A DNA stretch of 41,180 bases from a virus. Its lineage: Duplodnaviria > Heunggongvirae > Uroviricota > Caudoviricetes. How positions within the stretch are numbered: position 1 is the stretch's first letter; each line of letters opens with the position of its first letter. The notes under the pieces are model-generated. The model was given only the letters and a program-made list of their open reading frames with translations. It made no database searches and was not told where the DNA came from. Positions 1-41,180 of this stretch are shown here, piece by piece. Location of the stretch: IMG/VR virus record IMGVR_UViG_3300002835_000066, positions 64,001 to 105,180 of that record. One strand, 5' to 3'. The translations under genes and the position numbers were made by a program.

Positions 1-964
1 TCAATACATTAGAAGAATTATTGAATGAGAAGGCGTTACTTGCACCTAAGTTACCAGCATTATTAAAGACTACTTCGGTATTTGAACCAGGAGCAACAAT
101 GTTACCTGAAATGTTACCCTGTACGTTACCGATGAAGTTAGGTGCAGTGATGTTACCAGTAGCAACAATAGTACCAGTATCAGCAATCACTACATTAGAA
201 GAAGCATTTCCTACAGTAAGACCTGTTAGATTGCCAACAGAAGTAATGTTTGGTTGAGCAGCAGTTGTTACAGTACCTGCTGTTGTAGCTGATCCTGCTG
301 TAGCAACACTTAAGTTTGCTACTTGTGTAGTTGAAGTCACTACGAATGGAGCAGTTCCATTTGCTACATTTGAAATTAGCTGAGGAGCAGTTACGTTCGC
401 ACTTGCAAGAACTTGTGCAGTTCCCAAATTACCTACGTTTGCGTTACCGTTTACGGTAAATACGTTTGTAGCATCATTGAAAGTAAAGTTTGCGCTTGCG
501 GCAAAGTTATTACCCATGTTGTACTGAATTTGTGTGTTAGATCCAGCTGCTTGTTGCAAGTCAAACGGTGCGCCGTTTGCGTGATAAATGTTGTCAGTTA
601 GAATTCCACCAACTGAGAGGTTACCAACAAGATTTGCGCCTGCTGTTGTAATAGTAAGTATTGTAGTTCCTGCAACCGCTGCAATAACGTTTCCGTTTGC
701 GACAGGGATAGCAACGTTAGAAGTACCGTTAAAGATAGATCCTGATGTTGCTGTTGTGACGAACGTTAGGTTACCTGCGCCGTCAGTGCTAAGTACTTGT
801 CCGGCAGTACCGCCTGAGATTTTGACATTGCCGATTGCGTTAAGATTGGCAATGCCTGTTGTTGTAATGTTAGTTGTAGTAATATCGCCATTGGCTAATA
901 TCACGTTACTTGGGGTTTCTCCTACTGAAAAACCACCAATTGAATTAAAGGGTTTAAGAGCCAT
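1..964 (-). CDS. Asn/Gly/Thr-rich virion fibre/structural protein, 3' end outside window
   Basis: Not in the ORF track (no stop in window). Manual translation from ATG at 964: MALKPFNSIGGFSVGETPSNVILANGDIT..., open to base 1. SD AAGGA upstream. GSNTQIQYN/GSNTEVVFN and GQVLSTDGAGNLTF fibre-type repeats. Confidence 0.85.
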   Translation of the reverse strand, partial: MALKPFNSIGGFSVGETPSNVILANGDITTTNITTTGIANLNAIGNVKISGGTAGQVLSTDGAGNLTFVTTATSGSIFNGTSNVAIPVANGNVIAAVAGTTILTITTAGANLVGNLSVGGILTDNIYHANGAPFDLQQAAGSNTQIQYNMGNNFAASANFTFNDATNVFTVNGNANVGNLGTAQVLASANVTAPQLISNVANGTAPFVVTSTTQVANLSVATAGSATTAGTVTTAAQPNITSVGNLTGLTVGNASSNVVIADTGTIVATGNITAPNFIGNVQGNISGNIVAPGSNTEVVFNNAGNLGASNAFSFNNSSNVL

Positions 965-998
965 TGTTAATATTCCTTTTGCTAACTTGTGCTGTTAT

Positions 999-1006
999 TA
1001 TTTATC
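999..1006 (-). promoter_or_regulatory. T4-like late promoter GATAAATA
   Basis: Intergenic, 35 nt upstream of ATG 964; matches the recurring motif and resembles T4 TATAAATA. Confidence 0.7.
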
Positions 1007-1020
1007 GCTTATCTTGTTTT

Positions 1021-1647
1021 TTACTCATTGTAAGCAACAATTTGCATCTTATGATCCATAAAATTTGCAAATGCTGGCGTACTGTTTATTTGTATTTCAT
1101 TGTCTGTAGAATTGTAATTTACTGAGAACTCACATAGGTAATTGTTTACTGCTAAGGTGCTAGTATCGTTGTACGATATCGCACCGTCGTAAATCACAAT
1201 AGATAATTTAGTGATTTGACGACTATCATCAGTAGCATCAGTAGATATAATTACCAAATCTACTCCTGCTAATCCTTCTGCATCTAACGCTAGTATTTCT
1301 TGCGTAGCTGTAGAAATTGTTGTAGCAAAGAACATGCTTGTTCTGCTAAATTGATAAATGCCTGACCCAATTGTAAGGCTGTTTGCTGTTAGATCAGCAT
1401 TAATGATTGCGTTGCCAGTAACACCTAAATTTGTGATTGTAGCTGTGGATGTGTTACTAGATACTGTTATTACATTACTAAAAACTCTTTGGTTGTTAGT
1501 AGATATAGTTAAGATTGACCCATTAGCTCCTGTACCAAGATTTGGTTCAGCTTGGCTAAGTCCTAAAAATTCGTGGCGGGAATTATTTAGGTCACTGTAC
1601 GGAGTAACTACTACTCTGCCACTTAAAAGTTTAGACCCGTTAGCCAT
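1021..1647 (-). CDS. putative virion structural protein (208 aa)
   Basis: Long ORF tightly packed with neighbours; beta-rich, Thr/Asn/Ser-rich composition; lies in the fibre cluster. Confidence 0.7.
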   Translation of the reverse strand: MANGSKLLSGRVVVTPYSDLNNSRHEFLGLSQAEPNLGTGANGSILTISTNNQRVFSNVITVSSNTSTATITNLGVTGNAIINADLTANSLTIGSGIYQFSRTSMFFATTISTATQEILALDAEGLAGVDLVIISTDATDDSRQITKLSIVIYDGAISYNDTSTLAVNNYLCEFSVNYNSTDNEIQINSTPAFANFMDHKMQIVAYNE

Positions 1648-1651
1648 ACTA

Positions 1652-1990
1652 TTAGTTACCGATTACTAGAGTTTCTAGATAGCTTAGTACTAATTGTGCG
1701 CTAGTATCATCGCTGCTAGTAAATTGCAGTATGTCACCGTATTGTAAAATTAGTCTTCCAGTCAATACGCTGATAGCATCGTCTTCTGGAACACTAGCGT
1801 TGTTGATTAACGAAGTAGAAGCAGAACCACGGTATATACCGGATGATATTTGTATTGTATTAGCACCGGTGTTACTTACTTGAGCCATCAACACCACAGT
1901 AGCATATCCAAGAGGGGGAGTATACACGTTAGCTGTGGTTGTAGTTAAATCAACCAATGTTGTTCTAAAATTGTTTAATGCTGCTGCCAT
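1652..1990 (-). CDS. small beta-rich virion structural protein (112 aa)
   Basis: ORF with gaaaagagaaaattc leader; 4-nt gap to the next gene; alternating beta-strand pattern. Confidence 0.7.
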   Translation of the reverse strand: MAAALNNFRTTLVDLTTTTANVYTPPLGYATVVLMAQVSNTGANTIQISSGIYRGSASTSLINNASVPEDDAISVLTGRLILQYGDILQFTSSDDTSAQLVLSYLETLVIGN

Positions 1991-2006
1991 GAATTTTCTC
2001 TTTTCA

Positions 2007-3722
2007 TTAATTTGATCCTAAGGCTAATATATAAGGGGTCATCTGAGCAAACAAACTTTGGTAGAAGTAGTCACCGGTAATAACCCCAGTAGCTTGGTTA
2101 ATAGTAAAACCTGTACCAACCTTAAAGTTACCTTTTTGGTCTGTACTTGTAAATGTTATTATGCCGCCGTCAGTCGTGATAACTTCGTTAGCTTCAATAG
2201 GTATACCACCATATTGCGGTAGTGCAGTTGCTGGATCAGTACCGGCACCTACATATTCAAATGTATGTGCGCTTGCGATAATTGAACTACGAGTGTAGAA
2301 CGAAACGTTGCTACCGACTACGGATGTTTCTGTGTTAAAAACTTGCTGTATGACTACGGTTGTCTGACCAATACTTGGTTGGTTGGGTATAATCGTGTCG
2401 ATTGTATAATACTCTGGATCTCCATCTATTAACATAATAGTATTAACATTAGGACGACCGTTTGATAAGTTGTTGAGTACGAATACACCTTGATTTTCAG
2501 AAACTATTGTACCGGTAGTCTGCAATGGTCCATAGCCGGTTGCGACTAAACCAAAGTTACCGATAGAGCAGTCACTGCCATTCAATGTACAGAATCCACC
2601 TGTTTCCACCTCAATACCAATGTCACACGCAATTGTGTAGATATTTACTAACTGACTGTAGCCTGAGTTTACGATATGAATACCTTTACCACCACGATTG
2701 ATGATAGTAAAGAAGCCAACAATCATTGCCTTAGTACTGATACTGCTAACATTATTACCGTCGATGTAGACAGCAGTACCAGTAGTAGTAGACGATGTTA
2801 GATTTTGAATATATGGGCTTACAAATACATTCTGTGAAGGTGTAGCAGGATCATAACTGAATCCGTTTGCTGTATAATCTCTAATAGTAATACCCCAAAC
2901 ATAAGAGCCATTGCGTACATAGAATAAGTCAGCAGATGGTGTCTGTGGAACTACAAAGACGCTTCTAAGATTGTCACCCATCAATGCTACGTTTGCAGGG
3001 ATAGTGACAGGATTTGCTTCGGTGTATGTTCCCGGGGCTACGTGAACTGAGAAGCCACCGGCGCTAGCAGCAGCCAATGCAGCCTTAATTGTTAAGTAGG
3101 GTTTATTAATGTCGCCGTTGTTAGCATCGTTTCCGTTTTTTGCTACATACAGTATCTTATCACTAGTTTTAAAAGTCGTTGGGGTAGCGTTACCGTAGTA
3201 TGCGTCTGCTGTTACGTTTCCTATGTTGGCGCTTAATACCGATAATGTACCGAGAGCTTTGTTAAAGGTGAATCCGTTGTTACCTGCAAACACACCTTCA
3301 TCATTAAACTGTACCTGAGTATTAGAACCGCCGGGGGGTGTAAGATTGCCGGCGCCAGTAGCAGCCCAAGTTAATACACCGTTACCATTTGTTTGTAGGA
3401 AATAGCCGTTTTGGCCGCCTCCAATTGAAAGTGACGAAGCGTTGCCCAACGAAAGGATGTTGCCATTCCAAGTTGCGTTAGGAATTCCATCAATTGCGCC
3501 ACCGTTATTAAATTGTAGCTGAGTATTATTACCACCGGCAGCGGCGGTAGCTACGAATGGTTGACCGTTAGCCCATTTGTAATAGCTTGCATAAAATACA
3601 TTAGCAGCTACATTTCCAGTGGTTAACACATTGGTAATTACATTACCATTGGCATCTACTACAGGAACTTCTGGTAGACCTGCTGAAAACCCGCCTATTG
3701 AATTAAAATATTCTGCTGACAT
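2007..3722 (-). CDS. tailspike/fibre-like protein with pectin-lyase-type beta-helix
   Basis: ILYVAKNGNDANNGDINKPYLTIKAALAAA followed by VHVAPGTYTE is the typical beta-helix cap motif; N-terminal GGSNTQVQFN repeats. ATG at 3722 (track start 3725 is GTG). Confidence 0.7.
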   Translation of the reverse strand: MSAEYFNSIGGFSAGLPEVPVVDANGNVITNVLTTGNVAANVFYASYYKWANGQPFVATAAAGGNNTQLQFNNGGAIDGIPNATWNGNILSLGNASSLSIGGGQNGYFLQTNGNGVLTWAATGAGNLTPPGGSNTQVQFNDEGVFAGNNGFTFNKALGTLSVLSANIGNVTADAYYGNATPTTFKTSDKILYVAKNGNDANNGDINKPYLTIKAALAAASAGGFSVHVAPGTYTEANPVTIPANVALMGDNLRSVFVVPQTPSADLFYVRNGSYVWGITIRDYTANGFSYDPATPSQNVFVSPYIQNLTSSTTTGTAVYIDGNNVSSISTKAMIVGFFTIINRGGKGIHIVNSGYSQLVNIYTIACDIGIEVETGGFCTLNGSDCSIGNFGLVATGYGPLQTTGTIVSENQGVFVLNNLSNGRPNVNTIMLIDGDPEYYTIDTIIPNQPSIGQTTVVIQQVFNTETSVVGSNVSFYTRSSIIASAHTFEYVGAGTDPATALPQYGGIPIEANEVITTDGGIITFTSTDQKGNFKVGTGFTINQATGVITGDYFYQSLFAQMTPYILALGSN

Positions 3723-3747
3723 CACATTCGCCTATACTTTTATTAAG

Positions 3748-3755
3748 TATTTATC
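3748..3755 (-). promoter_or_regulatory. late promoter GATAAATA
   Basis: Intergenic, 25 nt upstream of ATG 3722. Confidence 0.7.
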
Positions 3756-3808
3756 AATATTTTATGTTTTGGGCATCGGAATAAAGTTCACAGGTGTGCT
3801 TTTTTTTG

Positions 3809-3815
3809 CTAAATA
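3809..3815 (+). promoter_or_regulatory. late promoter CTAAATA (leaderless configuration)
   Basis: CTAAATA-CATA-ATG(3820), preceded by a T8 tract; no SD. Confidence 0.6.
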
Positions 3816-3819
3816 CATA

Positions 3820-4188
3820 ATGATTACAGTGCAACCAACTAGACCCATCTGCTCGCATTGTAAATTTGCGCTCGCTCGACCTAACGGGAAGAGCAAGCAC
3901 GGCTTCCAAAAGTGGCATAAGTATTGTGTTGACTGTGCTAAAGCCATGTATAATGGTAGATTCAAACATCTACAGCATAAGAAAGGCTCATGTGAGCAAT
4001 GCAGTTTTGTACCGGAAGATAAATGTCAGATGGATTTGGTTTTTAAAGATGGCAATAAGAAAAATAAAAAGATGAACAATCTATTGACACTGTGCGCTAA
4101 TTGTGCTAGACTACATAATAAGAAAGTTCGTACTGGCAACAAGTCTATTCTAAATGCTACCGTCGACGGCGATACTAGGATTTCATGA
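3820..4188 (+). CDS. zinc-finger protein with degenerate HNH motif (122 aa)
   Basis: Four CxxC pairs; DLVFKDGNKKNKKMNNLLTLCANCARLH aligns by eye to the HNH pattern DxDHxDGNxxNNxxxNLxxLCxNCH. Start reassigned from 3619 to ATG 3820. Confidence 0.7.
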   Translation: MITVQPTRPICSHCKFALARPNGKSKHGFQKWHKYCVDCAKAMYNGRFKHLQHKKGSCEQCSFVPEDKCQMDLVFKDGNKKNKKMNNLLTLCANCARLHNKKVRTGNKSILNATVDGDTRIS

Positions 4189-5699
4189 TGAGAGGGATTA
4201 TAGTAGGTGATAACTTTTACGACGAACCAAGGGTAGCTATCATCAGAACAAATGGTGCGCACCGAGTAGCTGGACTAATGCGAAACCAGGGACTAGAAGT
4301 TGAAGTTTTAGATTTTTTCAATTCATGGGAAATGCCAGAGCTTGAACAAGTGTTAAATGCCTATTGTCCAGACTTTATTGGATTAAGTTTTGGACTAGGT
4401 CAGCTTAATGATGTGCGGGTAAATAGTTTCATCTCGTTAGCAAAAGCAATAAATCCCAAAATTAAAGTCATTGCAGGTGGCGCTCAAGTACTACACAATA
4501 ATATTAAAAACATTGATTTACATTTTAAAGGGTTTGCTGACGGAGCAATTGACGATATTGTAGCATATCTAAAGACCGATATCTACCCCAATGAGTCATT
4601 AGTGAAAAATATTGATTTGGGATTACCTAAAAAAGTAGTAGACTGTACTCATTACTATTCAAGATTTGATTTGTCTAACCTAAGAACTAACTATACTGCA
4701 AACGATTTTCTATCTCCCCATGAGAATTTGACGTTAGAAACTAGCAGAGGATGCATTTTTAGATGTAAATTCTGCAACTTCCCGTTGATTGGTAAAAATA
4801 AAAATGACTATATCAGAACCAAAGAAGATTTAAAGCAAGAAATTATTTACAACTATGAAACATACGGTATATCACAATACAGTATTACTGACGACACCTT
4901 CAACGACAATGAGATTAAGATAAACAATCTGTATGAGATTTCTCAAGAGATTGACTTTGAGTTAAAGTTCATGTGTTATGCTAGAATAGACTTGTTACAT
5001 GCTAGACCCGGTTCATTGGATAAGATGATGAAGTTTGGGGTTAAGGGAATGTTTCTTGGAATTGAATCGTTGAATCTTGAAACTAGCAAAATAATAGGAA
5101 AAGGATTTGCAGGAGAAAAGTTGATAAACTATCTTAGAGAAGTCAAACAGCAATACCCAAAGCTGCATTTTATCGGATCATATATTATAGGGTTACCTAA
5201 AGAAACACTTGAACAAGCTAGGTATAATATCAATTTTGCAATTGACGAAGGATTAATTGATAATTCTCCGTTGTATGCGTTGCATATTACTAAGGATACA
5301 GGAGGCATAGACACTTCTATTTTCTCTAAAGAATGGGATCAGTATGGTTATGAAGAAATGAGTTTAGATGAAATAAATGATTTACTAACTCAACCCAAAT
5401 ATAGTGCGTTAAAAAATGTAGATTATGAGACTTTTAGTAAGCACAACGTTATTTGGAAGAATGAGCATATGAATTATCTTGATGCACAACTAGGTGCATT
5501 GCAAATACGAGCAGACATAGAACCAAAAACTGGTATGGGCGGATGGAATTGCTTTGCTGCTGCATATACGAAAATTCCAGTTGAGAAACTATTACAGTTA
5601 AACAGAACTGAGTGGGATTGGGAATATGTTAAGAAATCTGCTGTAGATTTTGTAGAAGATTATAAGCATAAGAAAATATCAGTTTTGTGCAATACGTGA
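4185..5699 (+). CDS. B12-binding-domain (class B-like) radical SAM protein
   Basis: LETSRGCIFRCKFCNF (CxxxCxxC); N-terminal Rossmann-like region (IKVIAGGAQV); YSITDDTFN and MFLGIESLN motifs; ATGA overlap with the upstream gene. Confidence 0.9.
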   Translation: MMRGIIVGDNFYDEPRVAIIRTNGAHRVAGLMRNQGLEVEVLDFFNSWEMPELEQVLNAYCPDFIGLSFGLGQLNDVRVNSFISLAKAINPKIKVIAGGAQVLHNNIKNIDLHFKGFADGAIDDIVAYLKTDIYPNESLVKNIDLGLPKKVVDCTHYYSRFDLSNLRTNYTANDFLSPHENLTLETSRGCIFRCKFCNFPLIGKNKNDYIRTKEDLKQEIIYNYETYGISQYSITDDTFNDNEIKINNLYEISQEIDFELKFMCYARIDLLHARPGSLDKMMKFGVKGMFLGIESLNLETSKIIGKGFAGEKLINYLREVKQQYPKLHFIGSYIIGLPKETLEQARYNINFAIDEGLIDNSPLYALHITKDTGGIDTSIFSKEWDQYGYEEMSLDEINDLLTQPKYSALKNVDYETFSKHNVIWKNEHMNYLDAQLGALQIRADIEPKTGMGGWNCFAAAYTKIPVEKLLQLNRTEWDWEYVKKSAVDFVEDYKHKKISVLCNT

Positions 5700-5700
5700 C

Positions 5701-6105
5701 TTATTGAACTGGGCCAACCATCTTGATATTTTGTTTATCAAATACATAATAGTTCTCAACACCACCTTCGAAGATACGCACTGAATCATATCCCATGCCT
5801 TCAATTGAACTTAGATACTGCTCAATGATTTCCCAAGTGTCACTTGACCTATCCATGTAATCACTCATTGTTTCAATATCTGTTTCTGTATACGGATCGT
5901 AGATAGGAAGTAGTGGCTCAATTTCATTCTCATCAAGTGAATCAAACATCATGCCTAAATTTAGTTTATATTGATACACTGTTCCGTAATCTTGAGAGAA
6001 ATTAACATTAGAAGAAAAGTACATGCCATCATGTGGTTCAGGATTGTCGCCGCCGTGATAGGCAGTAACCATTGACGCAGTTTCAATTAGAGTGCGAAAG
6101 TCCAT
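5701..6105 (-). CDS. ADP-ribosyltransferase-fold-like small protein (134 aa)
   Basis: TAYHGG...GMYFSS...GYDSVRIFEGGVENYYVFD matches the H-G / aromatic-F-S / E strand order of ART-like domains. Start at ATG 6105 (MDFRTLIE), right after a promoter. Confidence 0.55.
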   Translation of the reverse strand: MDFRTLIETASMVTAYHGGDNPEPHDGMYFSSNVNFSQDYGTVYQYKLNLGMMFDSLDENEIEPLLPIYDPYTETDIETMSDYMDRSSDTWEIIEQYLSSIEGMGYDSVRIFEGGVENYYVFDKQNIKMVGPVQ

Positions 6106-6109
6106 ATTG

Positions 6110-6116
6110 TATTTAG
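6110..6116 (-). promoter_or_regulatory. late promoter CTAAATA (leaderless configuration)
   Basis: CTAAATA-CAAT-ATG(6105), immediately after the capsid terminator U-tract. Confidence 0.6.
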
Positions 6117-6118
6117 AC

Positions 6119-6145
6119 AAAAAGGAAGGGCTCGAAAGCCCTTCC
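6119..6145 (-). terminator. intrinsic terminator after the major capsid gene
   Basis: Minus strand GGAAGGGC-U-UUCG-A-GCCCUUCC followed by UUUUU. Confidence 0.9.
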
Positions 6146-6174
6146 CCGTATATCGTTCTGTGAACGTAACTTTC

Positions 6175-7371
6175 TTATTGGAAAGTCAAGTTCTGAACAG
6201 CAATCTCACCAACGTAGTCAGCAGCGTTACCGAATGATGACGCAGTGTTAGTTAGTTCGATGTAACCATAACGTGTCATGAATGATACGACTGGTTCGAA
6301 TGTTGATGGATCAAGAACAACGCCTGAAGACATCAACGGAATGTATGGGCAGTAGAATGCTGCTGCATCAGTTTCCGATGAACCCTTGTATCCAACAAGT
6401 ACTGGCTGAGTGTCTGGTGCATATGAGTTAACAAATACACGCATTGCACCGTTAAGAGTACCAACGAACTTAGTGTTAGTTGGAGCTTCGAAAGTGCCTT
6501 CAGTTGTACGAGCGAATGCTGAAGTTGTAGCTGACTGTAGAACAGTAAGTGAAGCTGGTGAAACAACAGCCCAGTTACCTGCACCACGACGAGTACGCTG
6601 TGCAATCAAGTTTGCAACGCGGTTGATAAGAACAGCTAGAGCAGCGTGTTCGTCACCAACGTAAGTAGCAGTACCTGAAACAGTTGCCTGGTTGAATGTG
6701 TATTCAGTTGAAGCAAGAGTTGCAAGTGAAAGCAAGATTTCCTGATCGATTTCAGCAGTAATTTCTTGTGCAAGAGCAGCCATAATTTCTGCTTCTACGT
6801 CGATACCATGCTGTGACTGAGCGTCCTGAGCAGCTTCGAAAGTCCAGCGAGCTTGTAGCTTACGTGACTTGGCTTCAACAGCCTGACGAAGAATCTGAAC
6901 AGAAATCTGCTTACCACCGTTACCTTCAAGTGATGCAGTGTCAGCACCGGTGTATGCGTCGGTAGTATCAGTTCCCAACGGTACACGAGAATATGCTTGT
7001 GCAATCTTGAATGGTGAAAGTGCTTCTTCACCAGCAGTTACAGATGTCTGTGCTGCTGAGTTGTCGGTTAAGCTGTTTGCGTAGCGAACACGTAGAGTGT
7101 GAATCTGACCAACTGGGCCGGTCATTGGCTGCACACCAACTAGTTCGTTTGCAATAACAGTAGGCATAACACGACGAATTACTGGAAGAATAACGCGGTT
7201 AAGTGTTGCGATATTACCAGCTGTTGTGGTACCGGCTGTAGATTCAGCAAGTAGTTGCTTCTTGGTATTTTCTAGCAATACGCCCATTGTTGAGCGACGA
7301 TTGCCTTTTAAGCCTTCAAGCAGGGCGTCCTTGGTGTCTCCCCAACGGCTTTCTAAAAGTACATTTGACAT
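6175..7371 (-). CDS. gp23: major capsid protein, T4 gp23-like
   Basis: LPVIRRVMPTVIANELVGVQPMTGPVGQIHTLRVRY, AKSRKLQARWTFEAAQD, AAFYCPYIPL and MTRYG motifs; strong SD (AGGAG); biased codon use. Confidence 0.97.
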   Translation of the reverse strand: MSNVLLESRWGDTKDALLEGLKGNRRSTMGVLLENTKKQLLAESTAGTTTAGNIATLNRVILPVIRRVMPTVIANELVGVQPMTGPVGQIHTLRVRYANSLTDNSAAQTSVTAGEEALSPFKIAQAYSRVPLGTDTTDAYTGADTASLEGNGGKQISVQILRQAVEAKSRKLQARWTFEAAQDAQSQHGIDVEAEIMAALAQEITAEIDQEILLSLATLASTEYTFNQATVSGTATYVGDEHAALAVLINRVANLIAQRTRRGAGNWAVVSPASLTVLQSATTSAFARTTEGTFEAPTNTKFVGTLNGAMRVFVNSYAPDTQPVLVGYKGSSETDAAAFYCPYIPLMSSGVVLDPSTFEPVVSFMTRYGYIELTNTASSFGNAADYVGEIAVQNLTFQ

Positions 7372-7402
7372 TTGAATTTTCTCCTAATTATGTCGTTTTT
7401 AA

Positions 7403-8515
7403 TTAAAGCCCGGCCAAACGCTTAATGTCAATTACATTGTCAGTTTCGGCAAATTCATCAACTTCAATTGTTTTCTTGGCAGTTTTATTACCAGTTGCTT
7501 CTACAATAACAGCTTTAGTATTAGTCTTCTTTTCAGTAATTGCTTCTACTGAACCTGTATTGAGAACGGCTGGTAAATACTTATCGAAAGCGTTTTGTAG
7601 ACGCGGTGTCTGTACGCTTTCTAGTAAAGTCTTCATTACTTGTTTCTTCTCCTCATTAAGCGGGGATAGAAGTTCATTCATAACCTTTGCTCTTTGAGTT
7701 GATTCTTTAATAATTCTAACTTCACGATCCTTTGATTCTACAAGCTTTGCTGCATTTTGTAGCTGGGCTGTAGTTTCTGCTAGCTGTCGGTCTTTTGATT
7801 CTAGCATTTGCATAACCTTGCGAGTTTCAGCCTTATCGTTTAGATAAGTTACTGAGAATTCGCTAGCAAAAGCTTCGAACAACTTACGTCCAAATGTATT
7901 TTCTCTAGCAGACTGGATATCTTCTTTTAGCTGTGATAGTTCACTCTTAAGGTGAGTTCCAACTAGACCGCTAACCTTCTTGGCGCTTTCAGCAATAAAT
8001 CTTGCCTTAAGTGCTTCCAATTGCTTGCGACCTTCAGCAACGAGTTTAACTTTCGCTTCAACAACAGCTTGTCTATCTTGTGAGAATTCTTTAATTTCTC
8101 TAGATAGAGCGTGGATGATGAACTTTTCAAGTTTTGCTTGACCTTCCATCTGAACTTTGCGATCAGCACGTAGTTCGCGGATTTCTTCGGCTAGTTTAGT
8201 AACCATGAAGTCGTTGAATTTAGTTGCATTTTCACGAAGCTTTAGCTGTGATTTTACTCTGTCTTCATTCATTGCTTTTCTTTCAGATTGAAATTCTGCA
8301 ATTTCACCTGAAAGATTGTCGGTAACCATCTTGTCAAGAGCTTCAACCATAACAGTACGATCATGTTCGTAACGTTGTGCAAATTCCTCACGGAGTTCTA
8401 CACGAACTTGTTCACGAGCTTCATTCAATTTAAGTTCCCAGGCTTCATTTAACTGCTGCCCGATATCTTCGTTGATGAGTCCGCTTTCAAGTAATGGCTT
8501 AATAGCATCTAACAT
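7403..8515 (-). CDS. gp22: prohead core scaffolding protein, gp22-like
   Basis: Glu/Lys/Ala-rich coiled coil between protease and capsid genes; C-terminal IKRLAGL. Confidence 0.85.
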   Translation of the reverse strand: MLDAIKPLLESGLINEDIGQQLNEAWELKLNEAREQVRVELREEFAQRYEHDRTVMVEALDKMVTDNLSGEIAEFQSERKAMNEDRVKSQLKLRENATKFNDFMVTKLAEEIRELRADRKVQMEGQAKLEKFIIHALSREIKEFSQDRQAVVEAKVKLVAEGRKQLEALKARFIAESAKKVSGLVGTHLKSELSQLKEDIQSARENTFGRKLFEAFASEFSVTYLNDKAETRKVMQMLESKDRQLAETTAQLQNAAKLVESKDREVRIIKESTQRAKVMNELLSPLNEEKKQVMKTLLESVQTPRLQNAFDKYLPAVLNTGSVEAITEKKTNTKAVIVEATGNKTAKKTIEVDEFAETDNVIDIKRLAGL

Positions 8516-8529
8516 TTATTTGATTCCTT

Positions 8530-9165
8530 TTATATTTTAAGTTCATTGATGAGACGCTTTACTTCCTCACCAAGGAATCGTTGTATTTTTTTGTCACCCT
8601 GAGCTTCCTTAGCAATCTCTAACATTTTATGTCCGTGTTTCATGTTCATGAGACTTTCATAAATTGCTTTGGGATATGCGTTTGGTGCGCTAGGTTGGGC
8701 AACGATATCAACAGTGATGATTTCAAAATCACTGACTTTACCATCCATGTCGTTTACATTACCTGATCCACGACTAGATACACCTAGCTTTACTCCTGAC
8801 TCCAACATTGTTCTTACGAGTTGACCCATTGGAGTAGGAAGAATTTTTAGCTTGCCAAAACCATTGGCACCGTCCATCCACATGCTTGTAATCATGTGAG
8901 ATACACGGTCTAAATTGATTTTAAGATCATCTGGATGGTCAACTTCACCCAATACTGAATAACCTTCTGAGATTTGTCTGTTTAGAGTATCCACGGCAGT
9001 TTCAATTTCATTGACGGGGTAAACACGCTCGTTTGCGTTCTTTACCCCGCCCTGAATGAAAATCCCCTTCATGTAGAGGGTCTTAAAATCAGCGCCCTCT
9101 TCATGAATTGACTCGACCACCATTCCTGCGCGGTCGAACGTTAGATTTTCTCTGAGATAAGCCAT
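8530..9165 (-). CDS. gp21: prohead protease, gp21-like
   Basis: GIFIQGGVKNANERVYP, GEVDHP (catalytic His), LGVSSRGSG (catalytic Ser), DIVAQPSAPNA. Confidence 0.95.
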   Translation of the reverse strand: MAYLRENLTFDRAGMVVESIHEEGADFKTLYMKGIFIQGGVKNANERVYPVNEIETAVDTLNRQISEGYSVLGEVDHPDDLKINLDRVSHMITSMWMDGANGFGKLKILPTPMGQLVRTMLESGVKLGVSSRGSGNVNDMDGKVSDFEIITVDIVAQPSAPNAYPKAIYESLMNMKHGHKMLEIAKEAQGDKKIQRFLGEEVKRLINELKI

Positions 9166-9179
9166 TCTCTCAGTTTTCC

Positions 9180-10022
9180 TTAGCGAGCTGGTCTACGAGC
9201 AGGTCTACGTGATTCTGCTACTGGGCTTCTAGTGTGTGCGCCGTCATCACCGTGCTTTGGCTTAGGAGCTGCTTCACCCTTGTCCTTGAAGTTATCCTTA
9301 CCTGGACTATTCTTGAAGTTACCTGCGCCCTTTACTGAGGTTTCACCCTTTGAGTAAAAGTTGCTTGGTGCTTTAGGAGCTGTAGGAACTGCTTCACTGG
9401 CGCCGCTGAACTTTACTGGATGACTGTCCATACCAGCTTGTCCTGATCCTTGAAGACCTGGGCTCTTAGTTTGAACGCCGTTGTCGCCGTGAGTTACAGA
9501 AATCTTCTTAAGTTGAACTGCTTCCATCATTGCTTCTTCGTCTTCTTCAGCTCCGAATTCCATTTCTTCTTCGCCGTCATCAGCTCCGAATTCCATTTCT
9601 TCTTCGCCGCCGAAGTCTGCATCAGCGCCGCCGCCCATGATGTCTTCGAATTCAGCCATCAATTGGTCAAGCTTGTCTTCGATACGGATTACAGCGTCTT
9701 CAACTTCTTCGCCTTCTTCGTCGCCGAAGTCTTCGGTGCCGTCAAGTTCAACATCTTCTTCACTATCAGTGAAGTCAAAATCGTCTTCTTCTTCTTCAGT
9801 AACACCGGCTTCTTCAGCATTGATTTCGTCAAGTAGATCGCCTACTTGTCCGCCCATGTCATCTTCCATCACATCGTCTTCCATTTCGTCTTCTTCGGCC
9901 ATAATTGACTCAAAGATTTCTCTTGATCTTTCTACTACGATTTCGTGGAATAGTTCATTGGCTCTATCGTTATCTTCATTGATAACGAGGTCCATTAGTT
10001 GTTCGAATTTTTTGATATCCAT
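9180..10022 (-). CDS. highly acidic prohead core/internal protein
   Basis: 280 aa, Asp/Glu-dominated centre and basic C-terminus; lies between portal and protease like T4 core genes 67/68; SD AGGAG. Confidence 0.65.
   Translation of the reverse strand: MDIKKFEQLMDLVINEDNDRANELFHEIVVERSREIFESIMAEEDEMEDDVMEDDMGGQVGDLLDEINAEEAGVTEEEEDDFDFTDSEEDVELDGTEDFGDEEGEEVEDAVIRIEDKLDQLMAEFEDIMGGGADADFGGEEEMEFGADDGEEEMEFGAEEDEEAMMEAVQLKKISVTHGDNGVQTKSPGLQGSGQAGMDSHPVKFSGASEAVPTAPKAPSNFYSKGETSVKGAGNFKNSPGKDNFKDKGEAAPKPKHGDDGAHTRSPVAESRRPARRPAR
9547..9609. repeat. 30-bp perfect direct repeat, 33-bp period (GEEEMEFGA x2)
   Basis: tcagctccgaattccatttcttcttcgccg at 9547-9576 and 9580-9609. Confidence 0.9.
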
Positions 10023-10059
10023 TTAAATTTCTCCTGATGCTTGAATGGCTTTGTAGACT

Positions 10060-10067
10060 TACTTATG
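10060..10067 (-). promoter_or_regulatory. late promoter variant CATAAGTA
   Basis: Intergenic, upstream of the SD and ATG 10022; likely drives the core-protease-scaffold-capsid operon. Confidence 0.6.
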
Positions 10068-10128
10068 CCACTAGCAGGAAAAATGTTCAATAACTATGTA
10101 TTTTTTGAGTTTTTAGAAAAGATATACA

Positions 10129-10362
10129 TTATAGTGCCGGAGCACCTTCTCCCTCTTCAGGTTTTACACCATATTGCTTGCGAACTTTTTCTAAGTATTG
10201 CTTCTTTTCATAGCTTCTAACATCTAGCATTCTACGTAATTTACGAATTTGCTTTAAGGTTAACTTTGTTTTTCTAGATGTTCTATAGGTAGGTTTGCTG
10301 TTGTCAGCATTGACATCTTGCAGTCCATTAATAGGTGCGTCAAACATTTCGTAAAGTTGCAT
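10129..10362 (-). CDS. small basic head-module protein (77 aa)
   Basis: RKTKLTLKQIRKLRRMLDVRSYE basic helix; directly preceded by a late promoter; lies between portal and core genes. Confidence 0.75.
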   Translation of the reverse strand: MQLYEMFDAPINGLQDVNADNSKPTYRTSRKTKLTLKQIRKLRRMLDVRSYEKKQYLEKVRKQYGVKPEEGEGAPAL

Positions 10363-10366
10363 AGTT

Positions 10367-10564
10367 TTATTTATCTTTTTGTGTTTTGAAGTCTATCCAA
10401 AAACCGATTGCTACAATAAGATTCATCCCAAGCGAAGCCAAGAGTATGTGTATATCTTGATAGACATTCATATTCATACTTAAATGAACATGACCTACCA
10501 TCCAAAAGGGAATAGCTAAATTTTGAGAAATCCAAATTAAAAGAAACTTGATAAACTCTCTCAT
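10367..10564 (-). CDS. small two-helix membrane protein (65 aa)
   Basis: Two hydrophobic stretches (FIKFLLIWISQNLAIPFWMV; IHILLASLGMNLIVAIGFWI) and a basic tail; exactly fills the gap between portal and the next gene. Confidence 0.6.
   Translation of the reverse strand: MREFIKFLLIWISQNLAIPFWMVGHVHLSMNMNVYQDIHILLASLGMNLIVAIGFWIDFKTQKDK
10368..10375 (-). promoter_or_regulatory. late promoter GATAAATA (leaderless configuration)
   Basis: GATAAATA-AAACT-ATG(10362); overlaps the last codons GAT AAA TAA of the upstream gene. Confidence 0.7.
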
Positions 10565-10569
10565 CTAAA

Positions 10570-12360
10570 TTAGATTTGCATTCCGCCGCCACCTACGGGT
10601 CCAGCTGCGCCTCCGGGAACTGCTTCTCCGCCAGCACTGCCCACCGGCCCTGCTACGTCAAGTTCCGAATCACCCATTTCTTCACTAGATTCAATACTAT
10701 CGGCAGTTTCCATATCTGATTCAAAGTCCCCAGTAGAAACACCAATGTTACGCAAATCGCTGCCTGCAGGATCGGAAGTAACTTCTTCTTTGTTTTCTTC
10801 TTCCCACATACTTTCGTTACGTTTAATTTCTTCTTCAGTAAGACCTAAGAATCGTTCTAGTGCAAATCTCTTTGAAATGTATGGGAAAGCTTCCATGCTA
10901 GTGAAGGTACCTACTCTAGCATTATCTAGTTCACTTTGACGATATGCAGCAAAGTTCTGAGGAGGATTGAATACTAATTGGAATAGACTTGTATCAATGT
11001 TGAAGCCTCTCCAACGCAAGAACAATTTAAATTCTTCGTCAAACTTCATTGCCATGTAGTTCTGTAAACGTTCACAGTATTGATTGAATCTAAATTCTTG
11101 AATCATCGCAGTACCGACACGACCATCACTCAATGGGGTAGTGTTGTCATCCGGGCCAGTTGGTAAGTAAGATGACGGGACACGAAGACCACGAGCAAGA
11201 CGATTGTTGAAGTATTTCAAGTCATCGATTTCGCCTAGATTCTGTCCACCTGGAAGAACTTCAACTGATGAACCGCGACCTTCTGCTGTGACAGGGAAGA
11301 AGTAATCTTCGTTCATTGACAGTGGGTTGTATGTAGCGTCAACGATTGATTGTCCGCCGTATACTGAAGGGATTCTGCGCTGGTGAATTTCATTCTTAAC
11401 ACGCTCAACGAATGCCATAGCTAAGTGACTTGGCATATTACCAACGTCAATCTTGAACATTCTACGTTCAGGAGCACGTTGTACACGATAGATGAGAACA
11501 GCGTCTTCTAATAGTTCTTTCTGCTTGTAGACCTTAAAGATGTTCTCAAGGATTGACTGTCCAAACGGCCAGAATCTGTCAAGCCCTTCAGTCAATGATA
11601 CGTGAACAACATGTTTTGAATCTACCGCAGACTCACTCTGTCCTAATGTGAAACGTGATCCTGTAGTGTTATATGGCATTGCCGGAGTAGTATAGCCGCC
11701 GCTTTGTCCGCCGCCGCCTGAACCGCCTAAGCCAGTTGCAGGGTTAGCTGCAAAATCAGTGTTGGTCTTTTGTGCAACACTAAGATTCTGTAAGTTAATA
11801 TTGATATCTTTGATGACATACTGTTCCGGCTTCTTGCCTTCACTTTCGTTAACGATTACTTTAATAACCTTAACCATGTCAATCCAGTAAAGCTTGAAGT
11901 TTTCTGGATCACGAACGAATGCCTGATCTCCGTACTTGATTACGTTGCGGAAAATCTTAAACATACGAACATCAAATTCGTTTAGCTTACACCATTGTTG
12001 AAGTTGTTTAGTAAGCAATTCTACTTCATGTGGAGTAGGGTCTTCTTTAAATTCAAAACTGAATGGTGTTTTATTATGTTCGTTTCTCTGAGTACTAAAC
12101 TCAGCAATAATATCCAAACAAGCGTTAATTTCAGCATCAACATCCATCATTTCATATTGGTTGTAACGCTCAATTCTATTAGGATGTCCAGTATAGACTT
12201 CTGGTAGCCTACTCATATAATTCTTGTAGCCGAACTCAGTATTACTATAGCCGCCTGACGGGACGCCACCGCTGCTATTCCAAGCACCTGCGTTACTGTT
12301 CATTCCTGAGATAGGACTTGATACACCGGACTTGTTTAAGAATTTCTTTTTATATGACAT
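10570..12360 (-). CDS. gp20: portal protein, T4 gp20-like
   Basis: YEMMDVDAEINACLDII, KQKELLEDAVLIYRVQRAPERRMFKIDVGNMP, EDYFFP, GEIDDLKYF motifs. Confidence 0.97.
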   Translation of the reverse strand: MSYKKKFLNKSGVSSPISGMNSNAGAWNSSGGVPSGGYSNTEFGYKNYMSRLPEVYTGHPNRIERYNQYEMMDVDAEINACLDIIAEFSTQRNEHNKTPFSFEFKEDPTPHEVELLTKQLQQWCKLNEFDVRMFKIFRNVIKYGDQAFVRDPENFKLYWIDMVKVIKVIVNESEGKKPEQYVIKDININLQNLSVAQKTNTDFAANPATGLGGSGGGGQSGGYTTPAMPYNTTGSRFTLGQSESAVDSKHVVHVSLTEGLDRFWPFGQSILENIFKVYKQKELLEDAVLIYRVQRAPERRMFKIDVGNMPSHLAMAFVERVKNEIHQRRIPSVYGGQSIVDATYNPLSMNEDYFFPVTAEGRGSSVEVLPGGQNLGEIDDLKYFNNRLARGLRVPSSYLPTGPDDNTTPLSDGRVGTAMIQEFRFNQYCERLQNYMAMKFDEEFKLFLRWRGFNIDTSLFQLVFNPPQNFAAYRQSELDNARVGTFTSMEAFPYISKRFALERFLGLTEEEIKRNESMWEEENKEEVTSDPAGSDLRNIGVSTGDFESDMETADSIESSEEMGDSELDVAGPVGSAGGEAVPGGAAGPVGGGGMQI

Positions 12361-12384
12361 TTTTACCGCTCTTGGTTGTTTAAG

Positions 12385-12392
12385 TATTTATG
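12385..12392 (-). promoter_or_regulatory. late promoter CATAAATA for portal
   Basis: Immediately after the upstream stop codon, 24 nt before the portal ATG. Confidence 0.7.
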
Positions 12393-15300
12393 TTAAACCA
12401 TACTGTTCTTTAATATCTTTTCTCTAGTATCGTTACCATCAGAGATAGCACTAACCATATCGCCTAGTTTACTGAGCATACCCTCTACTAATTCAGCATT
12501 CATATTCACTACTCTTTCGAGAATTTCTTTTTCCATAGTTGGCGCAGTAGAAGATATTGCGTTGGATATTTCTGGTGTCTCTGCCGGAGTTTTAGCTAAT
12601 TTCGCCAATACCGAATCTTGTGTTAGTGGAGTTATCATTTCAGAGCCGTGCATTTCAACTGGATATCCAGAATCCGGACCTTTGACTAAGCCGCCTTTTC
12701 TAGCTTGTAAAGAAGATTTTTTAGGAGACTCAATGTGCATATGACTGTAATGCCCTGGTGCCTTCCATATAACTTTAAATCCATCTGATCTGGCAGAATC
12801 TGCAATTTGATCAAACTTAGCTCTTGCCTTAGGATCTTTTGATTCATTTACGCCTCTGCCGATGTTAATGTCAATTGCTCTTCCCTCATAATGGCCTCTA
12901 CCTTTATGCACCGGTGCTACTCCACCGAATGCAGGATGTTCAGCCACTCTAATTCCCTGATCTTGTAATCGTTGTCCTAGGGCAACAATATCTTTGCTTC
13001 CGCCGCCTTGGCCCGCATTTTTTCCTTCTTTTAATACCTCAACTTTTCCTGCTTTAAACCCTTCAATTTTTTCCATGGCATTTAGCATAGCAGTTCTTTG
13101 TTCAGGAGTCAAATCACGCAGCGGAGTATTAGAGTTTACCCCTAATGCTTTTACAATAGTGTTTATGTAGCCTCTTGTATCATTTTCATTAGGCGGAGCA
13201 TATTTACTGATTGCTCCGGCAATAGTTTTGTTTTTATATTTGCTAGTATTAAACAGTAGTTCCTCTTTTGCTTTGCGACCCTGTTCATACGAGGAGAATA
13301 CTGCAAAACCTCCGGATTGCCCTACTGCTCCCTGACTTCTTGCAAAATCACCAGCCCTAATATTTCCGGGGTTATTATTTCGCCAAGCTAGTGTCCCTGT
13401 TCGTTTTTCTTCTCTGCCATCTTCATATTGAAGGTTAGTATATCCCGCGCCGCCTCCTGTTACCTTTGTCGCTGATCCACTTGTGCTGGTTGAGTCGCTG
13501 TCGGCATAATTAGAGCTACCAGGAGAGCTATCAGGAGAGCTACTAGGAGAGCTACTAGGAGAGCTACCGTCAGTGCTTGCGTCCTCGTCTTCTTCATCAA
13601 CACCTGCTATTTTATTTAGGATCTTTGAAGCATCAGTTAAACTTCTTCTAAACTGCATCATAGATTCTTCAGTGAATCTATGTCGTTTCATTTCGGCTTC
13701 TCTAAGACTATCTGTGCTTAGTGCAGCATCTGCCAATGAAGTCTTGAGTCTTTCAATATAATCAACTACATCAAGCTCATTATCATCTTCCATGGGAGTG
13801 CCTAATAACCCAGAAGATTTTCCTTTAACTTTGCTATTAATAGATCCCATTGCATTAATTGATTTATTTTGGTCTGCAAACATTTTTACAGCTTTTGCGA
13901 AAGTGCCGGTGATAGTCGCAAATGCTTGCACTGTTTTAGCAAATGCCGTTACAGTTTTAGCAAATGCTATTATAAGTTTACCGAACGATTCTATATTTTT
14001 TCCGAATGACGTAGCAACGGAAGAGGACATCCCTTTATTCGGACTGCCTAATTTATTTACAATTTCACCAAACTTCTCTACATGCTTACCGAATGCATCA
14101 GCAAACTTACCGTCGGCAGTTGCAGCGGATGCTTTTGCTGCATCTTTAGATTCGGGTTTAACAGCACTTAATTTTTTATCCAAATATTCGGTTTCAGATT
14201 TTACTCTATCTGCTTGAGCTTGGTTAGCTAAATTATCCATGAACATAAATCTACCGATATGTTCTATTCCGCGAGCTAACGATGATTGAGTTTTTTCCCA
14301 AGTTGACGCTCTTTCCCAATTTTTGTCATCTTGGCTTTGGATAGTTTTAGAGTCTAGATCTTTACCTACACCAGCGGCACCAAATCCTGCATCAATTACG
14401 TATGCGCCGCCTGCAACAATCGCAGCACCTTTTGCTGCTTTTAATAGTTGTGCTCCTTTACCAGCAGCGGCTGCTCCGCCTGCACCGGCTGCTCCTGCAC
14501 CTGCTGCTCCTGCGCCTGCTGCTCCTGCGCCTGCTGCTCCTGCACCGGCTGCTCTTGCGCCTGCTGCTCCTGCGCCTGCTGCTCCTGCGCCTGCTGCTCC
14601 TGCACCGGCTGCTCTTGCGCCGCCTGCTGCTGCTCCTCCTGCTAATCTAGCAAGTCCGCCCCTAGCTGCAATTGCAAGTGCAGCTAACCCAGCTGCGCCT
14701 GCTAGTGCGATTAATGCGGTGGAAGCAATCCCTAAATTACCTGCAAAACTATCAAATGCTGTTCTTAGAGCAATTTCAGTTTCAGTTAATATATTTCTAG
14801 CTTGCTGACGAGAATCTTCTGCTGCTTTACCCTTTCCGGCTGCATTATCATCTATTCTTTTTTGTATATCGGCTGCTGCCTTTTCTTGATCTAAGCCGAA
14901 CAGTCTGTTGCGTTCGGTTATACCACCGGTACCGCCGACTAAGTTTGCAGCATCAGGGCTTATCGCAGCGGCTATTTTAAGTTGATCCTGAGCCTTAGCA
15001 GAACTATCGGTTATAGCTTGAGTGTATTTTGCTGCGTCCTTCGCAGAGTTTATATTTCCGGCCCTAGTTTCTCTAGCTAATTCTTGAATGGTACCTAGGG
15101 TTCCACTAACTGCCATAGTGCCTAAACCTTCGGTAATAGGAGCTCCGGCCAGCGCCTGTCCATAACCCCTGCCTGCCTCTTCCCCTTGAAGTGCAGTTAT
15201 TTGAGCCTTAGTAGCCATTGCTAATTCAACTTGTGCAGCAAGTTTCTGTTTTTCTTCTTCAGTTGATGCCGACGCTATTTTTTTATTCATGTCGGCTACA

Positions 15301-16259
15301 TATAGCTGAAACTGGGTGTCGGCTGCCGCCGCTGCCATACGCTTTGTTTGATCCTCAACACTAAGTCCAGTCATGTCACTTAATGCTTGTAAATTTTTAA
15401 CATAAGCTAGAGATGTTTTTTGTAGTGTCTTCATTTCGCCATTAAATGAACGTAAAGATAAGCCAGCGCCGCCCATTAACTCAACGTAACCAGCTTGTGC
15501 TTCTACTAATTCAGCTTGGCTATATCCCAATCTCTGAAATTCTTGGCGAACCTCAGAGCCGACATTGGCCATTTCCATAAATCTGTTGGTAGAATCTACT
15601 GCACCATTACCAAGTTGCTTAAATGTTGACCCTAATTTTTGCATAGGTGCCATCAGTTTGTCTAAATCTTTAGCAGCAAACCCAATCTTATTTGCCATAC
15701 TAAGAATTTCATCGGTATTGAATGCATTAGCTGCACCCATTTTAGATATTTGATCATTGAATTTTAGAAGCGAATCTGCTTGTGCAAGTTGGTATTGCAT
15801 CAACATCGTTGCTGCCTTAACAACCCCGCCTATAACAGTGCCTAATATTCCAAAGTTCTTTCCTAAATCTAACGCAGCATCACCGGCTGAACCAATCATA
15901 CCGTTATATTTTGAAAACGAATGTGTACTGTCCATTATCACTGAACCTAGTGATAAGAATCCATTGGCAACAGTTCCCATTGCTTTGTTAATTCTATCAG
16001 TAGCTTCTTGGACTGCTTCTTGTCTTTCTTTTTCTGCCCGAGCATAAGCTTCTTCTTTTTTAGTAAGCTCTTCGGTAGATTCAGTGAGTTCTTTAGTGGC
16101 TTTAGTTGCTTTAGCTGAAGCTGTAGTTGATTTATCTGAAGCAGCAGTCAGGTCTTTCATGGATTTCATTTGAGCAGCCATCATGGCATTTTGCTCACTT
16201 AAGATTTCATACATTTCCCTTAATTGTTCATTAAGGCGTTCTACAATTTCCGGATCCAT
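12393..16259 (-). CDS. tape-measure-like tail protein with lysozyme-like and peptidase M15-like domains
   Basis: 1288 aa, Ala/Gln/Lys-rich helical body and hydrophobic Gly/Ala segment; RNNNPGNIR...ISKYAPPNENDT; HYEGRAID (H-x6-D) plus HMH; C-terminal GGLVKGPDSGYPVEMHGSEMITPL. Confidence 0.8.
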   Translation of the reverse strand: MDPEIVERLNEQLREMYEILSEQNAMMAAQMKSMKDLTAASDKSTTASAKATKATKELTESTEELTKKEEAYARAEKERQEAVQEATDRINKAMGTVANGFLSLGSVIMDSTHSFSKYNGMIGSAGDAALDLGKNFGILGTVIGGVVKAATMLMQYQLAQADSLLKFNDQISKMGAANAFNTDEILSMANKIGFAAKDLDKLMAPMQKLGSTFKQLGNGAVDSTNRFMEMANVGSEVRQEFQRLGYSQAELVEAQAGYVELMGGAGLSLRSFNGEMKTLQKTSLAYVKNLQALSDMTGLSVEDQTKRMAAAAADTQFQLYVADMNKKIASASTEEEKQKLAAQVELAMATKAQITALQGEEAGRGYGQALAGAPITEGLGTMAVSGTLGTIQELARETRAGNINSAKDAAKYTQAITDSSAKAQDQLKIAAAISPDAANLVGGTGGITERNRLFGLDQEKAAADIQKRIDDNAAGKGKAAEDSRQQARNILTETEIALRTAFDSFAGNLGIASTALIALAGAAGLAALAIAARGGLARLAGGAAAGGARAAGAGAAGAGAAGAGAAGARAAGAGAAGAGAAGAGAAGAGAAGAGGAAAAGKGAQLLKAAKGAAIVAGGAYVIDAGFGAAGVGKDLDSKTIQSQDDKNWERASTWEKTQSSLARGIEHIGRFMFMDNLANQAQADRVKSETEYLDKKLSAVKPESKDAAKASAATADGKFADAFGKHVEKFGEIVNKLGSPNKGMSSSVATSFGKNIESFGKLIIAFAKTVTAFAKTVQAFATITGTFAKAVKMFADQNKSINAMGSINSKVKGKSSGLLGTPMEDDNELDVVDYIERLKTSLADAALSTDSLREAEMKRHRFTEESMMQFRRSLTDASKILNKIAGVDEEDEDASTDGSSPSSSPSSSPDSSPGSSNYADSDSTSTSGSATKVTGGGAGYTNLQYEDGREEKRTGTLAWRNNNPGNIRAGDFARSQGAVGQSGGFAVFSSYEQGRKAKEELLFNTSKYKNKTIAGAISKYAPPNENDTRGYINTIVKALGVNSNTPLRDLTPEQRTAMLNAMEKIEGFKAGKVEVLKEGKNAGQGGGSKDIVALGQRLQDQGIRVAEHPAFGGVAPVHKGRGHYEGRAIDINIGRGVNESKDPKARAKFDQIADSARSDGFKVIWKAPGHYSHMHIESPKKSSLQARKGGLVKGPDSGYPVEMHGSEMITPLTQDSVLAKLAKTPAETPEISNAISSTAPTMEKEILERVVNMNAELVEGMLSKLGDMVSAISDGNDTREKILKNSMV
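13512..13568. repeat. 12-bp tandem repeat (about 5 units, SSSP-type)
   Basis: agagcta recurs at 13512, 13524, 13536, 13548 and 13560. Confidence 0.9.
14466..14640. repeat. 15-bp tandem repeat encoding GAGAA, with a 60-bp higher-order duplication
   Basis: gcgcctgctgctcct-type units; 14501-14560 is identical to 14561-14620. Confidence 0.95.
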
Positions 16260-16297
16260 ACAGTACTCTCAAATTAAAAAAACGGGTATTTTTATGC

Positions 16298-16321
16298 AAT
16301 AAATATACTATATCTATTTAG
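16298..16321. promoter_or_regulatory. crossed bidirectional late promoter pair
   Basis: AATAAATA on + (16298-16305), 9-nt spacer, TATTTAG = CTAAATA on - (16315-16321), between divergent genes. Confidence 0.65.
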
Positions 16322-16353
16322 TACTACTAGAACTATCAACTTAAGGAAAAGAA

Positions 16354-17178
16354 ATGGACAATAATCCACTAAGACAATATTTCAGAAGACCAGCAGTCTA
16401 CATTAGTTTGCCGTCGAAGGGCGAAGGTTATTCTAATGAGGACTTAGAAATGCCAGAAACCAATGAGCTTCCAGTATACCCAATGACTGCAATTGATGAG
16501 ATTACAGCAAGAACTCCAGACGCATTGTTTAACGGAACATCAATCGTTGACTTAATTAAAAGCTGTGTGCCGAGTATCAAGAACCCATGGGCTATCAAAA
16601 GCGTAGACATGGATGCTATCTTGATTGGTATTAGGGCTGCTAGCGGCGGAGAAATGCTAGAGATTGATACTACTTGCCCTAGTTGCGAAGTTACTGCAAC
16701 CTATAGCATCAATCTTATCGCAGCATTAAGTTCGTTGAAGCCAGGAAATTACAAGGCACCGCTTGAAGTCGGTAACTTAAAAATCAAATTTAGACCACTA
16801 GTATATAGTGAAATGAATCAAGCTTCGCTGGGTCAGTTTGAGGTTCAAAAGTTCTTCGATGCACTTTACACGATTGAAACCGACGAAGAAAGAAATGCTG
16901 CTAGCCGAGAAGCACTAGAAAAAATCACGTTCTTGACAATGGACATTCTAAGCAAAACCATTGAATACATTGAGACTCCTAATGGCAACGTAGACGATAA
17001 AGCATTTATTCTAGATTTCATGAAAAATTGTGATAATACAGTTTACAACTCTATTCGAGACCACAGTGCTGAACTTAAAGAAGGCACTGAACTCAAGCCT
17101 GCAACGATTAATTGCGCTAGCTGTAGCCATGAATACGACCAGGCATACAGCATTAACCCAACGGATTTTTTCGGCTAA
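16354..17178 (+). CDS. baseplate hub/tail assembly chaperone, T4 gp26/gp51-family-like
   Basis: NPLRQYFRRP, MTAIDEITARTPDALFNG, DMDAILIGIRAAS, CPSC...CASC zinc ribbon; SD AAGGA. Confidence 0.75.
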   Translation: MDNNPLRQYFRRPAVYISLPSKGEGYSNEDLEMPETNELPVYPMTAIDEITARTPDALFNGTSIVDLIKSCVPSIKNPWAIKSVDMDAILIGIRAASGGEMLEIDTTCPSCEVTATYSINLIAALSSLKPGNYKAPLEVGNLKIKFRPLVYSEMNQASLGQFEVQKFFDALYTIETDEERNAASREALEKITFLTMDILSKTIEYIETPNGNVDDKAFILDFMKNCDNTVYNSIRDHSAELKEGTELKPATINCASCSHEYDQAYSINPTDFFG

Positions 17179-17220
17179 AGCTTCTTATATCAAAACCCGA
17201 AGATATTAAGAAGCTATTAG
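17166..17220 (+). other. putative -1 programmed ribosomal frameshift signal
   Basis: In-frame heptamer T TTT TTC (17166-17172), 6-nt spacer, hairpin AGCTTCTTATATC (17179-17191) / GATATTAAGAAGCT (17202-17215), extendable by CTAA/TTAG. Confidence 0.75.
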
Positions 17221-17402
17221 ACCAATACGAAAAAGACGCAGCAGAAATTAAGGCCTCAGCCCTATCAATGTCTTGGCATATGAGGGGCGGGGCCAGCTAC
17301 GTGGATATACTAAACATGTCTACTGCCGAACGCAAAGAGATAGCCTCTATCATAGAAAGCAATCTTGACATAACTAAGAAAACTCAGTTACCTTACTTCT
17401 GA
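17172..17402 (+). CDS. gp51-like ORF in the -1 frame (76 codons), probable C-terminal extension of the upstream gene
   Basis: Manual translation RLKLLISKPEDIKKLLDQYEKDAAEIKASALSMSWHMRGGASYVDILNMSTAERKEIASIIESNLDITKKTQLPYF*; frame opens after TAA 17154-17156; first ATG only at 17268. Confidence 0.75.
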   Translation, partial: RLKLLISKPEDIKKLLDQYEKDAAEIKASALSMSWHMRGGASYVDILNMSTAERKEIASIIESNLDITKKTQLPYF

Positions 17403-24542: not shown

Positions 24543-27029
24543 ATGACTAACCCAAACACGCTATCGGGCCCTGCAAGTGACGATAGTGGTCAAGGACAAC
24601 CAAACTCTGCTAACTCTTCACCTACCCCAAACTCAGCAGATTTGGGCGATGAACAACTTTCGAATATAGAAAACGATTTTGATAATGAATCAAGTTCAGG
24701 GGCAAGACAAGACAACGAAGAAGGCATCGATGATTTAGGTGAGCCAGGTACTCCTCCTTATGAAAATGAAGGGTTCATTAGAATTCCAATATCGGATAGC
24801 GGCAAACCAGGCATTAGATTAAAAAATGCTTTAGGATATTTGGCTAGCTATACCTATCAAATTAGTCTGTACATGATTACTCCAAGAGCATATGAATACT
24901 TCATAAAGACTGGACGGAGAGATGTCACTGCCTTCAATAAAGCAAACCTAGATGATGTACAAGGCGGCGCCTTCTTAGTTGCTCAAAGTGCCGGTATGGG
25001 AGGCCCTGCTGAAAGAGCCCCAGGTTTTAACTTAGATTATTATATTGATAATCTAGTATTCACCCACCAAACTGCTGCAAAAGAAACGGCTGGACCATTA
25101 GTAAAGACCGACTATAAATTCAGAATTACAGAACCATATGGATTTTCGTTTGTATCTAAACTAGCTAGAGCTACTAAAGCACTTGAAGATTCTGCTGGCG
25201 GACCTAACTTACAAAATTACAAAGGAGACGAAAATGCCAATCCTACGAAGAATTTCTTCATCATTGGTGTTAGATTTTTCGGCTGGGACCAAGCAGGTAA
25301 TCAAGTTTTGGGCGATGAAGAATTTGATGGTCAAGCACTTGATCCCAACGCTAGCGGAACCGGCGCACTTTTTGAAACGTACAACGAAATTGTTTTTACA
25401 GAATTCAAATTTAAAATTGATGGTAGATCAACAGTGTATGATGTCAAGGCACAGCCGATTGACATATCATCCACTGTCAATGCAACGAAGGGGACAAACC
25501 CTGATAATAAAAGCGTAAGCGGCAGAACGGTTAGAGACTTGTTAGTTGGTCCCAACGGTCTACTAACTAAACTCAATGCCGAAGAAAAAAAGCTGGTACC
25601 AAAATCAGCAGAGTATCCTATAACATATAAGATTCAATGGTTAGGTGATGATATTGAGCAATTAGCAGTATCTCCTGTAGTAACTGATAACATGAAAAGC
25701 AAGATGAACTTGCCTAATAGCAACGCAAAAAATACAAATGAGTCAAATGACGCATTAGCTATAAAAACAACGCCGAACAAGAATGAAGTTCAAACGTCTA
25801 TCGGTAAAGTTCCTATCACGCAGGCAATCGAACAGATATTTGTACGGAGTAAGTTTATGCTTGATGCATTAACTAAAAACTACAAAGATGACAACGAAGC
25901 CAACCCAGAAACTAATGAACCAGGGTCTGCTGAAGGAACTGGCAAGAAGATGGTGTGGTTCAACATTAGTCCTAAAATAACTAACATCCAATGGGACAAA
26001 AAGCGAAAAGACTGGGCATATGATATAGTATATGTTATACAAACATATTTGGTTCCGTCGACTCCAAGTAATTACGTAAGTGAAAAGACCAAGTATTATG
26101 GTCCTCATAAAAGATACGATTATTGGTATACCGGGCAGAATACTGAAATTATAGGATATGAACAGAAAATCGATAATCAATATTTCCTAGCGACATATAC
26201 TGATCCAGCAAATACAAATGATAGTGACACCGGAGATACTAAAACAGCAGTTAATAGACAGTCCGGTGGCGATAAAACCGGCTCTGGTGGGACACCTTCA
26301 AATGAAGCAATCAATAACTTTAGGACTAGTCTATATGACCCTGCAAGCTTTGCAACTGCTAAAATTCAAATAATGGGCGATCCAGATTTTATTATGCATG
26401 ATACAGCATCGGTCGATACTAGCACAACCGGTTCAACGTCATACAATAAATTTTATGATTCAAACGGTACTACAGTTAACCCAACCGGTGGCCAAGTATT
26501 CATTGAGGTAAACTTTAACGAAGCGGTAGATTATTCTCGTACCGGAACTATAGAACAGGACGCAATTGAACAAGATCTACCACCAGTAGAAGGGGAACCG
26601 GGTACTTTATTAATCAATGATAGTATCGAATTTTGGAGATTCAATGATCCTGAACAGGCAGCGGAGGTCAAGGGTATCCCGTATCAAATTTTATCGGTGA
26701 CCAATAGTCTAGTTAATGGGGCCTTTACTGCGACAATATCGGCGGTTATTAACCAAGACTTAGCGGATGATTCACTCAGCGATGAGGGCAAAGACGAAGC
26801 AAGAGAAGAAGGACTTGATACGACCGAAGAAGCGACCCCCACAACGGAAGCCGCAAATAACAATGCAGTGAATCCGCCTCCTGATAAGCCAACAACTAAC
26901 ACTAACCCAGTTAACGCTGGCCGTTCTCCTGGGATTTTATCAGGTCTCGCATCAACAAACCGCGGGACACCAATAATTGACCCACAGACAGGACAAGTAC
27001 TTGGTTACTCACAAGATGCTGATACTTAA
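24543..27029 (+). CDS. baseplate hub/tail protein (gp27-like position)
   Basis: 828 aa between gp53 and spike; FRITEPYGFSF and AKIQIMGDPDF motifs; acidic termini. Confidence 0.6.
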   Translation: MTNPNTLSGPASDDSGQGQPNSANSSPTPNSADLGDEQLSNIENDFDNESSSGARQDNEEGIDDLGEPGTPPYENEGFIRIPISDSGKPGIRLKNALGYLASYTYQISLYMITPRAYEYFIKTGRRDVTAFNKANLDDVQGGAFLVAQSAGMGGPAERAPGFNLDYYIDNLVFTHQTAAKETAGPLVKTDYKFRITEPYGFSFVSKLARATKALEDSAGGPNLQNYKGDENANPTKNFFIIGVRFFGWDQAGNQVLGDEEFDGQALDPNASGTGALFETYNEIVFTEFKFKIDGRSTVYDVKAQPIDISSTVNATKGTNPDNKSVSGRTVRDLLVGPNGLLTKLNAEEKKLVPKSAEYPITYKIQWLGDDIEQLAVSPVVTDNMKSKMNLPNSNAKNTNESNDALAIKTTPNKNEVQTSIGKVPITQAIEQIFVRSKFMLDALTKNYKDDNEANPETNEPGSAEGTGKKMVWFNISPKITNIQWDKKRKDWAYDIVYVIQTYLVPSTPSNYVSEKTKYYGPHKRYDYWYTGQNTEIIGYEQKIDNQYFLATYTDPANTNDSDTGDTKTAVNRQSGGDKTGSGGTPSNEAINNFRTSLYDPASFATAKIQIMGDPDFIMHDTASVDTSTTGSTSYNKFYDSNGTTVNPTGGQVFIEVNFNEAVDYSRTGTIEQDAIEQDLPPVEGEPGTLLINDSIEFWRFNDPEQAAEVKGIPYQILSVTNSLVNGAFTATISAVINQDLADDSLSDEGKDEAREEGLDTTEEATPTTEAANNNAVNPPPDKPTTNTNPVNAGRSPGILSGLASTNRGTPIIDPQTGQVLGYSQDADT

Positions 27030-27041
27030 GGAATTTGGAAT

Positions 27042-30000
27042 ATGCCAACAGATAATTTTAAGCCAAAAGGTCCAGTAAAAAGCGATAGTGCGGATTCCGG
27101 TGGCGCGGATGCAAAAAAGTATCCAGTCATTGGAATCGTCAAAGACAATATTGACTCAACTAGAACCGGCCGAATTAGTGTTGCGCTGCAAGATGGTAAA
27201 GGTTCGTTAGAGCCAAACGAAGGCCCATGGACTAGCGTACAGCACCTTAGCACTTTCTTTGGTTCTGTTAGACCTAGCGCAGGCAGCGGTAGCGATGACT
27301 ACGGATCATACAAAACTAATCCAAGCGCATATGGACAATGGCAAGCACCCCCCGATATCGGTACTAAAGTAATTTGTATCTTTGTCAACGGTGATCCCGA
27401 TGCTGGATATTATATAGGTGCTGTGGCTGAACCCGAAACATTACAAATGGTTCCTGCAATTGGCTCTAGCGAATCGGTCACATTAAATGAGGGCGAAGCC
27501 AAAAGCTACGGCGGCGCAACTAGATTACCAGTAACCAATCTAAACACCAACAACACAGATAAAGCAGATAGTAATGAATTTTTAAATACCCCTAGACCGG
27601 TTCATAGTTACACTGCAAGTATCATGAGTCAGCAAGGTGTTATTCGTGATCCTATTAGAGGACCGATAAGTTCAAGTGCGCAACGTGAAGCCGCAAGTAG
27701 AGTTGGTTGGGGAGTATCAACTCCTGGCAGACCGATTTACGAAGGCGGATACAATGATGAAAATCTACCAGAAAATTTAGGCGGCGGGAAAGCAGAGCAG
27801 CTTAAAGTTATTTCTAGACGAGGTGGCCACAGCATGGTTATGGACGATGGGGACATTATTGGTAGAGACCAATTAATCCGCATTCGAACTTCGCTGGGTC
27901 ACCAAATATTAATGAGCGACGACGGTCAAACATTAATGATTTTACACAGTAATGGTCAAAGCTACATTGAGTTAGGCAAAGAAGGCACCGTTGATGTATT
28001 TGCTATGAACAGCATCAATATGCGTACTCAAGGCGATTTCAATATTCACGCTGATAGGGATGTCAACATTCAAGCTATGGAAAACTTGAATATTCAAGCA
28101 AAAAATATTCATACTAATTCAGAAGAAGAAACCAAATCAAGAGCTGGAACTGAGTATAGAATTAGTGCATTAACTAATTTTACTGCAAAAGCAGGTTTTG
28201 GCGCTGCAATTAAAGCAGATGGAGAAGCTAGTCTAGTCGGTGGTTTAAGAGCAGTTATCAAGGCTAAAATTAGGATAGACTTAAATTCAGGTTCACCTAT
28301 TCTAAAACCAAAAGATGTGCCGATCATTCCACTAATAGCACAGACAGACACGTTGTTTGACAAAGAAAAGGGTTGGGCAGCAGCACCTGCAAAACTGTTA
28401 ACTATTGCTTCACGGACTCCGGCTCACTATCCGTGGGCAAATGCAGGTCAAGGGGTAGATGTTAAAGTTAGTGGCGACTCCGAAGACAATTTACCAAGCC
28501 CGCCTTCTGCGGCAGTTCAAGCAGTAAACCAAGCGGCTGAAGGTTTACCAGCTGACCCGCCTAGTACTGCTACTGTATCCTCAGTCCCGCCGGTATCAGC
28601 AGTATCCGAAACTATGGACAAGACAACAACGGACGCTGTCTTAGGGTCAAGTGCAACATCAGCAGCCGAAGGCCCGGGACAAGAAGCTGTAACATCGGGA
28701 GCAGCTATTGTATCTCCGACAGACGCACCCAATATTAATGGAATTAATAGTGCATTAGGAGAAGCTGCTGCTACTATCGGCGGAGTATCTACTCAGGTAA
28801 CCGTCGCAGATAGGGCACTTTCTTCGCTTACCGGATCATTCAGCAATAATACAATAGCAATGGGTTCATTTGCACAAACACCAACTCAGTTAACTGTTAG
28901 TGGTATTCTAAAACCAGGCACAGCTACACTTATTAATGGACTAGCATCTTCTGGAAAAAATCTAACATCTACAACACCAGACATATTATTTGCTGGAAAA
29001 CCAGGTGCTGAAAATATCAATATGTTAGCAGAGAATACTACGGCTCAGGCAGCGTCACTTGTATCAGTTCTAAAAGTAGCCCAGCAACAGTTAAATGATG
29101 TTGGTGTTCTATCCGGAAAAGAATCATCTACGCAATCTGCCGGTCTCATAACAGCGGCAGCTAGTTTTGGAACCGACGCCGTAATCGACACGGTACGAGA
29201 TTTCGGTACAAATATACTTCCGTCTAGCAATGCTAGTCAATTAGCAAGTAGAATAATAACGACCGATTCGGTATCCGCTGCTATCTCTAGTTCACAAGCA
29301 TTAAGAACAAACGTAACAGATCAACTAAGCAACCTAACAGGTGTCAATACCGGCGCGGTACTTAGCACTATTGGTAAAGGTATATCGGCCGCTAACTTAG
29401 CTAGCACTTTAGGCGGTTTAGGCGGTATTGCTAACTCCCTAAAATCTGTCAGCGGCGTACTAGGAGGACTTCGTGGAGGAATTGTTTCATTAACTAGTTT
29501 GCTTAACTCAGTTAAGGGTATTTCTGGGTCAGCATATGCGGCGGTGCTAGCCGGATTCACTAAACTAGAACCTAATGTTCCGCAGTACCTAAGCGAGTTT
29601 GCTAAGAAAACTTCTGCAATATCTACAATAGTTTCTAGAGCTAGCTCTTCTCCTAATTCAGGTAGCTCACTAAACTCTTTAGGCAACACATTAAGCAGTT
29701 TGGCATCAAATGCAACTTCATTAGCTAACGATCTTCAAACAGCAGAAAGGGTTACGAATAGTATCGAAAATACATTTAATAATTCAATTGATAGCATAAC
29801 GGGAATAGGAAACAATATTGGCGGTGCGCCTTCAAGATTGCCAAATACCATCAATGGTGGTATTCTTGACAATGTATTAGTAGAAACACAATCTAATGCT
29901 AATACATCGCTATCTACATTGATTGATTCAGTATCTGGTACAAATGACCAACAGTTGATAAATGCGGTAAGTGATTCCACTGATATGATTAACAGTATGG

Positions 30001-30797
30001 CTGGAGCCTCAACCGCACTAGCGTCAGGTGGACTCACCAGTCTAGCGAATGCAGCTAGAGTTACGCAGTCCGGTGGTGGAGCAGCAACCGCATCAGCACT
30101 AGCTAGTGGGTTATCTAATTTACCGGGAGGAATAAGAACAGTTTCAACTGTAACTAATTTAGCAGCCAATGCTGTTAACTCACTGCCCGGCACAAGTATA
30201 CTAACCAGTGAGATGAAAAATATTCAAACACAAGTGCTGAACGGGTTAAGCACGGTATCATCTGTTGCCAATTCGTTAGGAAGTTTTGCTAATAGAGCAG
30301 GTGGTCTAACATCAGCTATCACATCTAGATTGCCACTTGGTCAAGCCTCACAACTATTATCATCCTTGTCTGCACTGGGAGCTGGCGGCGCAAGTCCTAT
30401 CAAATTACCTAGCATAGGAATCAATACGATAAACAGACAATCTCTTACAGCACAGATAAAAAGTGTCATAGGTGACCCTGGAATTCCAGAACCCAATTTA
30501 TTGGGAGAAATCAGTGAATCAACTATTGCAAGTTTTGAGCAAGAACTTCTTACAGCACTAGAAGATATACAAAAGATTGAAGATGAATTGAATGCTGCCC
30601 TTCAAGTTGAAAATACTGCCTATGCAAGACTCACTGCTATAGAAAGAGACGCTCCGTTTGGGGATCCGGCAATCGCTGAAGCTAGAAGAATTTATATTGA
30701 AGCCACTAACAGATCAAGTGAATTAATGGACCAATATATAAAGCTGACAGAAGCGGATAGTACTTCGATAAATACTAGTAATACAGGATTAGTATAA
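27042..30797 (+). CDS. gp5: central spike protein (gp5/VgrG-like) with a long Ser/Ala/Gly-rich extension
   Basis: OB-fold GIVKDNIDSTRTGRISV...YGQWQAPPDIGTKVICIF, RRGGHSMVMDDG, IELGKEGTVDV beta-helix repeats, RTPAHYPW; 1251 aa. Confidence 0.75.
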   Translation: MPTDNFKPKGPVKSDSADSGGADAKKYPVIGIVKDNIDSTRTGRISVALQDGKGSLEPNEGPWTSVQHLSTFFGSVRPSAGSGSDDYGSYKTNPSAYGQWQAPPDIGTKVICIFVNGDPDAGYYIGAVAEPETLQMVPAIGSSESVTLNEGEAKSYGGATRLPVTNLNTNNTDKADSNEFLNTPRPVHSYTASIMSQQGVIRDPIRGPISSSAQREAASRVGWGVSTPGRPIYEGGYNDENLPENLGGGKAEQLKVISRRGGHSMVMDDGDIIGRDQLIRIRTSLGHQILMSDDGQTLMILHSNGQSYIELGKEGTVDVFAMNSINMRTQGDFNIHADRDVNIQAMENLNIQAKNIHTNSEEETKSRAGTEYRISALTNFTAKAGFGAAIKADGEASLVGGLRAVIKAKIRIDLNSGSPILKPKDVPIIPLIAQTDTLFDKEKGWAAAPAKLLTIASRTPAHYPWANAGQGVDVKVSGDSEDNLPSPPSAAVQAVNQAAEGLPADPPSTATVSSVPPVSAVSETMDKTTTDAVLGSSATSAAEGPGQEAVTSGAAIVSPTDAPNINGINSALGEAAATIGGVSTQVTVADRALSSLTGSFSNNTIAMGSFAQTPTQLTVSGILKPGTATLINGLASSGKNLTSTTPDILFAGKPGAENINMLAENTTAQAASLVSVLKVAQQQLNDVGVLSGKESSTQSAGLITAAASFGTDAVIDTVRDFGTNILPSSNASQLASRIITTDSVSAAISSSQALRTNVTDQLSNLTGVNTGAVLSTIGKGISAANLASTLGGLGGIANSLKSVSGVLGGLRGGIVSLTSLLNSVKGISGSAYAAVLAGFTKLEPNVPQYLSEFAKKTSAISTIVSRASSSPNSGSSLNSLGNTLSSLASNATSLANDLQTAERVTNSIENTFNNSIDSITGIGNNIGGAPSRLPNTINGGILDNVLVETQSNANTSLSTLIDSVSGTNDQQLINAVSDSTDMINSMAGASTALASGGLTSLANAARVTQSGGGAATASALASGLSNLPGGIRTVSTVTNLAANAVNSLPGTSILTSEMKNIQTQVLNGLSTVSSVANSLGSFANRAGGLTSAITSRLPLGQASQLLSSLSALGAGGASPIKLPSIGINTINRQSLTAQIKSVIGDPGIPEPNLLGEISESTIASFEQELLTALEDIQKIEDELNAALQVENTAYARLTAIERDAPFGDPAIAEARRIYIEATNRSSELMDQYIKLTEADSTSINTSNTGLV
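30767..30774 (+). promoter_or_regulatory. late promoter GATAAATA inside the 3' end of the spike gene
   Basis: 24 nt upstream of the gp25 ATG (30799). Confidence 0.55.
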
Positions 30798-30798
30798 A

Positions 30799-31248
30799 AT
30801 GGCAACTTATTTAGGATTTAGTACGCAGAATGTTGGTAAGTCTCAAACTACTAACGCCTTGTCTGGTAGAGACGGCGGTCCTGGTGGAATAAGACAATCA
30901 ATAGTATGGGGCAAAAAGTTTAAATTAGTCGATACTAAATTAGTAGTGCAAGACTTTATCAATGCTATGAATATACGTAAGGGGACTAAAGTAGGTCAAC
31001 CCGGTTACGGTACTTCATTGTGGGATTATGTATTTGATACTAATACCCAGGCTGTACGAGCGCAAATTGAAAATGAAGTCCGAAGACTAGCTCGCCTTGA
31101 TCCTAGAATCATTCTTAACTCAGTAGCAATTTACTCAAATTCTAATGGAGTTTTAATTGAACTTCAAATGGCGGTAGCACCTATGAACGAAGCATTCGTA
31201 ACTAAAATTAATGTCAGTTTAACCACAGAAACTGCCTCAATAGTCTAA
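30799..31248 (+). CDS. gp25: baseplate wedge subunit gp25-like
   Basis: LVVQDFINAMNIRKGTKVGQPGYGTSLWDYVF...RLARLDPRI motif. Confidence 0.9.
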   Translation: MATYLGFSTQNVGKSQTTNALSGRDGGPGGIRQSIVWGKKFKLVDTKLVVQDFINAMNIRKGTKVGQPGYGTSLWDYVFDTNTQAVRAQIENEVRRLARLDPRIILNSVAIYSNSNGVLIELQMAVAPMNEAFVTKINVSLTTETASIV

Positions 31249-31265
31249 TCCACAGTTTTTTCTAT

Positions 31266-31273
31266 GATAAATA
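31266..31273 (+). promoter_or_regulatory. late promoter GATAAATA for gp6
   Basis: Intergenic, preceded by a T6 tract, 21 nt before ATG 31295. Confidence 0.7.
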
Positions 31274-31294
31274 TATTATCAATAGAGAGAAACT

Positions 31295-34200
31295 ATGGCA
31301 ACAAGTTCAAGACAATCAGCACTGTTCGGCCCCAACGACTGGAAAACTATTTACCAGACGTTCAACCAAGCAGACTTTCGTAGTTATGACTACAACACTT
31401 TGCGTAAAGCATTCATTGACTACTTACAATTAAATTATCCAGAAACATTTAATGACTATGTGGAGTCAAGTGAGTTTGTTGCACTGCTTGATGTTATTGC
31501 CTTTATGGGTCAAGGGCTTGCTTTCCGTAATGACTTGAATGCTCGTGAAAACTTTATTGATACTGCTGAACGTAGAGACAGCGTTGTTAAGCTTGCTAAT
31601 CTTGTGAGCTATACTCCAAAAAGAAATATCGCAGGTCAAGGCTATCTAAAAGTAACTAGTATAAAGTCTTCGCAAAATATTACTGACATTAACGGATTAA
31701 ATTTAAGCAATGTTCCTGTATTATGGAATGACCCAGCCAACCCAAATTGGTTAGAGCAGTTTAATACGATTATTAATGCAGCACTAATCGATACACAAAG
31801 AATCGGTAGACCGGGCAATGTTAGTGAAGTAGCTGGAGTAGACACCAGTGAGTATAGTATCCAAATTGCTCCCAATGCATTACCGATTGTACCTTTTACT
31901 AGCACAGTAGACGGCGTCAGCATGAACTTTGAGCTATGCAGCGTATCAAGCGTTGACAGTAATTCTATCTACGAAATACCACCGGCGCCCACCGGCAGAT
32001 TCAATATGGTATATCGTAACGATAAATTAGGATTCGGCTCACCAGATTCAGGTTTCTTCTTTTATTTTAAGCAAGGAGCCTTGCAAACATTTGATTTCAG
32101 CCTACAGCAGCAAATTGCTAATCAAAACATTAATATTGATATTCAAGGAATCAATAACACAGACACTTGGTTGTATAAACTCAATCAGGGTAACATAAGA
32201 GATTTGTGGCGCCAAGTAGAAAATGTATATGCCAACGCATACTTGCAAACTGAACGAACAGATAAGCAAATATTTTCGGTTAGCTCACGGTTCAATGATC
32301 AGGTAACTTATGTGTTCGGTGATGGTGTGTTCAGTGAAATCCCTGTAGGAAACTTTAGAGCATATGTAAGAGCTGGCAATGCGCTTACTTACACAATCTA
32401 TCCGTCAGACATGAATGGCTTGTCGGTGACGTTCACTTATGTTTCTCGTTTAGGCAGAGCAGAGATTTTGACACTTGGACTGTCATTGACACAAACAGTT
32501 ACTACAGCCCAAGCTAGAGAGTCTATTTCTAATATCAAACAGAGAGCGCCAACTAGATACTATACACAGAATCGCATGGTCAATGGGGAAGACTACAATA
32601 ACTTCCCATACACGTTGTATAGTTCAATAATCAAAAGTAAAGCAATCAACCGCTCAAGTGTTGGGGTTAGTAAAAACCTAGACCTGCTAGATCCAACTGG
32701 TAAGTATTCAAGTACCGTCAGTTATGGTAATGACGGGGGATTATATCTAGACAGTAATGATGGATTCCTAAATCTAACAATTAACAACTCTAGTGATATC
32801 ATTGCGTTCTTTACTGGTACATTGGCAAGTGTATTGACATTGAATAGAGCTACCCAGTACTATATACAAAATTATCCACGCTATAACGTGAATGCTAGTA
32901 GCGGCGATGGAGTAGTGTATTGGCAAACAAGCAACGTAACAGGCGATGCAGTTACTGGATATGTCTACAACAGAACAGGTAGCTTAGAGCAACCGGTTAG
33001 TGTCGGAACATTTAATACTAATAATTTAAAATATTTGACGACCGGTGCTATAGTAAAGTTCACTGCGCCTGATGGATTTTATTTTGATAATAATAATAGA
33101 CTAGTGCAAGGGATTCCCGGACCAAGTAACAGTACTTTTATTTGGACTACGGTATTGAATGTAATTAGCGACGGGTCAAATAATGGACAAGGAAGCTTTG
33201 CTAACGGTACTGGCCCTATTAAATTTAATGGCTATATTCCCGACGGCGCTATTGTAACTCAAATTATTCCTGTATTTGGAAATAGTATTCCTACTAGTGT
33301 AATTCAAGAAGCATTAATTAGAATGGAATTGAATCAAGATTTTACTCTTGTATTTGACAACTCATTATTAATTAATCAACTCAGATGGAGTGTGAAGAAA
33401 ATCACTGATCCAAATTGGTTTGTGAAATTTACTAGCATTGGTGAAAATAGATATTCTGTAACTTACAAATCACTAGTTTATTATTTTGGAAGTGTGGCAG
33501 ATACTAGATTTACGTTTGCTAAAAACGAGCTAGTATATGATCCCTTTACTGGTAAAATTATTCAAGATTTTATTGATGTTTTGGGAATAAACACTTTGCC
33601 CAACTCAGTAAACAGTATTGGTAAAAATACAAAGATCAATATCTTAGGACAGACAGTCCAGAGTGACGGGTATGTGGATGATTTCCAAGTTGAAGTTGCA
33701 GCGACCGATGTCAACAACAATCAACTAATTTTGAATCCAGACTTTTTCAATGAAATTACTGGATATGATCCTTTAGGTTCTAATGTCGGCATCTATGCGT
33801 TCTTTGAAATTCTCCAAGACCCGATTAATCTTACTAGACAATACTTGTTACCAACCACTGAGATCCAGTTTCAATATGCTACGCAAACTGATATTGAGTT
33901 AGTGAAGTATGATTATCCTGTTGGTCAAGTGTTTTATGCGTTCGGTGCAAATAAATTTTACAAAACAGTTCAAGATCAAACTGTAACAGTTCCCTTCTAT
34001 GTATTAGTAGAACAACCACAGTTCGTTGTAAAATTTGGAAGACAAGGACTTAGTTTTCAGTACAAGCACAATTCAAACAACACAAATAGAATTGATCCAG
34101 TAACTACTAATATCATTGACTTGTATCTAGTGACTCAGAGCTATTACACAGAATATCAAAATTATGTTGTTGATAGTACTAATACTATTCCTGAGCCAAA

Positions 34201-34663
34201 CAAACCTACAATTACTGAATTAGCAGCGCAATATCCTGAAATTCAAAACTATAAAATGTTGTCGGATTCGGTGATATTAAATAGTGTAGAATTTAAACCG
34301 TTGTTTGGTCCTAAGGCTGATCCAGCGTTGCAAGCAACTATCAAAGTAATCAAGACAAGGAATACTAATGCTAGTGATAGTGAAGTTCGTAGTGCAGTGT
34401 TAGCAGCCATGAACCAGTATTTTAATGTTAACAATTGGGACTTCGGAGACACTTTCTATTTCTCAGAACTTAGTGCCTATCTACACGCTGAATGTACAGA
34501 CCTTATTAGTTCGGCAGTGCTAGTACCTAGTGATCCGACTATGAGCTTTGGGGATTTGTATGAAATAAAATGTAGACCTTTCGAAATATTTGTTAATGCA
34601 GCAACCGCAAATGATGTGCTAGTTATAGCAGCACTCACACCCGACGAATTACAGGTACGATAA
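31295..34663 (+). CDS. gp6: baseplate wedge subunit gp6-like
   Basis: DFRSYDYNTLR, DYVESSEFVALLD, ENFIDTAERRDSV, FGDGVFSEIP, ESISNIKQRAP, QNRMVNGEDY, NWDFGDTFYFSEL. Confidence 0.93.
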   Translation: MATSSRQSALFGPNDWKTIYQTFNQADFRSYDYNTLRKAFIDYLQLNYPETFNDYVESSEFVALLDVIAFMGQGLAFRNDLNARENFIDTAERRDSVVKLANLVSYTPKRNIAGQGYLKVTSIKSSQNITDINGLNLSNVPVLWNDPANPNWLEQFNTIINAALIDTQRIGRPGNVSEVAGVDTSEYSIQIAPNALPIVPFTSTVDGVSMNFELCSVSSVDSNSIYEIPPAPTGRFNMVYRNDKLGFGSPDSGFFFYFKQGALQTFDFSLQQQIANQNINIDIQGINNTDTWLYKLNQGNIRDLWRQVENVYANAYLQTERTDKQIFSVSSRFNDQVTYVFGDGVFSEIPVGNFRAYVRAGNALTYTIYPSDMNGLSVTFTYVSRLGRAEILTLGLSLTQTVTTAQARESISNIKQRAPTRYYTQNRMVNGEDYNNFPYTLYSSIIKSKAINRSSVGVSKNLDLLDPTGKYSSTVSYGNDGGLYLDSNDGFLNLTINNSSDIIAFFTGTLASVLTLNRATQYYIQNYPRYNVNASSGDGVVYWQTSNVTGDAVTGYVYNRTGSLEQPVSVGTFNTNNLKYLTTGAIVKFTAPDGFYFDNNNRLVQGIPGPSNSTFIWTTVLNVISDGSNNGQGSFANGTGPIKFNGYIPDGAIVTQIIPVFGNSIPTSVIQEALIRMELNQDFTLVFDNSLLINQLRWSVKKITDPNWFVKFTSIGENRYSVTYKSLVYYFGSVADTRFTFAKNELVYDPFTGKIIQDFIDVLGINTLPNSVNSIGKNTKINILGQTVQSDGYVDDFQVEVAATDVNNNQLILNPDFFNEITGYDPLGSNVGIYAFFEILQDPINLTRQYLLPTTEIQFQYATQTDIELVKYDYPVGQVFYAFGANKFYKTVQDQTVTVPFYVLVEQPQFVVKFGRQGLSFQYKHNSNNTNRIDPVTTNIIDLYLVTQSYYTEYQNYVVDSTNTIPEPNKPTITELAAQYPEIQNYKMLSDSVILNSVEFKPLFGPKADPALQATIKVIKTRNTNASDSEVRSAVLAAMNQYFNVNNWDFGDTFYFSELSAYLHAECTDLISSAVLVPSDPTMSFGDLYEIKCRPFEIFVNAATANDVLVIAALTPDELQVR

Positions 34664-34666
34664 ATA
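34659..34666 (+). promoter_or_regulatory. late promoter GATAAATA (leaderless configuration) containing the gp6 stop codon
   Basis: GA-TAA-ATA then TAGAT-ATG(34672). Confidence 0.7.
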
Positions 34667-34671
34667 TAGAT

Positions 34672-37600
34672 ATGGCACGTATTAGAACCTTAAATTTCCT
34701 CCCGGAAATCTTTCAAACCCCTACTAACGCTGAATTTCTTTCGGCTACCCTCGACCAGCTAACTAGCAACCCGGTTACTACCAGGGTGCAGGGATATGTA
34801 GGTAGTAGATTTGGTTCAGGAGTTAATGCTCTCAACTACTATGTTACTGAGCCAACCAAAACTCGTACTGATTACCAGCTTGATCCAGGCGTGGTGTTTA
34901 CTAAAACCGACGAATCAGTTGCTCAAGACTTTATTACGTATCCGGGAATTATTGATTCATTGAAGCAGCAAGGAGCTGTCACTAATAACAATAATCGGTT
35001 GTTTGAGAGTCAATTCTATTCATGGGATAGTTTTACTAACTTAGATAAAATAGTTAATCACTATGAATATTATTGGCTTCCTGAAGGCCCTCCCGTAGTA
35101 ACAGTGTCTCCTAGCGTAGTTTTCACTAACGAAGATTATATCGTCGGTGACTTACCAAACGCATATGAATTAACAGAGGTTGGTTCTAGCAATAACACCG
35201 GACTCAATCCTACTATTTCGTTGTTGCGCGGCGGAACTTATAACTTCTTTGTTAACCAAGACAGTCCATTCTATATTCAAACTATTCCGAGCGTGACTGG
35301 ATTTAATCCTGATCAACCTTTTGTCAGTGTGCGTGATGTTTTTGGGGTAACCAACAACGGTACTACCGATGGAGCTGTTACTTTTAATGTTCCTTCGAAG
35401 ACTGCTCAAAACAACTTTATTTTTCCGGGCAACAACTTTGTTGATGTAGTCTCTACTACACCATTTGATCAAGTAAATGGAAAAAATCTGTACGATGTTT
35501 TTGACCCTTCAACCGGTATTACTTATCCAGGGTTAGGCAATATTGACGGTGTTGTGGGTCTTAACGGCCTACGAGTAATGTTTTATAATGATGGCGTTCC
35601 TAATGAAATCGGATACGTTTCTTCATATTATGATGGTACAAATTATGATGTAAATGATCCGCTCTTCACCGAACCTCAAACAGTTACTATCAGCAGCACA
35701 ACAGCTACAGGAAACTTCCTGTCAATGGCAACTGGCTTCACTACAGACGAAATTATCGTTAATCAAACTGTAACTTTTACTGCTCCTTTATTAGGTGGTC
35801 TACAAGAAGGCCAAGTTTATTTTGTCAAAGAAATTTTAAACTCTACTGACTTTACTATTAGTACAAGCATCGGCGGTGCTACAGTATCGGTCGGAACAGA
35901 TTCTGGCTTTAACACTACAGTTAACATCAACCAAGGTCAGTATGAACAAGGATTTTATACTAGTGTCAGCGAGAACTACTACAGAATTCAATTTGTAGGC
36001 GATCCTAATAATCCGGTACTAAGACTGTTGCCGGACGGTATCATTCCCAACGAAGAAAACATTACTCCTAGGTTTGGGGAACAATGGATAAACAGAACCT
36101 TCTATAGAAATACATTAGGTGTAATCAGTTTGGTTCCAACTGTTACCGCGCCACTAGATACGCTATATTATCAGGATGGCACTAATCCAAATAAAGTTGG
36201 CGTGATTAAAATCATTGAAAATACCGGTAAAGATTTTATCGATGTTGATACTGAAATTTTAGGTAAAATAAACTACACATCACCAACCGGCGTTCAGTTT
36301 ACAAACGGCCTAAAAGTAAGTTTTGATGGTAACATATTCCCGATCGGTTATCGAACAGGTCAATACTACGTTGAAGGAGTAGGTACTGGGATTGAACTAG
36401 TATCAGTTGATGAACTAGTGACTCCTGAAAGTTTTTCAGCAGGAGCGTATATTCCATGGGATGAATTTGGCTTTGATATTGGTAGCTATGACATCAGCTT
36501 GAATATTCCAGTTGACCCAGATTATATTACTATTGCTAGAAACAGTATTTCCAGAAATGCATGGGCTAGAAGTAACCGCTGGTTCCACATCGATGTCATT
36601 AACGCATCTGCACAATATAACAATAACCCAAACATTCTAACAGAATACGTTACTCCAGACAACAAAGCTAAAAGACCAATCATTGAGTTTTATCCAAACT
36701 TAAGATTGTTTGATTCTGGTGCGGTTGGCAAAAGACCGATCGATTTCTTTGATACTCGTGCAGTAGATGCATTATCCGACGTAGCAGGATTGTTGAATTA
36801 TTATCCTGACGTTGAGACTTATACTACGAATACTGCAACTGTTGCGGCTACTCCTACTACACTTGTTAACGTTGTTGACATGGAAGCAGGTAAAACATAT
36901 AGCATTAATGTATCAATTAGTCTAGGCGCAACAGGTCAAGCTGCATGGAACACACTAGCCGGTACAATCGGAGTTTTCTATCAGACGGGTGACGAAATAA
37001 CTTGTCAAATCGATGGCAACGAGCTAGCATTCCCGGGTAGCAGTAACGGAAGATTAATATACGATGAGACTACGGTTGTTATTCCTAATGATCAAATAAC
37101 TGGTATATTTCAAATTGGTATGTATTTGGGTGATACCTTAAATATTGTCCCTACGAATTCTCAAATTACCGATCTAACAGATGACGGAACCGACACTACA
37201 TTAACTATTACATGGCCCTATCCACAAGATGTTTTGGGCGGCGTAACTTCAGTTGTGGGCACAGATACACTAGCAAGCAATTATGCAGTATTCCCTGGCG
37301 CCCGCATTGTATTTTCTAATGACTCAAATGAAGAAACCAAACATACGATTTATGTAGTCGATATCGTCACAACAATTTTAGGACAAGAACCTAACATTGT
37401 GTTGATAAAGGCAGAAGATAGTAATGTTGGTATTGATGAGCAAGTTGCTATCAAGCGAGGATATAATAATCAAGGTAAAACTTTTTATTATACTGGATTA
37501 GCTTGGAACCAAGCACAGCAAAAAGTAACAGTCAATCAAGCTCCGTTCTTTGACGTATTTGATGAAAACGATATTTCGCTAGGAGATAGCGATATTTACG

Positions 37601-40600
37601 GTGGCACAACATTTAGGGGCTGTACTCTATTTGCTTATGGAATCAATCCATTAACAGTTGATGACCCTATTTTAGGTTTCCCTGTTAGATACAGTGATGT
37701 CGCCAACATAGCTGATATTAGTTTTGATGTAACTATCAACTCTGATACGTTTAACTATGTCCGCGGATTTGATTCTATAACTCAAAAAGTAAATACCGGA
37801 TATGTGTATAACTATACCGCGGCTGATGCATTTACTAGAGAATTAGGATGGCAAACCGCAGTTGAAAACAGTGTTCAATATCAGCTTTTCAGCTTCAAGT
37901 ATGATATCCTTAATCCACCAACTCAGTTTGTTTGTGACATTGCAGCATTGCCTGAAGTACCTCTTAATAGCAAAGGCTGGCCTAGAGTTAAAGTATACAA
38001 CAACAACGTATATTTGGAGCCGACTACTTACACGGTTGAAGTAACTGAAAACACAACTACCATTACTTTGCTAGATTCTCCCGTTGAAGAAACAGTAATT
38101 CAAGTTCTACTATTGAGTGACCAAGTAAGTAATTCGGCTTATTATCAGATTCCTGATAACTTGAATAACAACCCATTCAATGAAGACTTGACGGTTGCTG
38201 ATGTCGGTGACATTCAGAATCATTATCAAGATATCTTTATCAATGCACCAAACACAACTGGTCAAATCTTTGGAAGAAATAATTTCCGAGATTGCGGCGA
38301 CTTGATTTCATATGGCACTAAGATTATTCAAAACAGTGCTTCACTTGCGTTGCCAGGCACCTTCTTACGTAAGACTGAACACAATGTTGTTGACGCATTA
38401 CTATTCAACAGCCGCGAGTATATAAAGTATAAGCAACTGCTAGTAGACACTGTACAAAATACAGATTATGTACAGAGATATACGCCATCTGAAATTTTAG
38501 ATGCTGCTATTGAGCAAATATCTGCAAGCAAGAGTGAAGTTAATTCATTCTTTTGGTCTGACATGTTGCCAAACAAGGCACCATTCAGAACCACTACATA
38601 TAACTTCAATAGCCTTGCTGATGTAACTAGATATCCGTTGAGTCAAGTTTATAACTTTGAGTCAGCAAACTATAATGGTGTGTTGGTATACTTAAACCGC
38701 ACGGTCGACAACAATCTAGTACAAACGCAGCTTTTAAGAAATGTTGACTATACTATCAGCACAGATAGTCCATCGCTAACTATTACCCTAGACTTGGTGC
38801 CGGGCGACGAAGTTGTTATCAAAGAATATAACCAGACATATGGTTCATATGTTCCGTATACTCCTAGTAAGTTAGGACTCTACGCATTGACTCAGCCTAG
38901 TGTTGTGCTAGATAGCGATTACACCGTGCCTACTTACTTTATCAAGGGGCATGACGGTTCGTTCACTAAGCTCTACGGCACATATAATCCTGTCACCGAT
39001 GTTCTTGTGGACTTTAGAGACCAAGCATTGCTTGAGTTTGAAAAGAGAATCTATAATAACGTCAAGCTAAGCACCGAAGTTCCTATCAAACTTTATGAAA
39101 TATTGCCGGGCTTCTTTAGAGACAGTACATATAGCTATGCTGAATGGCTACAGATGTACTCTACCAACTTCTTAAATTGGGTCGGTCAAAATAGAGTAGA
39201 TTATAAAACTCAGTTTTTCAACAGAAATAATGAATTCACTTATAACTACACGAACTCAGGTAACAAGTTAAATGGCGCCCCAATCAACCAAGGCTATTGG
39301 AGAGGTGTGTACGAGTATTTCTATGACACTACTACTCCTAACGAAACACCTTGGGAAATGTTGAGCTTTGCCAACGAACCAACTTGGTGGACTGCTCGGT
39401 ATGGCGCGGCCCCTTATACAAGCGACAACTTAGTATTGTGGGGAGACCTCGCAGAAGGTAGAGTATACTCAGCAGACGGTACAAGTGTTATCGTTCCTGA
39501 GTTGGCTCGGCCTGGCTTACTAAACATTCTGCCCGTAGATTCAAGTGGTAATTTATTAAGTCCGCTTGTCTCAATAGTAGGAAACTATAACCCAAGTACT
39601 TTCCAGAAAGACTGGGTAGTGGGAGATGACGGTCCAGTAGAACTTAGCTATCGTCGTAGTTCATCATATCCGTTCGATGTTATTAAGTTGTTTGCGTTAA
39701 CTAGACCAGCAGAATTCTACAACTTGGCAGTTGATTTGGATAACTACAAATACAACAGCGAGTTTAATCAATATCTCGTTAACAATAGATCACACTTGAT
39801 TATTAATGACATTGAAATATACGGTAATGGCACTGCCAAAACTTCATATATCAACTGGGTTGTTGACTTTGAAAAGCAATTTGGCATTGATGCCACAAAC
39901 AATATCACTGAATTATTCAATAACCTAGACGTAAGATTAATCTATCGTTTGGCTGGATACAGTGACAAAACCTTACTCAACTTCTATGTTGAAAAGGGTT
40001 CACCCAATACTGCAAATGCCTCGTTGTTAATCCCAGATGAGAGTTACTCGGTAATTCTTTATGACAATCAACCATTTGATCAGTTAGTATTCTCTAGTGT
40101 TGTTATTCAGAAAATAGGCAATGCATATGCTGTGTTTGGTAATTCACAAACCTTTGCTTACTTTACAGTTAAGGCTCCGATTAATAACGGCAATAATTCT
40201 AGACTTGAAGTATTGAAACAAACTGTTAAAGTGGCAAACGATTACACTAATACTGATGTTTTAATACCATATGGTACTAAGTTCTATAGTACTCAAGAGG
40301 TAGCACAGTTTATTTCGAGCTATGCTGCTTATTTGAAAAGTAAAGGTGTAACATTTGATTTAATTGAAACCGGTAGAGAAATAAATTGGGACTTAATGAT
40401 CCAAGAATTTTTGTATTGGACTCAGACTGGCTGGCAAGATGGAAGCATTATTACTCTTAATCCTTCTGCTACAGTGTTGGCTATAAACAAAGAAGGAAGT
40501 ATTGTTCAGCCACTAACGCTTCAGCAGCAGAACTTTATTCTTAATCAAAACTTGTATCCTATTCAGAATAATGAGTTGAATATACGCCGCGAAGGTACTG

Positions 40601-41180
40601 CCTTTATAGTTAACACATTAAATGAAGGCGATAGCATGTCTTTTGCACAGTTTAATGTTAGTAACTTTGAGCATGGCATAGTGTTCGATAACACTACTTT
40701 ATTCAATGATGTTATCTACAACCTTGTTACTGGGCTACGTCAAAATAGAATCACGTTGCGCGGAACTAAGACTGCGGAATGGAATGGCACAATCAATACT
40801 TGGGGCTTCATTCTCAATCAAGATAATGTTAAAGAATGGTCAAAGAATATTAAGTATCCTAAGGGAGTAATTGTAAAATACAAGAACAAGTATTACGCTG
40901 CCCTTACACTAATTGAACCGACTGCTACCTTTAATGAGCTTAATTGGAAACTTATAAACTATAATGATATACAAAAGGGACTATTGCCCAACAGTGCTAC
41001 TAGATCATATGAAAGTACGCTGTACTATAATTGCAATGTCGCAAATCTAGAGCAGGATTCAGATTTATTATCCTATTCATTGATTGGGTATCGTCCAAGA
41101 GACTATCTAGCTCTTGCTGACTTAACCGACGTAGCACAGATCAATGTTTATAAAAACATGATTAAGAATAAGGGTACTAT
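34672..41180 (+). CDS. very large baseplate wedge/virion protein (gp7-like position), 3' end outside window
   Basis: Manual translation starts MARIRTLNFLPEIFQTPTNAEFLSATLDQL; includes FYSWDSFTNLDKIVNHYEYYWLPEGP, NAWARSNRWFH and KRPIIEF. Its absence from the ORF track implies no stop in the window (>2169 codons). Confidence 0.85.
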   Translation, partial: MARIRTLNFLPEIFQTPTNAEFLSATLDQLTSNPVTTRVQGYVGSRFGSGVNALNYYVTEPTKTRTDYQLDPGVVFTKTDESVAQDFITYPGIIDSLKQQGAVTNNNNRLFESQFYSWDSFTNLDKIVNHYEYYWLPEGPPVVTVSPSVVFTNEDYIVGDLPNAYELTEVGSSNNTGLNPTISLLRGGTYNFFVNQDSPFYIQTIPSVTGFNPDQPFVSVRDVFGVTNNGTTDGAVTFNVPSKTAQNNFIFPGNNFVDVVSTTPFDQVNGKNLYDVFDPSTGITYPGLGNIDGVVGLNGLRVMFYNDGVPNEIGYVSSYYDGTNYDVNDPLFTEPQTVTISSTTATGNFLSMATGFTTDEIIVNQTVTFTAPLLGGLQEGQVYFVKEILNSTDFTISTSIGGATVSVGTDSGFNTTVNINQGQYEQGFYTSVSENYYRIQFVGDPNNPVLRLLPDGIIPNEENITPRFGEQWINRTFYRNTLGVISLVPTVTAPLDTLYYQDGTNPNKVGVIKIIENTGKDFIDVDTEILGKINYTSPTGVQFTNGLKVSFDGNIFPIGYRTGQYYVEGVGTGIELVSVDELVTPESFSAGAYIPWDEFGFDIGSYDISLNIPVDPDYITIARNSISRNAWARSNRWFHIDVINASAQYNNNPNILTEYVTPDNKAKRPIIEFYPNLRLFDSGAVGKRPIDFFDTRAVDALSDVAGLLNYYPDVETYTTNTATVAATPTTLVNVVDMEAGKTYSINVSISLGATGQAAWNTLAGTIGVFYQTGDEITCQIDGNELAFPGSSNGRLIYDETTVVIPNDQITGIFQIGMYLGDTLNIVPTNSQITDLTDDGTDTTLTITWPYPQDVLGGVTSVVGTDTLASNYAVFPGARIVFSNDSNEETKHTIYVVDIVTTILGQEPNIVLIKAEDSNVGIDEQVAIKRGYNNQGKTFYYTGLAWNQAQQKVTVNQAPFFDVFDENDISLGDSDIYGGTTFRGCTLFAYGINPLTVDDPILGFPVRYSDVANIADISFDVTINSDTFNYVRGFDSITQKVNTGYVYNYTAADAFTRELGWQTAVENSVQYQLFSFKYDILNPPTQFVCDIAALPEVPLNSKGWPRVKVYNNNVYLEPTTYTVEVTENTTTITLLDSPVEETVIQVLLLSDQVSNSAYYQIPDNLNNNPFNEDLTVADVGDIQNHYQDIFINAPNTTGQIFGRNNFRDCGDLISYGTKIIQNSASLALPGTFLRKTEHNVVDALLFNSREYIKYKQLLVDTVQNTDYVQRYTPSEILDAAIEQISASKSEVNSFFWSDMLPNKAPFRTTTYNFNSLADVTRYPLSQVYNFESANYNGVLVYLNRTVDNNLVQTQLLRNVDYTISTDSPSLTITLDLVPGDEVVIKEYNQTYGSYVPYTPSKLGLYALTQPSVVLDSDYTVPTYFIKGHDGSFTKLYGTYNPVTDVLVDFRDQALLEFEKRIYNNVKLSTEVPIKLYEILPGFFRDSTYSYAEWLQMYSTNFLNWVGQNRVDYKTQFFNRNNEFTYNYTNSGNKLNGAPINQGYWRGVYEYFYDTTTPNETPWEMLSFANEPTWWTARYGAAPYTSDNLVLWGDLAEGRVYSADGTSVIVPELARPGLLNILPVDSSGNLLSPLVSIVGNYNPSTFQKDWVVGDDGPVELSYRRSSSYPFDVIKLFALTRPAEFYNLAVDLDNYKYNSEFNQYLVNNRSHLIINDIEIYGNGTAKTSYINWVVDFEKQFGIDATNNITELFNNLDVRLIYRLAGYSDKTLLNFYVEKGSPNTANASLLIPDESYSVILYDNQPFDQLVFSSVVIQKIGNAYAVFGNSQTFAYFTVKAPINNGNNSRLEVLKQTVKVANDYTNTDVLIPYGTKFYSTQEVAQFISSYAAYLKSKGVTFDLIETGREINWDLMIQEFLYWTQTGWQDGSIITLNPSATVLAINKEGSIVQPLTLQQQNFILNQNLYPIQNNELNIRREGTAFIVNTLNEGDSMSFAQFNVSNFEHGIVFDNTTLFNDVIYNLVTGLRQNRITLRGTKTAEWNGTINTWGFILNQDNVKEWSKNIKYPKGVIVKYKNKYYAALTLIEPTATFNELNWKLINYNDIQKGLLPNSATRSYESTLYYNCNVANLEQDSDLLSYSLIGYRPRDYLALADLTDVAQINVYKNMIKNKGT

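Follow-up and report, generated by a model that had tools for sequence, protein, structure and literature searches.

Does the small open reading frame (ORF) that overlaps the end of a gp26-family baseplate gene in a T4-like phage encode a protein of its own, or is it a C-terminal extension of that gene, reached by ribosomes that slip into the -1 frame? Short and long tail chaperones made by frameshifting are a hallmark of long-tailed phages, and Xu, Hendrix and Duda reportedly described, in 2004, a conserved -1 frameshift in tail assembly chaperone genes. The chaperones of phage lambda, G and GT, act for gpH. As set out in the portion of a recoding review on which we draw, the short form, gpG, and a C-terminally extended form, gpGT, arise by a -1 slip close to the 3' end of a gene for a non-virion assembly protein (Atkins et al. 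2016, PMC5009743). A first-pass annotation of the locus studied here had proposed that such a frameshift fuses a gp26-like chaperone to a gp51-like ORF, and that the pair would be the T4-like equivalent of G and GT.

A gp26-family gene in a jumbo phage

The window analysed here is the whole stretch of 41,180 nucleotides from which the sequence above is taken. It belongs to a 105-kb IMG/VR contig that is estimated to represent 29% of its genome, and thus derives from a jumbo phage. The phage is uncultured and occurs in lake-water metagenomes. Around the gp26-family gene lie T4-type late genes, including those for the portal, prohead protease and major head protein, a gp46/gp47-like nuclease, a late sigma factor and a baseplate block (coordinates of the features discussed here are collected in Table 1).

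A blastn search of the region against the phage collection returned no match, and searches therefore had to be made at the protein level. The gene falls within PF12322 (T4_baseplate) at 62.1 bits, well above the curated cut-off of 24.5. Its closest named relatives, at 25-35% identity, are found in the jumbo phages Phosso, Atu_ph07, PA5oct, PBECO4/121Q, RaK2, GAP32, CBB and XacN1, among others. The AF2 model of the gp26-like body matches predicted structures annotated as 'baseplate hub assembly protein, T4-like' (E 2e-24; BFVD TM 0.89). Neither sequence search nor Foldseek against the PDB identified a solved relative of this body, and a wide VIA-align search returned a generic helical hairpin only (Z 8.8 over 55 residues). 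Tail-chaperone families are absent among the Pfam and PHROG matches of the gene.

Table 1. Coordinates within the window of the gp26-family gene, its recoding signals and the adjoining features
Feature	Position	Strand	Basis
gp26-family gene, short zero-frame product of 274 aa	16354-17178	+	PF12322 T4_baseplate, E 7.9e-17; phrog_150 'baseplate hub', E 8.5e-15; AF2 model, pLDDT 87
Slippery heptamer T_TTT_TTC, X_XXY_YYZ register	17166-17172	+	Direct sequence reading
Spacer: GGC (final sense codon) and zero-frame stop TAA (17176-17178)	17173-17178	+	Sequence reading
Putative stimulatory stem-loop, extending to 17173-17223	17179-17215	+	Fold -18.3 kcal/mol, z -7.2
Predicted -1 extension, 76 codons and TGA (17400-17402); C17172 read twice	17172-17402	+	Frame reading; homologous extensions
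44-aa ORF, sole conventional start within the extension	17268-17402	+	ORF list; 32 upstream codons conserved, with coding periodicity
Two hairpins and a T-run just 3' of the extension stop, terminator-like unit end	17408-17456	+	Fold -12.7 kcal/mol, z -2.7
Divergent neighbour, 1288 aa, probable tape measure protein with lytic domain	12393-16259	-	Look-alikes, phrog_873, RaK2 annotation

Slip site and -1 reading frame in the window

The 274-aa ORF ends GAT TTT TTC GGC TAA, and the heptamer lies in register one sense codon before the stop. In the -1 frame, a TAA at 17154-17156 closes the reading frame upstream, so that it opens 15 nt before the last base of the heptamer; from the slip it continues for 76 codons (17172-17399). 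The first ATG, GTG or TTG of this frame is the ATG at 17268, its 32nd codon. Joining 16354-17172 to 17172-17399 gives a predicted long product of 273+76 = 349 aa with the junction ...INPTDFF|RLK. The first-pass annotation had listed the heptamer and its register, the end of the 274-aa ORF, the hairpin, the 76-codon -1 frame and the ATG 32 codons in, and had put the products at 274 and about 349 aa. All of these were confirmed from the sequence.

Some sequencing chemistries are prone to error in homopolymers, and the change of frame could in principle be a sequencing or assembly error, with a single 349-aa ORF as the true gene, or it could mark a decaying gene or pseudogene. We consider the chance of this negligible. 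Four separate public assemblies, made in different years from different runs, match the sequence of 17050-17450 letter for letter and contain no indel, which rules out an assembly error as the source of the frame change. Additionally, 183 loci show this arrangement of frames, among them isolate genomes that were sequenced independently.

The AF2 model of the extension is helical (pLDDT 88), and the extension is predicted to form a small helical domain. Foldseek searches of the PDB with this model gave nothing below E 2, and Pfam gave matches at chance level only. An Rfam search of 17100-17950 found no family. The terminator-like element that follows the extension went unlisted in a consensus terminator scan because its second loop is long.

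Conservation of the heptamer and of the -1 frame

We examined five samples of complete homologous loci outside the T4 group. The first comprised the window, four named jumbo phages and 87 IMG/VR loci, and the heptamer was present in 92 of 92. It was likewise present in seven of seven further named jumbo phages, in both CBB and phAPEC6, and in all three of the cyanophage S-WAM1, OLIVR5 (Pootjesviridae) and LPCS28 (Straboviridae, Nanhuvirus). A fifth sample, of cyanophage-type IMG/VR loci, retained it in 79 of 79. Thus, an in-register heptamer was found in 183 of 183 loci, 1-11 codons before the stop, across RaK2-like jumbo phages, cyanophages, OLIVR5 and LPCS28. In three Xanthomonas and Stenotrophomonas phages T_TTT_TTT replaces T_TTT_TTC; the Z position is thus C or T in these phages, a variation that is compatible with a slippery site.

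The two frames that follow the heptamer differ in how they are kept. The zero-frame tail is 1-11 codons long, variable in both length and sequence, and unconserved, with the stop lying exactly one codon past the heptamer in 90 of the 92 loci of the first sample and in all 79 cyanophage-type loci. In the -1 frame, conservation begins with the first post-slip codon, as R-x-x-L-L, and the -1 ORF is 57-80 codons long in every one of the 183 loci. Among the jumbo-clade loci of the first sample there are 63 unique homologous extensions.

Codon choice at the slip site is similarly constrained. In 139 unique genes the codon preceding Phe-Phe is GAT, TCT, AGT, GCT, AAT, CAT or CGT. These seven codons specify six amino acids and all end in T, whereas elsewhere in the same genes T occupies the third position in only 33-77% of the codons for these amino acids. 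Where Phe-Phe occurs elsewhere in these genes, it is encoded by TTT-TTC in none of 91 cases. The recurrence of heptamer, frame and extension is far beyond chance.

The first-pass annotation had set out in advance that homologous genes should close on a Phe-Phe written TTTTTC, with a conserved -1 overlap and with coding conservation upstream of the internal ATG. The counts above bear out the first two points, the third is taken up below, and the frameshift reading stands up to every comparison that was set beforehand.

Start codons of the -1 frame

The principal alternative is that the downstream ORF is a separate small 'gp51' gene, translated from a start of its own (the ATG at 17268 here) or by termination and reinitiation at the gp26 stop, and that the heptamer merely reflects a conserved Phe-Phe. 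Such ORFs have been entered as separate genes in databases, and several loci have the architecture that this explanation needs: ATGA or TAATG overlaps occur in Phosso, Atu_ph07 and PBECO4, and an ATG stands at codon 3-4 in 51 of the 79 cyanophage-type loci.

The position of the start is unconserved, however, in contrast to the invariant heptamer. In the first sample of 92 loci the first start codon of the -1 ORF varies from codon 1 to codon 36, and in the cyanophage-type loci it stands at codon 3, 4, 8, 9 or 19. In the window, 32 conserved codons are without a start, and the -1 ORF of PA5oct, which is unannotated, contains no ATG, GTG or TTG anywhere. Codons 3-31 of the extension, which lie 5' of the ATG of the window, have entropies of 1.01, 0.76 and 1.46 at codon positions 1, 2 and 3, respectively. 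This is the periodicity of a coding sequence in the -1 frame, and it provides the conservation upstream of the internal ATG that had been anticipated. A fixed T, TTT, TTC codon choice after seven different codons, avoided elsewhere in the same genes, also argues against a mere Phe-Phe motif.

These patterns in the sequence indicate that the extension is not an independent gene, and the 44-aa ORF that begins at its internal ATG is not the functional unit. Independent or coupled initiation may contribute a second route in loci with an ATG at or just past the stop, as in Phosso, Atu_ph07, PBECO4 and many cyanophages, but it cannot explain the window or PA5oct. As a general account of these loci, we judge a separate gene to be quite improbable.

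RNA structure downstream of the heptamer

A selected stem downstream of the slip site is a further point against a separate gene. The fold listed in Table 1 was computed over 17173-17232, and none of 200 shuffled sequences equalled it. In the core of its hairpin, 17179-17191 is paired to 17202-17215 with a single bulge. The spacing from the heptamer is 6 nt, within the range of about 5-9 nt looked for at programmed -1 sites.

Selection on the stem was tested in two large clades, the jumbo phages and the cyanophages, by comparison with synonymous recodings that keep the extension peptide. Among 67 jumbo-clade sequences, the native stem is considerably more stable than its recodings (-14.6 versus -7.8 kcal/mol; mean z -2.64), whereas a control region inside the extension, put through the same test, gave a mean z of -0.39. 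The cyanophage clade has a stem of different sequence, for which the mean z was -2.39.

On 60 aligned sites, pairing in the specified stem reaches 75.8%, compared with 42-56% when the stem is slid by 1-3 columns. Compensatory pairs occur at columns 15-52 (GC in 39, AU in 12), 18-49 (UA in 44, CG in 7) and 23-42 (AU in 15, CG in 14, UA in 6), and the covariation score of the stem was reached by none of 500 shuffles. RNAalifold returned no consensus structure for the same 60 sites because the inner stem occupies two registers; for this reason the pair count of the specified structure and the synonymous-recoding control were used instead. Taken as sequence comparisons, these results indicate that the downstream RNA structure is under selection.

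A further alternative is transcriptional slippage, in which RNA polymerase would add one U within the run of six T, so that some mRNAs would encode the fusion directly. The slip site is a homopolymer run, the outcome of a short and a long protein would be identical, and sequence conservation alone cannot separate the two processes. However, productive slippage by bacterial polymerases usually needs runs of about nine or more, and six T are shorter than this; the run is never longer in the 183 loci. An invariant X_XXY_YYZ register, combined with a selected hairpin at a spacing of 6-8 nt, is a feature of ribosomal slippage and would be left unexplained by slippage of the polymerase. We regard a transcriptional origin as highly improbable.

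Relation to T4 genes 26 and 51

T4 gp26 and gp51 are hub assembly chaperones (Leiman et al. 2010, PMC3004832, Table 2), of which gp51 does not form part of the particle (Leiman et al. 2010, PMC3004832). Their genes lie on opposite strands and are divergently transcribed. T4 gene 26 ends GAG TTC TTT GAG TTA CTA TAA, and gene 25 begins at an overlapping ATG. T4 gp26 keeps Phe-Phe, on the non-slippery TTC TTT, and ends three residues later, and a TGA closes the -1 frame. That Phe-Phe persists even in a gp26 that does not slip is a point in favour of a simple conserved dipeptide. Encoded after gene 26 and in the -1 frame, T4 gp25 was also considered as the equivalent of the extension; it was rejected because the TGA comes directly after Phe-Phe and there is no similarity.

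The likelier counterpart is the end of gp51. T4 gp51 (249 aa) matches PF12322 over residues 1-201 (E 3.9e-52) and has a tail of about 48 further C-terminal residues, read in the same frame; by sequence it is paralogous to gp26 over the full length. The family phrog_634, 'baseplate hub assembly catalyst', matches residues 147-246 of T4 gp51 and also the -1 extensions of S-WAM1 (E 1.9e-30), LPCS28 (3.5e-10) and OLIVR5 (5.5e-8); the window extension gave no match to it at E <= 1. An HMM built from the cyanophage extensions scores 20-28 bits against gp51 tails. A search of the whole T4 genome with an extension HMM found nothing. With hhalign, the window extension aligned weakly to the cyanophage extensions and gp51 tails (P 4e-4) over 28 co-linear columns, with the motif sY..IlNMs..ER. 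When conceptual long forms are aligned with gp51 and gp26, gp51 reads on in frame (VDVF|KLLVNPDE...) at the very point of the shift in the other proteins (FF|R-x-x-LL...), and gp26 ends there.

Profile and alignment evidence thus indicates that the -1 extension is clearly homologous to the gp51 tail in cyanophages. For the window extension such homology is likely but not proven, as its match is weak and the case therefore depends partly on position. The description of the ORF as 'gp51-like' accordingly holds well for the cyanophage, LPCS28 and OLIVR5 extensions, which match, and weakly for that of the window. The weakness of this link, together with the want of a direct phrog_634 or Pfam match, counts against the frameshift reading. 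A point against a separate small gene is that in T4 gp51 this tail is joined, in frame, to a body of gp26 type.

Gene content is consistent with this correspondence. Exactly one PF12322 gene, with the heptamer, is present in eight complete genomes (PA5oct, RaK2, Atu_ph07, S-WAM1, PBECO4, OLIVR5, LPCS28 and XacN1), whereas T4 and Aeromonas phage avDM7 have two PF12322 genes and no heptamer. Among the complete genomes examined, one slip-site gene and two paralogous genes are mutually exclusive. This suggests that one gene with a -1 frameshift here takes the place of genes 26 and 51 in T4, the short form corresponding to gp26 and the long form to gp51. The window gene shares PF12322 with both T4 proteins, and the gp51 tail is placed where the -1 extension lies. 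The systems differ in that T4 has two divergent paralogous genes and no slip site, whereas the window has one gene and a predicted frameshift for both forms. The jumbo-clade extension is also longer than the T4 gp51 tail (76 aa versus about 50) and only weakly similar to it in sequence.

The first-pass annotation had also suggested that the small 'gp51' annotated after gp26 in T4-like phages may in general be a frameshift extension. In OLIVR5 this appears to be so: its annotated 'baseplate hub assembly catalyst' ORF is the distal part of the -1 ORF that follows T_TTT_TTC, and the phrog_634 matches point the same way. The suggestion does not extend to T4, where gene 51 is a divergent gene for a 249-aa full-length paralogue.

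The neighbouring gene and the likeness to lambda G and GT

The protein encoded at 12393-16259 resembles tape measure families in a language-model comparison (scores 0.88-0.91), which we treat as a lead only. Residues 955-1069 of this 1288-aa protein match phrog_873, 'endolysin', and its RaK2 counterpart is annotated as similar to tail tape measure protein. It is probably a tape measure protein that includes a lytic domain. The divergent order of the gp26-family gene and the tape-measure-like gene is also found in PA5oct, RaK2, PBECO4 and CBB. Among the virion proteins listed for CBB and phAPEC6, the counterpart of this neighbour is present and the gp26 homologue is absent; similarly, the PA5oct record marks ESI-MS/MS for the counterpart of the neighbour only, and not for the gp26 homologue.

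Several features recall lambda. As read from sequence signals, a -1 slip close to the gene's 3' end is predicted to yield two products that share their N-terminus. Additionally, the gp26-family gene adjoins a probable tape measure gene, and its homologues probably have non-virion status. There are also differences. The window gene is divergent from the tape-measure-like gene, whereas G and GT are encoded directly upstream of theirs and on the same strand. Its slip site is U_UUU_UUC with a strong hairpin, unlike that of lambda. The T4 homologues of the window gene act in hub assembly, not in tube polymerisation. Searches with Pfam, PHROG, Foldseek and VIA-align found no sequence or fold similarity of the window gene to known tail assembly chaperones. 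The resemblance to G and GT therefore appears to be limited to the logic of expression, a probable absence from virions and the nearness of a probable tape measure gene. Of the proposed equivalence, expression logic and adjacency stand; placement on the opposite strand and the want of detected homology to known chaperone families speak against the rest.

Discussion

The evidence from heptamer, reading frame, codon choice and stem leads us to conclude that a programmed -1 ribosomal frameshift very probably operates at the 3' end of this gp26-family baseplate-hub assembly gene. We infer slippage itself from these signals. Most ribosomes would read ...GAT TTT TTC GGC TAA and release the 274-aa protein. 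A fraction would pause at the hairpin 6 nt downstream, and both tRNA-Phe would slip back by one base on U_UUU_UUC, in a tandem -1 shift. Translation of 76 codons in the -1 frame would then give a 349-aa protein, in which the same body would carry a small C-terminal domain of helices. These two forms, short and long, would correspond to T4 gp26 and gp51, respectively. By analogy with the service that lambda G and GT perform for gpH, the two forms together may be non-virion chaperones that assemble the hub around the tape-measure-like neighbour. T4 gp51 is described as catalytic in its action, and the efficiency of slippage is for that reason probably low.

The extension has been handled inconsistently in genome records. 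It is annotated from an internal ATG in Atu_ph07 and OLIVR5, as a separate ORF in Phosso, PBECO4, GAP32 and XacN1, and is left unannotated in PA5oct, RaK2 and S-WAM1. Small ORFs called 'gp51' or 'baseplate hub assembly catalyst' after gp26 in T4-like phages other than the T-even group share the position and frame of the window extension and make up the distal portion of -1 ORFs downstream of T_TTT_TTC, but are annotated as independent, from an internal ATG. None of the database records examined has a joined or slippage CDS at the gp26-family gene. A search of the freely readable literature found no paper reporting a gp26/gp51 frameshift, including for RaK2-group phages. The portion of the recoding review drawn on here mentions neither the baseplate nor gene 26 nor cyanophages (Atkins et al. 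2016, PMC5009743), and the motif is absent from a paper on pheL frameshifting. T4-like phages are the best-studied myoviruses, and a chaperone-type frameshift is thus unreported for them in the searchable literature. The conserved slip site would add a widespread recoding event that genome annotation has missed or mis-annotated.

A broader interpretation, which we put forward tentatively and would not yet favour, is that gp26 and gp51 are the functional counterpart of lambda G and GT across the T4 superfamily. By this analogy, the short form would coat the tape measure, and the rare long form would use its helical tail to dock the tape measure to the hub or to the initiator of the tube. The balance of the two would be set by a -1 frameshift ancestrally, and in T-even phages by two separately regulated paralogous genes. 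If true, this would account for a requirement for T4 gp51 in catalytic amounts only, and for the apparent lack in T4 of the otherwise near-universal chaperone frameshift.

The predicted frameshift also has implications for how these genes evolved and how they may be studied. It offers an evolutionary account of T4 genes 26 and 51, in which two frameshift products may have become fixed as duplicate genes. The question of gp51 'catalysis' would become testable through the ratio and the partners of the two forms. Additionally, these phages may provide a natural series of U_UUU_UUC-plus-hairpin sites for examining frameshift efficiency across diverse hosts.

Flanks of the gp26 unit

Two hairpins follow the -1 frame extension of the gp26-family gene (see table), the first with a stem of 8 bp and a loop of 3 nt, and the second with a stem of 5 bp, a loop of 14 nt and TTTTT after it. 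The arrangement resembles a terminator for the gp26 unit; the consensus terminator scan did not pick up these plus-strand hairpins. An Rfam search over the ORF-free stretch beyond them matched no family, and unannotated gaps lie at the same place in relatives (~840 nt in PBECO4 and ~365 nt in RaK2).

In the divergent neighbour, a probable tape measure protein bearing lytic domains, AGAGAAG units form a long Ala/Gly-rich repeat (residues ~520-600), residues 955-1069 are lysozyme-like (phrog_873) and a peptidase-like motif lies at the C-terminus.

Features flanking the gp26-family gene
Feature	Window position	Strand	Remarks
Tape-measure-like neighbour	12393-16259	-	1288 aa; Ala/Gly repeat, lysozyme-like segment, peptidase-like motif
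Two hairpins + TTTTT	17408-17456	+	Immediately 3' of extension stop codon
Stretch without ORF	17457-17866		Between extension and PD-(D/E)XK nuclease gene

Homologues of gp26

The slippery heptamer T_TTT_TTC is replaced by T_TTT_TTT in XacN1, Xoo-sp13 and CM1 (L097, L098 and L099), where the zero-frame tail is 10-11 codons and the extension starts Y-S/R-..., not R-x-x-L-L.

Two CxxC pairs, C108/C111 and C254/C257, are invariant in the window gene (16354-17178) and its homologues, suggesting that the gp26 body holds a zinc-binding site. The second pair is degenerate (SCC) in T4 gp51. The gp26 homologue of Yersinia phage fHe-Yen9-04 (L100, 689-1564) carries the annotation 'Lead, cadmium, zinc and mercury transporting ATPase'; this label is probably an error of automatic annotation, prompted by the protein's CxxC motifs.

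The T4 record (L005) annotates a second product of gene 26 (3803-4429), 26', from a start internal to the gene. Thus, T4 has nested gene 26 products (26 and 26') besides the paralogue gp51.
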